Source: an uncultured archaeon (GTDB lineage: Archaea > Asgardarchaeota > Lokiarchaeia > Sigyniarchaeales > SOKP01). Taken from it: 64,000 bases of DNA. This document shows positions 1-64,000 of this stretch, in pieces. The position numbers and the translations under genes are program-made. The first letter of the stretch is position 1, and the number at the start of each line of letters is the position of its first letter. The stretch is taken from contig CAZDTP010000001.1 of NCBI GenBank assembly GCA_964508365.1, forward strand, positions 32,001 to 96,000. Reading direction: 5' to 3'. The notes under the pieces are model-generated. The model saw nothing but the letters and a program-made list of their open reading frames with translations, did no database searches and was not told where the DNA came from.

Positions 1-36
1 GCAATAGAAGCATTCACCATCGTCGTATCTATCTAA
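1..36 (+). CDS. Possible 3' end of a gene entering the window (AIEAFTIVVSI*)
   Basis: Open frame from base 1 to TAA at 34-36, followed by T-rich terminator-like sequence. Too short to assign. Confidence 0.3.
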   Translation, partial: AIEAFTIVVSI

Positions 37-170
37 AATTTCTGCTATTAACTCAACTTTTTTCCTATTGTTAATTTTTCACACCTAATTCTCTATATTA
101 AAATCTTTATTATAATATTAGTTCAAGATATAAAAAAAGTATAGGTGAAATTTTTATTAAGAAAATTGAA

Positions 171-1205
171 TTAAATTACCATCCTTGAAGCGTTGATTAA
201 GGATTTTTCAGCGTTTTTTACCATGTTATCCATTATATCTTTAATGCTTTCAATAGAATTAATAATCCCAATACTTTGACCCAGTAATACTGCACCATCA
301 TCGATATTTCCATTGTAAGTCATTTCATAGTGTTTTTGGTCCTCTAGAGCTTTTTCTGGAGTAAGTTGAGCTTCAAGAGCCATCTTTTCTTCTTTATTAG
401 TTACTACTCCATGGTGAAGTGAGTATTTATTCCTCCAAAGTCTAATCGGTCCTAAAACGCCTGTAACCCAAATAGTGTCATTTGCTCTCGCGGCAGGTAT
501 AATATTTTTATAATTTTCATGAAACTCACTCTCTTTTGAGGCTATAAATCTAGAACCCATCGCAATCCCTCCTGCTCCAAGTGATAAAGCTGCAGCCATC
601 CCTTCTCCTGTAGCTATCCCTCCACAGGCTACTATAGGGAGATCAGGATGTTTTTGCTTTACTTGTTGTAACAAAACCAAAGAACTTATTTTTTCATATG
701 ATTGATGACCTCCTCCTTCCCATCCTGTTACTACTACTCCATCACATCCAGCAACTACGCATTTGTCTGCTAACCATAGGGCAGGTGCTACATGAAAATG
801 CTTTATATTTGATCCATTATCTCTTAGTTTTTGAAAAGCATTGTTATAAATCATCTTTGGAGTACCGGCGCTAGTGATTATGTAAAGACACTGTTCTTTG
901 ATCCTTTGATTATTGTTAATGAACCTAGGAATAGCTCGACAAAGCCCTGGCGCATCAGGCTGCATTCTTGATGTTCTAATATTAAACCCGAAAGGTTTAT
1001 CTGTATGCTCGACCACATATTCCATATTTTTTTTCATTTCACTTAAACTACTCTTTCCAAATAAATTAGTATGACTTAATACTCCTAATCCCCCAGCTTC
1101 TGAAACAGCTACCGTTAATTCTGTTGTATAAAAGGGACCCATCGGAGCGGCTATGATAGGATGCTTAATCCCAAACATTTCTGTAATATTAGTCTTTAAA
1201 CCCAA
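171..1205 (-). CDS. Nitronate monooxygenase / FabK-like FMN-dependent oxidoreductase
   Basis: HPIIAAPMG, EAGGLG, WEGGGH, ACGGIATG and MGSRF motifs of the NMO/FabK family. Confidence 0.9.
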   Translation of the reverse strand: MGLKTNITEMFGIKHPIIAAPMGPFYTTELTVAVSEAGGLGVLSHTNLFGKSSLSEMKKNMEYVVEHTDKPFGFNIRTSRMQPDAPGLCRAIPRFINNNQRIKEQCLYIITSAGTPKMIYNNAFQKLRDNGSNIKHFHVAPALWLADKCVVAGCDGVVVTGWEGGGHQSYEKISSLVLLQQVKQKHPDLPIVACGGIATGEGMAAALSLGAGGIAMGSRFIASKESEFHENYKNIIPAARANDTIWVTGVLGPIRLWRNKYSLHHGVVTNKEEKMALEAQLTPEKALEDQKHYEMTYNGNIDDGAVLLGQSIGIINSIESIKDIMDNMVKNAEKSLINASRMVI

Positions 1206-1634
1206 TCTTTTTTCTCCTATAAATTGAAAATTTTCTTATGGAAGTAATATGATATGTATTAATTAATCTTTTTGAACCTTTAAATATGAAAAAATGAAAA
1301 TGTGATGGACAATTATGACTTTCTATACTAAAAAGCTAATTTTTTAAAACATTTTCTTTATTGCGGGAAGAATCCGAAAATACTATTGAAATATAAAATA
1401 ACAATTATAGATACAACAACGAAAACTATCGATAGAACATAAAACTTCTTTTCATTTTAGGACCTTTAATAGGATTTTTATCTCTGTGTTTAGTCCGTAA
1501 AGAATTTGATTTCGCAAATGTAGGTCAAGGTAAAAAATAAATATGCTTATAACTAAGACTTTTTTTGGTTGCACATAGTAATAAAAAGTGGCTATAAAAA
1601 TGTTTTTACTCTTCTAATTTCATCATCAATAACA

Positions 1635-2055
1635 TTAATGTCTTCTAAAGCTTTTTGGTGTAATTTGAACTTCATAAACCATTTTTTCTTCTTTACTAGA
1701 TACTACACCATAGTGTACAGAATAATTATTTCTCCAAAGTCTAATCGGTCCTAAAACGCCTGTAACCCAAATAATATCATTTGCGTCCATATTTGGAACG
1801 ATATTTTTGTAGTTTTCATGAAACTCGCTTTCTTTTGACACGTTGAATCTAAAACCCATTGCGATAGCTCCAGTTCTTAGTGATAAAGCCCCGCCCATCC
1901 CTTCCCTAGTAACAATTCCACCACAGGCTATTAAAGGGATATCAGTATATTTTTGCTTTATTTAGCCAATTAGAATTTTTCAAACTTGAGATACGATTTT
2001 TAGCATGTTTAATTAATCTTATAGCCATTTTTATCCCCTGCTTCCATCTTCTCAA
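1635..2055 (-). pseudogene. Truncated, frameshifted tandem copy of the nitronate monooxygenase gene (C-terminal half)
   Basis: 42-bp identity between 433-474 and 1732-1773. Peptide SKESEFHENYKNIVP..WVTGVLGPIRLWRN matches 171-1205. About a 2-nt deletion near 1655, no N-terminal half, and frame disruptions above ~1950. Confidence 0.85.
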
Positions 2056-2183
2056 GATTTTGTTCTAGAAGTTAAATAACTATCGGTTTAGGGACTCGAT
2101 TCAAGGGACATAAAAAATGTTTAAAATATTAGATATATTATTTTAATGCAATTAAACAATGTAAAATAACTAATAAATTCAAA

Positions 2184-2831
2184 TTGTCATTTGATAATAA
2201 AAAAGTTAAGGATTTATTTGACGAATATTCAGAGAATCTTTCATTTTGGTATTTAGATGCATTATTTAGTCAAGCTACTGTAAATTCTCGATATAGAAAA
2301 AATGCAATCAAATTTTTAGATTTAACGCCAAATTCAAATATTATTGATATTGCATGTGGAACGGGATTTAATTTCAAGATCATAGAAAGTTATTTAAAAA
2401 ATAAAGGAACGCTTGTTGGATTAGATATTTCTCCGAAATCTCTTGAATACGCAAAAGGGAGAGTCATTAAAAATAATTGGACAAATATCAAATTAATATG
2501 TGCGAATATCGGCGATAATAATCCCGCTATTCAATTTGATGCAGCTCTTTGTACTTTTGCTATCTCTATAATCCCGGACTATATTGATACAATTGATACT
2601 ATTTATAATTTGCTTAAACCCAAAGGAAGAGTTGCCATCATTGGTATGAAACTTAGCTCTAAATATCCTTTTAAATTATTAAATTCCTTCATAGATAATT
2701 ATTATCTAAAATGGGGCATTAATGTCCATCGCCCAATTATTAAATACATTAAAACTAAATCATTCAAAATTGAATATTATAAGGATTGTCATTTTGGATT
2801 TGAATATATTCTTGGATTAAAAAAGATCTGA
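2184..2831 (+). CDS. Class I SAM-dependent methyltransferase (UbiE/MenG-like)
   Basis: IIDIACGTGFN motif I, VGLDISP, FDAALC. Confidence 0.85.
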   Translation: MSFDNKKVKDLFDEYSENLSFWYLDALFSQATVNSRYRKNAIKFLDLTPNSNIIDIACGTGFNFKIIESYLKNKGTLVGLDISPKSLEYAKGRVIKNNWTNIKLICANIGDNNPAIQFDAALCTFAISIIPDYIDTIDTIYNLLKPKGRVAIIGMKLSSKYPFKLLNSFIDNYYLKWGINVHRPIIKYIKTKSFKIEYYKDCHFGFEYILGLKKI

Positions 2832-2893
2832 CTTCATACCAAATATTACTTCTTAGGCGTATTTGATTTTTATCAAAATGGGACGTTTTTGTT

Positions 2894-3328
2894 TTATATT
2901 ATTGGTTTATCTCTACAATACCCCATAACTAATAAAATGAAGATTATAGCACATCCAAGAAGTTCAAAAGCACCAATAGGTAGAAATAAAATAGTAAGGA
3001 TCATGGTAATGAGTAAACTACCCATTCCAATCCAAAATCCCCATAATAAATTTTTCATAAGCCCAATTGCAGAAACCGTTCTCATTATAGTAAAAGCCCA
3101 GAAAAGGGGTGCGAGAGATAAAGGTTGGGTCTCTAAAAGTTGTTGTATTATAGGGATACCCCATTCTAAGTAAAGATTGGGAATGATATTAAATGCAATT
3201 AGGATAATAGCTATGCTATCTGATATTTCTAGTAAGGAGTAGAGTAGCATTGAAATTGATGCTATATAAAGATACTTATTTTCTTTAATTTTATAGGTGT
3301 TTTTGGATTGTTCCATAGATATCTTCAA
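2894..3328 (-). CDS. Hypothetical membrane protein (~4 TM)
   Basis: 144-aa ORF with several hydrophobic segments, co-oriented with the upstream ICMT-like genes. Confidence 0.65.
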   Translation of the reverse strand: MKISMEQSKNTYKIKENKYLYIASISMLLYSLLEISDSIAIILIAFNIIPNLYLEWGIPIIQQLLETQPLSLAPLFWAFTIMRTVSAIGLMKNLLWGFWIGMGSLLITMILTILFLPIGAFELLGCAIIFILLVMGYCRDKPII

Positions 3329-3345
3329 ATTATTTTAATTATTAT

Positions 3346-3906
3346 CTATTTTAATTTTGATGTCTTTATTAATTTCGGAAATAATGCTCCTGTTCTTTTC
3401 TGGTATTCCTTATATTTTTCACCGAATCGTTTAACAAGATCTATTTCTTCATAGTGAATCATAATGGGAGTATAAATTATGATAAATAATGAGGAAAGAA
3501 TTACCAAGAACCATGAATTAAACATAAAACTCATAGCAGTAAACATAGGAAACTCTCCAAGAGTTTGAGGATGTCTAATATAGTTATAAATTCCACTATA
3601 CATTTTTGTTTCTTTAGAAGGAGTTAGAGTTTCAGCTCCAGCATCCTTCATCCCCCTGATCAGAAGATATGACCCTGGTATCAATATACAGATTCCTATG
3701 ATTATCCCAATCCAGATATTTGAACTGATGATCCACTCATTTACAACAGGAAGAGGAAACCAAATCCAAATGATTAAATTTGCTATAGCAATAAATTCAG
3801 CTAATCCTCCAATTGAGCGGAATTTTTTACAATCTTTCCAAGCTTTGTCACCATATTTTTCTGAACGCTTCATAGGTTGGATACTGAGGGTGTAAAAATA
3901 GCCCAT
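3346..3906 (-). CDS. Isoprenylcysteine carboxyl methyltransferase / PEMT-family membrane methyltransferase
   Basis: GIYNYIRHPQTLG and EEIDLVKRFGEKYKEYQKRTG motifs plus TM helices. Confidence 0.85.
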   Translation of the reverse strand: MGYFYTLSIQPMKRSEKYGDKAWKDCKKFRSIGGLAEFIAIANLIIWIWFPLPVVNEWIISSNIWIGIIIGICILIPGSYLLIRGMKDAGAETLTPSKETKMYSGIYNYIRHPQTLGEFPMFTAMSFMFNSWFLVILSSLFIIIYTPIMIHYEEIDLVKRFGEKYKEYQKRTGALFPKLIKTSKLK

Positions 3907-4071
3907 AACAAAAAATGTGCTTAGTAATAAAATAAAATTTATAATCGAGATTAGTATAAGAGTATTACACCTCTATCAACAATGAATATTATTAAACTGT
4001 AGAAATTAATGAATATATTTAACCTTATTGTAGTCTCTTGATAGACTTGAAATTAACATAATATTGACTAT

Positions 4072-4941
4072 CTATGCCATTCCAATAAAAAATTTAAAGA
4101 ATAATCCCCAATTTTTAGGGTGTACAAAAAAAGCAGGAGTTTTTTTTCTATATTCTGTGTAAGAATCTCCAAATCGATTGATTAATTCTTTTTCTTCTAC
4201 AAAATGAACATGAATATACATTCCAATGTATAAAATCAGAAAAAATATAATTGAATATAGAGTCAATTGGATAATCATTCCTCCAAAACAAAGAAATAAT
4301 ATTCCACTATATGTTGGGTGCCGCAATATTGAATATATCTTATGATCGTGCAATTCACTTTCTTCAGGAAAATAAAGATAAACGACAGTCATGTAGTCAA
4401 TACCAAAAGTTTCTATCGCTCTAAATATCATTACCACTCCCAAAACACATAAAAATCCTCCTAAAAAAAGGCGTATATATTCAAGAGTTGGAGCGATTGG
4501 AGTAATATATGATGTTAATGGAGTTATGAATACCCAGAAAGGGGATTGTGACCAGAAACTAAGATTCCATAAATAAAAAGGAATAAAATTATGTAGCAAA
4601 ATACTAAAAATGACGACGACACCTCCGAATCCCGCAAGAAATACTCTTTGATAGGATAATTGACCATATTTCGCTTTTAAACGATCCCGATGGTACCACA
4701 TTTGATATACTAAAAAAATCGCTAATGAAGCCATCAACATTACGCCTAAGATTGGAAAGGAGATACTTAAATATCCCAACATACCCTCAAAAGGAATTAC
4801 TGTTGGTAAAAGATCAAAATAGAGTTGGATAGTTAAACTAATGGTAAAAACGGAGATTATATATAACGGAAGCATAATTATCTTTTTACCTGAGAACTTT
4901 GGAATCTTTTCTCGAAACTTTTTTGCCCCTTTAATATTCAT
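4072..4941 (-). CDS. ICMT/PEMT-family membrane methyltransferase with extended N-terminal TM region
   Basis: IYSILRHPTYSG and EEKELINRFGDSYTEYRKKTP motifs. Confidence 0.85.
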   Translation of the reverse strand: MNIKGAKKFREKIPKFSGKKIIMLPLYIISVFTISLTIQLYFDLLPTVIPFEGMLGYLSISFPILGVMLMASLAIFLVYQMWYHRDRLKAKYGQLSYQRVFLAGFGGVVVIFSILLHNFIPFYLWNLSFWSQSPFWVFITPLTSYITPIAPTLEYIRLFLGGFLCVLGVVMIFRAIETFGIDYMTVVYLYFPEESELHDHKIYSILRHPTYSGILFLCFGGMIIQLTLYSIIFFLILYIGMYIHVHFVEEKELINRFGDSYTEYRKKTPAFFVHPKNWGLFFKFFIGMA

Positions 4942-5230
4942 CTTGTTTAACCCATTTATTTTTTATTCAGTTCAATTTTTAAAATTGGTAGAAATTAGCT
5001 TGTAATTTTAAATTTATTTAAAATATGTATGATTAGTTTTTTAATAATCATTTTCCGGGCAACTTGTAGTTAATTATAGTACATCTGGCACGGTATTAAA
5101 AATTGTGTTTTATTCTAGGCATTTTGGTAATGTCTGTTTCAATAACCATTTTTCATCCCCTCACATTTATTTTAAATTATGTATTAATGATTGGTGCAAT
5201 TATACATTATAATCAACAAAAATAGAAATA

Positions 5231-6202
5231 GTGAATAAAACGAGTCCAGACATAATTAGTTTAGGTGAATTATTGGTCGAAATAATGCGCACGGAAATTG
5301 ATGTACCACACGGAAGAATTGGTTCTTATTACAAAGGTCCATTTCCTAGTGGAGCTCCAGCAATTTTCATAGATTCTGTAGCTCGGATGTCAGTACCATT
5401 TAAATTTTCAACAGGGTTTATAGGTGCAGTTGGAAATGATGAGTTTGGTGAAACTATAATTGAGAAAATAAAAAATGACAATGTTGATGTATCCAAAATA
5501 AAAGTGAATGAAAACAGACCCACGGGAATTGCGTTTAATCAATATAATTCTGATGGTTCTCGAAAATTTATTTTTTCTGCAGGTGCTGCGGGACAAATAT
5601 CTCCTGAGGATCTTGAAAAAGATTATTTTTCGAATATTAAAGCTCTTCACATTATGGGAAGTTCCCTTTCAATAAGTGAGAGTTCCCGAAAATCGTGTTA
5701 TAAAGCAGTAGAAATTGCAAACTCAATAAATCCGCAAGTAGTTATCTCATTTGATCCAAATTTAAGACCAGAAATGCTAGATATAAAGACGATAATAGAA
5801 ATATCTAAACCAGTATTAGACAGGACTACTATATTATTCCCAAGTGGAGAAGAAGCAGAAATGTTAGCTGGAATCAAGGGAGAAGTAAATGCATGTAAGG
5901 AATTAATAAAGAAAGGTTTAAAACTAGTCGTTTTGAAACAAGGAAAAGAAGGGTGTACTATATTTTCTTCTGGATTAGCAGACGATATAAGGGTTCCAGG
6001 ATTTAAAGTTGAGGAAACAGACCCTACTGGAGCGGGTGATTCTTTTGATGGAGCTTTTATTGTTGGTTATTTAGCAGGATGGGATTTAAAAAGAGTTGGA
6101 ATGTTTGCAAATGCCGCTGGAGCTCTGAAAGTTCAGTTTTTTGGTCCGATGCCAAATACTTCTTATAATGAAGTAATAAATTTAACAAAAAAAAAGAAGT
6201 AG
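5231..6202 (+). CDS. PfkB-family carbohydrate kinase
   Basis: LGELLVE, PSGAPA, FDPNLRP and DPTGAGDSFDGAF signature. Confidence 0.92.
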   Translation: MNKTSPDIISLGELLVEIMRTEIDVPHGRIGSYYKGPFPSGAPAIFIDSVARMSVPFKFSTGFIGAVGNDEFGETIIEKIKNDNVDVSKIKVNENRPTGIAFNQYNSDGSRKFIFSAGAAGQISPEDLEKDYFSNIKALHIMGSSLSISESSRKSCYKAVEIANSINPQVVISFDPNLRPEMLDIKTIIEISKPVLDRTTILFPSGEEAEMLAGIKGEVNACKELIKKGLKLVVLKQGKEGCTIFSSGLADDIRVPGFKVEETDPTGAGDSFDGAFIVGYLAGWDLKRVGMFANAAGALKVQFFGPMPNTSYNEVINLTKKKK

Positions 6203-6218
6203 TTTTCCTTAACTAACT

Positions 6219-8204
6219 TTACTTTAAATGTAGAGAATATACTTGAGCACCAACTATTTGATCGTCCTTAATTGTATAGTATCTAAATCCTGGGGGTTTA
6301 AATTTGAATTTAGCAGATAGAGGACCAACCGCTTGCGTTTGAAATACAAAGGGCTTATTAGCGTCAAACCATGCTTTTAAATCGAGTGGATTTTTGATTT
6401 CTTTAAATTTATCCCGATATCGTGAGGTGTAAATTTCACACGGTACTTCAATGTAAATTGGGAAAAACCAAAAACCAAAATTAATCCTCTCTGTATCTTT
6501 AGCTTCTCTTAATCGGTACTCTTTTAAAGTATGAGTATGCCCACACATAACAATATCTACTTTTCTCCTAACAACCTTATCTGATCCAGTAAAGATTTTC
6601 AAAACGGTAGACCAGTTATACATAATTGTTTGATATTTGAGATTAAGTATCTTATCCAATCTTCCAGTATCATTATATTTTCTTAAATTGCTTTCGTAAA
6701 AATCTTCCCATTTTAAAGGTCGATTTTTAATATTTAAAACTTTTTTATATTTTCTCCTTTTGTATCCACTAAGGTTTGGGGAAACTGGAGGTGTATGCAT
6801 AACTACTATCACCTTTTCATTATGGGCTAATTGAATAAAAGCACGTAATAAATCTACTTGGTATTCTTTAATTCCTTTTGTGCTTGGCCCACCTTTTAAT
6901 AAATCATGCATATCTGCAATTGAATCTTGACCTGTATCAAGGAATATAAAGTTATAATGATCTCCTATTTTAAGATTAAAGTTGAGATTCGGATTGATAT
7001 ATCTAAAATAATCCTTTAAATATTTGTCTCTCGACCTAAGAGCAGTGAAATAGTTGAAGAATTTAGTATCATAATATCCCTTTACATCTGAATGAGTCAT
7101 CCCGAAAATTTTATGAATTTGACCAAAACGCATCCCATAGTGTTCCCTTCGATAATCGTGGTTCCCCACTGTTGTAAAAATTGGAACCATAATTTCTTGG
7201 GAATTAACAAATTCTTCATCAGAACCCAAAAATGGTGGCTTTTCCAATCCTTTATTCCTTCCAAGCAAAATATCTAAAAAAACAAGAAAATTATTCTTAT
7301 ATTGATAATTACCTCTAGCGATATTCAGGTAATCTATTAAATCTCCAGTCATTAACATGAAATCTAAGTCCTTCTGCGAGGACTTTGTGTTTGCAAAATC
7401 GATTAACATTCTCAAATTGGAATTGAAGTTAAATTTTGCTCTTCTTAAATCGTCGTATCGATCTTCTTGAAATTCCTCTTTAAACTCGAAATTTCTCGTA
7501 AGAACTAGTGTATCTATTCTCTTCTTTTTTTTTTCATCGGTTCCACATCGCTCTATCTTAGATCTTGCATTATTTTTTAAATAATTTAATATAAAGTCAT
7601 TTCTTCGAGCAATATGAAAGTCAGTCGCGTGAATGAAACTGAAATCATTCCAATCTTTATCAAAAATAGCGATGCTATGGTAGTTAACTTTATTCTCGGT
7701 TAAATTAGGGATATCATGTACAATATCAAATAAGAGAAAATCTCTATTTACCTCTTTTAGCAATTTCTCAATCGCTAAAATATCACGAATTTCAAACTTA
7801 ATTCTATAGAGTTCTTCTCTTTTTCCAAATACATCGTCAAATTGAAATACACAATTATTAATATCCCATACAATACAATTCTCTTCTTCTAAAATGGGTT
7901 GATCTCGGAAATCTAATTTTTCTATTTTTTCGATTTGAACTAGATGTAAGTCGATTAAGTCTCCTCTTCTCTTTTCAAAATCACCCCTCTCTTTCAAAAT
8001 TGGCTGAATAAATAAATTTAGGTGAAAATGCTCAAGAATATTCTTAGTTGAATGAATTTTAGATGCAATAATGAGGGCTTCGAATGATAAATTTTTAATT
8101 GGAAACTGAGCTTCTTGTTTATAATCTCTCAAATTTAATAATACAGGTTTTCCAATATTCGGAGATATAATTATAGGATAAATTCCTAGTTCTAGATCAA
8201 TCAA
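6219..8204 (-). CDS. Large calcineurin-like metallophosphoesterase
   Basis: All five metal-ligand motifs: ATDFH, TGDLID, VGNHD, VMHTP, CGHTH. Confidence 0.85.
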   Translation of the reverse strand: MIDLELGIYPIIISPNIGKPVLLNLRDYKQEAQFPIKNLSFEALIIASKIHSTKNILEHFHLNLFIQPILKERGDFEKRRGDLIDLHLVQIEKIEKLDFRDQPILEEENCIVWDINNCVFQFDDVFGKREELYRIKFEIRDILAIEKLLKEVNRDFLLFDIVHDIPNLTENKVNYHSIAIFDKDWNDFSFIHATDFHIARRNDFILNYLKNNARSKIERCGTDEKKKKRIDTLVLTRNFEFKEEFQEDRYDDLRRAKFNFNSNLRMLIDFANTKSSQKDLDFMLMTGDLIDYLNIARGNYQYKNNFLVFLDILLGRNKGLEKPPFLGSDEEFVNSQEIMVPIFTTVGNHDYRREHYGMRFGQIHKIFGMTHSDVKGYYDTKFFNYFTALRSRDKYLKDYFRYINPNLNFNLKIGDHYNFIFLDTGQDSIADMHDLLKGGPSTKGIKEYQVDLLRAFIQLAHNEKVIVVMHTPPVSPNLSGYKRRKYKKVLNIKNRPLKWEDFYESNLRKYNDTGRLDKILNLKYQTIMYNWSTVLKIFTGSDKVVRRKVDIVMCGHTHTLKEYRLREAKDTERINFGFWFFPIYIEVPCEIYTSRYRDKFKEIKNPLDLKAWFDANKPFVFQTQAVGPLSAKFKFKPPGFRYYTIKDDQIVGAQVYSLHLK

Positions 8205-8317
8205 TGCACAAAACTTCGATGAAATTAACTTAATAATTATTAATTGATTTCTTTTATTAAAATAATTTAGTTAGAATAATTTTTATATAACAATTTCTTG
8301 AAGCATGTGTTCTTATA

Positions 8318-9796
8318 ATGGAAAAATTATACCAACCAGATTTTAGTTCTATATTTGGGGCAAAATATGCAAGTGCGTTTACCTATGGTCAAATTGACTC
8401 TTTAATATGGCCAATTTTTAACGAGATCGAGGGATCAAAGGCTTTAACAAATCTTTTAGAACTAAAAAATCACGACGGAAGAAGTTACTTCTATAATAGA
8501 AAAATATGTATTGAAGATGAGAAAGTAGAGTTGTTTTCTTCAAATATTAATTACGGATTTATTCAAGCAATGGATTTAAATAAAGCATATGGAATTACCA
8601 ATAGGGATGTCTTATCTGTTGTAAGAAGTGACCCTAAGATATTTAAAGGAATTTTATCCTTTAATCTTGAGAATAGTGCCCGTGCGGATTTAGAATCACT
8701 AGCAAATCAAATTCCTGTTGTTGGAGTAGTTCTTTATCCCTCTTTTTGTAAAATTGATATAACTGATGTTAATAACGAGAATTTACGCGAATTACTTAAT
8801 TATTGTAAAAAAAAGGAATACTTCGTGAAGATTGACATAGGAAATATGAATCTACCAGAAAATTACGCTGAATATACGACTTATGATAAAGTTAAGGCTT
8901 TTTTATCGAAAAATCCAGATATTATCATCATTTTAAGTGGATTGGATTTTTCGGGAGATTTTAATCTATATTACCAACTTTTAAAATTGTACAATAACTT
9001 ATGGATTGAGGTGGATCCACGAACTATTGGAGGAATGACGCCAACTGATTATTTTAAGGAACTCTTCTCATTGAAAGGATTTATTCAAAATACTTGGCAT
9101 AGGATAATAATAGGAAGTGCAACACCCACTTTGGAGATGTCCCAGATGAAAAGAGGGTTCTTGGAAGCAACAGAAATATTAAATTTTCCTCAAAGAAATT
9201 TGTTGAGAAGTTGGGCTTTCAGAAATGCTAATAGGTTAAGCCCTTCTATATTTGAGCCTACAATAGAATCGAATTTGTTTAGAGCAGTTAAAGAAATAAA
9301 AAAAATTAAACAAATTAAAAACGATAACGAGGTAATTATTTCTTATAATGTAAAGATGAGAAGTTTTGCTATTACTCAATTATTATTTTTTACAGATCTA
9401 ACAAATGATCTCTTTAAATCTTGTATAGAAGAAAATCCTCATTTTAAAGATGGGGAAATTTTTATTAGATCCTACCATACAACAGTTAGCTTAATTATTA
9501 ACGAACATGAATTTGGTAATTTCCTCGATATGCATTACAAGTTTGCAGAAATATCCTCAAGGGATAGCTCTCAATTCCTACATACCGTAAGAGCTCTTGA
9601 GAATCGCCCTGATTTCAACTACTTTGACCACGATTTGGCAAACACTTATGGCAATCGACAATTAATTTTACCCGTTCTTGATGGTAAAATTAAAATTGGG
9701 AGTCGTGAGAATTTTTATGTATTAGTAACTTTTGGTCCTAGAACATTTAACATTCACATTAAAGTTAAACTAACAATGGATAAATACTCCCATTAA
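8318..9796 (+). CDS. Degenerate amidohydrolase-like TIM barrel fused to a C-terminal YjbQ/UPF0047 domain
   Basis: C-terminal RSYHTTVSLIINE, LPVLDGKIKIG and FGPRT resemble YjbQ. N-terminal GVVLYP, IIILSG and IIIGSATP follow the Amidohydro_2 strand pattern but lack the His/Asp ligands. Confidence 0.6.
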   Translation: MEKLYQPDFSSIFGAKYASAFTYGQIDSLIWPIFNEIEGSKALTNLLELKNHDGRSYFYNRKICIEDEKVELFSSNINYGFIQAMDLNKAYGITNRDVLSVVRSDPKIFKGILSFNLENSARADLESLANQIPVVGVVLYPSFCKIDITDVNNENLRELLNYCKKKEYFVKIDIGNMNLPENYAEYTTYDKVKAFLSKNPDIIIILSGLDFSGDFNLYYQLLKLYNNLWIEVDPRTIGGMTPTDYFKELFSLKGFIQNTWHRIIIGSATPTLEMSQMKRGFLEATEILNFPQRNLLRSWAFRNANRLSPSIFEPTIESNLFRAVKEIKKIKQIKNDNEVIISYNVKMRSFAITQLLFFTDLTNDLFKSCIEENPHFKDGEIFIRSYHTTVSLIINEHEFGNFLDMHYKFAEISSRDSSQFLHTVRALENRPDFNYFDHDLANTYGNRQLILPVLDGKIKIGSRENFYVLVTFGPRTFNIHIKVKLTMDKYSH

Positions 9797-10223
9797 TTTT
9801 ATTCAATCCAATGCAATAATGGAATTGCCAAGCATTATAGAATAAAAATCCCCTGAGCTTTCTAAAGTCGCAATTACCATATTGATTAATAGATATTACT
9901 CTAATTGGGCTACAATTTGTTAAATTCTACTATTAAATGGTAGTATCAATTTTTAATCTTTCTATAGATTCCCTTATATAAACTTATTGCTTGAAATAGA
10001 GACGAAATACCTCTAAGAGAAAATAAACTCAAAAGTTTAAATATTTATAATGAGTATATTTTATAAAGAATTAAGTAAGTTGTAGAAAATGAATATTTAT
10101 TTACAACATTTTGTTGAACAAAAGAAACCCAATTTTTTGTATTGTAATAAATATTAAATTATAGATTCCCAATTCTTCTTTTATTAAATGATATTCTAAA
10201 AAATCTTAAAATAAAACTATAAT

Positions 10224-11675
10224 ATGACTGACGAGATCGAAAACGAAACGGAAAAAGCAGAAGATAAGTCTGAAAAGGAAATTGAAAAAGTAGACAAAGA
10301 ATTTCTATCAAAAGCTAAAAATTCCAGAGATCTCATTGATAAGAAACTTAGAACCTTTGAAGATAGCATTGAAGACATTTCTGATACTATAAAAAATGGT
10401 GATGTCGAACCGGAGAAAAAGGAGAAGAAACATGAGAAATTAAGCGAAGAAATTCGAGAGTCACAAGTAAAGTTAGAGTCGATTCAAGCTAAAATTGATG
10501 ATAAGGAGGATTACTTAACTGCGATTGAGGAGACCATTAAAGCGCTTGAAGAAAAATACAATAAAAAAAATGAAGATATGAAAAATTTAGAGGAACGTTT
10601 TGAAATAATTAATGAAAGTAAGGATACTCTAGAGGAAGAGTATAAGGAACTCTTAAAGAATAACGAGCAATTAGTAAATACATTTGAGACCAGACAGGTC
10701 GACTTAATTGTCCTTACAGACAGCGTTAAAGAGAAAGTTTCTAATCAAGAAGAATTTCGCGCTAAACTTACCAAATTAAATCAAGAAATTCAAGAGAAAG
10801 AGTCTTTACTTGAGAGGTTTGGAGAAACTGCGGAAGCTCTAGAGAAAAAAATCAAGAGTCTAACGGCTGAAAATGAGACTCTTAAAGTTTCAATTGTTAA
10901 AAATAAGTTTGAATTAGATCACACAAACAGCGAAATTGAAGCTAAAGAAGAAGAGAAAAAGCTTTTATCCGAGCAAATTGAGAAAAATGAAACTCGCATT
11001 AAAATAATAGAGAAAAACATAGAGGATTATAAAGATGGTTTTCCTGAAATGGAAAAACAAAGAGAAACGTACGAAGAACTAATTTCAAAATACAAAATTC
11101 AACTCTCTGAAAAACAAGAGCTATTAATTGAGGTTGAATCAAAAATTCAACACCAAAATGAAATAATAGCATCTACTGATGAGCAGATTTTAAGTAAAGA
11201 AAACCTAATAAAAGCTAATGAGACAAGATTAGAAGATCTTAAAAAAAATATTGAAGCTTCTAGTCTAGAGTACGTTGAAAGGGAGGAAAGAATAGATTCT
11301 CTCGACGAAAAATTAAAATTTATGAAGGAAGAGCATGAAAAACTTGCAAAATCTAAGGAAGTAATAGAACAAAGTACAAATGATGCTAAACAACTTCTTC
11401 AAAAGTTAAAACTAGAGCTCGATACTCAAGAGGAGGAAATTCGAGATAAAGAAAGTAGAATTCATCGTTTAGAGTTCCTTTCATTGGTTTATAGGTTGTC
11501 AAAATTTTTTGGTGGGATTCTAATTGGTGTAGGAATTATTATAATAATTTTAGTACTTCTTGGTCTTTCAGGAATATTAAATTTCACTGATATTGAAGTA
11601 TTGCTTTTTATCATACTTGTAATAGCGGGAGTCTTCTCTGTTGTTAGTGGAATCTTTCATTTGGAAAAATCATAA
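10224..11675 (+). CDS. Long coiled-coil protein with two C-terminal TM helices
   Basis: About 420 aa of E/K-rich heptad sequence, then two hydrophobic segments (FFGGILIGVGIIIIILVLLG; LLFIILVIAGVFSVVSGIF). Confidence 0.8.
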   Translation: MTDEIENETEKAEDKSEKEIEKVDKEFLSKAKNSRDLIDKKLRTFEDSIEDISDTIKNGDVEPEKKEKKHEKLSEEIRESQVKLESIQAKIDDKEDYLTAIEETIKALEEKYNKKNEDMKNLEERFEIINESKDTLEEEYKELLKNNEQLVNTFETRQVDLIVLTDSVKEKVSNQEEFRAKLTKLNQEIQEKESLLERFGETAEALEKKIKSLTAENETLKVSIVKNKFELDHTNSEIEAKEEEKKLLSEQIEKNETRIKIIEKNIEDYKDGFPEMEKQRETYEELISKYKIQLSEKQELLIEVESKIQHQNEIIASTDEQILSKENLIKANETRLEDLKKNIEASSLEYVEREERIDSLDEKLKFMKEEHEKLAKSKEVIEQSTNDAKQLLQKLKLELDTQEEEIRDKESRIHRLEFLSLVYRLSKFFGGILIGVGIIIIILVLLGLSGILNFTDIEVLLFIILVIAGVFSVVSGIFHLEKS

Positions 11676-11736
11676 TTGGATGTTTTATTAGTAATAAGAT
11701 CTATTAATTAAAAAATAATAAATTCCAAAAAGAAAA

Positions 11737-13608
11737 TTGAATGAAACCAAACCCAAGGAAGCTTTGCCTCAAAGAACGCTAAAATTATCCCAAGGGGTTC
11801 TATATGGTATAGGATGTGGAATTGGTGGTTCCATTTTCATATTGTTAGGATTGGGGATTGATATTGCTGGATCGGGTTTACTTTTAAGTTTCCTTTTAGG
11901 AGGGATACTGATTTTTTTTACGGGGTTAAATTATGCTGAAATCTCTACTAGTCTTCCAGTCGCAGGAGGTGTTTACAATTTTAGCAAAGAGGGTATTGGT
12001 GGATTCTTAGCTTTTATAATTGGTTTCTTTTTATGGATAGCTAATATCGCAACATGTTCATTTTCGGCACAAACATTTGCTTTTGTATTTAATGAAGTTT
12101 TTAATAAATTGAACCTTCCAATTTCGGATATAATAGTAAGTTTGATATCGATCTTGCCTATATTTTTAACAAGCATTATTATTTTTAGGAAACAAAAAAT
12201 TGCTACCAAAACTTTACTATTGCTAACCTTCATATTAATTGGCTTATTTGGGTTCTTTATAATTTCTGGATTAATAATCTCACCATTCACAAATCCTAAT
12301 TTTCTTCTTCCCCCAATTAAATTTGAGGGGATTATTCCAGGCTTTTTATTATTATTTATTTTGTTTACTTCGATAACTACAAATATAGCCTTATTAAATC
12401 CTGAGTTAAAAAACCCTTCAAAAACCATCCCTAAAACCAATATATATGCTATAATTATTACGGTAATTATATACATATCAATTACATTTGTTGTTTTATT
12501 AACCATTGGAGAAAATCCTGTCGATTTAAGCGGAACTCCCGTGTTATTAGCTGATGTGTTTGAAAGTGTGATTGGACCATTTGGTTTTTATATAATGGTT
12601 TTTGCTGCCATTATCTCGACGCTGATTGCTATTAATGCAGCGTTCGGTTCAGCTGTTAGTGTAATTACCGCTTTAGCAAGAGATCGATTTATACCCGAAA
12701 AAATACGAGAAATTAAAACAAAATCCGATTTACCAAGATTAGGTTTAATAATTACTGTAGTAATAGTCCTTCTATTCACGATATTCGCAGGCATCGGATT
12801 AACTGCTGAAATTACTAACTTTATCTACTTTTTCGCACTAGCTTTCGTAAATTACGCCGCTGTAAAATTAAGGCGTAAGAGAAAAGAGCTAGATCGACCG
12901 TTTAAGGCGCCCTTTTATCCATATTTACCATATTTTATTTTTGCATGCTTCCTAACTTTTGCAATTATACTGGGCATAATAATCTCTTTGGAAGCGTTGG
13001 TTTTAGGCTTAATCATCTTAGCTATTGGTTTTACTTACCAGTTGTTGGCGATAAGTGACAAACCGTCAATTAACTTAACATTAACAGGAATAAAATTTAT
13101 CTTTTCAATTATAACTGGCCTTTTTATATGGGTTATTAACAATTTTTCGGTTGTTTTTCCAGAGTTAATATTTATTAATAGAATATTAATATTTGTGTTT
13201 GTGTTCGTAATTATTACTATATTTTTTGATTTATTGCCTTTAAGAGAATTGGCTTATTATTATGTTAAATTTGTAGATAAGGAAAAAGTCGCAATTAATA
13301 TAGGCAGTGCTCAGATTATTGATTTGGGTAAAAAAAGATCTAAAATAATTCATTACATAAATTTATTGATAGCTCTTTTACAAATTAGTGCTGGTGGCGT
13401 GATACTAATAATCGTTTTTCTGTTATTAAATCAAAGCGTTGCTGTCCAAGACATTATTATCAATTTAGGACCTAGTATTTCCTATATTCCTAGTTTGGCG
13501 GGATCAACGCTTTTTACTTCAATCTTATTTATTTTTGGATTAACTCTTGTCATATGTGGCATGCTGTTATGGTTCCGGAATAAAGAAATAAAATTGCTTG
13601 GAATTTAA
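11737..13608 (+). CDS. APC-superfamily amino acid permease with extra C-terminal TM region
   Basis: GCGIGGSIF (TM1), AEISTSLPVAGGVY and RPFKAPFYP motifs. Confidence 0.88.
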   Translation: MNETKPKEALPQRTLKLSQGVLYGIGCGIGGSIFILLGLGIDIAGSGLLLSFLLGGILIFFTGLNYAEISTSLPVAGGVYNFSKEGIGGFLAFIIGFFLWIANIATCSFSAQTFAFVFNEVFNKLNLPISDIIVSLISILPIFLTSIIIFRKQKIATKTLLLLTFILIGLFGFFIISGLIISPFTNPNFLLPPIKFEGIIPGFLLLFILFTSITTNIALLNPELKNPSKTIPKTNIYAIIITVIIYISITFVVLLTIGENPVDLSGTPVLLADVFESVIGPFGFYIMVFAAIISTLIAINAAFGSAVSVITALARDRFIPEKIREIKTKSDLPRLGLIITVVIVLLFTIFAGIGLTAEITNFIYFFALAFVNYAAVKLRRKRKELDRPFKAPFYPYLPYFIFACFLTFAIILGIIISLEALVLGLIILAIGFTYQLLAISDKPSINLTLTGIKFIFSIITGLFIWVINNFSVVFPELIFINRILIFVFVFVIITIFFDLLPLRELAYYYVKFVDKEKVAINIGSAQIIDLGKKRSKIIHYINLLIALLQISAGGVILIIVFLLLNQSVAVQDIIINLGPSISYIPSLAGSTLFTSILFIFGLTLVICGMLLWFRNKEIKLLGI

Positions 13609-13659
13609 TCCGCTGAGAATTATAATTTTTATATAACGGTCTGATATTGTTTTAAGAAA

Positions 13660-14394
13660 ATGGAATTACCCAAGATAAATCTACATATTCATTCTATATA
13701 CTCTGATGGAAAAAATAACATATCTCAAATAGTTACATCTGCCCTTGATAAGGGTTTAGATTATATATGTATCACGGATCACTTTACTAATTCTTGGAAA
13801 GCTGATATAATTCCTAATCTTAACAGTCTCGATAAAATTGAAATGTATTTAGAGGAAATTTCTCAATTTCAAGAATATCTTCTTGAAGAAGAAAGGCAAA
13901 TGGCTCTTTTTAAGGGAATAGAAATTGACTTAAGTAGTACAGAGAAGTTCATTATCAATAATATCTTACCTAATCGATTTGATTTAATTTTATTTGAATA
14001 TTTAGAAAACATTGAAGGCATATCGTTTATTAAGAAAATCATTAATTATTGGAAAAGTAAAACTAAAAACTCTAAGAATTTTCCTTTAATAGGTCTTGCG
14101 CATTTTGATCCTTCGTTTTTCGCCATTAGTGGTATGAATATTCTTATTGATTTTTTAACACAGAACCAAATCTTTTTTGAATTTAATACAAGCTATCCAC
14201 AATTTTATTCTCAAAAAAATCGCTCTTTTTTTGAACTCTTGAAAGAAAGAAATATCTTAGTTTCAATTGGGTGTGATTCTCATCATATATCAACTTTAAA
14301 AAACATAGAAGAAGCTTACGATAGGATAAAATTTTACCAGTTAGAAGATAACCTCGTAAATTTTATTCAAATTCTAGACAAAAAGAGGATATAA
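13660..14394 (+). CDS. PHP-domain phosphoesterase
   Basis: NLHIHSIYSDG, ITDH, GIEID and GCDSHH motifs. Confidence 0.88.
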   Translation: MELPKINLHIHSIYSDGKNNISQIVTSALDKGLDYICITDHFTNSWKADIIPNLNSLDKIEMYLEEISQFQEYLLEEERQMALFKGIEIDLSSTEKFIINNILPNRFDLILFEYLENIEGISFIKKIINYWKSKTKNSKNFPLIGLAHFDPSFFAISGMNILIDFLTQNQIFFEFNTSYPQFYSQKNRSFFELLKERNILVSIGCDSHHISTLKNIEEAYDRIKFYQLEDNLVNFIQILDKKRI

Positions 14395-14413
14395 GTAAAA
14401 TTAAATTGAGTTA

Positions 14414-14806
14414 TTATCTCCGCATTCTATGAAGGTGTTGGAGATAATACTTAAATGCCCTTTCAAAGGCAATATCAAGAAGCAATTCACTTTGCTCTTT
14501 TGGAAATGATAGCATTTCTTTTAATCGAACTTTTCCTATGTTGAATATATCTTTAAATGTAGCTAACTTTTCTGTCATTTCCATATTTTCAATTTCTGAA
14601 ATCGGTTTGTTTTTTATTTTCTGCCAATCACTTAATGCATGCCATGTTATACAGCGCATTGCTAACTCGGGAATTTCTATTTGTTCGCAAACAAGGCTCG
14701 AGATCATTTTAATTAGCTTTTGGAGCTCTGGTTTAAAATTAACTTTTGCATAATCAATTTGTCTTGAGGAAATTTCTTCCTTATCAAAATTTAACATATA
14801 TGTCAA
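14414..14806 (-). CDS. Hypothetical helical protein
   Basis: 130-aa ORF filling the gap, with genome-like composition. No motif recognised. Confidence 0.6.
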   Translation of the reverse strand: MTYMLNFDKEEISSRQIDYAKVNFKPELQKLIKMISSLVCEQIEIPELAMRCITWHALSDWQKIKNKPISEIENMEMTEKLATFKDIFNIGKVRLKEMLSFPKEQSELLLDIAFERAFKYYLQHLHRMRR

Positions 14807-15023
14807 GATTTATATTACCTAAATTAAGCTAGTAATACTTCAACCTAAATGAATATAAAGTTCTACAAAAAATATTCTATACCTAAAAAAGAATTAGAAT
14901 TTACCTTTATAAAGAAACTGTTAATTTTAGATATTTCTGTCAAAATTATATCTAAACAGGGCAAACATGATAACAAAAACCAAATAAAATATATTTTTAT
15001 TTTTAAAAATGCTTCATATTTAT

Positions 15024-15779
15024 ATGGAATTAGATGAAAAAATAGAGTTAGCATCTAAGTGGATTTATGAATCTAACAATCTTGTTATATTCACTGGTGC
15101 TGGAATTTCTACTGAAAGTGGGTTACCCGATTTTAGAGGCCCAGATGGAGTTTGGACTCGGCGCGACAAAGGGCTAAGTCCACCAAAGTCCCTACCATGG
15201 GACCAAGTTAAACCAAATAAAGGACATTACGCTATAGCAGACCTATTAAATTTGGGTAAATTGAGTTATTTGATATCTCAAAATGTAGATGGACTTCACG
15301 CTAAATCTGGAATCCCCTTTGAAAAGTTGGCAGAACTTCATGGAAATCATTATTTTATGAAATGTTTGGAGTGTGGAAAAAAATTGACATTTGAAGAGGC
15401 AGGATGGGATAAAAAAAAGTGGGGTCAAGGATATAGAACAAATCAGGTCCAGAATAATCAACCTGAATGTCCAAATTGTAGTGGAAGGCTTATTTCAAGT
15501 ATTGTCAATTTTGGTGATCCATTACCAATGGACGAACTTGAAGAATCTATGAGAAAGTCTCAAAGTGCCGATGTTTTCTTTGTAATCGGCTCTTCTTTAG
15601 TTGTAACCCCTGCCGCAAATATGCCTGGAATTGCTTGGAGAAATGGTGCCAAATTAATTATTCTTAACAAGGGTGAAACTCCGTATGATAGTGAAGCTGA
15701 TTTAAGGTTCTTTGATCAAATTGGAGATATTCTTCCCAAAATTGTTATGAGAGTAAAAAAAATGATGGAAACTAATTAA
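15024..15779 (+). CDS. cobB: Sir2/CobB-family NAD-dependent protein deacylase
   Basis: FTGAGISTESGLPDFRG, SQNVDGLH, ELHGN, CxxC/CxxC Zn site, IGSSLVV. Start moved from 15009 to MELDEK. Confidence 0.92.
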   Translation: MELDEKIELASKWIYESNNLVIFTGAGISTESGLPDFRGPDGVWTRRDKGLSPPKSLPWDQVKPNKGHYAIADLLNLGKLSYLISQNVDGLHAKSGIPFEKLAELHGNHYFMKCLECGKKLTFEEAGWDKKKWGQGYRTNQVQNNQPECPNCSGRLISSIVNFGDPLPMDELEESMRKSQSADVFFVIGSSLVVTPAANMPGIAWRNGAKLIILNKGETPYDSEADLRFFDQIGDILPKIVMRVKKMMETN

Positions 15780-15811
15780 AATATTAGTATCATTAAAAAT
15801 AGGTGAAAATT

Positions 15812-17722
15812 ATGTCAAAAGAAATGATAAACATTAAGCTTTCTAATTTAGAGAAATATAAACAGAAGCATGTTAGTGCAGAGCAAGCAATTAAAAAATA
15901 TATTGAACCGGGAGATCGGGTTTTTATCGATTCTGGATGTTCTGAACCTATAGATCTTATATCAAAACTTATTGAACTCGGTCCTCAGCTTTCTGATGTA
16001 GAGATGATTCATTTTATAAGTCTGTCCGATCTCGATTATTATAAATCTGTGGGAGGTAATGAAGATTTATTTAGGCATAATGTTTTTTTTATCAGTGAAA
16101 ATCTTCGAGAATCTGTCAGAAGGGGATTCGCAGATTACACCCCAATGCTACTTTCAGACATTCCAAAATTCTTTGAAAAGGGCCAAATGCATTTAAAAAC
16201 TGCTCTTATTCAAATAAGCCCTCCTGATGAATTTGGATTTTGTAGTTATGGTATTAATGTAGATATTGCAAAACCTATAGCCGAGGTAGCTGAATTTGTG
16301 ATAGCTGAAATTAATCCTAAGATGCCACGTACACTCGGAGATTCTTTCATTCATATGAACGATATAGACGCCTATATTTTATCAGATCATGATATCATTG
16401 AGTTTAAGTATGAACCCCCAGATGAATCCACTAAAAAGATAGCAAAATATGTCGCATCCCTTATTGAAGATGAATCCACTATTCAAATGGGAATTGGGAA
16501 CATTCCTAATGCAATATCAACCGAATTAGAAGATAAGAAAGATTTAGGAGTGCATAGTGAAGTTTTCTCGGATGGAATTGTCGATCTCGTCGAAAAAGGG
16601 GTAATTACATGTAAAAAAAAGACACTTCATAAAGGAAAAATAGTGTGTTCCTTTGTTATGGGCTCCCGGCGGCTTTATGATTTTGTAGATAACAATCCCT
16701 TTGTAGAGTTTCATCCTAGTAATTATTGCAACGATCCTTTCATTATTAGCCGAAATAAAAAGCAAGTGGCCATAAATGCGGCAATTACAATAGATTTAAC
16801 GGGACAGATTAATGCAGATTCGCTTGGACCCTTGTTTTATAGTGGTATAGGTGGTCAAGTAGATTTTGTCAGAGGTGCCAATCGCTCTGAAGATGGAAAA
16901 CCAATAACAGTCCTTCCTAGCACTGCAATTTTAAAGGATGGAACGGTAGTATCGAGAATTGTTCCATATCTTCAATCAGGTTCTGGAGTGGTTATTACTC
17001 GGGGAGATATTCAATATGTTGTTACCGAATGGGGGGTAGCCTATCTATTTGGTAAGAGTATCAGGGAACGAGTTTTACAAATGATAAATATCGCCCACCC
17101 GGACTTTAGAGAAGAACTTTTAGAATACGCTAAAAAGGTAAAATATGTCTATGCAGATCAAAAACTACCTATTTCCATAAATGGTCGGGTGAGCTTATAT
17201 CCGGATAAATATGCAACAGCTTTTCAGATGAAAGATGGAAAAATTATCAAAATTCGTCCTATAAAACCAACAGATGAGAGAATGCTCCAAGAACTTTATT
17301 ATTCTTTAAGTGATAATGATAGATATTTGAGATTTTTCTCACGGGATCGAAAATTTCCTCACAAATTTGTACAACCTTTAGCAAATATAGATTATACTAC
17401 TGACATGATTTTAGTTGGTGAATATTTTGAAGAAGGAGAACAAAAAATCGTGGCATCAGCTGCATTTTTTAAAACCCACCAACCCTCAACAGTTGAATTA
17501 GGAATAGTTGTGAAGAAAGATTTTCGCAGAACTGGAATTGCTAAATTTTTATTGAATTATTTAGTTATAATTGCAAGAGAATTAAATTATAAGTTTTTTA
17601 CGGGTTCTATCCTCCTTGAAAACAAGCCAATGCTTCATTTTCTTAATAACAGTGGATACCCATTTAAATCAAAAAGTGTGGAATATGGAGAAGTTCTATT
17701 TACTCTTGATATTTCAAAATGA
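15812..17722 (+). CDS. Acetyl-CoA hydrolase/CoA-transferase fused to a C-terminal GNAT domain
   Basis: IQMGIG, VHSEVFSDG (catalytic Glu), SGIGGQVDF and VVTEWG, then a GNAT fold (IRPIKPTD..FRRTGIAKFLL). AGGTGA SD before ATG 15812. Confidence 0.88.
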   Translation: MSKEMINIKLSNLEKYKQKHVSAEQAIKKYIEPGDRVFIDSGCSEPIDLISKLIELGPQLSDVEMIHFISLSDLDYYKSVGGNEDLFRHNVFFISENLRESVRRGFADYTPMLLSDIPKFFEKGQMHLKTALIQISPPDEFGFCSYGINVDIAKPIAEVAEFVIAEINPKMPRTLGDSFIHMNDIDAYILSDHDIIEFKYEPPDESTKKIAKYVASLIEDESTIQMGIGNIPNAISTELEDKKDLGVHSEVFSDGIVDLVEKGVITCKKKTLHKGKIVCSFVMGSRRLYDFVDNNPFVEFHPSNYCNDPFIISRNKKQVAINAAITIDLTGQINADSLGPLFYSGIGGQVDFVRGANRSEDGKPITVLPSTAILKDGTVVSRIVPYLQSGSGVVITRGDIQYVVTEWGVAYLFGKSIRERVLQMINIAHPDFREELLEYAKKVKYVYADQKLPISINGRVSLYPDKYATAFQMKDGKIIKIRPIKPTDERMLQELYYSLSDNDRYLRFFSRDRKFPHKFVQPLANIDYTTDMILVGEYFEEGEQKIVASAAFFKTHQPSTVELGIVVKKDFRRTGIAKFLLNYLVIIARELNYKFFTGSILLENKPMLHFLNNSGYPFKSKSVEYGEVLFTLDISK

Positions 17723-17927
17723 TCTATAATTCAGATAATAATTATGATAGACTCGGTTAAAATTGATACTGAAAAAATAAAACACTTCATATTTAGCACA
17801 GGCAGATTACCTGAAAGAAGTTTTTAAAAGAAAACTTAAATATAGAGATGACATAATTAAGCATTAGAAAAAAATCACCCAAGAATCAAATTGATAAAAA
17901 AATAATAAAAATAAGAGAAAACAAAAA

Positions 17928-18311
17928 ATGAAAGATATAGCTGTTATTTTGGAAAATCGTCCCGGTGCACTAGCTGATATGGGGGAAATTCTAGGCAAAA
18001 ACGGTATAAATATGGAAGGTTTATGTGGAATTCCGTTAAAAGATAAGGCAATTATACATATATTAGTTGAAGAAGAAACTGTTGCACGCTCTATACTTGA
18101 AGAAGCAGGATTTGAGATTAGTGGTGTTCGTGAAGTTATCGTTCAAGACATTGGTCATATAGCGGGAAAGCCAGGGACAGGAGGGAAAATGGCTCGCAAG
18201 ATAGGTAATTTAGGTGTGAATATTGACTTGATCTATTTTGCTGAGAATAATAAAATAGTTATCGGAGTTGACAACATCGAAAGAGCTAACACAGCACTTG
18301 CAAAACAATAA
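17928..18311 (+). CDS. Tandem ACT-domain protein
   Basis: VILENRPGALA and GKPGTGG..GVNI ACT-type motifs. Confidence 0.8.
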   Translation: MKDIAVILENRPGALADMGEILGKNGINMEGLCGIPLKDKAIIHILVEEETVARSILEEAGFEISGVREVIVQDIGHIAGKPGTGGKMARKIGNLGVNIDLIYFAENNKIVIGVDNIERANTALAKQ

Positions 18312-18370
18312 AGAAGTTAGATGAGATTATGTCTAAATCTTTTGTTTAAATATGACAAATAATTAGATAT

Positions 18371-20032
18371 CTATTTTATAATTCCATAGATATGTTTATC
18401 TCTGTCGTGTTCTTTAAGAAGTTTCCGGCCTTCCTTATTTGAGAGAGAAAGCGTTATATTGCTTGATCGACTCAATGATCCTGTAAAAACTTCCTGATCA
18501 TCTGCAAACACAATAATATTACTACTAGCGTATACTGGATCTGCATTTATTATTATCTTTTGCTTACTAACTTTGATATCTAGCTCAATTTTTATATCTT
18601 TTTTTTTTTTACTCAAAAACTCTTTTTTAAAGTGCTCCTCACGCATAAAAGAGTCCTTAGGTTCTATAGGGTTAATTGGATTAATGACTATATCTTGACC
18701 AAAAGAATAAATCTCATATGAAAGACGAGTCGTTCTAAAATCTCTAACTTCAACAACGGGTCGTGCCAAATCTTTGTCTCTAAATCCATGAGGCACTTTA
18801 ACTGTCATTTTTATAATCAAAACAGTAGAGATATCCCCTCCTTCAATAAATACGATTGTATCAATAATTGATGGAAGCATACCAAGCTCTATGCGACCAA
18901 TAAAACGCTGTATTGCGTCAATAGCCGATGAAGAATGAACTACTCCGACCATACCAACTCCAGATAAACGAAAATCAGCGTAGATCTGAAAATCTTTTGT
19001 AGTGCGTACTTCGTCAAAAATTGTGAAATCTGGTCGAACGAGGAGTAAAATATCAGCTGAATTTTCAAGACTTCCCTCCAATTTGGTATATTGCGTAATT
19101 TCGGGTTTAACTTGTAAATCTCGGACGCTTTCTAGTGTTTTCACAACTTTTCCTTGTTCTAAATAATAATTTGCTAAAGCTGCTGAGAAAGTACTCTTAC
19201 CTGCACCAGGAGCGCCAGCTACTAAAATACCTTCTGCTTTTTGTAATCTATTATTTAATTTTGCATCAATCGAATAGTCCTTCAATGAAAGCGTAACAAG
19301 TGGATGTACAGCAGTTATTTCAACATCATTTGAAAAAGGAGGTCTAGTTATTACTATTCTAAATTCTCTCAACTGGGCAACTAAAGCACCATTTTTCTCA
19401 ATTTCAACAAACGAGTGATCGTCTTCCCTAACCATCTCTATTATTTCGATTGCTATTTCTTCAACATCTTTGGCAGATAATGGATTATCGCCAATTTTCT
19501 CTAAATACCAGCTTCCTGGGCTACCTTTTTTGGCATAAGGAGGTAATCCTTGCTTTAAATGCACACTCATTGTGGTTTCATCAAAATATTTTAACAATTT
19601 AAGAGAAGAAAGGTCAAATTCTTTTGGAAAGGCTTTTTCCTTTACATACATTATTTGTATTCCTTCAAAAATTCCTACATCTCCTTGAATTCTATCAGCT
19701 GTAATTAAAGTTGCGCCATATTCTAAAGCAGATTTTCTAATAAGCGCATCAAGTTCTCCTCCAGGACTCATTTTAATTTCTTCTCTTGTAGGTCTTTTGC
19801 CCACAATATTAAGCGTAATTTTCTCTTCTTGATGCAATTTTCGTAATTCTTTTAATACATTTAAACCATATGCCCCTATTTCTTTTTGAACATTTGTGCG
19901 AAATTCCACTTCCGCTATGACGACTTCTGAAATGAAAACTTCTGGTTTTTCCCCCAATTCTCCATCTGTAATTAAATTTAAGACGAGACCATTAAATATA
20001 ACAGAAGTATCACACGCGTATTTGTTTGACAT
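18371..20032 (-). CDS. PINc/VapC-family ATPase (PINA, MJ1533-like)
   Basis: N-terminal PIN domain (CDTSVI, VIAEVE, TADR), Walker A GAPGAGKS, DEVR, GMVGVVH, RIELGM. Confidence 0.9.
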   Translation of the reverse strand: MSNKYACDTSVIFNGLVLNLITDGELGEKPEVFISEVVIAEVEFRTNVQKEIGAYGLNVLKELRKLHQEEKITLNIVGKRPTREEIKMSPGGELDALIRKSALEYGATLITADRIQGDVGIFEGIQIMYVKEKAFPKEFDLSSLKLLKYFDETTMSVHLKQGLPPYAKKGSPGSWYLEKIGDNPLSAKDVEEIAIEIIEMVREDDHSFVEIEKNGALVAQLREFRIVITRPPFSNDVEITAVHPLVTLSLKDYSIDAKLNNRLQKAEGILVAGAPGAGKSTFSAALANYYLEQGKVVKTLESVRDLQVKPEITQYTKLEGSLENSADILLLVRPDFTIFDEVRTTKDFQIYADFRLSGVGMVGVVHSSSAIDAIQRFIGRIELGMLPSIIDTIVFIEGGDISTVLIIKMTVKVPHGFRDKDLARPVVEVRDFRTTRLSYEIYSFGQDIVINPINPIEPKDSFMREEHFKKEFLSKKKKDIKIELDIKVSKQKIIINADPVYASSNIIVFADDQEVFTGSLSRSSNITLSLSNKEGRKLLKEHDRDKHIYGIIK

Positions 20033-20033
20033 T

Positions 20034-20639
20034 TCAGTCTTCGTTTTTCTCTACTTTATTAATAATTTCAAATTTATTCACGCTATAATATATTGGCTTA
20101 CTTAGCCTATCGACGGTAGCTACAATAAGATCCTTTCGAGAGCTCATAGCCACGCGAGACATTTTATCCAATTCCCTTAAATCTATAGGATAACCCTCAA
20201 ATACGGGATATATCAAGAATTTAGCGGAATCTTTTTCAAAATCAGCCCCACGTTTATACACCAAAAAATCTATCCCTTCTCCATATCCATTTCTTACGAT
20301 ATATCCTCTTTTTCGCAAATCCATATAAATAATGTACTTTCGCCATAAATTATCATCATATTCCGTGAAATATGTTAGTAAACCCTCAAAATCGTATAGA
20401 TCATTATTCTTATCATTATTTTTGTACAATAAAATCCGATTTCGTTCACATAATAACAGAACTTCTAAAGGCCCTAAAACTAAAATTTCTCCACCCTCGC
20501 TATTCTTTTCAAGCGTGCCAATATATGAATTTCTATAAAACTCTTCAATACAATCTTTGTCAGTAATAATAACTTTTCCTTGGTTAATTACTCCCTCGAA
20601 CTGTACTTTTTCGACCTTTTCATTTGGAGTTTCATTCAT
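20034..20639 (-). CDS. endA: tRNA-splicing endonuclease subunit, probably the non-catalytic (structural) type
   Basis: YMDLRKRGYIV..DFLVYKRG..RVAMSSRKDLIVATVD..YY fold signature. KYG-Tyr position reads GEG; EH-His position reads DS. Confidence 0.85.
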   Translation of the reverse strand: MNETPNEKVEKVQFEGVINQGKVIITDKDCIEEFYRNSYIGTLEKNSEGGEILVLGPLEVLLLCERNRILLYKNNDKNNDLYDFEGLLTYFTEYDDNLWRKYIIYMDLRKRGYIVRNGYGEGIDFLVYKRGADFEKDSAKFLIYPVFEGYPIDLRELDKMSRVAMSSRKDLIVATVDRLSKPIYYSVNKFEIINKVEKNED

Positions 20640-20730
20640 ATTCTATTATAACCTAGCAGTTAATAATTAATGAATTTAACGCATTAAATGAAATAAACTT
20701 CAATTATTGATGTAAGATTTATTGAATAAA

Positions 20731-21612
20731 TCATTCAGTAGAATTTATTAGAAATTCTACTAAATTTCCAAGTTTCTTAACATTAGAATAGATTTTGGGA
20801 GCATTTTCTTCCAAGTATGGTTTAAAAACTTCCCAATTTTCTCGTTTTACGAGAGGAGTCCTAGATAATAGATTTCTTACTTCGTTAAAATCGTTAGTGA
20901 AAATTAGTGCGTTATCAGTTTTATTTGCTTTATCGCTTAGAAGAAATAAGTAATAGTCGTTAAGCTCCTGAGGGTTCATGACATTTGGAGGTTTTTTTCC
21001 ATCTCCTGCCTTACTTCCTCTCAGCATACGTGTATCTACTTGAGTAGGTAGAACCATGTTAAAATTAATATTTTCTTTTTTATATTCTAATGCTAATGCA
21101 TTTTGTAAGCCTACTACGGCATATTTACTTGCGGTGTAGGCAGCAAGCTTTGGCATAGGATTCGTAAACGCTGCACTTCCAGTGATAATGAATCTTGATT
21201 TATTATTCTTATCATCTTTCTTAAGATAAGGATAAGCTGCTTTAAAAGCAAAAAATACACCTGATACATTAATAGTCAGTATCTCAGAAAATTTATTACT
21301 ATCAAATTCATGGCTATCCCACATCCTCGAATATCCTGCGTTAGCAATTACTCCATTAAATTCTCCTAAATCCTTATGAAATACCTTAAATGCGTCTTCA
21401 ATTTCTTCATATTTAGTCACATCTGAGGTTTTAACTGATACCTTTACTCCAGTTCCTAAATTAATAATCTCATCTTTAACTTCATTTAATTCATCAATAG
21501 TTCTTGCAGTAAGACCAAGGTTTGCACCTTCTTTTGCACAAGCGATAGCTACAGATTTTCCTATACCTCTTCCCGATCCTGTGATTACTATGGTTTTCCC
21601 TTTTAATAACAT
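20731..21612 (-). CDS. SDR-family oxidoreductase
   Basis: ITGSGRGIG, ANAG and YTASK (YxxxK). Confidence 0.92.
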   Translation of the reverse strand: MLLKGKTIVITGSGRGIGKSVAIACAKEGANLGLTARTIDELNEVKDEIINLGTGVKVSVKTSDVTKYEEIEDAFKVFHKDLGEFNGVIANAGYSRMWDSHEFDSNKFSEILTINVSGVFFAFKAAYPYLKKDDKNNKSRFIITGSAAFTNPMPKLAAYTASKYAVVGLQNALALEYKKENINFNMVLPTQVDTRMLRGSKAGDGKKPPNVMNPQELNDYYLFLLSDKANKTDNALIFTNDFNEVRNLLSRTPLVKRENWEVFKPYLEENAPKIYSNVKKLGNLVEFLINSTE

Positions 21613-21721
21613 AATAAAAAAATAGAAGAGTAAAAAAAAAAATTAACTAAAATTTATTCTTATATTTTTTTTTATAGAAATGCAAAAATTAATGTTCAGT
21701 TATACAATTTATCACCTAGCC

Positions 21722-22291
21722 ATGGAAAATTTATATGAAAAACTCTTGAAAAGACTTAAAGGCGTTAAAAACATAGTTTTTATGGGGATTGGAGAGGAGA
21801 AATTAAGCGATGACGGCGTTGGACCCTATATTATCAGTGAACTTTTAGATTATTCAAGCAAAAAAATTCTATTCATAAACGCTGGAACAGATCCCATGGC
21901 TCGAATTGATGATGTCGTAACTTTTAAACCAACTTATCTAATCCTTATAGACACCTGTACTGTAAATAAGCCCCCTGGAATGGTTACGATATTGGAACGT
22001 GAAAGCATTAAGGAATATGTGCCAATATCTACACATACTATTCCTGTACACGTAGTAATTGATTTAATTGTTGAAAAATTACCAGAATTAAATATCTTTA
22101 TGATTGGATTTGTTCCGGAAAGTCTTGAGGGTTTTAAAGAGTTAAAACTATACAAACAAGATGATTTGACTCTCGAGGAGCGATCAAATAACATTGATCT
22201 ACCTTTTTTTGAAATAAATCTAACTAAAACATTAAAAACTGAAGCAGATAAACTAATAGAAATAATTAAGAAATTAATTGACTCCATTTAA
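21722..22291 (+). CDS. Hydrogenase maturation protease (HycI-like)
   Basis: VFMGIGEEKLSDDGVG, ILIDT and STHTIP motifs. Start moved to MENL. Confidence 0.8.
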   Translation: MENLYEKLLKRLKGVKNIVFMGIGEEKLSDDGVGPYIISELLDYSSKKILFINAGTDPMARIDDVVTFKPTYLILIDTCTVNKPPGMVTILERESIKEYVPISTHTIPVHVVIDLIVEKLPELNIFMIGFVPESLEGFKELKLYKQDDLTLEERSNNIDLPFFEINLTKTLKTEADKLIEIIKKLIDSI

Positions 22292-22306
22292 GGTTTGAGT
22301 ATCATT

Positions 22307-22489
22307 CTAAGATTCTTTAGTGTAATGGTTTACGATAATATTTATTGTATTTGAAAAAATTTGTTTTTCCTCGTCATTTAGTTCTTTTTTTAATCTTTCA
22401 AGAAACTTTATAACCTTGTCAGCTTCTCTTATGTTTCTCACATGATCAGAACCCTCTTTATTTAACGAGCCACCCCATGCCATTATCAT
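22307..22489 (-). CDS. Small hypothetical protein
   Basis: 60-aa ORF 20 nt downstream of a co-oriented gene, with AAGGT SD-like motif and an amphipathic helix. Confidence 0.55.
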   Translation of the reverse strand: MIMAWGGSLNKEGSDHVRNIREADKVIKFLERLKKELNDEEKQIFSNTINIIVNHYTKES

Positions 22490-22509
22490 ACCTTCTAAAT
22501 CTATATTTT

Positions 22510-23901
22510 TTATTTATTTGGATCTTCAGTTACCTTCAAGAATGGGCGGAGAAATTCTTGCTTCATGTTGATTTTATTCCTAACCTTATCTATTCTCATT
22601 AATGGAATCAATTTTTCGTTCAATTTTTTTGCGCGTTCGTCATTTTGCGGGAAAGTGTCATAAAATCCATGTTTTTCGTAGTATTCGTGATCGGCTAGAA
22701 ATACAAATCGATTTCTTCCATAGATATCATCTCGAAATATTTTTTTACCTCCTTCTCCTAAAAAAGTTATTGGTTTTATGTAATCTGCTTTGGAAAATGT
22801 AACTAATCTCCTAGCAAAATCGAGCAGTAAGGCATCTATGTCTTCTGATGTTCCAAATTCATCAGTAATAATGTCTACAAAATTTGAGTCTTGAATTTCT
22901 ACATGAGCTTGAAACATTTGAGCAAGATTTGGAATTTGATTAAAAGGGCCAGAAATAATGTAACCCATCTGTTTTCCTATTAGAGTTGGTGTATGAGTCA
23001 TATAGAAAGCCCGATCTTGAACCATCTTCCATCTTGATGAAAGATATCTATCTTTAATTACGCCAGCAAAAACAAGAATATCCGAAGTCATAACTACATT
23101 TTCCCAGAATTCGATAAAACCATCCTTTCCCAAATAGGAACATTTATGATCGTAACCACATTGTAGACATGAGATACATCCCCCTTTAATATCGATATCA
23201 TATAAATTTATGATTTCAATCTCGCTTGAAAAAGAGTCTTTAAACCTTTTAATCATTTTTCCTAAATTGGAGTTTTCGTTAGTCTCATCACTAAGAATAA
23301 GAATTTTTTTACCATGCGTATCGATTTTCTTTGAATCATCTAATATTTTGCCAGGAGTATATTTAAAGTCTCTCATATTTAAAGGAGCGTAGTGTTTTGA
23401 AGTAGGATATTTATTTTCAACATGTTTTATAAATTCCTCAACGAATAAAAGCCATCCTGCTCGTCGTTTGGGGTAAAGAAGATCCCAACTGTCTGCAGAA
23501 TAATAACCCACATACTTCATTTTAAGGTCATCACAGATACTATTCATATAATTCTGGGCAGTATGATCGTAGAAATGAATAGAGGTTGATAAGACAAAAG
23601 TATATTTATTTTCGAATGCGGTTTCAGAATTTCTTTCGAAAATTAATTCAATAAACCGCTTATATTGGGAGCAAACTAGCATTACATATAAGGGAAAACC
23701 CCATATTACACCGTCTGATTCTTTTACCTGAAGGATAATGTCTTCGAATCTCTTTTCGTCATTTTCAATCTTTTTAATTGTTTGTGCGATGTTTATTATA
23801 TTATATTCATGTTCCGGATGTTTTTTCTTAATGTATAAAATGTATTGCATGGTTACAGATTCTCTCCCCTTTGGCGAACCGTTGAGTATTATGAACTTCA
23901 T
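22510..23901 (-). CDS. Tandem NADPH-dependent FMN reductase / iron-sulfur flavoprotein
   Basis: Two flavodoxin-like repeats (LNGSPKG; GCISCLQC..C Fe-S motif in the second). Confidence 0.8.
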   Translation of the reverse strand: MKFIILNGSPKGRESVTMQYILYIKKKHPEHEYNIINIAQTIKKIENDEKRFEDIILQVKESDGVIWGFPLYVMLVCSQYKRFIELIFERNSETAFENKYTFVLSTSIHFYDHTAQNYMNSICDDLKMKYVGYYSADSWDLLYPKRRAGWLLFVEEFIKHVENKYPTSKHYAPLNMRDFKYTPGKILDDSKKIDTHGKKILILSDETNENSNLGKMIKRFKDSFSSEIEIINLYDIDIKGGCISCLQCGYDHKCSYLGKDGFIEFWENVVMTSDILVFAGVIKDRYLSSRWKMVQDRAFYMTHTPTLIGKQMGYIISGPFNQIPNLAQMFQAHVEIQDSNFVDIITDEFGTSEDIDALLLDFARRLVTFSKADYIKPITFLGEGGKKIFRDDIYGRNRFVFLADHEYYEKHGFYDTFPQNDERAKKLNEKLIPLMRIDKVRNKINMKQEFLRPFLKVTEDPNK

Positions 23902-24202
23902 AGTTTTTTAATCGTTCTCAAGTATTTTTATTTTTAATCTCCATATGTTTGGAAATTAAAATTCTGTTTTAAAAATTATCATTAAGTATTTTAAAAATCA
24001 ATTTAAATTTTGGTTGCTTGTAGATTTTTAAAACGATTCCCATTTATAGTTTAAAATTTAAAATTTCACTATTCTTAAATTTTAACTCGAAGGTCATTTT
24101 TTAAATTGAATTAAAATTTGAATGTACCGTTAATATCGATGGAAAATTTCAGAATTTACTTTATCTTCCGATAAAGAAATAATCTATTTGAATGAAAAAA
24201 AG

Positions 24203-24928
24203 TTATTTTTTATTAAGAAATATTTTTTTGACTATCTTAGGTAAGATAAACCCAATATAGAATTCTATTGCGCTTGAAATTAAGATAATCCTCGCTATCG
24301 TAAGAGTGACTATATTTAAAGGTAGAGCGGCATCCATTACTGCACCAATGGCCCATGAAACAAATGCAACTGTCAGAAATTTACCTTTAAGAGTTATTTC
24401 TGAATCTTCTGATTTCATGGATTCACGACCAAAAAATAATCCCGTAACTAAAACAGTTAAAACAATAAATATGGCCCAAAGTAACACTACTCCTCTATAA
24501 GTCACATCTAAATCTCCAGAAAGGCTTCCAATAACAGTTGGATCAATAGTAAGGAAATAAACGAAATATATCTCAAACATTAACCCAACTATTATATATA
24601 TTATCATCAATAGTTTTTTTCTATTCTGGAATTTAAATTCCGTAAAGGAATATATCCAGATTACTAAAATTAAAGGAGATGCGATATTTCCGATTGCAAA
24701 ATAGGTAACTGAATCAATTCCAGTAGTCGTGATAAGATATTTCAAAAATGATACCGTGCTAGGAAGCCAGGGTGTTGTTAAACCAATCCAAGTTATTCCG
24801 ATCAATAAATAGGTCACATTTCGGAACTGGCGATATTTTGATGCAATAGTAATTCCTACTATCATTGATATAAGCACAAAAATGAGGCTAAAACTACCAT
24901 TTAAAATTTCTAAAGGTTCAAGACTCAT
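24203..24928 (-). CDS. Seven-TM membrane protein (sensor-like, no output domain)
   Basis: About 7 hydrophobic segments. No catalytic motif. Confidence 0.7.
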   Translation of the reverse strand: MSLEPLEILNGSFSLIFVLISMIVGITIASKYRQFRNVTYLLIGITWIGLTTPWLPSTVSFLKYLITTTGIDSVTYFAIGNIASPLILVIWIYSFTEFKFQNRKKLLMIIYIIVGLMFEIYFVYFLTIDPTVIGSLSGDLDVTYRGVVLLWAIFIVLTVLVTGLFFGRESMKSEDSEITLKGKFLTVAFVSWAIGAVMDAALPLNIVTLTIARIILISSAIEFYIGFILPKIVKKIFLNKK

Positions 24929-25102
24929 TCTACATCATAATTTGTTATAATTATTCATTAAAAGTTAGAATTACTAACATAATAAAATTAAGAGTATAAA
25001 AGCTTCATTAAAATGTTTTCTAGACAAATGAATTGTTTATGAACTTATAATATAACTCTTATCGCTATAGATTTTAATTTTTGTTTTATTATACTTTAAT
25101 GT

Positions 25103-26329
25103 CTAATTTATTAGGTTCCATGAGGAAACTAAGATAATTAACGCTAGGATTGCAATACAACATAATCCAATCCAAGATAATAAAGCATTTTTTACATAGT
25201 TAATTTTGAACTTGACCGCTTCATGGGGACATAATTCTACGCAACAGAAACAAGTAATACACTTATTCTTATCCCATTTTGGAATATTTCCTTTTTTTAT
25301 CTCATCAGGCGGTGTAATCGCATTAACTGGGCAATTAGTCCAGCAAGTAGAACACAACTTGCATTTCTCTTTATTGAACTTTACTGAGGCTTTAAATATT
25401 GTTTTTCCAATATAATTTGCCAACCATTTTGGTAAAGGCATTGATATTGGTCGAAGTTTTGGGCGTTTAAATTGTCGAAAAACAGATTCAATAGGCTCTC
25501 CGAGAAATTCTACGCTTTCTAAGTCAGTAGTTCCCAATTTCTTTTTTTCAGCTTTTTCTAAATACAATATTTCTTCTGGTTCAAATCCAATTATTTTACA
25601 CACTGCAGTATCAAGAGCAACGCCATCATATCCGGCTAAAATTATATCTAATTTAATCACATCGCCGCTAGAGGGACCTTGGCCTTCTTGACAGTAGTAC
25701 CCATCTATAACCGTTAATTGCGGTTTAGATATTGAATATATATCTACTAATGCCGAACAAAATCGCTCCAAGATTGCTGCTTGAGCATGGGTTTTAGCTT
25801 TATTTGCCAGAAGCACGGTCCCAAACATATTTTTAATACAGCATGTTAAGGTGCATTGCGAGTGGGTTTTAATTTTAGGAATGTTAATGATCAAATCTGC
25901 TTCTTTAATCAAAAGAGAACTCGATATCTCTTTCAATTCGAAAGGATCTTTGACTTCATAAATTACACGCTCAGTTTTTTCAAAAGGTATACAGATTGCT
26001 CCTTCTTCTTCGCAAATATCCTGGATACCACTTTCTTTCATGGCTGTTTCTGTAATCCCGGGTTTTTGACCCCCAGCAGAATCACTTACGTAAATTTTTG
26101 ATGGATTGAATTTTTTTACCCATTGAATCACAGCCCGAACAACTTCTGGATGAGTATTAACTGCTCTCTCAGCTGGTTTACCCATTAAGATATTCGGTTT
26201 TAATAGCACTACCATATTATCTTTTTGCATTAGTTGTTGAGCATTAATAAGTTCAAGTGCTGAAAAAACAGATGATTTTACATCCTCATTTTTAATTTTC
26301 TGAATAGCTACTTTGGTTATATAACCCAT
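25103..26329 (-). CDS. DUF362-family Fe-S protein with 2x[4Fe-4S] ferredoxin domain and C-terminal TM anchor
   Basis: LLKPN, KIKTH, CCIKNMFG, CKLCSTCWTNCP and CITCFCCVELCP. Confidence 0.88.
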   Translation of the reverse strand: MGYITKVAIQKIKNEDVKSSVFSALELINAQQLMQKDNMVVLLKPNILMGKPAERAVNTHPEVVRAVIQWVKKFNPSKIYVSDSAGGQKPGITETAMKESGIQDICEEEGAICIPFEKTERVIYEVKDPFELKEISSSLLIKEADLIINIPKIKTHSQCTLTCCIKNMFGTVLLANKAKTHAQAAILERFCSALVDIYSISKPQLTVIDGYYCQEGQGPSSGDVIKLDIILAGYDGVALDTAVCKIIGFEPEEILYLEKAEKKKLGTTDLESVEFLGEPIESVFRQFKRPKLRPISMPLPKWLANYIGKTIFKASVKFNKEKCKLCSTCWTNCPVNAITPPDEIKKGNIPKWDKNKCITCFCCVELCPHEAVKFKINYVKNALLSWIGLCCIAILALIILVSSWNLIN

Positions 26330-26408
26330 AATTAGTATTCATTTGTAGAAAGTTAAAAGATTTAGCAAAATAAAATAGAAAGAGAAAAAAATATTTAAAA
26401 CTTATATT

Positions 26409-26660
26409 TTATCCGCCAGCCTGCGTAGCCATTACGGTAATTACATCCTTTTTTGGATGAATTCCTATTTTAGCGAACTTTAACTGGTCAGGAAGTACTT
26501 TTCCTTTAAAGATAAATTGAATAGCAAGAATAGGATTAAGTTTATATTCCCGTTGAACCGTTTTTTTAATTTCTGCTATAGATTGGTTTGGATCTACTTC
26601 AATTAATTTAATAGCCTGATCTGGTGGAACACCAGTTAATCTAAAGCGATATTGGGTCGT
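26409..26660 (-). CDS. Eukaryote-type ubiquitin-like protein (83 aa, C-terminal GG), putative ACG start; missing from ORF track
   Basis: Hand translation: (M/T)TQYRFRLTGVPPDQAIKLIEVDPNQSIAEIKKTVQREYKLNPILAIQFIFKGKVLPDQLKFAKIGIHPKKDVITVMATQAGG*. Contains the Ub hallmark FIFKGKVLPD..IGI and a terminal GG-stop. Confidence 0.85.
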   Translation of the reverse strand, partial: TTQYRFRLTGVPPDQAIKLIEVDPNQSIAEIKKTVQREYKLNPILAIQFIFKGKVLPDQLKFAKIGIHPKKDVITVMATQAGG

Positions 26661-26667
26661 GAGTTTT

Positions 26668-26675
26668 TCACATCC
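26668..26675 (-). promoter_or_regulatory. Shine-Dalgarno-like GGATGTGA, 7 nt upstream of the ACG of the Ubl gene
   Basis: 7/8 match to archaeal GGAGGTGA. Spacing is similar to AGGTGA sites ahead of ATG 15812 and ATG 38704. Confidence 0.6.
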
Positions 26676-26901
26676 TTTTTAGTTGTATTTTTTTTTACAT
26701 TATTTAAATTATTACTATAATAATGTGAAAATTTTTAATTAAAAACAAAGGTATTTTTGATTAAATTGAAGTTTAGTTGGTTAAGAATGTATTTTTAGAT
26801 AAAACAAGGTCCAGATTCATAATTCCTTAAAGTCAATCTACCTAAAACTAAAGTATAAGTATAACCAAAAGTATAAATTTCTAAATATCTTTTTAATATT
26901 T

Positions 26902-28254
26902 ATGTCTAAATTCGTGGTAACTGCTAAAGTAAAGGAAAAAGTTTTATCAGAAATAAAAAAAATTGATCAAAACGATTTGCGGATTCTTTATTTATTACGG
27001 AATTTAGGACCATTGCGATTTACGAATATTATAGAATATTCTGGTTTGAGTAGATCTACAGTATCTAAATATATAAAGTTCCATATCTCTAAAAATAATG
27101 TTGAAAAAAAAATTTATAGAAATCCTTCAAAGAACATCCAAGAACAGCGCTATTTTATAACAGATTTAGGTACTGAAAAGCTTGGTGAGGATTATATTAG
27201 TAATGATGAATCAATTAATTTTAGTGAAATTAATGATCTTATTTTGAACCTTTCTGAATTAAAAAACTTTTACAAAGAAATTAGCGTTGCAGAATCTATA
27301 ATAACAGATATCACTCGAAATATTATTAATATGGGTGAAAATTATTTTTTTATAGAACAAAATCGTGATTTATATCTTACGCTCTTTTACATCTACAACA
27401 ATTCCGTTCTAACAAGAGATTTCAAATTTGAGATTATAGAATTCTGTAAACACTATAATGTAAAGAAATTAAGAATAGATTTTTATGTAGATCGCCTTTT
27501 ATCCAGCGATTTAGGATTATATATGTTTAGTCGGGGTGAAGATAAATTCTTTTTTCACAGAGAAGATGTACTAGGCGTTACGACCATACGATTAATTAAA
27601 GATAATTTGATAAACGAGATTGTTGAGTTGAGCATAGCTGAAGAAAAAATGATCTCTGACTTAGATTTAGATAAATTATCTGAAGATATAACTGAGAAAT
27701 TATTAGAAATGGAATTAATATGGGATATAAACGAATCTCAAGGGATCAGCGGAATAAAAGAGCCATTTGAAATGTTGGTTGAGAAAATGATAATTAAATA
27801 TGCTCTAGAGATGGGTATTCCAAGAACATCACTGATGGATATTGCGTTACAGTCTAAAAAACTGTTAAAAGCAGTAGGTGGAAAGAACTCTTTATATAAT
27901 ATTATAAACGATTCTGAGCGATATGAAGATTTAAATCTAATTTCAATCTCAGAATCTGAGGAGACCGAATTATTTCAAAGTCTAAAGTTACTACGCGGTT
28001 TTTGCCCAAAATGTGGTAAAACAGTGTTAAAAAATGATCTATCAAATATATGTGTTAGATGCGGATTAAACTTCGAAAACTATGAATTAATAAAGGATAT
28101 TGAGGCAGCAAGTGATTTAAGTGTTGCATATAAAATTACATCTATTGAAGGAGAAAAAGAAATTGAATGTCCTAATCCAAATTGCAATTATTATGTAAAA
28201 CCAAGTTGGGTTGAGTGCCCTGAGTGCCTTACTCCTTTGAGAAAAAAAATGTAA
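26902..28254 (+). CDS. Winged-HTH (MarR/ArsR-like) protein with C-terminal zinc ribbons
   Basis: LRILYLL..GPLRFTNIIEYSGLSRSTVSKYI wHTH; CPKC..CVRC and CPNPNC..CPEC ribbons. Confidence 0.75.
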   Translation: MSKFVVTAKVKEKVLSEIKKIDQNDLRILYLLRNLGPLRFTNIIEYSGLSRSTVSKYIKFHISKNNVEKKIYRNPSKNIQEQRYFITDLGTEKLGEDYISNDESINFSEINDLILNLSELKNFYKEISVAESIITDITRNIINMGENYFFIEQNRDLYLTLFYIYNNSVLTRDFKFEIIEFCKHYNVKKLRIDFYVDRLLSSDLGLYMFSRGEDKFFFHREDVLGVTTIRLIKDNLINEIVELSIAEEKMISDLDLDKLSEDITEKLLEMELIWDINESQGISGIKEPFEMLVEKMIIKYALEMGIPRTSLMDIALQSKKLLKAVGGKNSLYNIINDSERYEDLNLISISESEETELFQSLKLLRGFCPKCGKTVLKNDLSNICVRCGLNFENYELIKDIEAASDLSVAYKITSIEGEKEIECPNPNCNYYVKPSWVECPECLTPLRKKM

Positions 28255-28407
28255 TAGCAATAGTTAACTCAATAATAATCTAATTTTATTGCAGACTGTT
28301 ATCATTTAAAAATTAAAAAAAACTGAGATTTTTAGTAACTGATTTATATTGTCAGTTAGACATTAAATCCATCCATTCTATTGCCATATAATTAATTCCA
28401 TTTTATT

Positions 28408-29880
28408 ATGTTAGGGCACACCACTATTAGAGATTTTAAAATCAACGATTTTTTAACATTGAAGTTGGAGGGGGGAAGAACAATTATTTATGTCAATAAT
28501 CGCCCTTTTAGGCAATGCATGTATTTACTTTTAGACATTTCAGTGGATCGAGTTGAAAAATATGACGAAATCCGCTCAATTGACGAAGCAGCTGTGAAAT
28601 TGAGTCGTAAGATGGAGCAAAATCATAGATTAGTCCCTCCGGAAACAGAATTTTGGGGTCATTGCTCTAATCTTCAAGCTTGGGTTGATAATGATTATGA
28701 TACTCGAATTCTTCATCGTAATTTAGCATTTCCCTTATTGAAAGCACTCTGTGATGCTGGAGATCTGATAGCCAGAAGAAAATTTAAAGAAGAAATAGCT
28801 ATGAGATATGCTACCGGACATCCAACTGTAGTTAGGTTTCTTACTCAAAACGGTTATTTACATTATTTGACTGAAGATGAATTTGAAAGTATCCTAATTG
28901 ACATCGATTTTCCTAGTATTAAAGAATTTTCAAGAAAAATTTCAACACAATTAAAAACTCTGAACGATCCCGTATCTGAGAAAGAAATCAAATTACAAGT
29001 TTCGAAGTTTATGCATAATTTTCGGTTCTCCTTCAAGTATTTACTCCTAATTAAATCGATAGAAAACATTCCTAATGAATTAAAACAGGCATTCGTTGAA
29101 ATTATTTATAGTCGATATAAAAACAATAGAAGTTTTCCTATCCTTAAATTTCTGAACAAAGCTTTAGTAAATTATGAGAATTTAGATTTTAAATTGCTTA
29201 CATACAAAGACAAATTAATTGGAATTCTGCAAAATAATTTTCTAAATCTCCGTAATAAAATGATTGAAGATGTCGTAGATATTAAAGGTTTAGAAGAAAT
29301 CGAAGCAAATGTAGAGCATCTAGATCTAAGTAATAATAGACTTACTAAAATAAAAGGTTTAGATCGCTTAGAGAATTTAAAGAAGCTGATTTTAAAAAAT
29401 AACTATATTGGGAAAATTGAAGGGATTGAAGAACTTAAAAACTTAGAGTTGCTAGATCTGTCTGGAAATATTGATATTAAAGAAATACCAGAATGTTTGA
29501 ATGAGTTACCCAACTTACAGATTGTTAAATTAACAGGATGTAGAATTAGAGCTTTTTCAGATTCAGTTATGAGATATTTTTGGATGGGACAGAATTTCAG
29601 GTATTATACCGATTATACTAATGAAGAAGTCCAATATTACGAAAAAATTTACTCCTCAAGAGCGAGAGCTAATAATAGATTATACAAACATTTTGTCAAA
29701 TGGCTATTAAGGATTAGAGCTCAGATGATTAATTTTAACTTTGATCTTAAAGATATCAACAGGTATGAGCAGAAAAACTCTAAAACTGCCTTGTGCTCAG
29801 GTAATCCTACCAGAAGTTTCCTGAGTTATCTTGATGATAAAAAGCAATTACGAATAACAAAATTTTTAGGAATTGCTTAA
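28408..29880 (+). CDS. Leucine-rich repeat protein with conserved N-terminal domain
   Basis: LRRs: HLDLSNNRLTKIKGL, KLILKNNYIGKIEGI, LLDLSGN. Confidence 0.85.
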   Translation: MLGHTTIRDFKINDFLTLKLEGGRTIIYVNNRPFRQCMYLLLDISVDRVEKYDEIRSIDEAAVKLSRKMEQNHRLVPPETEFWGHCSNLQAWVDNDYDTRILHRNLAFPLLKALCDAGDLIARRKFKEEIAMRYATGHPTVVRFLTQNGYLHYLTEDEFESILIDIDFPSIKEFSRKISTQLKTLNDPVSEKEIKLQVSKFMHNFRFSFKYLLLIKSIENIPNELKQAFVEIIYSRYKNNRSFPILKFLNKALVNYENLDFKLLTYKDKLIGILQNNFLNLRNKMIEDVVDIKGLEEIEANVEHLDLSNNRLTKIKGLDRLENLKKLILKNNYIGKIEGIEELKNLELLDLSGNIDIKEIPECLNELPNLQIVKLTGCRIRAFSDSVMRYFWMGQNFRYYTDYTNEEVQYYEKIYSSRARANNRLYKHFVKWLLRIRAQMINFNFDLKDINRYEQKNSKTALCSGNPTRSFLSYLDDKKQLRITKFLGIA

Positions 29881-30062
29881 ATTAATTATTTAGCGTGGTT
29901 GAAATAGTAATTCTACATAGGTAAGTCAGGTTACTTGTCCTTGTAGATATTAAAATTTTACATAGCAAGAAATTCCAATTACTATATAGGTTAAATTATA
30001 GTTCGAGTAAAATTTTTCAAAAATAACTTCTTATCTTTCTAAATTATTACAATATTATCAAA

Positions 30063-31013
30063 CTAGGAATAATCTAGCATTCTTTCGATTGGGATTAATG
30101 CTTTTTTTGCAATTTCAGAAGGAACTTTTACCTCAAACATCGGATCATCTAAATGATCGAGTACGTACCTCATAAGTTCTATCGTGTTCTTTTTCATATT
30201 ATGACATAGAAGTTTCTCACTAATAAGGTGGAAATTCTTATTAGGGAAATCTTGTGCCATTCTCTCCATTAAACCTTTTTCTGTTCCGATACAAAACTCA
30301 TTTTCCGATGTAGTGCTATTTTTTACTCGGTTATACAATTGTGTTGTAGAACCTACAAATTCTGCTAAATCTCTGACTTCTCTAATACATTCGGGGTGAA
30401 CTAATATTTTACCCTTAGGATAAGCAATTCTGATTTTCTCCATATCTTCAATAGTTAATTGAGAATGCACGTAGCAATTTCCTTTTTCGGGCATTTTAAT
30501 GCATTTGATTCCTGATTTTTGCTCGGCATAATCTGCTAAATTCGCATCGGGTCCAAATAATACTGCTTTTGTATTGAATTCTGAACTAATTCGCTTTACA
30601 ATTTTAACTGCGTTTGAAGAGGTACAGCAGATGTCTGATTCCGCTTTAACTGCTGCTGTAGAGTTAACATAAACTACTACTGGTAAATTGAAATTGTTTA
30701 ATCTGAACTCTTTTACTTTATCCGCTGTTAAATAAGCTGCCATTGGGCAACTTGACTCGGGATTTGGTATCAGAACTTTTTTATTTTGATTTAAAATTGA
30801 AGCTGTCTCTGCCATAAAATCTACACCAGCAAATATAATGTAATCTGTGTCTGCTTTATTCGCAAGCCGGGATAAGCCTAAAGAATCACCTAAATGATCT
30901 GCAATATTTTGGATTTCTATAGGTTGGTAATAGTGAGCTAAAATTGTTGTCCCCGTTTCTTTTTTAAGTTTTAAAATTTCTTCTTGTATCTGTGTGACTG
31001 ACATTTTCTTCAA
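30063..31013 (-). CDS. nadA: Quinolinate synthase
   Basis: LAHYYQ, GDSLGLS, GVDFMAE, SCPMA, VYVNS, CTSSN, CYVH, HPEC and CHNMK (three Fe-S Cys). Confidence 0.96.
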   Translation of the reverse strand: MKKMSVTQIQEEILKLKKETGTTILAHYYQPIEIQNIADHLGDSLGLSRLANKADTDYIIFAGVDFMAETASILNQNKKVLIPNPESSCPMAAYLTADKVKEFRLNNFNLPVVVYVNSTAAVKAESDICCTSSNAVKIVKRISSEFNTKAVLFGPDANLADYAEQKSGIKCIKMPEKGNCYVHSQLTIEDMEKIRIAYPKGKILVHPECIREVRDLAEFVGSTTQLYNRVKNSTTSENEFCIGTEKGLMERMAQDFPNKNFHLISEKLLCHNMKKNTIELMRYVLDHLDDPMFEVKVPSEIAKKALIPIERMLDYS

Positions 31014-31101
31014 TATATATTGTGAAGTTCTTAAATAATCAAAAGTAATTAATATTTAATATAATTTAATTGAATTTATAATAATTATAAAGTGGAATAC
31101 A

Positions 31102-32781
31102 TTGAATGAACCCTTACAATTTATTTATAAAGAGGAGTTTTGGTACGTTAGTGCTTTCATAAACAGCGCTAATATTAACGCAGAGGCAAAAAGTAAGGAA
31201 ATCGAGGATCTTATCAAAACTAAGTTTAAAAATTTAGAGGAAAAAGATATATATCGAGAAGATCTTAAAACTGATATCTTGGAACTAATAAAACATATTT
31301 CTATTAAATGCAGTTGGGTTAAATGTTTATCTAATTTCCTCTATAAGGATGAAAATTCTGAGAGAGGCTTTAATACCTTAGGATATTTCCAATTTGAAGT
31401 TGAACACTATAAAGACGATCCGTCGAGTAAAAAATCGTTAAAACCCCTTATAATACAACAAGTTCCCTTTCTTGTTCTAAATATCCTTAAAGATTATAAC
31501 TATAAGTCTGGAAATGAAGGCATTCATTTTGATACTGAAAGCCCTATTTATGTGTTTATAACTTCTAACGAAAGCGAACCAAATAATATCGTCTGGAATC
31601 CCGATAATATCGAAAAATATAAGAAAGTAATTGCTTACTGGACTGAAATCTATTCAGGACAATGGGAAGATTATTCTGAAACATTACTTAACAAGAGAAT
31701 TGAAAATAATTTATCCAATCGGCTTTCAGAGCTACACTTCTTAAGAAGAAACTCTGGTTTTATTTACATGGCTGAGGAAAATTATGAAAAATTCTTTAAA
31801 TCCTACATGAAACAATATGTTATAGATCCTACCCCAAAACTTAGAGCTGTATTGTTTGTTTTACGCTCAATAAACGAATCGTTAGACTTATTGTTTCTAA
31901 AAACTCAATCACAAGCATTTCAAGGATTAAAAATAATAGAACAAAAAATTCGAAACTTAAGATTATTAAGAGGAATGATTCAAACTACTCTTAGCGCAAT
32001 ATATAACGAGCTAGATTATAATAGAAGACAACATTACACGAGCGTATTGAAACATCTACTAACTGAATTTGGAATAGAGAATATAGTAGAACGAATAAAT
32101 CAAAAGTTTAATTCAATTTACGATGTAATGGAAGACTTATATCATAAAAAGAGCGACGAAAACCAAGAAAGAACTGAAAGAGGATTAAATTTATTAAATT
32201 TACTTTTTGGAGCAGGAATCTTAGCCGATTTAGTGGGTGTTATTATGATTTGGCTAAATTTACAACAGGAAAATCTATTTACATCAATATTAAATGGTTC
32301 GATAGCAATTATAATTATAGGAATACTGGTAGCAACAATAGGATATTATCTGAACAACCGTATACAAATTAAAAAGGCTGAAATTGGAAAAACAGTTGAC
32401 GCTGTAATTGAGGATAACGCAGGAAATGTAATTTTAATAAAAAGAAAATATCCTCCCTTTCAAGACTATTATGCATTACCAGGAGGTTTTATAGAAAAAG
32501 GAGAAAGTGCGATTAAAGCGTTAGTTAGAGAAGTCAAGGAAGAAACTAATTTAGATGTGAAAATTCTACATAAAATTGGCCTATACACTGAAGAAGGACG
32601 AGATCCCAGAGGCGATATACATTCTACAGCTTATAAATGTTCAATTATTGGAGATATCACAAAAATGAGAAGTGGCGATGATTCTAAAAAAGTAGAGCTT
32701 TTACCTAAAAACCAGCTTAAGGACATTGAATTAGCATTCGATCACAAAAAAATATTAGAAGATGCTAATTTACTGAATTAA
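31102..32781 (+). CDS. CorA-like stalk/2TM membrane protein fused to a C-terminal Nudix (ADP-ribose pyrophosphatase-like) domain
   Basis: Intact Nudix box GGFIEKGESAIKALVREVKEETNL plus RDPRG and LAFDH. Preceded by a long helical stalk and two TM helices. Confidence 0.75.
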   Translation: MNEPLQFIYKEEFWYVSAFINSANINAEAKSKEIEDLIKTKFKNLEEKDIYREDLKTDILELIKHISIKCSWVKCLSNFLYKDENSERGFNTLGYFQFEVEHYKDDPSSKKSLKPLIIQQVPFLVLNILKDYNYKSGNEGIHFDTESPIYVFITSNESEPNNIVWNPDNIEKYKKVIAYWTEIYSGQWEDYSETLLNKRIENNLSNRLSELHFLRRNSGFIYMAEENYEKFFKSYMKQYVIDPTPKLRAVLFVLRSINESLDLLFLKTQSQAFQGLKIIEQKIRNLRLLRGMIQTTLSAIYNELDYNRRQHYTSVLKHLLTEFGIENIVERINQKFNSIYDVMEDLYHKKSDENQERTERGLNLLNLLFGAGILADLVGVIMIWLNLQQENLFTSILNGSIAIIIIGILVATIGYYLNNRIQIKKAEIGKTVDAVIEDNAGNVILIKRKYPPFQDYYALPGGFIEKGESAIKALVREVKEETNLDVKILHKIGLYTEEGRDPRGDIHSTAYKCSIIGDITKMRSGDDSKKVELLPKNQLKDIELAFDHKKILEDANLLN

Positions 32782-32862
32782 CTTACTTTAATTAATTTTT
32801 TTTATTCAATAAATTTAAAATTTAACCCCTACTTCTTAATTTTTAAAAAACGGAATTTTGGA

Positions 32863-33414
32863 ATGGATATCATGACAATTATAATGCCTTCTCCGAAAAC
32901 GGGAAAAAAACCTCAAATCCATGAAACTGCTTACATCGCTCCAACAGCAGTTATAATAGGGGATGTTACAATTGGAGAAAGAAGCAATATCTGGTTCGGA
33001 GCTGTTCTAAGGGGAGATTGGGGAACAATAATTATCGGTGACAATACCAGCATTCAAGAAAATGTAACTATTCATAACGAAATAGGTTCTACAGTAAACA
33101 TAGGCAATGATTGTATCATTGGTCATCACGCCATGATTCATGGGCCGTGCACTATTGGAAACGGGTGTCTGGTTGGAATAGGCGCTAATGTATTACATAG
33201 ATCCAAAATGGGAGATGGAGCCGTTCTAGGCGCAGGTGGTGTGTTAATAGGTAAGGAAATACCCCAAAGAAATTTAGCTGTAGGCGTTCCAGCTGTAGTT
33301 AAGAAGCAATTACATCAAACTGGTAAGATGGAAGGAGTAAAGGCATCCAGGGGGTATGTTGAAAACGGAAAGCTGTTCAAAGAGTTTTTTGAAAAGAATT
33401 CTGAATATTCATAA
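32863..33414 (+). CDS. Gamma-carbonic anhydrase family (YrdA/CaiE-like) left-handed beta-helix protein
   Basis: IGDVTIG, VLRGD, IQENVTIH and IGHHAMIHG. Confidence 0.9.
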   Translation: MDIMTIIMPSPKTGKKPQIHETAYIAPTAVIIGDVTIGERSNIWFGAVLRGDWGTIIIGDNTSIQENVTIHNEIGSTVNIGNDCIIGHHAMIHGPCTIGNGCLVGIGANVLHRSKMGDGAVLGAGGVLIGKEIPQRNLAVGVPAVVKKQLHQTGKMEGVKASRGYVENGKLFKEFFEKNSEYS

Positions 33415-33566
33415 TTCTAAAAATCTTTTTTTTTAATTCTTTGTTTTAGATCTAATTACTATCATGATATTATAATGGTTTTATTAAAACTCTCTAAAAT
33501 ATTTATATAAGATTATATACATTAGATACATAAAGAAATCTTAAAACATAACACAAAAAAAAGAGC

Positions 33567-34097
33567 TTGAAGAAAATGAATTTTATAAAAACTTTCGTCG
33601 TAACACTCATAATTTATTTAGGATTAAACACAGTATTTGCATTATTTGCGGTATTTACAATACCCGGTTTTCCAACAACAGACATTATGCTTATTATAAC
33701 TATGATTTTCGCCCCTATTTTCACTTTTCCAGGCGACGCATGGACCACCAGTGGAATTCTTCCATTGCTAACGACCACCGATATTTTAACTGATTTAATG
33801 ACTTTTCTAGGATTGTTCCTCCCTTCTTTAATCGCAGTCATTGTTGCATCATTTCTGGGAGAGTCAAATAAGACCGCTTTTGGAGCCTGGTTAACTACGG
33901 CTTTATTATCAGCAGTAGTATATTCTATTCTTCTTGGAATAGGACAACTTTATTCTTCGTCCCTAGCGATCGATTGGTTTGGAAAAGTAGCAACTTATGG
34001 CGAATTAGGAACAATCCTCGTAATCTTTATTGCAGGGATTGTGAATGGCTTATTCTATGGTTGTGTGGCTTACATCATCGCAAAAGCAGGAATCTAA
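33567..34097 (+). CDS. Hypothetical membrane protein
   Basis: About 5 hydrophobic helices. Confidence 0.65.
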   Translation: MKKMNFIKTFVVTLIIYLGLNTVFALFAVFTIPGFPTTDIMLIITMIFAPIFTFPGDAWTTSGILPLLTTTDILTDLMTFLGLFLPSLIAVIVASFLGESNKTAFGAWLTTALLSAVVYSILLGIGQLYSSSLAIDWFGKVATYGELGTILVIFIAGIVNGLFYGCVAYIIAKAGI

Positions 34098-34144
34098 AAT
34101 TAAAAAAAAAAAGTTCTTAAATTTTACTATTTTTTTATTTATAC

Positions 34145-34885
34145 TTATTTTGAACAAAAGCAATCAGGATTTTTTACAATATCAATAGTGTTAAACATTA
34201 AATTTAGCAGATTAACCATAAGTAACTTATTTTCTAGATTAGGCAACCCCAATGATGTTTTAATAACCTCCAAAGCCTCCAAAGTACCCAATATTCCCGG
34301 AGTTACTCCAATCACTGGGAGAGGTCCTTCTTTAGAATCATTAATTTCAGGTTTATTAAAAACACATTCATAACAAGCAGTTTTTTTTGGATCTATGGTA
34401 ATTATCTGACCGTAAAAGTCTTTAATGCCCGCTATGACTGCTTTAATACCATAATTCACCGCTACTTCGTTCACAAGAAATTTAGTTTTAAAATTATCGC
34501 TACAATCAACTATAAAGTCTTTGTTTTCTATATACTTCACGACAGAATTTTCATCTACATATTCACTAAAAACATTAATTTCAACATCAGAATTTAATGT
34601 AGCTAAACTTTCCTTAGCAGCAAGCACTTTTTCTCTTCCAATTTGAGATTCTTTATATAAAATTTGCCTTTGAAGATTGGATATCGAGAGAGTGTCATTA
34701 TCTAAGATGGTTAATTCTTTTATACCTGCTGCTACAAGATAAAGTGCAAAAGGGGATCCTAATCCTCCAGCACCTATTTGTAAGACTCTAATTTTTGATA
34801 GCTTCTCTTGACCCTCTTCACCTATAGAGGGCGACAAGATTTGCCTGGAGTATCTTTTCTTTTGAGCTTCAGTAAGAATTTTCAT
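34145..34885 (-). CDS. ThiF/MoeB/UbaA-family E1-like adenylyltransferase
   Basis: RYSRQI, GAGGLG, LSISNLQRQILY, DCSDN and CYEC..CFC Zn site. Confidence 0.92.
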   Translation of the reverse strand: MKILTEAQKKRYSRQILSPSIGEEGQEKLSKIRVLQIGAGGLGSPFALYLVAAGIKELTILDNDTLSISNLQRQILYKESQIGREKVLAAKESLATLNSDVEINVFSEYVDENSVVKYIENKDFIVDCSDNFKTKFLVNEVAVNYGIKAVIAGIKDFYGQIITIDPKKTACYECVFNKPEINDSKEGPLPVIGVTPGILGTLEALEVIKTSLGLPNLENKLLMVNLLNLMFNTIDIVKNPDCFCSK

Positions 34886-35259
34886 TCAACCTCTAAAAAT
34901 TTTTGAATAAATTTTATTAATTCTTCAACTTCAATTAAAATTATTCCCAAGTCAATATTCAACTCAAATAAGGTAATAAAAATTAATTCTTTATTAATTG
35001 CGTAAATAATTAGTTGTTCCTCATCAAATTCTACAGTTAAATTAACGACATTATCCTTAAATGTTGTTCCCGCGGTTTCCATTGCCTCAAACATGGTAGC
35101 TGCCATAGCACCAAATTTACGATCGTCTATGTGCCTTGGTAATCTAGAAATTAAAATCAATCCATTTCGATTTACGATAGCAGTCCCACTTATTCCATTG
35201 ACTAAATCTAATTTATCTAATTCTTTTGTTATAGTGCTATTTTTTAGTGCTTCAATCAT
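34882..35259 (-). CDS. Roadblock/LC7 (MglB-like) protein
   Basis: GTAIVNRNGLILISRLP..FGAMAATMF pattern. Its TGA overlaps the ATG of the E1-like gene. Confidence 0.88.
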   Translation of the reverse strand: MIEALKNSTITKELDKLDLVNGISGTAIVNRNGLILISRLPRHIDDRKFGAMAATMFEAMETAGTTFKDNVVNLTVEFDEEQLIIYAINKELIFITLFELNIDLGIILIEVEELIKFIQKFLEVE

Positions 35260-35448
35260 TTTTTTAGGATTTATGGCATATTAAAAAAGTAATTTAATAT
35301 TACGAAGTAATTGAATACTATATAAAAATATGTGTTCCTTTTAATTTCCTAGAAATTTAACCTTAGATAACTGTTAAATAATATTTAATTTGAATATATA
35401 ATAACTTCGAGTCAATAAAACATCATAACCTAGATATAATTTAAAAAC

Positions 35449-36921
35449 ATGGATCTAAAGAAAAAAAATGTAATTTGGTTTGTATTTTATCTACTAAATT
35501 CCATATTATTGATATTTTGGGGAACTTTAATCTTCTGGTTGATAAAAAGCCACATCATATGGGATCCCTTAATGTTTTTACTAATCTTTATACCCCTTCT
35601 TTTTCTAATAATAATTCCGCTATATTTCTTTATTAAATCTATCGTTAAAATAGCTAGGAATTTTAAAATACAAGAAAGGCTTAAATTTTCGAAGAAATGT
35701 CTTATAGCTTCCTTCTTTATAGCATTCTTCGTTTGGTCTCTTTCTATATTAGCATTCGTTTTATACTTTTTTCCAAATGCACAATTATACAATTATGACG
35801 ATGGACCTTACTTATTATGGAACGATAATCCAAAAACAACAATGACAATTATCTGGCATACGAAAAATCCTAGCGAATCGGTATTAGAATTTGGCGAAAG
35901 TATTGGAGATATGGAAATATTTCGAATATCCGCCTTAGAAAAAAGACATATAGTAAAACTTCGGAATTTAAAAGCTGGAACATTATACCATTATAAAATA
36001 ACCGATTTTTCAGCTGTTATTTACAATTTTACTACCGCCCCCTCGGCAATAACTCCTTTTAATTTTACTGCAATAAGCGATACACATGCGGGTCTAGACC
36101 CAAGCGAATACGGGGCTGTCATCGATGCAATGACGCTGTATCAATATGATTTTATTATAAACGCTGGGGATGTTGGCCCCTTCTATGGCGAAGAATTAGA
36201 CGGATGGCACGTGTTCTTTAATCACATGGAAAGGCACGCTTCCACAAGCCCATACATGGTTGCTATTGGAAATCATGAATATGGTTTTGATATATTTGCT
36301 CGGAATTTCAAATATTTTTTTCCTTATAACTATGTTGAGGATTGGGGTCATTATTACAGTTTTGACTATTCAAACGCTCATTTTATCATGATTGATGTTT
36401 TTCAAAATCAACTCGATTGGGGCGGATTTCTATTAGAAGCTCAAGAAGCGTGGCTTAGTCAAGACTTAGCGCTAAATAAAGATAAATGGCTTTTTGTTGT
36501 TCTTCACGCGCCACTTTATAGTACTGGAGATTATAACATGAATTTAAAGTTATCTAACCAATTAGCTCCAATTTTTTACGAAAATCAAGTAGATGTAGTA
36601 TTATCAGGTCACGACCACCATTACGAAGCTTTTTGGACTAATCGCACTGAAAGCTGGGGAGGCACATACTTTTTTGTAACTGGTGGCGGTGGAGGAGACC
36701 TCGACGATTTTATTATGTATCGAGATCGAAATCCCTGGAAAAGCTGGTGGCATAATGCGTCCATTGAAGCATATCAAAACGATTATAATACTCGCAATAA
36801 TCAAATTTATGGAGAATTGACTCATCACTTTATGCATTTTGAATTAAACGGAACTAATTTACATGTTAAGGCAATAAGAGAGAACGGTAGCTTAATCCAA
36901 GAATTCTTTATAACAAAATAA
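35449..36921 (+). CDS. Membrane-anchored purple acid phosphatase-family metallophosphoesterase
   Basis: Three N-terminal TM, FN3-like PAP-N domain, then SDTH, AGDVG, IGNHE, VLHAP and SGHDH. Confidence 0.88.
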   Translation: MDLKKKNVIWFVFYLLNSILLIFWGTLIFWLIKSHIIWDPLMFLLIFIPLLFLIIIPLYFFIKSIVKIARNFKIQERLKFSKKCLIASFFIAFFVWSLSILAFVLYFFPNAQLYNYDDGPYLLWNDNPKTTMTIIWHTKNPSESVLEFGESIGDMEIFRISALEKRHIVKLRNLKAGTLYHYKITDFSAVIYNFTTAPSAITPFNFTAISDTHAGLDPSEYGAVIDAMTLYQYDFIINAGDVGPFYGEELDGWHVFFNHMERHASTSPYMVAIGNHEYGFDIFARNFKYFFPYNYVEDWGHYYSFDYSNAHFIMIDVFQNQLDWGGFLLEAQEAWLSQDLALNKDKWLFVVLHAPLYSTGDYNMNLKLSNQLAPIFYENQVDVVLSGHDHHYEAFWTNRTESWGGTYFFVTGGGGGDLDDFIMYRDRNPWKSWWHNASIEAYQNDYNTRNNQIYGELTHHFMHFELNGTNLHVKAIRENGSLIQEFFITK

Positions 36922-36985
36922 AATTTTATAAACTTGCTATAAGTTCTTTTATAAAAGGAGATTAACGCACCAAACTAAAAGATAT

Positions 36986-37186
36986 TTAAGCGTGAAAGCC
37001 TTTAGTCTTGTTAAAAGCTCGATATCTAGTCCTCCAACTTGGTTGACGCATTTTGGCAGTTCTTCCGAATCCACATTGAGCACAGAACCTTTTACTTCTA
37101 TGATAACTATGCCTCCCACATCTTCTACATGTTTTATGACTTGCTGCTTTATTCTTTTTTCCCTTACTAGGAGTTCCTTTACCCAC
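36986..37186 (-). CDS. rpl37e: 50S ribosomal protein L37e
   Basis: GKGTPS..H..CRRCGRHSYH....CAQCGFG. Likely start is GTG 37186 behind AGGTGG; the track starts at 37195. Confidence 0.97.
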   Translation of the reverse strand: MGKGTPSKGKKNKAASHKTCRRCGRHSYHRSKRFCAQCGFGRTAKMRQPSWRTRYRAFNKTKGFHA

Positions 37187-37206
37187 TTTTGCCACCTATT
37201 ATCGTT

Positions 37207-37530
37207 TTAACTAAATTCAGATTCTTTTCGATGCATTAATTTATCATGCAATTCTTCATCACTTTCAGCTTCAGCGAACATAATTTTCTCTCTACCTTGC
37301 CCAATGAATATTATTGAAGCGCCTCTGATCATTACGGTTCCGATATCTTTGCTTCTTTTTCCACCGCGGCCAAAATATATTTCTTTCGCGTTTTCTACAA
37401 TTAAATTCATATAGGAGTCGAATCTAATTAACTTGCCTGTTAAGTACGTGTTCCAAATTTTCAACTTGATTCGAACCTTTGGTTTTAATATCGCTTTACT
37501 TAAAGTTCTTGAGATTGTCGGTTGACTCAT
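37207..37530 (-). CDS. Sm-like (LSm/SmAP) RNA-binding protein with acidic C-terminal tail
   Basis: Sm1 GKLIRFDSYMNLIVENA and Sm2 GTVMIRGASI. Sits in the canonical archaeal LSm-L37e arrangement. Confidence 0.9.
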   Translation of the reverse strand: MSQPTISRTLSKAILKPKVRIKLKIWNTYLTGKLIRFDSYMNLIVENAKEIYFGRGGKRSKDIGTVMIRGASIIFIGQGREKIMFAEAESDEELHDKLMHRKESEFS

Positions 37531-37646
37531 AGAAAACACTCGTTAAAATCATAAATAATATTCTATAAAATGATTGGAAAATATAAATATTTTTTTATTT
37601 GTAAGTATTTAGTAGCAGTAGTAGAATAATTGATTAATCAAATTTT

Positions 37647-38693
37647 TTGAAAAAAATGAAGAAAATAGGAATTTTTGATAGTGGCGTTGACACACCAGAA
37701 GAAATTATACTCGCAGCCGGATTCACTCCATACAGGTTGTTTGGAGATCCTGAAATCGAACCCGACAAGGCAAATGAGCATATTCCTCCTACTCACTGTT
37801 TATGGACTAGAAATCTATTAGAGCTTGCGATTAAAGGGCTTAATAGTGATATTGTTGGGATTATAACGACTCATGGATGTGATCGTACGAATCGCGAATT
37901 CGATATATGGATTGAGTGTGTTAATGTTGATTTTATGTATTTTCTAAACTCACCAAGAAAGTTAGATTCAGCAGCTTTAAAGTTCTTTATTGACGATCTT
38001 AATGAACTCATAATTCAACTTGAGGAACACTTCAGAATCAAGATAACTAAAGAGCTTCTGCGAGAAAGCATAAAAAAAATGAATATAATTCGTAAATTGT
38101 TAAGGGAAATTTCAAAATATCGGAAGCAAATGATTTTATCTGGCTCAGAATTCCACGAGATTGTTAAAAAAGTCCAAATCTCAAATAAGGATGACGCAAT
38201 AGCTCTTCTAAAGGTTAAACAGGAAGAATTAAGGGAGAGACAACCTTTTTCAAAAAAAAATTACAAAAAGATATTATTGACTGGCTCAGATCTTGATGAC
38301 ACAGAGTTTATTAGATTTATTGAAAGTTTAGGTTTTCAAGTAATAATTGACGATCTTGGTGTTGGTACAAAATATTTTTGGGATAATGTTGATGAAACCG
38401 GAGATCCAATAGAAAAAATAGCAAAATACCACATTAACAAGCCAATACATTCTACAAAGTTTCCATCCTACAAAAGGTTTGAAGTTCTGAGTAGATTAGC
38501 AACTGATTATAAAGTTGATGGCGTTATTAATATCGCTCAAAAATTTTGCGAGCCAGTTTTATACGATCATCCATATTTAAAAAAAAAATTTAAAGAACTC
38601 GAAATTCCGTATTTATTTGTTGAAGTAACATATAACAGAGAATCATATAAACAATTATCCACCAGATTTTCAGCTTTTGCTGAAATAATCTAA
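37647..38693 (+). CDS. 2-hydroxyacyl-CoA dehydratase / benzoyl-CoA reductase family subunit (HgdB/BcrC-like)
   Basis: PEEIILAAG, HGCD, ILLTGS, DGVI..QKFCEP and IPYLFVE. Confidence 0.88.
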   Translation: MKKMKKIGIFDSGVDTPEEIILAAGFTPYRLFGDPEIEPDKANEHIPPTHCLWTRNLLELAIKGLNSDIVGIITTHGCDRTNREFDIWIECVNVDFMYFLNSPRKLDSAALKFFIDDLNELIIQLEEHFRIKITKELLRESIKKMNIIRKLLREISKYRKQMILSGSEFHEIVKKVQISNKDDAIALLKVKQEELRERQPFSKKNYKKILLTGSDLDDTEFIRFIESLGFQVIIDDLGVGTKYFWDNVDETGDPIEKIAKYHINKPIHSTKFPSYKRFEVLSRLATDYKVDGVINIAQKFCEPVLYDHPYLKKKFKELEIPYLFVEVTYNRESYKQLSTRFSAFAEII

Positions 38694-38703
38694 AGGTGAT
38701 TAA

Positions 38704-39966
38704 ATGTCAAAAGTTGAAAAAACGCACAATAAAATGTTGAATGCTACACAAGGGTTAAAAAATATTATGGGTAGACATTTTTTAGCAATTGAACAAGCTT
38801 ATAGAGATGGCAAACCGACTGCGTGGGCTACATCTGGTAGTCCCGTCGAAATGCTCTATGCAATGGATGTACAACCAATGCTCCCAGAAAATAGTGCAAC
38901 GGTGAGTGCTGCTCAGAAGTTTTCTCAAAAGTTCATAGAAATCGCCGAATCGCAAGGTTTCTCGTACGATTTATGTTCTTATTTTAAGACTAATATTGGG
39001 GCTGTGGAAAGCAATGCTGGAATGATAGAAGGTGGTACCAGAAAGCCCACATTTATGCTTTCAACTGATGTTATCTGTGATACACATGTTAACTGGTTTC
39101 AAGTTCAGGCTGAAAGAATGAATGTCCCTCACTTCACTATTGATGTTCCACATGTCGTTAGTAATACAAACAATAGACAACTAAATTACTTTAAAAAATA
39201 TATTTCAGAGCAATTATACGAACTTGTAGATTTCATGGAGGAGGTTACAGGACACGAATATAATGAGGAAAAAGCGAGAAAAGTATCGGAAAATTCATGG
39301 AATCTTAGCATGGTATGGCAGGACATTTACGAGTTGAGGAAAAATGTTCCATGCCCGATTTCGACGCGTGACACCTTCGGTGGATTGTTTCCCCTCTTTT
39401 GCATGCCCGGATTGAAGGCTCCCATAAAATTATACAAGAGAATGTATAAAGAAGCGAAGGAGCGCGTAGATAACGGGATTGGAGCTCTTGAAAAAGAGGA
39501 ATTCCGATTAATGTTCGAAGGGATTCCTTTCTGGTATAACTTGAAGTACTTCAGTAAATTGGAGAAGTATGGAGCCATTATTGTGTACGAACCCTACACG
39601 TATGCATTTAGCAAATACATGAATCCGAATGTTACAAAAGAAATGGTTCTCAATAAACCGATAGAAGCAATGTCAGAACTAATGATGAGTTTTTGGTATG
39701 TTTATGATCTTGAAACCAGAATAAAAAAATTCGCTGAAACGGTTAAAGATTGGAAGATCGATGGTGTTTTATTACATGAAAATATGTCTTGCCGACCTAA
39801 CTCTTGTGGGTTATATGATCTAAAGAAACATTTAATGGAAGATTATGACATCCCATGCTTGGTAATAAATGCAGATATGAACGATCCAAGGAAATTAAAC
39901 GAAGTACAGGTTTCTAATCAAATAGAAAGCTTCATAGAAATTTTACGGCAAAGAAAGAAGAAATAG
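38704..39966 (+). CDS. 2-hydroxyacyl-CoA dehydratase / benzoyl-CoA reductase family subunit (HgdA/BcrB-like)
   Basis: PVEMLYAMD..LPEN, DLCSY, ICDT, GIPFW, MSCRP and ADMNDPR. Confidence 0.88.
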   Translation: MSKVEKTHNKMLNATQGLKNIMGRHFLAIEQAYRDGKPTAWATSGSPVEMLYAMDVQPMLPENSATVSAAQKFSQKFIEIAESQGFSYDLCSYFKTNIGAVESNAGMIEGGTRKPTFMLSTDVICDTHVNWFQVQAERMNVPHFTIDVPHVVSNTNNRQLNYFKKYISEQLYELVDFMEEVTGHEYNEEKARKVSENSWNLSMVWQDIYELRKNVPCPISTRDTFGGLFPLFCMPGLKAPIKLYKRMYKEAKERVDNGIGALEKEEFRLMFEGIPFWYNLKYFSKLEKYGAIIVYEPYTYAFSKYMNPNVTKEMVLNKPIEAMSELMMSFWYVYDLETRIKKFAETVKDWKIDGVLLHENMSCRPNSCGLYDLKKHLMEDYDIPCLVINADMNDPRKLNEVQVSNQIESFIEILRQRKKK

Positions 39967-40126
39967 AGATTAACTAGTAATTTACAAATTCAGTAATCTA
40001 TAGCTTTTAAAGTTAAGAATATTTATTTAAAATTAATTACAATATGCCTAACTGTTTATTTAGGATTCGTGAAATAACCATATTTCATTTAATTAATAAG
40101 AGAAGTATTTTAAGCTGTGGTAAAAA

Positions 40127-42712
40127 ATGATGGAATTTATTGATAAAGCGAGTAAAAGAATAAAAAGAATAAGAAGAAGATTACTTGATGATATGGCTTT
40201 AATTTCTATAGAGAGAGCACAACTTTATACAGAGAAATGGAAGGAAACTGAAAATAAGGGTATACCTCTTGGTGTAAGAGTTGCTCTTTCAATGAAGAAC
40301 GTTCTTGAAAATATGACTATCTATATAGATCCTGATGATCGAATAGCAGGAAAATGGACAGAAAATTTTATAGGAATACCTATTGACATAGAACGTGGAT
40401 TATGGAATAAAGTTTTTGAAGTTGAACTTGATGCAAAAACAATGAAAGAGTATATTAAAGAAGGTAATAAGAACTACATGTCATATATGATAAATAAAAT
40501 TGGACCTGATGGTCTTCGTGAATTACTGGAAAATACTAAAAAAATTGGGGCTCCTATTACAACTCTTGGAACTGATACTCTTGATAAAAGAAAAATCAAT
40601 CCGTATCAAATTCGAGAAGAAGATAAAAAAATTCTATTGGAACAACTTATTCCTTATTGGAAAAATAAAACACTCGCTGATATTCTTGAGAAAGAATATG
40701 CTAATTCTGATGTATATACAGGTGAAGCGTATGAATTTTTATCTCACCTACCTTTAAAAACTGCTCAAAATGATATTGTTATTTCCCCCTGTGCGGTAAT
40801 TGGTACATGGCAAGGCCATTTAGTTCTTGATTATGAAACGGTCTTGAAAAAAGGATTTTTAGCTATGCAAAAAGAAGTTCAAGACGAGATAGAAAAAAAT
40901 AATGATTTAACCGATGAACAAAAAAATTTCTTACAGTCAATTGAGATAACACTTGAAGCAGTATTGATTTATTCGCGTAGATTGGCAGAACAGGTAAAAG
41001 AAGAATTAAATAAGACTAGCAATGTTGATAGAAAGAAAGTATTATCAGCTATGTATGAAACATGTAAGCGAATCCCAACTTTTCCTCCAACTACATTTCA
41101 TGAAGCAGTACAATTATTTTGGATTGTTAAAACAGCTGTGGATTTAGCCATACCCTTTAATGTGCATGGACCAGGTCGTTTAGATCAACTTCTTTATCCT
41201 TTTTACCAATCAGATATTAAAAAAGGTCTTATCAATCGAGAAGAAGCGCGAGAATTACTTGAAGAGTTAGTTCTTAATATAATGAGCCATAATATTCGAC
41301 CTTATTCTAACGCTGTATGTGATTTTAGCCAAAGGTTTGAAGGTTCAGAACCGGTAACAGTGGGGGGCTTAAATGAAGAGGGAGAAGATGTCACAAACGA
41401 TCTCACTTATTTAATATTAGAAGCAGCAGACAGATCAAAAGCTTCTCTTAATTTTGCTGTTCGTTATCATGATAAGAGTCCTGAAGAACTATATATGAAG
41501 GTTGCTGAAATCCAATACAATGGATATTCAAGTATATCTGTGTTAAATGATAATATATGTATTCAAGCACTAAAAAATCGAGGTATTACAGAAAAAGATG
41601 CAAATGCTTATTCAATCACGGGATGTGTGGATATGTGCAGTCCAGGGAAAACAGGAGGAATTGGTTTTTCAGCTCTTTTAATGTGTAGAACTTTAGATAT
41701 GACTCTTCGGAATGGCAACTGCTTAACAATCGGGGGTTTAGTAAATGATGTGGGATTGAAGACAGGAAATCCAGATAGTTTTGTTACATTCGACGAGTTT
41801 CTCGATGCTTTTTATCAACAAATAAATTTCGTTATTCAGAAAATAGTAGAAGCCACTTATATCCGTGATAAACTATTTGCCGATTATTTTCCAGCACCTT
41901 TCATATCTGCATTCATGCAAGGATGTTTTAAAAATAAAAAAGATGTTACTCAAGGAGGTGCTTTTTACGATGCGGAAGGAATTCTTATAATGAACAGTAT
42001 TGCAAATGTGGTTGATTCATTATATGTAATTAAAAAACTCATCTTTGAGCAAAAAAAATTCAATTTTAAAGATTTAATACAAGCAATTGACAATAATTTC
42101 ACTGATAAATATAAAAAAATCCATAAACTTATTCTGGATATTGATGGAAAATGGGGGAATGGAAACCCTGAATGCGATGAACTTGCTCGAGAAGTCACCA
42201 CACAGTTATTTGAAGAAACTTATAATTATAAAACTTATAGAGGTGGAGTTTATGCTCCTTTTATTATATCTATGACTTCTCACACTTATGATGGGCGAAT
42301 AGGTATCGCAACGCCAGATGGTAGACTTGCAGGAAAGCCATTTGCAGCAAGTTGTAATCCATACAATGTTGAGAAGAATGGACCAACAGGTGTCATACGA
42401 TCAGTAGCAGCTCTTGATTTTCAGCATGTTTGTGGTTGTGCAGTTAACATACGAATGCATCCATCTGGGGTTGGAAAAACAAGAGAAACTAGAAAAAAGT
42501 GGATTTCTCTTATAAAAACTTACTTTAGTTTAGGAGGTCAACAGCTTCAACCTACTGTTGTGTCTACAGAAGTACTAAAAGCTGCCCAACAAAACCCAGA
42601 ACCGTATAGAAATATTGTTGTTAAAGTAGGAGGATATTCCGCTTATTTTACTGACTTAGGAAAAGAGATTCAAGATGAGGTTATTTCTAGAACGGAACAT
42701 ATTATGGTTTAA
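40127..42712 (+). CDS. Glycyl-radical enzyme (PFL2/eliminase-decarboxylase-type fold)
   Basis: GRLDQLLYP, Cys loop ITGCVD, ATPDGRLAG and C-terminal VKVGGYSAYF glycyl motif. Confidence 0.92.
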   Translation: MMEFIDKASKRIKRIRRRLLDDMALISIERAQLYTEKWKETENKGIPLGVRVALSMKNVLENMTIYIDPDDRIAGKWTENFIGIPIDIERGLWNKVFEVELDAKTMKEYIKEGNKNYMSYMINKIGPDGLRELLENTKKIGAPITTLGTDTLDKRKINPYQIREEDKKILLEQLIPYWKNKTLADILEKEYANSDVYTGEAYEFLSHLPLKTAQNDIVISPCAVIGTWQGHLVLDYETVLKKGFLAMQKEVQDEIEKNNDLTDEQKNFLQSIEITLEAVLIYSRRLAEQVKEELNKTSNVDRKKVLSAMYETCKRIPTFPPTTFHEAVQLFWIVKTAVDLAIPFNVHGPGRLDQLLYPFYQSDIKKGLINREEARELLEELVLNIMSHNIRPYSNAVCDFSQRFEGSEPVTVGGLNEEGEDVTNDLTYLILEAADRSKASLNFAVRYHDKSPEELYMKVAEIQYNGYSSISVLNDNICIQALKNRGITEKDANAYSITGCVDMCSPGKTGGIGFSALLMCRTLDMTLRNGNCLTIGGLVNDVGLKTGNPDSFVTFDEFLDAFYQQINFVIQKIVEATYIRDKLFADYFPAPFISAFMQGCFKNKKDVTQGGAFYDAEGILIMNSIANVVDSLYVIKKLIFEQKKFNFKDLIQAIDNNFTDKYKKIHKLILDIDGKWGNGNPECDELAREVTTQLFEETYNYKTYRGGVYAPFIISMTSHTYDGRIGIATPDGRLAGKPFAASCNPYNVEKNGPTGVIRSVAALDFQHVCGCAVNIRMHPSGVGKTRETRKKWISLIKTYFSLGGQQLQPTVVSTEVLKAAQQNPEPYRNIVVKVGGYSAYFTDLGKEIQDEVISRTEHIMV

Positions 42713-42759
42713 TCATTTATTCAATCAGAAAGTAATGGTAGGTATTAGATATTCTATAT

Positions 42760-42960
42760 GTTGGTTATTCATTAAGTGTCACTATTGGAGGAATTGCTAA
42801 AAAACCCTTAGTTATTGATAATAAAATTGAAATTCGCGAACGTCTAAATTCAACTCTTTCATTTGATCGTGATATAATTGATGGCGCTCCAGTAGCTAGC
42901 TCTCTTGCGAGATTATAAGAATTAATAGAAAATGTTTATGAACTAGAATTCTTTAATGGT
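42760..42960 (+). pseudogene. Remnant of a 2-oxo-acid dehydrogenase E2-type acyltransferase C-terminus
   Basis: Hand translation YSLSVTIGGIAKKPLVIDNKIEIRERLNSTLSFDRDIIDGAPVASSLARL*ELIENVYEL. Catalytic DH reads DR, TAA at 42916-42918, no start codon. Confidence 0.75.
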
Positions 42961-44054
42961 AGTTGAATAGTGTTTTGGGTTCGTTGCGATTCATATGAAG
43001 CTAAAACGATTTCTAAACCAGCTCTCCCATCTTTTATGGTAGGTATCCATTCTTCGGGAAACCCGACATCCTCATTTGAACGTCCTAGGATTTGATTAAT
43101 AAAACTACGGACCTCTCGAGCATATGATATATTCCAACGATCCTTAGGGAAAGTTGTTTCAACTTCCAAGAGTTTACTCGTCTTGGTTTTTCTAAAACGT
43201 TTTTTAATCGTCATTGGCTTTAAGAAGTACTCGTGAGGGACATCGAAAAAATAAGTTCCCGTTGTTCCATGAATTCTCCCAATTTCCTCTCCATAAGGAC
43301 TACCAATAAAAGCTTCAGATCGCTCGAATACTGCAATGACATCACTCTCTCTAAATGACAAGAGAACAGTACAATGATCTTCATTAACGCGATTCTGATT
43401 TATCCTTCTTATCTGAGCACTAACACTTTTTACATCTCCAAACCACCACCGAAATAAATCAAAATAATGTGGTCCATGATCCAATAGATCTCCACCTCCA
43501 CATTTTTCATTAGTCATTCTCCATAATCCTGCTTCTTGAATTATATCTTGATTTGGATTAGGTCCAAGATCGGGCATGGAATGGTACCATGAGATTGCTG
43601 TATGAAAAATATTACCAATTTCTTTTTCTATTATTTTTTCTTTGAGGAATTGGAATCCTAAATCAAACCTTTTTTGAGTTGCCGCTTGAAAAATAACCCC
43701 GTTTTTCTCTATAGCTCGCTTCATATTGTCTACTTCTTCTAAGGTTATTCCAATAGGTTTTTCACACAAAATATGTTTTCCATTTTCAGCAGCTCTAATT
43801 ACCTGTCCTGCATGAGCCCAATGAGGTGAACATATACTTACAGCATCGATATTCGGATCATTTAATAAATCTTCTGGTTTTTTATATCCCTTAGGAATGT
43901 TATAACGTTCTTGAACATGTTTAAGGTGAGATTCCATAGGATCAGAAACCGCTACCAGTTCTGTGAGTGGAGATTTATGGTATACTGGTAAATGACCAAT
44001 ATTAGCAACAGTTCCACATCCTATAACTCCAATTCTTAGCTTACTAGTAGGCAT
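42936..44054 (-). CDS. Gfo/Idh/MocA-family oxidoreductase
   Basis: IGVIGCG, LCEKP and DHGPHYFD. Confidence 0.92.
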   Translation of the reverse strand: MPTSKLRIGVIGCGTVANIGHLPVYHKSPLTELVAVSDPMESHLKHVQERYNIPKGYKKPEDLLNDPNIDAVSICSPHWAHAGQVIRAAENGKHILCEKPIGITLEEVDNMKRAIEKNGVIFQAATQKRFDLGFQFLKEKIIEKEIGNIFHTAISWYHSMPDLGPNPNQDIIQEAGLWRMTNEKCGGGDLLDHGPHYFDLFRWWFGDVKSVSAQIRRINQNRVNEDHCTVLLSFRESDVIAVFERSEAFIGSPYGEEIGRIHGTTGTYFFDVPHEYFLKPMTIKKRFRKTKTSKLLEVETTFPKDRWNISYAREVRSFINQILGRSNEDVGFPEEWIPTIKDGRAGLEIVLASYESQRTQNTIQLPLKNSSS

Positions 44055-44229
44055 TTTTATTAAAATTAATGAAATTATAGATAGGAAGTATAAAATAAGA
44101 AATCTTTATATTTTTAACTTTTATGATTCTTGGAAGAATTTACTGCATTTAAGCTAATAATTATGATCCCTGAATAATTTGACGGAGAGAAATTATAAAA
44201 GAAAAATAAAGTTTTGAATTTATATTTGT

Positions 44230-45090
44230 TTATTCAGGAAAAAGCGGTTTTACTTTATTTTCCCTATTCATTTTAACGATCTGTTCTTGTTCTTGTTCAT
44301 CAAGTTTTTTGTATCGCGAAGCGGCATCCAACACAAATGGCCATAACCTCACATCGCATGGTAATGAGTATGTTGTAACTCCTTCTTGGGACAATGTATA
44401 CCATACAGCTTGATCTACTTGTTCTTGGTTATCAAATGGTTCATACCAAGTATTATAGGTAGCATCCCCATTCCATCGACTTTTGGATATAGCTTTAATA
44501 GCAGTAACTCCTATGTTTTTCTCGCGTGTAATTTCTAAAATCTTTCTAAAATCATTAACGGGACTAGGATGTACATCTGCTGCTATGTAAACGGGCAGTA
44601 AAACCGTATCGATATCATCAGATAATTCAAGAGCTTTCTGGAGTACTCTCACATCATGATGAGCCGTAATACCAATATGTTTAATTAAACCTGTTCCTTT
44701 AGCTTCTTTAAATGCCTCCATAGCACCATTCTCTCCTAATATTTGTTTTAATTCCTCCATTGAAGAGACTGCGTGAAACTGATACAGATCAAAGTACGAA
44801 GTTCCAAGTTTTTCTAAAGATCCTTTCAGTTGCCTTAACGCTCCATTCTTTTTTCTCTTTAAAGTTTTTTCTGATAGAAAGAATTTATTTCTATACTTTT
44901 CTATAGTAGGATTAAGCCGTAATTCTGCGTTACCATAGGTCGGAGCAACATCTATCATGTTTATACCGTGATCCATTGCGAGTTTTATAGCTTTATCAGC
45001 CTCATATTGGTCAACATATCCTAACCCACACCCTCCCATCGTTATAAATGTAATCTTAGCTCCGCTTCTTCCAAAAATTCGAGTTTCCAT
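44230..45090 (-). CDS. Aldo/keto reductase
   Basis: DVAPTYG, LSEKT, DLYQFH and HIGITAH. Confidence 0.9.
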   Translation of the reverse strand: METRIFGRSGAKITFITMGGCGLGYVDQYEADKAIKLAMDHGINMIDVAPTYGNAELRLNPTIEKYRNKFFLSEKTLKRKKNGALRQLKGSLEKLGTSYFDLYQFHAVSSMEELKQILGENGAMEAFKEAKGTGLIKHIGITAHHDVRVLQKALELSDDIDTVLLPVYIAADVHPSPVNDFRKILEITREKNIGVTAIKAISKSRWNGDATYNTWYEPFDNQEQVDQAVWYTLSQEGVTTYSLPCDVRLWPFVLDAASRYKKLDEQEQEQIVKMNRENKVKPLFPE

Positions 45091-45374
45091 TTATCCGCCT
45101 TATTAATCGATTTTTATAAAAAAATTAGTTTTTGCATTAAAATAAGCTTTCTTTGCTGGAATTATTATTTTTAGTGTATTATTTAATCAACACTCCGATC
45201 ATTCTTTAATCATGCATCCTATATTTGGATTCGTATAATAATAATACTTTAGAATAAAATCTGTAAGCGCATGTTAGAGGAAATTCTTTCTCTAATGATC
45301 AATACTATGGTATCGTCAAAGATTTTTTGAAGAAATATTACATTTATGAAATTTAGTTTATTTTCTCTAATTTA

Positions 45375-45716
45375 CTAATTGGAAATTTTAACCCAAGAGT
45401 TTGGCGTCAAGATGAGATATTGATCTCCAAGTCGAGCCATAGATCCCCCGTTTTCTCTTAAAAAGGATTTTAAATCTTCTATTCCTCTTTTAAGTTGAGT
45501 GATATCTATATTTTTCAATACATCTGTAGCATTAAGTATTAAAATTCTTTTACTTAAAAGTTCTTTTTTGATTTCTTCTACTTGTTCTAGCGATGTGAAG
45601 TCGTACTTTTTAATAGTAAAACTTTCCTTTAATGATGAAAACTCTCGGGAAAATCCCATCGTTTCTTCCGGTGAATTTAAAAGATCTGCTTCTACTTTTT
45701 TCCAAAATTTAGCCAA
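45375..45716 (-). CDS. sepF: Archaeal cell division protein SepF
   Basis: SLEQVEEIKKEL..ILILN..LKRGIEDLK....GGSMARLG..YLILTP..VKI pattern. Confidence 0.8.
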   Translation of the reverse strand: MAKFWKKVEADLLNSPEETMGFSREFSSLKESFTIKKYDFTSLEQVEEIKKELLSKRILILNATDVLKNIDITQLKRGIEDLKSFLRENGGSMARLGDQYLILTPNSWVKISN

Positions 45717-45947
45717 TTTTCAACCACGAACTATAATTTTTTAATCTTAAATCTAGTAATCGAACTTTGATGATAGTGTGTTCTTAAAGACACTTTAATC
45801 ATTGTATTATGCTGATATTACGATATTTTGATATTTTAATCTCCAACAATTTTCCTTTATTTAGTCAAATTTTAACTCCTAATATAATAAATATTTAAAG
45901 AATTGGGAACTAATTCACATAAAAATTAAAATAAAATCGGGACTAAA

Positions 45948-46409
45948 ATGAGTGAAGATAAAGTAATTGTAGCGAATAAAGGTATGGTTCGCGCTGACTT
46001 CAATTTCTGGGTTGGCCGCTACTTAGATAAGTTTTTAGACAATTTAGAGAATAAAAAACTAGTTGGTAATAAATGTCCTAAATGCGGTGATGTCTTTGTT
46101 CCTCCGAGAAAAATATGTGGTAAATGCAATATAACGATCCCAATTGATCAAAACTGGGTAGATTTACCAGATACGGGAATTTTAAAGAATTATACAATAA
46201 CGCCTTATAGGGTTAACGATCGAACGGATAGGAAGGCTAAAGATTTATTGCTTGGGATGATACAAATTGATGGAAGCAACACTGCTATAGTTTATAAATT
46301 GCTTAATTTAAAACCTGAAGAAATCAAGACGGGTATGAAAGTAAAAATTGAGTGGGCAGAAAAACCAAAAGGAGACCCTTCAGATATCAAGGGTTTCGTA
46401 AAAATTTGA
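45948..46409 (+). CDS. Zn-ribbon/OB-fold (DUF35) acyl-CoA-binding protein
   Basis: GNKCPKCGDVFVPPRKICGKC and GMKVKIEW. Confidence 0.9.
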   Translation: MSEDKVIVANKGMVRADFNFWVGRYLDKFLDNLENKKLVGNKCPKCGDVFVPPRKICGKCNITIPIDQNWVDLPDTGILKNYTITPYRVNDRTDRKAKDLLLGMIQIDGSNTAIVYKLLNLKPEEIKTGMKVKIEWAEKPKGDPSDIKGFVKI

Positions 46410-46424
46410 GGTGTGATGGATTAA

Positions 46425-47567
46425 ATGGAAAAAGTTGGAATTGTAGGATATTATCAAGTAAAATTATATTCAGACGCGAATTATGGGCGTTATGAGATGA
46501 TTTTTGAAGCTGTAAGAGGTGCTATAGACATGGCAGGTTTAAAGAAAAAAGATATTTCTACAGTAATTTCATGCACAAACGACTATTATGACGGGCGTAC
46601 TATATCAAATTGTTTTACCGTTGAAGTTGGTGGAGGATATATGACCGACGAAAGTAAAGTTGAGATGGATGGTGCCCATGCTGTTTTGTATGGATTGATG
46701 AGAATTTTATCTGGGAACCATAAATTAGCATTAGTTTGGGGGGGGAGTATGGCTTCGTGTTTTCCTTATCATTCTACTCGGTTATTCGAAACTGATCCTA
46801 CTTGGGAAAGACCATTAGCATATGTGAATGATATTACTTCGGCTGGGTTTCAGATGAGATCTTATATGGAAAAATATGGAGTTAGTGCTGAAGAAATCGC
46901 TAGTGTAGCGGTAAAAAATCGAAAGAATGCTGCCAGAAATCCCTTAGCTTTAGCAGAAGCTCAAAACGTAAATATTAATGTTAAAGAAGTGTTGGCTTCG
47001 GACATTTACGCAGATCCAGTCACCGAATTAATGGTTGCTCAACCCTGTGATGGCGTGGCAGCTATATTATTAGCACCTGAACGACTGGCTTTGAAAATTA
47101 CTGATAAACCTGTTTGGATTACTGGTGTTGGATTTTCTCAAGAACCATATTATCTTGGAGACCGTAATTTATATGAGAGCAAATCGATGGAATTAGCTGG
47201 AAAAACTGCCTTTGAGAGCGCTGGAATTAAAGATCCAAAGAGAGAAATTGATGTAGCAGAATTATTTGAGTCTTATGCTCACGAGGAATTAATATTAGCG
47301 GAAGCATTAGGATTAGCAGAAAAAGGGAAAGGAGCAAATATTAATTCTGAAATTAACGGAGATATCTCAATAAATCCTTCAGGGGGAGCTACTAGCGGTA
47401 ATCCCCCTTGTGCAACTGGTTTGATTAGGGTAATTGAAGCTGCCAGACAATTGAGAGGAGAAGCTAATGGTTATCAAGTAAATAATGCAAAAAAAGCTGT
47501 CGCTTCAGGTCAAATTGGTATGTGTGCTCAAAATAATATATTATTTGTATTGGAGGGAGGTAATTAA
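46425..47567 (+). CDS. Thiolase-fold protein lacking the nucleophilic Cys (Ltp4-like)
   Basis: VEMDGAHA at the CxSG site; PCDGVAA; NPSGG..GNP. Confidence 0.8.
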   Translation: MEKVGIVGYYQVKLYSDANYGRYEMIFEAVRGAIDMAGLKKKDISTVISCTNDYYDGRTISNCFTVEVGGGYMTDESKVEMDGAHAVLYGLMRILSGNHKLALVWGGSMASCFPYHSTRLFETDPTWERPLAYVNDITSAGFQMRSYMEKYGVSAEEIASVAVKNRKNAARNPLALAEAQNVNINVKEVLASDIYADPVTELMVAQPCDGVAAILLAPERLALKITDKPVWITGVGFSQEPYYLGDRNLYESKSMELAGKTAFESAGIKDPKREIDVAELFESYAHEELILAEALGLAEKGKGANINSEINGDISINPSGGATSGNPPCATGLIRVIEAARQLRGEANGYQVNNAKKAVASGQIGMCAQNNILFVLEGGN

Positions 47568-47569
47568 AA

Positions 47570-48817
47570 ATGGGGAGACAAGTAGCAATTGCATCAGCTG
47601 GTTTTAGCGAACATGCTTCAAAAAGGTCTGATGTTAATATGGCAGAATTGGTAAGCGAAGCAGTTGAAGATTGTTTAAAGAATGCACCTGGAGTAGGACT
47701 AGAAGATATTGATGCTTTTGTAAATGGAAATATGCCTGCATTTGAGGGTTCAAATATACCTGAATTATGGATGACTGATTGGATGGGAGCAAGAAATAAA
47801 CCATTGTTAAGAGTAACAACTGGTGGGACAACGGGAGGGACTGTCGCAATAGCAGGATATTACACTGTCGCATCAGGGATACCGAAAGTTGATACCGTTT
47901 TAGCAATAGCATTTGAACAACAATCTCAAGGAGATACAAGTGTTGGTCTTGCAAGTGTTGCATATGGTGAAATCTCAGTTTTAAATACATTAGGTATCCC
48001 ATATGACCAATTATCACGTCTTTTATCTGCAGGAGCAGCAATAGGGGTAGCATCATATCAAGCTACAAACTACATGAACAAAACTAAAATTACAGAAGAA
48101 GATTTAGCAAGAGTAGTCGTACAAAACAGACATAATGCTGCAAAAACGTGGTGGACGCATTTAAAAATGCCTAATCTCACAATTGAGGAAGTACTTGATA
48201 CACCTTACATTTCTTACCCATTAAGATATGGTATGGTTTGTCCGGCATCGGATGGAGCTTGTGCCATGCTTTTTACAACTGAAGAAAAAGCAAAAGATAT
48301 GTGCGAAATTCCGGTTTATGTTAATGGTGTAGCTAGTGTGGCTAATGAATCTGCAGTTCTTGGATATGATGGAAGTGGTACAGGACAGATTGATCCATCA
48401 GATCAAATAGGTGCTATGAAATCATCTGACTTGGCTTACTATCAGGCAGGTATTTCTTTCCCAAGAAAGGAAATTGATTACGCTGAAGTGTATTCTCCTT
48501 TTCCAAACCAAGAACTTATGTGGGTTGAAAAACTCGGCTTATTTGAAGAAACTACGGCACCTAAAATGTATGAAACTGGAGTTACTGCTCTAAAGGGGGA
48601 GCTCCCAGTTAATTGCTCTGGAGGTGTTAATTCGACTAATGCAATTGGAGCATCAGCAATGGAAAGACCCGCTGAAGCAGCACTCCAAATTATGGGAAAA
48701 GCTGATAATCAAGTCCCAAAGACGGTACATACTTCAATAGGTCACGGTTGGGGTGGGTCGCTAAACTTATGTACTTTGATGGTGATGTCAGATCAACCAA
48801 AAAGAAAATGGAGGTAA
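47570..48817 (+). CDS. Thiolase-fold protein (Ltp3-like)
   Basis: RVTTGGTTGG, CPASDGACA, AEVYSPF, NCSGG..NAIGAS and HGWGG. Confidence 0.8.
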   Translation: MGRQVAIASAGFSEHASKRSDVNMAELVSEAVEDCLKNAPGVGLEDIDAFVNGNMPAFEGSNIPELWMTDWMGARNKPLLRVTTGGTTGGTVAIAGYYTVASGIPKVDTVLAIAFEQQSQGDTSVGLASVAYGEISVLNTLGIPYDQLSRLLSAGAAIGVASYQATNYMNKTKITEEDLARVVVQNRHNAAKTWWTHLKMPNLTIEEVLDTPYISYPLRYGMVCPASDGACAMLFTTEEKAKDMCEIPVYVNGVASVANESAVLGYDGSGTGQIDPSDQIGAMKSSDLAYYQAGISFPRKEIDYAEVYSPFPNQELMWVEKLGLFEETTAPKMYETGVTALKGELPVNCSGGVNSTNAIGASAMERPAEAALQIMGKADNQVPKTVHTSIGHGWGGSLNLCTLMVMSDQPKRKWR

Positions 48818-48822
48818 ATAAA

Positions 48823-49353
48823 ATGTCGAAATTAACGCAAAGAAAATCTCTTGATTATATCAAAAAAGAGTATGTGAAAACGAGGACGATGCCAGCTAGC
48901 TGGTATTTAGCGAGTTATAAATATAAGTTTAACATTTCACATGATACTCAATTCTTAAAAAAATTGAAAGAAAAGAAGTTAATCGGAAACCAATGTTCAG
49001 GATGCAATAGAGTATTTTTTCCACCTCGATTAGTTTGTGGAAAATGCTTAGTAAAACCAGATCAATGGGTTGATTTACGAGATACTGGGAGAGTTGCAAC
49101 TTTTGCTATTAGTTACCTTAAAGATTCTGAAACTGGAGAAGTTCAAGAAAAACCAACTGTATTAGTACATCAAGATGGAGCTGATACTACCATAATTACT
49201 AAATTAAATCCAGAAATAGATTTTAAAGACACTTATGTAGGAATGCCAGTAAAAGTTCATTGGGCTGAAAATAGAACTGGTGGACTAATGGATATTGAAT
49301 ATTACGATGTTTTAGAAGATGATGCTGAAGATTTGAAATCAACAAAGAAATAA
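48823..49353 (+). CDS. Second Zn-ribbon/OB-fold (DUF35) protein
   Basis: GNQCSGCNRVFFPPRLVCGKC and GMPVKVHW. GGAGGT SD before ATG 48823. Confidence 0.9.
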   Translation: MSKLTQRKSLDYIKKEYVKTRTMPASWYLASYKYKFNISHDTQFLKKLKEKKLIGNQCSGCNRVFFPPRLVCGKCLVKPDQWVDLRDTGRVATFAISYLKDSETGEVQEKPTVLVHQDGADTTIITKLNPEIDFKDTYVGMPVKVHWAENRTGGLMDIEYYDVLEDDAEDLKSTKK

Positions 49354-49392
49354 AAAAGCTTTTTTTTTTTCTTATTTTTATTTTTAATTTTG
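49352..49392 (+). terminator. U-rich archaeal-type terminator after the DUF35/thiolase operon
   Basis: AAAAAAGCTTTTTT palindrome followed by an 11-T run and further T tracts directly after the stop. Confidence 0.55.
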
Positions 49393-49451
49393 GTTTGTTA
49401 ACCATTATTTAGGCAAAAGTATAAATTTCTTTCTTACACAATTTTTGAAAT

Positions 49452-49973
49452 ATGGAAGCCAACAATTTCATTCAAAAAATTATATCCCGAAAATCTGTGA
49501 GAAACTTCGTTTATAAAAAAATTGATAACGATACAATAGGAGCAATACTAGAATGTGGGCGGTGGGCTCCATCTGGGCAAAATAGCCAACCATGGAAAGT
49601 GTGTGTAGTTTCTCACCCAACTGTAAAGCGGCTAATAGCAGAACAGTCTAAGTATGGTGGGATTATCGAAAGTGCTTATTTAAATTTCGTAGTTTTCTTA
49701 GACCATGAACGAGGATACGATAGAACGAAGGATATATTAGCTATGGGAGCTTTTATAGAGAACCTGCTTTTAGCCATTCATGCCAAGGGATTAGGTGCAG
49801 TGTGGATTGGTGAAATCTTAAAAAATAAAGAGAAAATTAGCGAAATCTTTAAATTTTCTCCCGAAAGGTATGAACTCATGGGAGTCATCACCGTTGGGTT
49901 AATTGACGAAACTCTTGAAAAAAAGGAAGAAAGGGAAAGAAGAACCCTTGAAGAATTTATAAATTGGTTTTAA
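49452..49973 (+). CDS. Nitroreductase-family protein
   Basis: SRKSVRNF and WAPSGQNSQPW. Confidence 0.9.
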   Translation: MEANNFIQKIISRKSVRNFVYKKIDNDTIGAILECGRWAPSGQNSQPWKVCVVSHPTVKRLIAEQSKYGGIIESAYLNFVVFLDHERGYDRTKDILAMGAFIENLLLAIHAKGLGAVWIGEILKNKEKISEIFKFSPERYELMGVITVGLIDETLEKKEERERRTLEEFINWF

Positions 49974-50071
49974 TTTTCATTTTTCTTATTCTTTATTAAA
50001 CCTTCCTTTATATTCATCTCTTAATTTAATCTAACATAATTGATATGTAAATCAATATATTAGCTAAGTAA

Positions 50072-50719
50072 TTATCTCCAGAAATGAAAAAATTCTGAAA
50101 AGATTGGACCTATCCAAAAGTAAAACTCAACCCAATAGATATAAGTCAATCCAAGAAACAGTAAAGCGTAGAGAAACCCAAATATAAATCCAAATATAAT
50201 ATCAGTAGGGAAGTGTACTCCTAAAATCACCCGGGATATTCCCATAATTATATCTAAACTAAAGAATATGAAAAAAATTGGCCAATTATTAAAGTAATAA
50301 GCAAGGAGAATTCCAAAAAGCAGAAAGAAAGTCACATGCCCCGAAGGAAACGATTTTTCCTCTGAATCTGGCATTAAATATGGAATTCGTAAGAATAAAT
50401 CATGCCTCTTAACTCCTTCTTTTTTAAGTTTGATGTAAGGTCTATTCCTTCTAACTAAACCATATCTAATAATTACCTGAAGAATTAAAGATTGTTCAAA
50501 TCCAGAGACAAATAGAACAAGAAGATAATAATCTTTTGTAACATATCCATAGAAGAACCATACGATAATGATAATACTCCAGAAATATAATGATCCTAAA
50601 AAGCTGAAAATTTTCGCAAATTGTTTTGTTCTTTTAGAAAAATCACTCTTATATAAGCATAGGAAAGCTCGGTGATCCCATTGCTCTATTTTATTTAAGT
50701 AATCAGATAATATCGACAT
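50072..50719 (-). CDS. PAP2-family membrane phosphatase
   Basis: RRNRP, SFPSGH and SRVILGVHFPTD. Confidence 0.92.
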   Translation of the reverse strand: MSILSDYLNKIEQWDHRAFLCLYKSDFSKRTKQFAKIFSFLGSLYFWSIIIIVWFFYGYVTKDYYLLVLFVSGFEQSLILQVIIRYGLVRRNRPYIKLKKEGVKRHDLFLRIPYLMPDSEEKSFPSGHVTFFLLFGILLAYYFNNWPIFFIFFSLDIIMGISRVILGVHFPTDIIFGFIFGFLYALLFLGLTYIYWVEFYFWIGPIFSEFFHFWR

Positions 50720-50939
50720 TTTCGCTATTAGGTAATGAATTGAGATTTAGTGTTTTTTCGAGTATTAAAAGATTTCCCAACGAAAAACCAGTTTAATATG
50801 GTTAATAATATGTTTAAGTAGTAGGTAGAGTTGACACATGCTATGTAGAAACAACAAGTTTAAATAAAATAGTAATTATTTATTATACAAATATCTAAAA
50901 TTAACTTGCTATAATTATAAAATATAATAGAGAAGCATT

Positions 50940-51488
50940 ATGATGGAAAATTATAACGGATTCTCAGAAGAAAATTTAAGAGAAATTGCTAAAAAAAAAG
51001 TTGTCTTTAGATTTTCTGTTAGATTACACATTAGTATCTTTCTGATTGCGAATTTATTATTATATTTTATAAATTATTTGACTTTACCATATTATTACTG
51101 GATTATCTATCCATTTTTTGGCTGGTTAATTGGTGTGGCTGAACATATAACTGCATATCTAATTTATGCAAAGGGAATTTACCCAAACATTAAAAGAGGC
51201 GTGATCTTTCATATTGTCGCTTACATTTTTGTGAATTTGCTTTTAACCATTATTTTTTATTATAATGAACTTTACTATCCTAACTTTATATTGCATATAG
51301 AAGTCATCAATCCATATCAATGGCCTATGTTTCCGTTAGTGTTTTGGGGTGCTGGTTTATTAATACATATTGCAGTTTATTTGATTTTCTTTAGAAGTAA
51401 AGTTTACAATGAAGGAATAAGACAAACGAAACGAGAAAAGGCAATTGAAAGAGAGATAGAAAAAATGAAATCTAAATTTAAAAAATAG
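50940..51488 (+). CDS. Tandem 2TM-domain membrane protein
   Basis: Two repeats of H..(I/A)(F/Y)..(A/V)NLLL..I.....W..(Y/F)P..(G/F)WG/L. Confidence 0.75.
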   Translation: MMENYNGFSEENLREIAKKKVVFRFSVRLHISIFLIANLLLYFINYLTLPYYYWIIYPFFGWLIGVAEHITAYLIYAKGIYPNIKRGVIFHIVAYIFVNLLLTIIFYYNELYYPNFILHIEVINPYQWPMFPLVFWGAGLLIHIAVYLIFFRSKVYNEGIRQTKREKAIEREIEKMKSKFKK

Positions 51489-51510
51489 GTTCCTCGAGGA
51501 TTAAAATAGA

Positions 51511-52143
51511 ATGTGGTTAGGAAAATTTTTGGATCTGGAGGAAGATATAAAAGCTGTAAGATCCAAAATACAACAAGAACTATTTCAAGGAATTAAGAAA
51601 TATAAATTGACACCCCTTGAGTTTACGATACTAGAAACTACTTTTAATTGTAAGGAATTAGCTGGTTATGATTTAATATTAAATTTAAATAAACATTTTG
51701 AAGGAACATGGGAAGCACAGTCAGGAACAATATATCCTATCCTTTCTAAACTGAAAAGAGACGGTTTTCTTAACTCTCGACCCGTTAAAAGCCCTATAGG
51801 TCCAATTCGTAAAGTTTATTCATTAACAGAAGCAGGAGAACAGATATTAAAAACAAAAGTTAATAAACATTTTGAAGACCAGCTTAAATTTATGGGTAAT
51901 TTTCTTATTGAATTATCCTCGATTTATATTCAGTCTCATCCTAAGGAGGAAGAGGAAGATAAAATTAACGAAGTCCAAAACTTAATCAAAAAAATCTTAG
52001 AAACCGTAGTAGAGAAAATTCCTTCAATTCTAAAATACAAGAGGAAATGTGAACAATGTGGTTCTGAGATGGAGCGAATTGCGTCGTTTTGTTCATTTTG
52101 CGGAGCCACTTTGCTTATAGAAACAGAAGAAAAGAAAACATAA
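51511..52143 (+). CDS. PadR-family transcriptional regulator with C-terminal zinc ribbon
   Basis: GYDLI, GTIYPILSKL, RKVYSLTEAG and CEQCG..CSFCG. Confidence 0.88.
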   Translation: MWLGKFLDLEEDIKAVRSKIQQELFQGIKKYKLTPLEFTILETTFNCKELAGYDLILNLNKHFEGTWEAQSGTIYPILSKLKRDGFLNSRPVKSPIGPIRKVYSLTEAGEQILKTKVNKHFEDQLKFMGNFLIELSSIYIQSHPKEEEEDKINEVQNLIKKILETVVEKIPSILKYKRKCEQCGSEMERIASFCSFCGATLLIETEEKKT

Positions 52144-52265
52144 CTCTCTTATTGAAATTTCTTCTTTTAATACTAATGCAATTATTTATTAGAAAAAATT
52201 AACTTTTTATTTTTTATTTAATTTCAAAAAAAGAAAGTAGAATAATAGAGTTCAGGCTATTACAA

Positions 52266-53570
52266 TTATTCAATTTCAATATTTAGTTTTTTGAAAATTT
52301 TATCAATCGTATCGCTAGCTATACTTTTCAAAATATCTTCTAAAGGAGCTAAAACTTCATCTCTTTGTGTTGTTCTATTGTTGCTAATTCTTCCCTCTGT
52401 AACCTCAATACCACTTTGCGCCCACGAGTCAAGATCATTAAACGTAAACCAAATATCTCGATAAGCACCCTCGGTGCCTCCATTTCGAGCTAACGGTTTT
52501 TCTATGATTGGAATTTCTGGATCCTGTAGATAGCACCAATCTAGTATTATCCACTCTAAATTTCGTTCTGAATCAGGGCGATCCGCTAAATAAATGCAAT
52601 ACGCGTGACCTCCTAATTCTGTGTCTGATGGTGCAAAGATAGGGTCTGCCATAACTTGGGCAGCACATACTTTTACTCTCCACGAAGGTATCCCTGCATT
52701 AATTAATAAGCTTGCAATTAAGATCGCTCCATCCTCACAATCACCAATCTCGGATTGAATAGCTTCAAAGGGAAATAACCAGAATTCAGGGCATTCTGAT
52801 GTGACATCGTCATATGTATACTTAAGAAAATTGCATACAAAATTTTGGATTGCTAACGCTGTGTCGTTGGGAGTGTCTTTTCTTAAATCGAGATGATTTA
52901 AGACATGCCATAGAATAGCATCGTTTTTCTTTATAAATGCTTTTACATCTACATCAATTTGTTTGTTATAGGATTCCCCCCTTAACGCTCGTCCAGTATA
53001 GATGATGGGGGCAGTGTCCCATTTATCATTCCAATAATCAGGTCCATATTCTCCATAATCTTTTTCAAATTGTTCAAACGGTTTGTAATTAGGAGTGATT
53101 GGTATTGTCGAATCTGGAGTCTCTTTAGTTGGTTGCTCTTTCTTAGGTATTGGCTTCTTTTTAACCTCTTCCCCTTTTTTAGGTACCTCTGCTAATCTTT
53201 TTGCTTCAGCAACCCAGTTTTCGATAGTTTTTATTGTAGGTACTTTTGTTAGGATTTTTGAATTTTCATTTTTTAATTGTTTTAACTTTTCAACAGTTGT
53301 TTTTGGATTTCGGTATGCGAATTCTTTAACAGAATCAATTCCAATAATATTTATTGCATTCGCTAGTTCCGGAGTAATCCCTACAATTCGCATTAAATCA
53401 GCATGTTCTTGCCATGTATCAAGGGTTTTCACAGCAACTCCTATGCTTCTCGCCAATTGTTTAATCTGATAGTAACTAAGAGAAAGTAGGTGTTCGACCT
53501 CCTTTATGCCGGCTTTCTCTAAAAGTTTGGCGTGTTTTGCTTCTAAACCAATAATTTCAATTAATTTCAT
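52266..53570 (-). CDS. DUF4332-like HhH domain fused to a transglutaminase-like cysteine protease domain
   Basis: N-terminal IIGL..HAKLLEKAGI / RIVGI..LANAI..IGIDSV repeats. Triad GDCED, GGHAY, LDW. Start moved from 53699 to MKLIEIIG. Confidence 0.75.
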   Translation of the reverse strand: MKLIEIIGLEAKHAKLLEKAGIKEVEHLLSLSYYQIKQLARSIGVAVKTLDTWQEHADLMRIVGITPELANAINIIGIDSVKEFAYRNPKTTVEKLKQLKNENSKILTKVPTIKTIENWVAEAKRLAEVPKKGEEVKKKPIPKKEQPTKETPDSTIPITPNYKPFEQFEKDYGEYGPDYWNDKWDTAPIIYTGRALRGESYNKQIDVDVKAFIKKNDAILWHVLNHLDLRKDTPNDTALAIQNFVCNFLKYTYDDVTSECPEFWLFPFEAIQSEIGDCEDGAILIASLLINAGIPSWRVKVCAAQVMADPIFAPSDTELGGHAYCIYLADRPDSERNLEWIILDWCYLQDPEIPIIEKPLARNGGTEGAYRDIWFTFNDLDSWAQSGIEVTEGRISNNRTTQRDEVLAPLEDILKSIASDTIDKIFKKLNIEIE

Positions 53571-53677
53571 TTCAATCCCTATTAAATATATTAATATTAA
53601 ATAAGAAATAATGAAAACATGAATTTTATTCTTTTCAGTGACCAAAATTTTTGGAGGAATATTATAATAGAAAAGAA

Positions 53678-53689
53678 AGTGGCGGGAGG
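53678..53689. repeat. 12-bp direct repeat copy (AGTGGCGGGAGG) of the tRNA-Leu 3' end
   Basis: Exact match to 54677-54688. Confidence 0.85.
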
Positions 53690-53809
53690 CATGTCTCAAG
53701 GTGAAGATTTTTTTATTGACTAAATAAATAAATTTTAAGCCTCTAAGAGTTTTTCAACTAAATTGAAATCATTTTATGTAAAAGACATGAATTTGATAAA
53801 GGAACCAAC

Positions 53810-54658
53810 TTGAATTCTAAATCAATCAGTTTTCATCCAAATATTAATGAGCTCTATTTTCAAAGAATAGATAACAAAGAAAAAGCATATTGGTTTGGCT
53901 TTTTACATGCAGATGGTTATTTAGACAGAGTGTCTAAAAATGTATTAAGATTAGGTATCGAAATTCATCAAAAAGATGAAATCTTAATAAACAGATTTTG
54001 TGAAACCCTTGGAATTGATTTTAAATACAAATCCTATAGAGAAAGAATTTGTCTTGGAAAAATCTTAAAAACAGTCTCTATTAGATTTATAAATAAACCA
54101 ATAATTAATGATTTAATAAAACATGGGTTCAAAAGGAATAAAGCAAAGATAATATCTTTTCCAAATTTAAAGACTAAAGAGATTAAGCTTGCATTTTTGT
54201 TAGGCTTTTATGATGGCGATGGAAGTCCAAAACCCCCAAGGATTTATTCAGGAAGTAAGAATTTTTTAGAACAGGTAAGGAGTGAATTTAATTTGAATTT
54301 TCAAGTTTTTGAAAAACTAGGGATAGGAAGATCATATTATATGAATTTGGGTAAAAATCTATACCTTAAAATGTTAAAAAATTATAAAGTTAGCTTACCT
54401 CGTAAAAGAATTGAATCACAATTCATATCTTACAAGGAAAAGATTGAACGTATAAAAGAGAATGCATGGCATGGGGGTAATAGAAGAAAATTAATGATTT
54501 CTGAAGATAAATTAAAAAAATTAGTATGGGAAATGCCTCTTTATGAAGTTGGTCAGAAATGTAATGTATCTGGAAATACTATTAAGAAGTATTGTATTAA
54601 ATGGGGAATAAACCTACCTCCTCGTGGTTATTGGGTAAAGGAATATAAAAGATCTTAA
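53810..54658 (+). CDS. Double-motif LAGLIDADG homing endonuclease with C-terminal HTH
   Basis: Motif 1 KAYWFGFLHADG, motif 2 KLAFLLGFYDGDG, C-terminal HTH LYEVGQKCNVSGNTIKKYC..LPPRGYW. Confidence 0.88.
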   Translation: MNSKSISFHPNINELYFQRIDNKEKAYWFGFLHADGYLDRVSKNVLRLGIEIHQKDEILINRFCETLGIDFKYKSYRERICLGKILKTVSIRFINKPIINDLIKHGFKRNKAKIISFPNLKTKEIKLAFLLGFYDGDGSPKPPRIYSGSKNFLEQVRSEFNLNFQVFEKLGIGRSYYMNLGKNLYLKMLKNYKVSLPRKRIESQFISYKEKIERIKENAWHGGNRRKLMISEDKLKKLVWEMPLYEVGQKCNVSGNTIKKYCIKWGINLPPRGYWVKEYKRS

Positions 54659-54692
54659 GGAGTAAAAAAGAAAAGGAGTGGCGGGAGGGAGA

Positions 54693-54721
54693 ATTCCAAT
54701 ATTAGGGATTTCCCTAATAAC
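54693..54721 (-). other. 29-nt tRNA intron at position 59/60 (T-loop)
   Basis: BHB: outer GGGAG/CTCCC, central TTCG/TGGA, bulges AA|G and AT|T, inner hairpin TATTAGGG/CCCTAATA. Confidence 0.88.
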
Positions 54722-54768
54722 TTCGAACTCCCGAAGGCCTTTGCCACTGGATCTTAAGTCCAGCACCT

Positions 54769-54806
54769 CTAATCGGTCTTGACCCTTCTTCTAAACCAAA
54801 AGACCT
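54769..54806 (-). other. 38-nt tRNA intron at position 21/22 (D-arm)
   Basis: Relaxed BHB: central GGTC/GATT, bulges AA|A and AG|A, inner helix GGTCTT/AAGACC. Removal restores GGTCAAAGGT. Confidence 0.85.
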
Positions 54807-54852
54807 TTGACCAGACTCGGTAATCCCGCCAAATTTTTATATGTTGATATAA

Positions 54853-54858
54853 CTTAAA
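54853..54858 (-). promoter_or_regulatory. Candidate TATA box for tRNA-Leu
   Basis: TTTAAG 23-28 nt upstream of the mature 5' end, although the background is AT-rich. Confidence 0.4.
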
Positions 54859-55145
54859 TTAGAAAATTAAGGTATTTTTTATTAAATCTAATAGGTTTTA
54901 AGTGTACTATTGAGAAATTTTAGTTTTAATTTAAATTTTTACCTTAGCTATAAGGCTTCTAAATATCCTTTGCTTACTCTTTAATATCTACATATTAAAT
55001 CAATTTTATAATTAGTAAGGAACATTTAATGAATGAACAAGTTACCTTCTAAAATTAAAAATAAAAATAAATAAATAATAACAAGGTATTAAATTTATAA
55101 TAACACAAAATAAGTAAATTAATATTCTTCTTCGAGGTTTATGTT

Positions 55146-55523
55146 TTGCCTGTTGGAATTCTTATAATTCGGTGGGATAATGAAATTGGTCCGATAAACG
55201 AAGGTTTTTATCCAGAAAACCTAAAAATAACAAATAACTTGCTTACACAAGTGTATTCTTCACATCGGTATCAAAGCTTAAAGCCAGGGTTCGCATCGAT
55301 AAGCTTAAAGAACAATAAAGTCGTTTCATTTTTTTCAGGAGTAGGCGACGACCATATTAGCGTTGAAAATTATGTCGTTGCGTTATTATTACGAAGGGAT
55401 GAAAAACCCAGCAAGTATCGAGAAATTTTAAAAACAATAGCTTCTGAAATACTCGACCAAACTCAAGATAGTAAATTTTTAAAGCTTCTCCCTAACCTCT
55501 ATAAAGATTTAGCTAAAATTTAG
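55146..55523 (+). CDS. Stand-alone longin/uDENN-like domain protein
   Basis: ILIIRWDNEIGP...GFYP start matches the (F/W)D...GP....YP pattern of uDENN/longin folds, followed by a beta-beta-beta-alpha layout. Confidence 0.55.
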   Translation: MPVGILIIRWDNEIGPINEGFYPENLKITNNLLTQVYSSHRYQSLKPGFASISLKNNKVVSFFSGVGDDHISVENYVVALLLRRDEKPSKYREILKTIASEILDQTQDSKFLKLLPNLYKDLAKI

Positions 55524-55567
55524 AATATTTAAAAAAGTTCCAAGAATAAGGTATAAATTAATTCAAG

Positions 55568-56605
55568 TTAAGCTTCTTCTTGTTTTTTTACAACAATTTT
55601 TCCTGTTTCGTTTATTTCAAACAAATCAACGTCTTGTAAATTCTGAACAATCTTTTTGACATGTACAATGGGAGAACCAAGAGCGTTTCGTAAATCATCT
55701 ATAGCCATTGATCCAACTTGTTCTACAATCAAAAAAGCTTTAAATTGAGCTTCGTGTTCCATTAAAGCTGTTAATTTATCGTAATAATTAATCTTTTTTT
55801 GGTTTTTTTTCTTAAACTCCTTGAGATCTTTCATCGCATAATTCGCATCTCTTAAAGCTTCGTCTGCTTCTCGCCTTTTTTCTAAAGCGTCTTCTAACTT
55901 ATTTATCAGTTCTTCTTGTCTCTCACGAATTTCCGAAAATCTAGACTTTACATCTTTAGCTTCTGAGGTTGCTTCAGTTGATACTAATTTACTATCTAAA
56001 AGAAAAGTATCTAAATCTGATATTTTGCTTATAAGTTCATTTTTTTCTTCAATATGATCAGTTCTAAGTTTTTCGATTTCTTTTTTCCACTTTTGATCCA
56101 TATCAGTTAATAATTTTACTTGTTCTGCTTGTAATTTATCAGCGAACGCTTGAAGTTCTTTTATTTTATTTTCTGAAGATTTAAGGATACTATTTTTTAG
56201 AATTAATTCAGATTTCTTTTCTGCTAATTCTGCTTTAAGGTTCCCAATTTCTTCAAAACTCTCATCCAATCGTTTCTCAGCGGGTATGTTTTGTCTTTGC
56301 ATAAATTCTAATTCTTTCTTTGTTGCAAGAACTTCACCTTTCGCAAGATCATATTCTTTTTCTCTCTCGTTAAGTAATGCTCTTTGAGTTCCTATTAACT
56401 CTTTTAATTCCAGTACGTCTTCTGGAACATCATACATTCTTGCGATATTTACTTTCTGTTCTTCGATAACATCATCTTGACTCTGTATAACTCTTTTTTG
56501 CTTCTCTAGCAATTCCTGTAATCTGTCAATCTTAGACTGAAGAACTGCTGTTTCTTTTTCGCTTGATTCGATTCCATCTATCGCATTTTTAAGATCATCA
56601 GGCAT
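55568..56605 (-). CDS. Long coiled-coil protein with C-terminal winged helix
   Basis: About 280 aa of heptad repeats, then FKAFLIVEQVGSMAIDDLRNALGSP..VKKIVQNL...LFEINETGKIV. Confidence 0.75.
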   Translation of the reverse strand: MPDDLKNAIDGIESSEKETAVLQSKIDRLQELLEKQKRVIQSQDDVIEEQKVNIARMYDVPEDVLELKELIGTQRALLNEREKEYDLAKGEVLATKKELEFMQRQNIPAEKRLDESFEEIGNLKAELAEKKSELILKNSILKSSENKIKELQAFADKLQAEQVKLLTDMDQKWKKEIEKLRTDHIEEKNELISKISDLDTFLLDSKLVSTEATSEAKDVKSRFSEIRERQEELINKLEDALEKRREADEALRDANYAMKDLKEFKKKNQKKINYYDKLTALMEHEAQFKAFLIVEQVGSMAIDDLRNALGSPIVHVKKIVQNLQDVDLFEINETGKIVVKKQEEA

Positions 56606-56873
56606 GGTTTACTTCCTTATATTTTTAATTAAAACTATTATAACTTCTTCTAATATTTAATACATATATTTATGTTATAACCATTAATACCAATTCTTGT
56701 TATTATTGAGATAATAGATTCAATTTATATACTTTTCGAAGTAGAGGTTATTTGAAATTCCCGTTTATTATTTTAAACCAGAAGTTATTGATCCATATAT
56801 ATTTATTCTTTATGACTATAAGAAGACTCAAAATATTATAAATCTGAGAAAGATCGTTTTTTTTAAAGACGAA

Positions 56874-57335
56874 TTGGATATTTTAAAGCATGTGAAGAAT
56901 AAAAAACTAAAACTGGCTGATAATAATGATCAAAAAGTATTTTCCATTTTACTGGAAATGCAAAATATTATCAACGCATACTTAAAAGATGGTAAAACAA
57001 ATTTATTTAATGCTTTAAAAGAAATGGGTATATTGTTTGATCTTGATGATACCTTCAATACTCCATTTTCTGAAAGTGTTTTAAAAGCTCTTCTTAAAAT
57101 TAAACCGGGTGAGATAACTACTTATTCAGACTTAGCAAAAAGAATTAATTCAAAAGCTTATCGAGCTGTAGGAGGCGTTCTTAGGAATAATCCTTTACCT
57201 TTAATAATACCTTGCCATCGAGTAATAAAAAAAGATGGGAAGCTTGGTGGGTTTATGGGAAAAATGGAAGAACATTGGCAAACAAATCTAAAAAGGAGTT
57301 TATTAAAGGTAGAAGGTAATATCATTTCAGACTGA
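56874..57335 (+). CDS. ogt: Methylated-DNA--protein-cysteine methyltransferase
   Basis: TYSDLA, RAVG and NPLPLIIPCHRVI active site. Confidence 0.92.
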   Translation: MDILKHVKNKKLKLADNNDQKVFSILLEMQNIINAYLKDGKTNLFNALKEMGILFDLDDTFNTPFSESVLKALLKIKPGEITTYSDLAKRINSKAYRAVGGVLRNNPLPLIIPCHRVIKKDGKLGGFMGKMEEHWQTNLKRSLLKVEGNIISD

Positions 57336-57441
57336 ATTTACTTATTAATTAACTTCAAATCTCTACTTTAAGATTAAGTTCTTTGTAGTTATTTATACTA
57401 ACAGAAATTAATTTATAAGTTAATAACTTCTAAATCATATT

Positions 57442-58644
57442 ATGGTTAAAATATCTACTCTGCATCCCTATTGCCCAAATAACGCAATCGAATTTACTAC
57501 AAATCCTTATGATGTAATAGGAAAAGAAGAAGAGGAAGAATTAAAGAGGAACAAAAAGTCGCTCATTCATTTGATTTTACCTGATGGCGAAGGAGATGAA
57601 ATATATCATAATGCTTTATCAGCTTATGAGAGGTTTAAGGAGTCAAATATAATCGTCCGAGAAAAATATCCATGTATTTTTGTTTATCGTCAAGAATCTG
57701 CCGAGTTTAATCAAGAAGGTTTAATCATGGGAGTAGCTCTTGACGATTACGAAAAAGGTAATATCATCAAACACGAACACACTAGAGAGAAACCACTTAA
57801 GGATCGAACTAAGCTTATTGAGATTACTAATGTAGCCGCTGGCCTTGTTTGGACAGTTTTTCGTGCCGATATCGAGGTTAATAAATTAATTGCCCAAATT
57901 AAAAACGGGAAACCTAAATACGATTTCGAAAAATACAGATATCGTCATATTGTGTGGCAAGAAACAGATTCTACAATCATTAACAAGTTAGCTAGTTTAT
58001 TCAAGAATAAAAAGATTTATATTGCAGATGGGCACCATAGAGCAGCGAGCGCAGCAGAGTATCGTAAACATCAATTAAAAAATGGAAATAAAACCAAAAA
58101 GTTTGATGCGCCATGGCAATATTTACTGTCTTATGTGGCTTCAGACGATCAAATACAGATTTTGCCTTATAATCGCGTAATCAGGAAATTAAGGGATGAT
58201 GAGGATGACTTTATAGAAAAATTAGAAGAAAACTTTGAAGTTAGGAAAGTTAATAAAGCTTTCAATCCGGAAATGAAAAACAAAATTGCTGTTTGCATTA
58301 AAGGAAGGTGGTTTGAGTTGATTGCTAAAGATAAAACTTTCAACTCAAAGAGAGATAGTTTAGATGTAACCATCCTTCAAGATAAGGTTCTGGAGCCAAT
58401 TTTAGGAATTTTAAATGTACGTGCTGATGAAAACATCTTTTTTGTTGGTGGTATTCAAGATCCAACTATTATGGAAAAATACATTACAGATAAGAGAAAT
58501 GACATTTTCTTCAACCTTTTTCCCGTCGATATAAATGATCTAGAATCGATTGCTGATTCTGGGGAAGTAATGCCTCCTAAATCGACTTGGTTCGATCCTA
58601 AGCTTTTATCCGGTTTAGTACTACACGATTTAAGAGAAGAGTGA
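57442..58644 (+). CDS. DUF1015-family protein (ParB/Srx-like DGHHR domain)
   Basis: PYDVI, IIKHEHT, YIADGHHR and MPPKSTWF.PK..SGL. Confidence 0.9.
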   Translation: MVKISTLHPYCPNNAIEFTTNPYDVIGKEEEEELKRNKKSLIHLILPDGEGDEIYHNALSAYERFKESNIIVREKYPCIFVYRQESAEFNQEGLIMGVALDDYEKGNIIKHEHTREKPLKDRTKLIEITNVAAGLVWTVFRADIEVNKLIAQIKNGKPKYDFEKYRYRHIVWQETDSTIINKLASLFKNKKIYIADGHHRAASAAEYRKHQLKNGNKTKKFDAPWQYLLSYVASDDQIQILPYNRVIRKLRDDEDDFIEKLEENFEVRKVNKAFNPEMKNKIAVCIKGRWFELIAKDKTFNSKRDSLDVTILQDKVLEPILGILNVRADENIFFVGGIQDPTIMEKYITDKRNDIFFNLFPVDINDLESIADSGEVMPPKSTWFDPKLLSGLVLHDLREE

Positions 58645-58675
58645 CCAAAAATCTATTAGTCAGGCGCTAAAAAGT

Positions 58676-60709
58676 TTGAATAAGAATGTTGAACTAAAAA
58701 AAAGGTATGGAACGTGCTCTAAAGATTGCTATGGCTCATGTGTATTTATAGGAGAATGGAACGATCAAGCTCCCGAGAAAAAACTTATAACCGCCAAACC
58801 TTTAAAGGAGCATCCGTTTACTAGTGGCTTTTTCTGCCCGAAATTAAATAACAGAGAAAAATTGTTATATCATTCCCAAAGAATTAAAAATCCTTTAATT
58901 CGGACTGGTGTTAAAGGTAAAAATTCCTTTACTTCAGTAGATCTTGAAGAAGCATTAAATATTATCTCATCTCAATTGACCACTGTTAAAGAAAAATATC
59001 ATCCTTCTTCCATTGTGGCAGCATATTATGCTGGAAATAGTGGTTTGATTTCTATGTATTCTCCTTTTAGATTCTTTCGTAAACTTGGAGCAACCATAAC
59101 AAGTGAAGGTACATGTAATGAAGCGGGATGCTTTGCGTTAGAAAGGATGTTCGGCAATTATTCTACAACAAACCCATTTCAAATAGCTAATCCCAATAAT
59201 CGTCTAATTGTGATATGGGGAAGTAATCTAACCGATCGAAATAATCACGCACAGGCCCTAGTTAAGAAAGCGCTCAAAAATGGTTCGAAACTAATCGTTG
59301 TGAACCCAGTAAGAACTAAGTTAGCAGAAAGTGCAGATTTAGTACTGCAACCTTTCCCAGGGAGTGATTTTCTGATTGCTAAATACATTTTAAATAGATT
59401 AATTACTTCAGAAGCATACGATAAAAACTTTTTAAGTCGATGCGTCAATAATTACGCCAATCTGATGGATGAAGTTGAAAAAATTGATGACGGTAAAATT
59501 TACCTTCAAACCGGTCTTAACCGTGAGGAGTTACACGAATTTTTAATCCTTCTTATCGAAAACAAGCAAAGAACTCTTTTTATAGTAGGCTTTGGTCCTC
59601 AGAAGTATTTTTACGGGGGAAGAAACCTAAACTCAATAGCTTTAATTCAAATTTTCCTTGGAAATTTTGGACATCAAGGATCTGGATTCATTTTTTCTCA
59701 AAGTGGCTTTAACCGAGGTTTTAAAGAACCACTTATCAATTACATAACAAATTCAGATGAAACTTCACAAAGTAGGAGGATTCCACTTATTAATCTCGGG
59801 TCTTCTTTACGTTCCAATCAATATAAAATGTTATTCGTATATAATCTTAATCCCGTGAGTTCTCTCCCAGATCAAAGCACTCTTGAAAAATCATTATTGA
59901 GAGAAGATCTGTATACCGTCGTGCTAGACATGTTTTTAAATGAGACAACTAAATTCGCAGATATTGTCATACCTGTAAAATTCGACCTTGAAACCGATGA
60001 TTTTATTACTCCCTATTTTATCCCTGGTATATCTATAAATCAAAGAGGACCTTGCCCATATCCGGAATGTAGTTCCAATTATGAATTTTTTCAACATTTA
60101 GCTGAAAAAATAGGATGGAATGATAATACTATTTTTCAAGAGACTCAAGAAGACATCTTTAAGAAGTGTTGTGGATTATTGCCTAAAGCTATTCAAGAGG
60201 ATCTCAGAACTAAGGGATATTATATCCCTTTCGACATGAATGATGTTCCTTTTAATAACTTAATATTTTCAACCTCAAATGGTAAAATTCAAATTCATCA
60301 AACCGATATCGAAATTTTTGACAAAAATTTTGACTTATTACTCAAGCGAAAGGAAGATGAATTCTACTTGCTTTCACAAGCACATAAATATTTCTTACAT
60401 TCTCAAATAGGTCAACTTCACGCAGAATACGCAAGTATTTTTGGAACTATTTATATAAATCCAATTGATGTTAAATCGCTTGGTTTAACTCCAGATCAAA
60501 AAGTATTAGTTTCAAATAAGTATGGCGAAACGAAATATACTTTAGGAGAGAATTCTAACTTAAAACCCGGTACAGCTTTAATTTACTCAGGATATCCTTT
60601 CGCTCACACAGATTACAAGAATGTTAATATTTTCACACCTGAAATGTCAGAGGAATCAGGACTTTCGGGAGCTTATTTCTCCACTATCGTTAGAATTACT
60701 AAAAAGTAA
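58676..60709 (+). CDS. Mo/W-bisPGD molybdopterin oxidoreductase (uncharacterised subfamily)
   Basis: TCSKDCYGSC..FFCPK Fe-S motif, GTCNEAG Cys ligand, VIWGSN, ADIVIP and C-terminal dinucleotide-binding domain. Confidence 0.88.
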   Translation: MNKNVELKKRYGTCSKDCYGSCVFIGEWNDQAPEKKLITAKPLKEHPFTSGFFCPKLNNREKLLYHSQRIKNPLIRTGVKGKNSFTSVDLEEALNIISSQLTTVKEKYHPSSIVAAYYAGNSGLISMYSPFRFFRKLGATITSEGTCNEAGCFALERMFGNYSTTNPFQIANPNNRLIVIWGSNLTDRNNHAQALVKKALKNGSKLIVVNPVRTKLAESADLVLQPFPGSDFLIAKYILNRLITSEAYDKNFLSRCVNNYANLMDEVEKIDDGKIYLQTGLNREELHEFLILLIENKQRTLFIVGFGPQKYFYGGRNLNSIALIQIFLGNFGHQGSGFIFSQSGFNRGFKEPLINYITNSDETSQSRRIPLINLGSSLRSNQYKMLFVYNLNPVSSLPDQSTLEKSLLREDLYTVVLDMFLNETTKFADIVIPVKFDLETDDFITPYFIPGISINQRGPCPYPECSSNYEFFQHLAEKIGWNDNTIFQETQEDIFKKCCGLLPKAIQEDLRTKGYYIPFDMNDVPFNNLIFSTSNGKIQIHQTDIEIFDKNFDLLLKRKEDEFYLLSQAHKYFLHSQIGQLHAEYASIFGTIYINPIDVKSLGLTPDQKVLVSNKYGETKYTLGENSNLKPGTALIYSGYPFAHTDYKNVNIFTPEMSEESGLSGAYFSTIVRITKK

Positions 60710-60756
60710 TGAGATTCATCATTATAATATAAAAAAACCAAAAGAAAATCAAAATT

Positions 60757-61695
60757 TTAACTTTGGAGATTTTTTAAGAAACTTGACATTTTTTCCGCTA
60801 TTTTAGTAGCGGCATCTACCTGCGTTTCCATAGTCTGCGATCCAATATGGGGTGTAAGAATCAAATTTCCCTTACATTGACTCAGTTCCATATCTTTTAG
60901 TGGTTCTTCTCTATAAACATCTAACGCTGCACCACCTATGTCTTTATTTTCTAAGGCTTTTATAAGAGCTTTTTCATCAATAAGCTTTCCTCTGGCAGTA
61001 TTAATTAAAATACTTTCTTTTTTCATCAATTTTATACTTTTCTCATTAACAATGTTCTCTGTTTGGGGAGTTGCGGGTAAATGTAATGAAATAATGTGAG
61101 AATCTTGGAGTAATGCCTCAATGGAAGAATAAATCTTACATCCGATATTTTTTGCTTCTTCCACAGCCTCTTGTCCTTTGCTAAATCGTGAAAATACTCC
61201 CACTTCCATGTCTAGAGCTACTGCTCTCTTAGCTAATTCTTTCGCTATGTTTCCAAATCCGATCAATCCAAGTTTCTTCCCTTTTAACGTATACCCCATG
61301 TAATGGTTTTTATTCCATTCTCCAAGATGCATGGTGCGATCAGCATTCGAAATGTGTCGAGCTAAGGTGAACATTAAACCTAACGCTAATTCTGCGACAG
61401 AAACAGAAGGCGCATCTGGCGTGTTTAAGACTTCTATGTTTAATTCTGCAGCTTTCTTTCTATCTACATTATCTAACCCTACTCCAGCTCTACCAATAGC
61501 TTTAAGATTTTTAGCGTTTTCCAAAACTTCCGCAGTTATTTTAGTTCGGGAGCGGATTATAATTCCATCGTAGTTACCAATTTCATTCTTAAGTTCATCG
61601 TTAGTTATCTCGAAATCCTTGACTACTTCAAACCCATTATCTTCAAGTACCTTAATGCCTTCGTCTTGAAGTTCATCACTAATTAAAATTTTCAT
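60757..61695 (-). CDS. serA: D-3-phosphoglycerate dehydrogenase-like 2-hydroxyacid dehydrogenase (no ACT domain)
   Basis: IRSRT, RAGVGLDNVD, GLIGFGNIA, INTARG, LDVYREEP and TPHIG. Confidence 0.8.
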   Translation of the reverse strand: MKILISDELQDEGIKVLEDNGFEVVKDFEITNDELKNEIGNYDGIIIRSRTKITAEVLENAKNLKAIGRAGVGLDNVDRKKAAELNIEVLNTPDAPSVSVAELALGLMFTLARHISNADRTMHLGEWNKNHYMGYTLKGKKLGLIGFGNIAKELAKRAVALDMEVGVFSRFSKGQEAVEEAKNIGCKIYSSIEALLQDSHIISLHLPATPQTENIVNEKSIKLMKKESILINTARGKLIDEKALIKALENKDIGGAALDVYREEPLKDMELSQCKGNLILTPHIGSQTMETQVDAATKIAEKMSSFLKNLQS

Positions 61696-61854
61696 ACAAT
61701 TCCCTTTTTATGATTTTAATTAAAAGAATAATATTTCTAATCAGCTAATATATAAAAGAATTTTCGGTGGTCTCAGTAAATCATTTTCTATTAGGTGTTT
61801 TATTCATAATAAAAAAAATGAAAAGACTAATTTCTTTTCTAATTATCACTAGTT

Positions 61855-62967
61855 TTAATTCAAATCGGATACGATATCTGTTAGAACACTCAACATTTCT
61901 TCAAGCATTTTTACTGTAATTTCACCCATGTGCCCAATACGGAATGTTTTGTTTTTCAAGTCCCCATAACCATTTACTATTCTATAACCGTTATCTAAAA
62001 GCGTTGAAACCATCTTTGCAATATCGATATTTAAAGAATTTTTCATAGTAGAGACAGTATCTGATTCGTATCCTTTTTCTGGAAACATTTCAAAATTAGT
62101 ATCTTTTGCCCATTTCCTTGTCCGTTTACCTAATTGTGCATGTCTTTCAAATCTATTTTCTAAACCTTCCTGATTCAAAATATAATCAATTTGAGCAGCT
62201 AAGGCTCTAATTTGAGGGATGGGTGGCGTATTTGGGGTTTCATGCTTCTGAGCTGCTTTTAGTAGTTCACTGAAATCAAAATAGTACCCTCTATTCTTAA
62301 CTTGTGGAACTTTTTCAATAGCTGCTTTAGATATGGAACACACTGCTAATCCTGGTGGGATTGTGAAAGCTTTTTGAACTGAAGCTAAGCATACATCTAT
62401 TCCTAATTTATCAACCTCAATTTTAATACCGGCCATGGAGGAAGTCGCATCAACGCATACGAGAGCCCCAGAATCTTTAATAATAGGAACAACTTCATCA
62501 ATTGGATTATAAACTCCTGTGGATGTTTCATTAGATTGAATGAAAACTACGGCGTATTTATCTTTGCTTAAAGCATCTTGGACAACTACCGGAGTAATAG
62601 CTTTACCCCATTCAACGCCCTCCTTTACCGAATTCTTCCCATTTGTGACACCAATTTTATACCATCGATCTCCAAACGCACCAATTGAAAGAAATAGAGC
62701 CTTTTCGTCGTTTTTGACCAAATTTCTTACGCAAGCTTCCATTAAGCCAGTGGCACTCGAAGTAGAAATTAAGCAAGTGTTAGAAGTGTACAAAATTTTT
62801 TTTAATCCTTCTTCAACAAGTTGATGCATCTCTGCGTATGGCTTTGACCTATGTGTGTCGTTTGGTTTCGCCATTTCTTTCAATATTCTCTCTGGGACGT
62901 CAACGGGTCCAGGAGTGAATAATTTTATTTGAGATCCTTTTTCTTTATTAAAATGAATTTCAGGCAT
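61855..62967 (-). CDS. Class V PLP aminotransferase (archaeal phosphoserine / serine-pyruvate aminotransferase-like)
   Basis: LFTPGP, NETSTG, VDATSS, SVQK (PLP Lys) and FRIGHMG. Confidence 0.9.
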   Translation of the reverse strand: MPEIHFNKEKGSQIKLFTPGPVDVPERILKEMAKPNDTHRSKPYAEMHQLVEEGLKKILYTSNTCLISTSSATGLMEACVRNLVKNDEKALFLSIGAFGDRWYKIGVTNGKNSVKEGVEWGKAITPVVVQDALSKDKYAVVFIQSNETSTGVYNPIDEVVPIIKDSGALVCVDATSSMAGIKIEVDKLGIDVCLASVQKAFTIPPGLAVCSISKAAIEKVPQVKNRGYYFDFSELLKAAQKHETPNTPPIPQIRALAAQIDYILNQEGLENRFERHAQLGKRTRKWAKDTNFEMFPEKGYESDTVSTMKNSLNIDIAKMVSTLLDNGYRIVNGYGDLKNKTFRIGHMGEITVKMLEEMLSVLTDIVSDLN

Positions 62968-63105
62968 ATTTTAACTAAAAACCTTGAATTAATTATTTTT
63001 TAAATTTTATATATTATGTATTAATAAAAGATTATGATATATTATTCATACTAAAACCTTAAGTTTAGGATAAAAAATTCTTGAGATTTTACTTTATGGT
63101 TTAAT

Positions 63106-63750
63106 CTAATTCTCCTCTAGGTAAGGAAAATCTAGTGGAATATTATCCATGATGTACCAAACAAGTTTTAAATTTCTAAAACTTTTTAGTGATAATCCAT
63201 ATTCACTTAAATATAACGCCGATCTTAATATCCCGTTGAGCGTCAAAATAGTCAAAAGAGTGACAAGATGAAATAAAAAACCTGTTTCCGCAAAAACAAT
63301 GGCGATAACAGTAAAAAGTACAGTAGTTGCGCCGATTACTATGTTTAAATACCGAAAATTAGGAGAATATACATCAATAATTAATCCCTTTAATAATCCA
63401 GCAAGTCCTATAAGAAAAATAGGCATGCCTAAGAGATATATACTAAAGCTCGTAGGTGTATTACGATGTGTGAGCAAAGCATTTATAAAAGTAATCGAGA
63501 AAATAATACTTGTTATTCCAAATGATAAATTTAAAACTCTAAATATAAAAATTAAATTTCTATCAAAAATACTCTTGTAAGCTCTATATGATCCATACAC
63601 TAGTAGAGAAAAAAACGGATACACTGCCAATGATATAAGAGCTAATGATATATTAAATATGATTATAGATAATACCATTGTTAATAGAACTACAGTTATA
63701 ATATCATCAACAAGTACTTTCTGTTTATTCAATAATGATCGAACTTTCAT
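63106..63750 (-). CDS. Hypothetical membrane protein (~6 TM)
   Basis: Repeated hydrophobic helices. Confidence 0.7.
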   Translation of the reverse strand: MKVRSLLNKQKVLVDDIITVVLLTMVLSIIIFNISLALISLAVYPFFSLLVYGSYRAYKSIFDRNLIFIFRVLNLSFGITSIIFSITFINALLTHRNTPTSFSIYLLGMPIFLIGLAGLLKGLIIDVYSPNFRYLNIVIGATTVLFTVIAIVFAETGFLFHLVTLLTILTLNGILRSALYLSEYGLSLKSFRNLKLVWYIMDNIPLDFPYLEEN

Positions 63751-63870
63751 AAATAACCATCAATAATTTTATTGATAAATAACTTTATATTTTTTATCAT
63801 TTAATTCGTTAATTCATTAAAAGCTAAAAATGAAACAATAATACAAAAAGGTTAAATTTTAAATAATTCT

Positions 63871-63999
63871 TTAGAAATAGAATGTTGTACCCACGCTTGG
63901 ATTAAACGCCTTGATTCTATTGTTACTAGATGCATTAGCCATTTCAATGAATTTTTCTCCGCTACAATGAATTGGAAAGAGATAAACCGTATTTTTGAA
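63871..63999 (-). CDS. 3' end of a probable MBL-fold metallo-hydrolase (truncated by the window)
   Basis: Hand translation FKNTVYLFPIHCSGEKF..NPSVGTTFYF*. PxHC(S/T)G..VG is typical of the C-termini of that family. Confidence 0.55.
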   Translation of the reverse strand, partial: FKNTVYLFPIHCSGEKFIEMANASSNNRIKAFNPSVGTTFYF

Positions 64000-64000
64000 C

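Follow-up and report, generated by a model that had tools for sequence, protein, structure and literature searches.

The locus described here is part of contig C1. The genome, 4.07 Mb in size, is distributed over 149 contigs and rated 100% complete. We refer to the stretch of contig C1 that was analyzed, 64,000 nucleotides in length, as the window; its G+C content is about 30%. On the reverse strand, the window contains a short reading frame for a ubiquitin-family protein, which is uncalled in this genome. The frame extends without interruption from stop to stop (positions 26409 to 26678) and comprises 89 residues, the last of which (QAGG) are followed directly by TAA. Its sole ATG, GTG, or TTG codon is codon 82 of 89, and none of the six codons between the upstream TAA and an ACG codon is start-like. 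The ACG is preceded by a Shine-Dalgarno (SD) sequence (Table 1). The genome carries this ubiquitin gene only once.

Table 1. Features of the ubiquitin locus, with positions counted along the window.
Feature	Position	Strand	Remarks
Ubiquitin coding sequence	26409..26660	(-)	ACG start, 83 codons, TAA stop, free Gly-Gly end
ACG start codon	26658..26660	(-)	aligned with ATG, GTG, TTG, or ATT of orthologs
Shine-Dalgarno sequence GGATGTGA	26668..26675	(-)	7 nt 5' of the ACG; 7/8 match to GGAGGTGA
In-frame upstream TAA	26679..26681	(-)	caps any N-terminal extension at 6 codons
TTTAAATA, possible archaeal TATA box	26701..26708	(-)	~45 nt 5' of the ACG; by eye
Run of seven T, possible archaeal terminator	26385..26391	(-)	~20 nt 3' of the stop; by eye
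Winged-helix and zinc-ribbon protein, 450 aa	26902..28254	(+)	divergently oriented
DUF362 and 4Fe-4S ferredoxin-domain gene	25103..26329	(-)	79 nt downstream, same strand

The ubiquitin gene appears to be monocistronic. Judged by eye, TTTAAATA could act as a TATA box, and it would then yield a short leader that contains the SD sequence. Of 30 loci that were compared, 29 have the winged-helix/zinc-ribbon gene beside the ubiquitin gene, and 19 have the DUF362-ferredoxin gene 3' of the ubiquitin gene, at varying distances. A preliminary description, made from the letters of the sequence, had reported an uninterrupted frame missed by open reading frame callers, with its only canonical start codon seven codons from the end, a TAA just upstream, and an ACG located 7 nt behind an SD sequence. 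All of these features were recovered at the positions reported.

The predicted product is a true member of the ubiquitin family. It matches Pfam family PF00240 with 39.2 bits (curated cutoff, 25.4), and none of the other three PF00240 matches in the genome scores as well. The second Pfam match of the protein, to Rad60-SLD, is weak, and neither ThiS nor MoaD occurs among its Pfam matches at E values up to 1. The AlphaFold2 model, based on 40 homologs, has a mean pLDDT of 92.2 and a beta-grasp fold (element order E-E-H-E-H-E), with four main strands around one helix and a short second helix. The top Foldseek matches of the model are to ubiquitin (TM scores of 0.74 to 0.83, probability of 1.00), and the next are to NEDD8, SUMO, and the ubiquitin of Caldiarchaeum. 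In the HMMER alignment, the segment FIFKGK lies opposite LIFAGK of ubiquitin, which holds I44 and K48, and the terminal glycines G82 and G83 are invariant across 40 homologs. Thus, both the family profile and the predicted fold agree with the earlier suggestion of a eukaryote-type ubiquitin-like protein that does not belong with MoaD and ThiS.

Among 60 related genomes, sampled from the same genus, order, and class, 53 have an ortholog, with identities of 66 to 100%, and the protein is nearly invariant inside the genus. Together with the Pfam match, this distribution shows that the frame does not exist by chance. The orthologs end in a bare Gly-Gly, in Gly-Gly plus one varied residue, or (once) in a 15-residue tail. 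This variation is the pattern that would be expected for a modifier whose tail is trimmed. Public homologs are annotated as "ubiquitin-like protein" or "hypothetical protein." Where an organism is named, it belongs to Promethearchaeota/Lokiarchaeota (among them Lokiarchaeum ossiferum) or, in one case, to Hodarchaeota.

The most unusual aspect of the gene is its start codon. Across 30 orthologous loci, the codon aligned with the ACG is ATG in 20, ACG in 5, TTG in 2, ATT in 2, and GTG in 1; that is, the ACG sits exactly where orthologs have their start codons, and the orthologs are not uniformly ATG started. A GTGA-type motif precedes the start in most of these loci, usually at a distance of 5 to 7 nt. 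The five ACG genomes are the one studied here and four others (G014, G015, G011, and G002). Two of these, G011 and G002, have a TGA two codons 5' of the ACG, so an N-terminal extension is impossible in these two genomes. When the five ACG alleles are compared in all ten pairs, 8 to 32 of 82 codons differ, every difference is synonymous, and none is nonsynonymous. This pattern shows that the frame is translated and under selection in the ACG-bearing species; selection had been argued from the clean frame in the preliminary description.

Further copies come from public assemblies. A contig in the European Nucleotide Archive (ENA) carries a sixth ACG allele, and the gene call on this contig exists solely because an ATG-TGA inside the SD sequence was read as Met-Trp, with TGA taken as Trp. 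In a pattern scan of metagenome contigs, the gene turned up with ACG in seven additional copies, which come from different projects, and with ATG in two. The proteins encoded by the ENA and metagenome copies are identical to the window protein at 81 to 82 of 82 residues. Altogether, there are 13 ACG sequences (five from species genomes, one from the ENA contig, and seven from metagenome contigs), some of which may come from the same organisms. The gene tree of 31 coding sequences is almost unresolved; the ACG labels cluster in it, which would fit a single origin of the ACG or several. Three sets of contigs from RNA libraries are 85 to 95% alike to the window, and for this reason we assign them to relatives; they end before the start codon. 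One loose contig end reads as an ATG-type relative. Judged by the comparison of assembled sequences, the ACG start is real.

The surroundings of the ACG are those of an ordinary start site in this genome. Upstream of 1,355 long genes with ATG starts, the fraction of G increases from 0.09 to 0.29 over positions -15 to -8, and the most enriched words are GAGG, GGTG, GTGA, and AGGT. The 3' end of the 16S rRNA of this genome is GGATCACCTCCT, the complement of which gives the consensus GGAGGTGA. The SD sequence of the ubiquitin gene spans positions -15 to -8 from the ACG, which is the position of the genome-wide G-rich signal. ARAGORN reported 29 tRNAs only and missed the initiator tRNA, which was located by pattern search and has a normal CAT anticodon. 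An initiator-like tRNA with a CGT anticodon was not found by pattern search of the genome.

We counted codons that occur 5 to 9 nt after an SD sequence, requiring that there be no canonical start upstream in frame, no canonical start within 10 codons downstream, and coding-like codon usage in the frame that follows. The canonical codons recovered were ATG (189), TTG (68), and GTG (22), and the near-cognate codons were ATT (30), ATA (18), ACG (12), and ATC (7). Other ACN codons were found in small numbers (3 ACT, 2 ACC, and 1 ACA). Reversed SD motifs are a poor null model, as GGAGG reads identically backwards; instead, the counts were set against the expectation from codon usage and against the other ACN codons. 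The 12 cases of ACG compare with 1.1 expected (a 10.8-fold excess), and ACG makes up 12 of the 18 ACN codons behind SD sequences, versus 12 to 13% by codon usage (P of about 1e-7). A separate screen for genes with a late first canonical start was dropped, as antisense shadow frames and ordinary 5' extensions dominated its output.

The candidate near-cognate starts are well placed with respect to protein domains. In 10 genes, a Pfam domain begins 3 to 29 residues after the proposed ACG, ATC, or ATT start. Among those with a proposed ACG start, the full domain begins 3 to 19 residues in for a response regulator, an oxidoreductase gamma subunit, a threonine synthase, a DsrE-like protein, V-ATPase subunit C, a Nob1-like PIN nuclease, and a NIPA-type transporter. 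The full domain of a Ras-like GTPase likewise begins shortly after a proposed ATC start. For an esterase candidate, the first Pfam match is too far into the protein to inform on the start.

Three of these patterns can be followed across genomes. The gene for V-ATPase subunit C has ACG in 19 genomes of the genus, at protein identities down to 48%, and ATG or TTG in others. In 5 orthologs of the Nob1-like PIN gene, a stop codon is immediately followed by ACG, at a site where 16 relatives have ATG; a sixth match is ambiguous because an ATG adjoins its ACG. The gene for the initiation factor aIF1 (SUI1) has ATT behind a conserved AAAGGTTGTGA in 20 of 20 genomes of the genus, with an in-frame TGA three codons 5' of the ATT. 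Starts at ACG, ATT, ATA, and ATC are thus, on the evidence of sequence conservation, a general trait of this genome and of the genus.

Candidate machinery for ubiquitin conjugation is encoded elsewhere in the genome. Genome-wide Pfam searches identified 5 ThiF, 3 UQ_con, and 7 JAB matches. There are three E1-E2 (ThiF/UQ_con) clusters, on contigs C3, C6, and C31, of which two include JAB proteases, and the C3 cluster carries two further ubiquitin-family genes. The nearest ThiF-type gene, a short one, is at positions 34160 to 34852 of the window, ~7.5 kb from the ubiquitin gene. No E1, E2, or E3 gene is adjacent to the ubiquitin gene, as had been noted from the window sequence. A Pfam search for UEV domains in this genome gave no match, and the controls were likewise without a match, which leaves the search uninformative.

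We are confident that the locus encodes a ubiquitin of Lokiarchaeia (Promethearchaeota) that is translated from the ACG at positions 26660 to 26658, and that this start reflects relaxed start choice and not a device specific to ubiquitin. Pairing of GGATGTGA with the 3' end of the 16S rRNA would place the small ribosomal subunit, and the ordinary initiator Met-tRNA (CAU) would pair with the ACG despite a C-A mismatch at the middle position. The product would begin with Met-Thr-Gln-Tyr, like those of relatives. Initiation at the ACG may be reduced in efficiency or dependent on factors, with an output that could lie anywhere between nearly that of ATG and little protein. In this species, the protein would be mature without a need for C-terminal trimming. 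Homology and the literature make it most likely that one of the three E1-E2 clusters activates and conjugates the protein and that UEV proteins of the ESCRT-I type read it, as has been described for the ortholog of Lokiarchaeum.

A broader interpretation can be proposed, which we hold tentatively and find somewhat doubtful as a whole. According to this proposal, lokiarchaeial ribosomes routinely accept ACG, AUU, AUA, and AUC, aIF1 sets its own level through its AUU start, and genes whose start codons flip, such as the ubiquitin gene, form a dosage-tuned regulon. The self-control of aIF1 can be likened to that of bacterial IF3 and eukaryotic eIF1, and the set of codons can be likened to the near-cognate codons of eukaryotes.

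It is unlikely, in our view, that the ACG is a weak start specific to ubiquitin, which keeps the modifier scarce or ties it to aIF1 levels. The start of the ubiquitin gene does switch among ATG, ACG, ATT, TTG, and GTG inside one genus while the protein is nearly invariant, and aIF1 is itself ATT started, so the stringency of start selection may be regulated. The predicted SD pairing is also stronger in alleles with weak starts: it is -9.3 kcal/mol in 4 of the 5 ACG alleles (including the window copy) and -8.3 and -6.5 kcal/mol in the ATT alleles, compared to a mean of -4.8 kcal/mol for ATG alleles. This difference hints at compensation for the weak start codon; however, the comparison is confounded by shared ancestry, as the close ATG relatives L005 and L009 have equally strong SD sequences. 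ATG is used by most species of the genus and by two closed genomes taken as those of cultured Lokiarchaeia. ACG also starts the genes for V-ATPase subunit C and the Nob1-like nuclease, and about a dozen SD-led genes in this genome. As ACG serves housekeeping genes as well, and near-cognate starts are found throughout the genome and genus, no ubiquitin-specific device is needed, and the low or regulated level of the modifier that was initially proposed is not favored.

Initiation could instead occur at the ATG inside GGATGTGA, with immediate termination at the TGA that follows and reinitiation a few bases downstream, or with readthrough where the TGA is in frame. ATGTGA is present inside the SD sequence of all ACG alleles and is in frame with the ACG in L006, L007, and L151, and the gene call on the ENA contig reads it as coding. 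However, the internal ATG is out of frame with the ACG in L001, L003, and L004 and lacks an SD sequence of its own. The motif also precedes an ordinary ATG start in L005, is missing from the ACG starts of the V-ATPase subunit C and Nob1-like genes, and is accounted for by its agreement with the SD consensus (7 of 8 positions). Furthermore, reinitiation would still begin the ubiquitin at the ACG. We therefore consider this route very unlikely as an alternative, although a start-stop event at the ATG-TGA could help to bring ribosomes to the ACG.

Editing of the mRNA from C to U, as in plant organelles, would turn the ACG into AUG before translation and would explain why ACG, but not AAG or AGG, occurs among middle-position variants. 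It leaves the parallel ATT, ATA, and ATC starts unexplained, and we know of no C-to-U editing of mRNA in archaea. This explanation is extremely improbable, and none of our observations favors it.

Finally, we give almost no credence to the idea that the ACG alleles have fallen silent or are decaying, or that the ACG is an error of sequencing or assembly. In favor of this idea are the missing canonical start, the absence of a gene call in this genome, and a break in the Logan contigs of an independent DNA run, which match the window exactly at positions 26414 to 26654 and 26674 to 26800 and leave a gap at 26655 to 26673. The identity of the ACG base in this population is taken from its own assembly and from other assemblies, with four public runs used in the form of assembled contigs. 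A recent loss of the start in a young pseudogene, one of the options raised at the outset, is excluded by the ACG alleles, which are up to 32 synonymous codons apart with no amino acid change, and the genome has no second copy of this ubiquitin. A base-call error (ACG for ATG) is excluded because the 13 ACG sequences come from separate assemblies or contigs, some perhaps of the same organisms, and have different upstream frames. A homopolymer error (one missing A), which had also been suggested, is excluded because the upstream GTG is out of frame with the ACG in all five of these genomes, being 11 nt away from it in three and 10 nt away in the other two.

The protein itself is already known, whereas the relaxed start codon rule in Lokiarchaeia is one for which we found no published description. 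To our knowledge, ACG is absent as a start from every prokaryotic code table. Common gene finders try ATG, GTG, and TTG alone; because they ignore ACG, a eukaryotic signature protein of Asgard archaea can be missed outright, as it was here. Elsewhere, ACG-started ubiquitin receives a false N-terminal extension or the wrong genetic code, in which TGA is read as Trp. Dozens of other genes may be equally affected, and this would distort the gene inventories that enter the debate about the origin of eukaryotes. It is also notable that a prokaryote whose ribosomes are positioned by SD sequences seems to tolerate near-cognate codons that are typical of eukaryotes, and that the proofreading factor aIF1 appears to have a weak start of its own. 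As a result, how start codon stringency evolved can be tested directly in the archaea most closely related to eukaryotes.

ACG starts occur in eukaryotes and their viruses, as in VP2 of adeno-associated virus (AAV) and the C' protein of Sendai virus, and the bacterial gene infC starts at AUU. As in these cases, the start proposed here is a one-base variant of AUG at a defined site, presumably read by initiator tRNA. In contrast to them, the conserved core genes described here have ACG as their only start; it is placed by an SD sequence and has been retained across species. For archaea, a 2020 review gives AUG, GUG, and UUG alone as start codons. In ribosome profiling of Haloferax (PMC7261190), ~30% of newly detected starts were near-cognate, and the authors set them aside. 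Our literature search for ACG starts in archaea, including Asgard archaea, found no description. The closest report concerns the Asgard tubulin AtubA of Kariarchaeaceae (PMC13394414, published in 2026), for which a "rare ATT start codon" was described behind a ribosome-binding site. There, the annotated protein was too short, and the ATT start restored the fold, in a single case from Lokiarchaeia. That report covers one gene and ATT alone, without ACG or a genome-wide pattern.

With regard to the protein, SAMP, MoaD, ThiS, and Urm1 are likewise small beta-grasp proteins with a Gly-Gly end that are activated by ThiF-type E1 enzymes. The window protein differs from them in that it matches ubiquitin, SUMO, and NEDD8 and in that its gene neighbors are the DUF362-ferredoxin and winged-helix genes. 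The ubiquitin of Caldiarchaeum subterraneum (6fnn/6fno) is an archaeal protein of eukaryote type with the same fold (TM score of 0.75), and both genomes encode a JAB/Rpn11-type protease, E1, and E2. In Caldiarchaeum, the ubiquitin gene shares one operon with genes for E1, E2, a RING protein, and Rpn11, whereas the window gene stands alone beside the winged-helix/zinc-ribbon gene.

Eukaryotic ubiquitin and NEDD8 (1ubq and 3dqv) have the same beta-grasp fold (TM scores of 0.76 to 0.83), and the equivalents of I44 and K48 are found in FIFKGK. Eukaryotic ubiquitin also shares with the window protein a C-terminal Gly-Gly and extreme conservation inside its lineage. In contrast, the identity between the two is only ~22%, the tail of the window protein is TQAGG and not LRLRGG, and the window protein is seven residues longer. 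Furthermore, the window gene has no polyubiquitin or ribosomal fusion, and conjugation is putative here.

The nearest relative in the literature is Lokiarch_37670, the ubiquitin of Lokiarchaeum sp. GC14_75 (Hatano et al. 2022, Nat Commun, PMC9192718, Supplementary Data 1). The same study reported yeast two-hybrid interactions between lokiarchaeotal ubiquitin and proteins with UEV domains. Compared by eye, Lokiarch_37670 differs from the window protein at only a few positions and shares its core and its QAGG end. The gene itself is therefore not new, as its product is nearly identical to this published protein. The two differ at their ends: Lokiarch_37670 begins with Met and has a five-residue tail after Gly-Gly, whereas the window copy starts at ACG and ends at Gly-Gly.

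The use of ACG as a start codon extends to other core genes. In V-ATPase subunit C (AC39 family), an ACG start follows GGTGAT in 19 genomes of the genus, at protein identities down to 48%, and other relatives carry ATG at this codon, except for one with TTG. A TAG stop immediately precedes the ACG start of the Nob1-like PIN nuclease in five orthologs, and the same codon is ATG in 16 relatives; a sixth match, ambiguous, has an ACG with a neighboring ATG. Separately, a conserved 12-codon frame, unrelated to ubiquitin, occurs after GATGTGATC in other metagenome contigs. Its first codon also alternates between ATG and ACG among contigs, and it encodes Met/Thr-Thr-Gln-Tyr-Arg-Glu-Pro-Ser-Pro-Lys-Lys-Ile and variants.

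For the ubiquitin gene itself, the public record P0003, which covers an ACG-type allele, exists solely because the gene caller used a code with TGA as Trp. The caller read an ATG-TGA within the Shine-Dalgarno sequence as Met-Trp, and this N terminus is an annotation artifact. Another public call, P0004 (106 amino acids), has an N-terminal extension of 23 residues that presumably originates from an alternative start codon further upstream. In the independent salt-marsh DNA run X4 (Logan contigs), both flanks match exactly, with a break at window positions 26655-26673, 19 bases that hold the Shine-Dalgarno spacer and the ACG. Shallow coverage (depth about 3) may account for the break, as may differences between strains in the start region. 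Among the orthologs, those at L009 (related genome G008) and L184 have a 15-residue tail past Gly-Gly, ending LFPII, rather than none or one residue, and in related genome G039 a TAA interrupts the match.

Coordinates of the genes and frames compared (C, contigs of the SOKP01 assembly; L, loci or contigs compared)
Feature	Coordinates	Strand	Orthologs or remarks
aIF1/SUI1	L059:267-605 = C25:11566-11904	+	L061-L090
V-ATPase subunit C	L055:204-1241 = C9:72633-73670	-	L121-L150
Nob1-like PIN nuclease	L056:201-752 = C10:40569-41120	+	L091-L116
ATT/ATC/ATA-started example	L060:204-788	-	own genome
ATT/ATC/ATA-started example	C92:1216-1773	+	own genome
ATT/ATC/ATA-started example	C25:22814-23617	-	own genome
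ATT/ATC/ATA-started example	C43:5890-7164	+	own genome
ATT/ATC/ATA-started example	C20:58613-59620	+	own genome
ACG-type ubiquitin allele (P0003)	L151:209-472	+	public call
12-codon frame	L154-L158, L161-L163, L165, L166, L168, L171, L172, L174, L176, L178, L179, L181, L185		contigs
Winged-helix/zinc-ribbon protein, 450 aa	window 26902-28254	+	divergent from ubiquitin gene
ThiF/E1-like gene, short (246-aa frame)	window 34160-34852	-	place and family confirmed

The gene divergent from ubiquitin encodes a protein with a winged helix at its N terminus and zinc ribbons at its C terminus; its matches to IBR and UBA are weak and subthreshold. The two genes form a divergent pair at 29 of the 30 loci compared, and the neighbor may be a regulator or partner of ubiquitin. 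A distance of 7.5 kb separates the short ThiF/E1-like gene from that for ubiquitin.

Noncanonical initiation in this genome also involves ATT, ATC, and ATA. Dozens of genes have a strong Shine-Dalgarno sequence followed at the correct spacing by one of these codons, with no ATG, GTG, or TTG close by, and standard gene callers are expected to truncate them. They include two Ras-like small GTPases (the first checked against Pfam) and, as identified by eye like the second GTPase, an aldolase-like protein, a RuBisCO-like protein, and Kae1.

One gene that lacks a canonical start encodes aIF1/SUI1, which screens out incorrect start codons. In 20/20 genus genomes examined, its start is an ATT that follows a conserved AAAGGTTGTGA, and a TGA stands in frame three codons 5' of the ATT; by eye, other families of the order appear to have ATA or TTG. 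The ATT start of this lineage's aIF1 resembles the AUU start of bacterial infC, which is autoregulatory, and recalls eukaryotic eIF1, whose start lies in a weak context that is likewise autoregulatory.

Follow-up and report, generated by a model that had tools for sequence, protein, structure and literature searches.

A free-standing LAGLIDADG gene with a substitute tRNA end: a probable homing-endonuclease element at tRNA-Leu(UAA) of an Asgard archaeon

Introduction

In the 64,000-nt stretch of an Asgard archaeal chromosome analysed here (the window), a lone gene with two LAGLIDADG motifs runs towards the 3' end of tRNA-Leu(UAA), and the last bases of that tRNA are found a second time on the far side of the gene. 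How does a single gene come to lie between two copies of a tRNA end, and does it take part in the spread of the short introns that this tRNA contains? An earlier note, made from the sequence of the window, had proposed an integrase-free cassette that homes into tRNA-Leu and carries the neighbouring intron with it. We describe the locus, compare it with empty and filled sites in related genomes and at other tRNAs, and weigh the ways in which it may have arisen.

Results

Layout of the locus

The features are listed below by window coordinates. G, L and C numbers are our labels for genomes, metagenome contigs and contigs of assemblies, with G000 being the genome of the window; f numbers denote taxonomic families.

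52266-53573, minus strand: DUF4332-transglutaminase gene, whose orthologue lies next to tRNA-Leu in empty-site genomes
53678-53689, minus strand: distal repeat copy, being the native tRNA 3' end in its displaced position; the native trailer and the promoter of the DUF4332 gene come next
53690-53809, plus strand: cassette 5' region, homologous in G040, L102 and L103, probably holding a promoter and a ribosome-binding site; ...CATG (53690) is the end of the element
53810-54658, plus strand: LAGLIDADG gene (predicted homing endonuclease), 282 aa, two motifs, C-terminal helix-turn-helix-like tail
54659-54676, minus strand: cassette-supplied T-rich trailer (CCTTTTCTTTTTT...), likely the terminator of the tRNA; empty sites have another, native trailer (CATTCTTTTCTATTATAAT)
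54677-54688, minus strand: proximal repeat copy, tRNA positions 64-73 plus CT
54692-54679, minus strand: tRNA-Leu 3' exon, which with its trailer is the copy adjoining the cassette
54721-54693, minus strand: T-loop intron of 29 nt at position 59/60, with a BHB-like fold
54830-54679, minus strand: tRNA-Leu(UAA) gene with two introns, from a manual cloverleaf, A73 at 54679

The 12-mer AGTGGCGGGAGG is present at 53678-53689 and at 54677-54688, with the copies 999 bp apart. Read on the minus strand it is CCTCCCGCCACT, that is, positions 64-73 of tRNA-Leu(UAA) plus two trailer bases. The whole 4.07-Mb assembly (149 contigs, about 30% GC) contains it exactly twice. About 0.03 chance matches are expected in the window, and two copies were found in none of 100 shuffles of the window, so the repeat is not a product of chance.

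A single ORF lies between the repeats, convergent with tRNA-Leu(UAA), with its stop codon 20 nt from A73, and the 3' end of the T-loop intron is 4 nt from the proximal repeat copy. There is no integrase in the insert of about 1 kb, whose one ORF is the LAGLIDADG gene; the sole tyrosine-recombinase match of the genome is on another contig, C17. On all these points, namely the lone double-motif gene 20 bp from tRNA-Leu, the exact repeat of the tRNA 3' end and its improbability by chance, the spacing of the 59/60 intron and the integrase-free cassette, the earlier note had read the locus correctly. Pfam finds no transposase domain in the insert, and its ends (CCTTTTC... and ...GACATG) are not inverted repeats. 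A DNA transposon with target-site duplication was considered and rejected, since both inverted ends and transposase are missing.

As for the tRNA itself, a second intron of about 38 nt lies in the D-arm region. The intact gene is missed by ARAGORN and by Rfam (at the gathering threshold and with E up to 10) because of its two introns; with both spliced out in silico, ARAGORN recognises a tRNA-Leu(taa) of 85 nt. The fold of the T-arm precursor is helix-bulge-helix-bulge-helix-like, with -24.7 kcal/mol and z = -3.2.

Empty and filled sites at tRNA-Leu(UAA)

Orthologues of tRNA-Leu(UAA) are found in 36 of the 40 genomes of the genus, and the cassette is missing in 26 of the 28 alleles that could be read. 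In 17 of these 26 cassette-free alleles the tRNA is followed by the orthologue of the DUF4332 gene within about 110-430 bp, which constitutes an empty site. Homology to the near relatives G047, G002 and G008 breaks off within the tRNA. It starts again precisely at 53689, and from there downward the three empty sites are 85-93% identical to the window. The allele of G011, which has a T-loop intron, aligns across the whole tRNA, to 54667.

The sequence is CCTCCCGCCACATTCTTTTCTATTATAAT at empty sites and CCTCCCGCCACTTTCTTTTCTATTATAAT at the distal copy of the window. After the distal 12-mer the sequence continues TTCTTTTCTATTATAAT, the same as in the empty sites. The distal copy is joined to the native trailer as it is there, which makes the distal 12-mer the displaced native tRNA end. 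The copy in the working tRNA is followed by the different, T-rich trailer, which is part of the insert. Gene-free relatives carry one copy of the 12-mer only. The earlier note had suggested a look at related genomes for empty sites, and would have given up its reading had relatives without the gene still carried the repeat at 53678; the 17 empty sites answer the former, and a persisting second copy was not seen.

The same site is filled in G000, in G040 and in the metagenome contigs L102 and L103/L104, so that besides G000 one other species and two contig types have the cassette here. The G040 cassette has 76% amino acid identity to that of the window and the locus is collinear in both flanks, with 92% identity for the L102 cassette and 86% for those of L103/L104. 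A 10-nt remnant, TCCCGCCACA, and the native trailer beside it are kept in L103. The distal remnant of L102 and of G040 has decayed (mutated or gone), which fits a leftover without function.

Related cassettes at other tRNAs

Two further tRNAs have a gene of this family between repeated tRNA ends, an arrangement that the earlier note had suggested looking for among homologues. In G008, tRNA-Thr(GGU) is directly adjoined by a gene with 48% identity and the 10-nt repeat CCGGAGGCTT is found 1088 bp apart, with the distal copy preceding the native trailer and tRNA-Met. The empty site for this tRNA is on contig C15 of G000 itself, and the site is filled without a remnant in G043, in G299 and in a Promethearchaeota MAG. 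At tRNA-Lys(CUU) of G086, a genome of a different genus, the 10-nt ACATGGCCCG (positions 64-73) is repeated 1126 bp apart across the gene.

Junctions are sharp, at tRNA position 63/64 (Leu), 64/65 (Thr) and 63/64 (Lys). All three tRNAs have the substitute-end layout, with a replacement 3' end and a displaced native end. All three also have the layout of one gene in about 1.0-1.1 kb, and the LAGLIDADG gene is the sole common content.

In nearly every context read, a close homologue (at least 42% identity) has a tRNA no more than about 410 bp away. The tRNAs concerned are those for Leu, Thr, Ser/Val, Lys, Ala, Cys and Phe, mostly with the gene convergent on the 3' end. This holds for tRNA-Phe(GAA), tRNA-Cys(GCA) and tRNA-Ala(GGC), and in one arrangement a close homologue lies between tRNA-Ser(GCU) and tRNA-Val(UAC). 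Since by our own estimate only about 1% of the genome is that near to a tRNA, chance falls far short of accounting for the association. Distant homologues (35-40% identity, about 400 aa, with an N-terminal extension) mostly have no tRNA within 1.5 kb, as read with a tRNA finder that misses some multi-intron tRNAs; the link to tRNAs is thus a property of the close clade only. For homologues in long open frames (560-1155 aa), an identity as inteins was considered and rejected, with no Pfam intein domain in those checked.

Among 300 Asgard genomes, homologues are almost limited to the taxonomic family of the window, f1 (28/68), and to f17 (3/3), with most other Asgard families lacking this LAGLIDADG family. 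Copies are multiple and sometimes broken, as with the decayed copy at C10:75452-75823 beside tRNA-Ser(GCU).

The LAGLIDADG protein

The 282-aa product matches the Pfam family LAGLIDADG_3 with E 1.3e-6, as do all 14 proteins of our alignment. The TTG start of the ORF is conserved in four homologous cassettes. Motif 1, KAYWFGFLHADG (residues 25-36), and motif 2, LAFLLGFYDGDG (residues 127-138), fall in columns that are invariant or nearly so in the 14-sequence alignment. The acidic residue that ends each motif is kept in the alignment with the 13 homologues, as D35 (D or E in homologues) and as an invariant D137, and the C-terminal helix-turn-helix-like tail is conserved in the same alignment.

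The AF2 model made from the 14-sequence alignment has a pLDDT of 87.5. Foldseek matches it with probability 1.00 to bI3 maturase, I-AniI, PI-PfuI, I-SceI and I-DmoI, with E between 6e-8 and 6e-6, and the tandem alpha-beta-beta-alpha-beta-beta-alpha fold is found in model and matches. The fold search was the informative one, with phmmer against PDB sequences giving nothing significant for this protein. Also among the Foldseek matches, at rank 41, is WhiA, a non-nuclease regulator whose layout of C-terminal HTH and LAGLIDADG is similar to that of the cassette protein. By its motifs and its modelled fold, the cassette protein is a predicted monomeric double-motif LAGLIDADG homing endonuclease, presumably active as a nuclease.

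Selection and movement

Four orthologous pairs give dN/dS between 0.17 and 0.30, with 0.17 against G040, and the protein is therefore under constraint. Between G000 and G040, dS is 0.88 for the cassette and 1.35 or more, to saturated, for the flanks. The closest relatives, G011 and G047 (flank dS 0.15-0.29), have no cassette. Judged by these sequence comparisons, the lower dS of the cassette and its absence in the closest relatives would favour some horizontal movement. In the cluster of G000, L102 and L103 the divergence of the cassette (8-10%) is roughly that of the flanks, which possibly also fits an old vertical inheritance with repeated precise loss, and not ongoing homing.

Discussion

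Origin of the cassette

We consider it probable that 53690-54676, together with one 12-mer, is a selfish free-standing homing-endonuclease element of about 1 kb that carries a substitute gene end. The element sits in the 3' end of tRNA-Leu(UAA) at position 63/64, with its tRNA-proximal edge carrying the substitute end (positions 64-73) and the T-rich terminator, so that the tRNA stays intact. The native end has been pushed about 1 kb downstream and survives as the distal 12-mer before the original trailer.

The predicted substrates of the enzyme are alleles without the cassette, which it would cut in or close to the T-arm/acceptor end. A cassette-bearing allele would then serve as template for repair, with left homology provided by the body of the tRNA and right homology by the displaced end and the DNA downstream of it. 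In this way the recipient would gain the cassette along with any sequence between it and the cut. The two copies of the repeat could also recombine with each other and so delete the element precisely. With a site of 20-22 bp centred on 63/64, the proximal copy differs from an intron-bearing empty allele only beyond +12, and this leaves the immunity of filled alleles unexplained. That the cassettes are mobile, integrase-free, single-gene units at tRNA 3' ends is supported by the empty sites and by the recurrence at other tRNAs.

Direct repeats of a tRNA 3' end around foreign DNA are the classic mark of tRNA-targeting integrases, and the repeats seen here match that signature, with the junction at a constant position in three tRNAs. 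The locus might accordingly be the leftover of a larger element, or of a small one mobilised in trans by a tyrosine recombinase, that recombined with the tRNA 3' end as attB; the 12-mers would be attL and attR, and the endonuclease gene would be cargo. Against this stand the absence of an integrase in the insert and the location of the one tyrosine-recombinase match on a different contig, the recurrence of a one-gene layout with nothing in common except the LAGLIDADG gene, the absence of terminal inverted repeats, and the shortness of the repeats (10-12 bp), which decay in other lineages like non-functional remnants. Integrase-mediated integration is unlikely, and we give the leftover scenario very little credence.

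We give about as little credence to a domesticated, non-mobile LAGLIDADG DNA-binding protein, such as a WhiA-like regulator or a tRNA-locus factor, inherited vertically with repeated loss, the repeat being the relic of one old event. The purifying selection, the C-terminal tail with WhiA among the fold matches, and the similar divergence of cassette and flanks in the closest cluster would all agree with it. Against it stand the two catalytic acidic residues, both kept family-wide, the occupancy of only 2 of 28 readable alleles, the multiple, site-variable and partly decayed copies with their patchy spread across the phylum, and the related cassettes at different tRNAs with fresh target duplications.

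Comparison with known systems

Organelles and phages are known to have free-standing homing endonucleases that come with a substitute gene end. In fungal mitochondria, mobile endonuclease ORFs (mORFs) bring a substitute gene end with them, and Paquin, Laforest and Lang reportedly described in 1994 an atp6 of Allomyces macrogynus with an inserted endonuclease ORF. Like the mORFs, the tRNA-Leu cassette has a free-standing endonuclease gene, has entered a conserved gene at its 3' end, supplies a replacement end and displaces the native one, with neither an intron or intein host nor an integrase. It is set apart from the mitochondrial case by its target, which is a tRNA gene of an Asgard chromosome, by a substitute end of just 10 nt of RNA-coding sequence plus a terminator, and by an ORF that is antisense to its target gene and not an in-frame fusion.

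In the collaborative (trans) homing of phages, a free-standing endonuclease lies beside an ORF-less group I intron, as with F-CphI and psbA in cyanophage S-PM2; Bonocora and Shub are said to have reported this form of homing in 2009 for I-TslI in T7-like phages. Here too a free-standing endonuclease gene lies beside the ORF-less intron of a neighbouring conserved gene, with the intron within a few bases of the element junction. The intron of tRNA-Leu, in contrast, is of 29 nt, protein-spliced and of BHB type, and such introns are widespread in the genome without cassettes.

The archaeal LAGLIDADG enzymes include I-DmoI and I-PorI, encoded in rRNA introns, and the intein endonuclease PI-PfuI. 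The cassette protein shares the monomeric double-motif fold with I-DmoI and PI-PfuI, both among its best structural matches, and differs from intron and intein enzymes in its free-standing gene and its additional C-terminal HTH-like tail. Finally, integrative elements that target tRNAs (tyrosine-integrase islands, SSV-type and pNOB8-type elements) likewise insert at a tRNA 3' end, restore the tRNA and leave a direct repeat, whereas the cassette has no integrase, a single nuclease gene and a repeat of 10-12 bp.

In the literature that we searched, no description of tRNA-end LAGLIDADG cassettes in archaeal chromosomes was found. In the genomes searched, six or more different tRNAs from several Asgard genera have a member of this clade of genes at the 3' end, with the same junction position in three. 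The cassettes explain integrase-free 'att-like' repeats of tRNA ends, and are a natural source of LAGLIDADG enzymes that probably target T-arm/acceptor sequences. Furthermore, they make the fast gain and loss of Asgard tRNA introns experimentally addressable.

Cassettes and tRNA introns

The earlier note had seen in the cassette a system that spreads short tRNA introns, with the intron or the cassette giving immunity, and had named the co-occurrence of cassette and introns as a check. The comparison across relatives goes against the joint occurrence. The 59/60 intron of tRNA-Leu(UAA) is found without a cassette in eight relatives (G011, G012, G014, G015, G016, G017, G041 and G055), and homologous cassettes adjoin intron-less tRNA-Phe and tRNA-Cys, so immunity through the intron is unsupported as it was put. 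In G000, 59/60 introns of 29-34 nt are present in at least 13 of about 40 tRNAs; one of these adjoins the intact cassette and one a decayed cassette. The intron is missing in 18 orthologous tRNA-Leu alleles, which read GGGAGTTCGAATCTCCC. What stands of the claim on intron spreading is an association: all nine intact cassettes at tRNA-Leu, tRNA-Thr and tRNA-Lys lie beside a 59/60 intron, with the junction 4-5 nt 3' of it. The reading of the earlier note is partly supported, and its claim on intron spreading is not supported as worded.

Between G000 and G011 the T-loop intron has 9 differences in 29 nt and the D-arm intron 0 in 35 nt. The D-arm intron is unusually conserved in the genus, with 1 difference to G040 despite saturated flanks. 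Given that conservation, and with 9/29 within the neutral expectation from dS, the comparison with G011 was rejected as evidence for a foreign origin of the T-loop intron of G000.

In its fuller form, the claim has a collaborative homing unit in which the intron at 59/60 travels in a single block with the substitute 3' exon and the endonuclease gene. Cleavage of T-arms without an intron would be staggered by 4 nt, across positions 60-63, and the intron would split the target and so give immunity. A later loss of the cassette between the repeats would leave the intron behind, seeding T-arm introns. When the window is aligned with the intron-less allele of G047, the inserted block extends from A59 to the distal C64 and only TCTC (positions 60-63) is unaligned, four bases that match the geometry of a LAGLIDADG 4-nt staggered cut. 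The nine intron-adjoining cassettes would fit as well. T-loop introns also turn over between the closest relatives: tRNA-Thr has the intron in G000 and none in G011, with the 79 aligned nt 5' of the intron site 100% identical. A 2026 preprint moreover reports the route by which introns arrive in Asgard tRNAs as open, with no link to mobile-element hallmarks and with LAGLIDADG genes unmentioned (10.64898/2026.10.13.758758).

Several observations speak against movement as a block. Besides the eight relatives with a cassette-free intron at tRNA-Leu, at least 11 other tRNAs of G000 have the intron without a cassette, and tRNA-Phe and tRNA-Cys have cassettes without the intron. When cassette-bearing alleles are compared, no segment diverges more than the intron (72-88% identity, versus 80-92% for the ORF), and no common cassette-type intron is evident; the differences between the G000 and G011 introns stay, as given above, in the neutral range. 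With an intron base rate of about 1/3, the three-site association has P ~0.04 before allowing for relatedness. The collaborative unit is, in our judgement, doubtful.

Under the preferred reading, a selfish element with a substitute tRNA end, co-conversion of the intron state during homing would be plausible, with the intron so close to the junction in all nine intact cassettes, and cassettes may change the intron state in either direction. A wider proposal is that nuclease cassettes are the vehicle that changes tRNA intron state in this Asgard lineage, homing as a block whose repeats later delete the gene while the intron stays. We hold this to be improbable, although if true it would show concretely how the T-arm introns that abound in Asgard tRNAs arrived.

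A second nuclease-like family offers a case in the opposite direction to that expected of a collaborative unit, with the incoming tRNA-Lys(UUU) end being intron-less and the displaced native end bearing the intron. For the protein of this second cassette (C16), a single-sequence AlphaFold model has a pLDDT of 37.

Introns in tRNA genes

As for introns across the whole genome of the window (G000), at least 13 of about 40 recognisable tRNA genes carry one of 29-34 nt at T-loop position 59/60. Many G000 tRNA genes hold additional introns, and the multi-intron tRNAs were missed by standard tools (ARAGORN, Rfam tRNA model).

We compared tRNA-Thr(GGU) of G000 (C15:40813-40935) with that of G011, among its closest relatives (C41:966-1070; L134, L136). 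In the alignment, the 79 nt that precede the T-loop intron site match fully (100% identity). The T-loop intron measures 30 nt in G000 and is absent from G011; to judge from the two sequences, it was gained or lost very recently.

The tRNA-Leu(UAA) of the window also has an intron in the D-arm. This intron and the genes flanking the cassette locus are as follows:

Window features around the cassette locus
52266-53573, minus strand: gene for a fusion of a DUF4332 (HhH) domain with a transglutaminase-like core
54770-54807, minus strand: D-arm intron of tRNA-Leu(UAA)
55146-55523, plus strand: gene for a 125-aa protein

The D-arm intron is nearly invariant genus-wide. Between G000 and the more distant G040 it differs by 1 substitution and a 3-nt indel, and synonymous sites of the flanking genes are saturated. 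Such near-invariance despite saturation suggests, at the sequence level, that the intron is constrained beyond the needs of splicing. The flanking 125-aa protein retains 96-100% identity between species with saturated synonymous sites (dN/dS ~0.01).

Cassettes and LAGLIDADG genes at other tRNAs

A second cassette, arranged like the one in the window, lies elsewhere in G000, at tRNA-Asp(GUC) (C16:67441-68836; L147/L149). Its sole ORF is:

G000 C16:67532-68686, convergent with tRNA-Asp(GUC): 384-aa ORF

This ORF lies 21-25 nt downstream of the tRNA. The tRNA 3' end, GGTGTGGGCGC, has a second copy beyond the ORF, with 16/20 matches if the repeat is extended into the T-loop. A Pfam search of the 384-aa ORF gave no match; as a lead only, its Atlas features resemble, with a very high score, phage DUF723/DUF4379/NUMOD homing-endonuclease-like clusters.

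Relatives of this ORF were found at tRNA-Lys(UUU):

L154 (G053:C181) and L155 (G014:C36), ~1360-1433 and ~2415-2490: tRNA-Lys(UUU) sites

At both loci the T-loop of the working tRNA has no intron, and a 30-nt T-loop intron is present in the displaced 3' half, which begins at about position 31 and lies beyond the ORF. Here the cassette-linked tRNA end has taken an intron away, not added one.

In G000, a decayed LAGLIDADG copy is located upstream of tRNA-Ser(GCU), at a distance of 122 bp:

C10:75452-75823: LAGLIDADG gene fragment, decayed, with 5 stops
C10:75945-76057: tRNA-Ser(GCU) with a 30-nt T-loop intron

The spacer between tRNA-Ser(GCU) and tRNA-Val(UAC) holds intact LAGLIDADG homologues in three other genomes (G019, G045 and G041).

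Lastly, the final 10 nt of tRNA-Leu(CAA) (TTCCCTGCAT) recur 1880 bp downstream in G000 (C25:22345-24245; L148). A DeoC/LacD-family aldolase gene lies in the interval together with two ORFs, one of 122 aa and a small one with a zinc ribbon, and the repeat may reflect chance or an old insertion.
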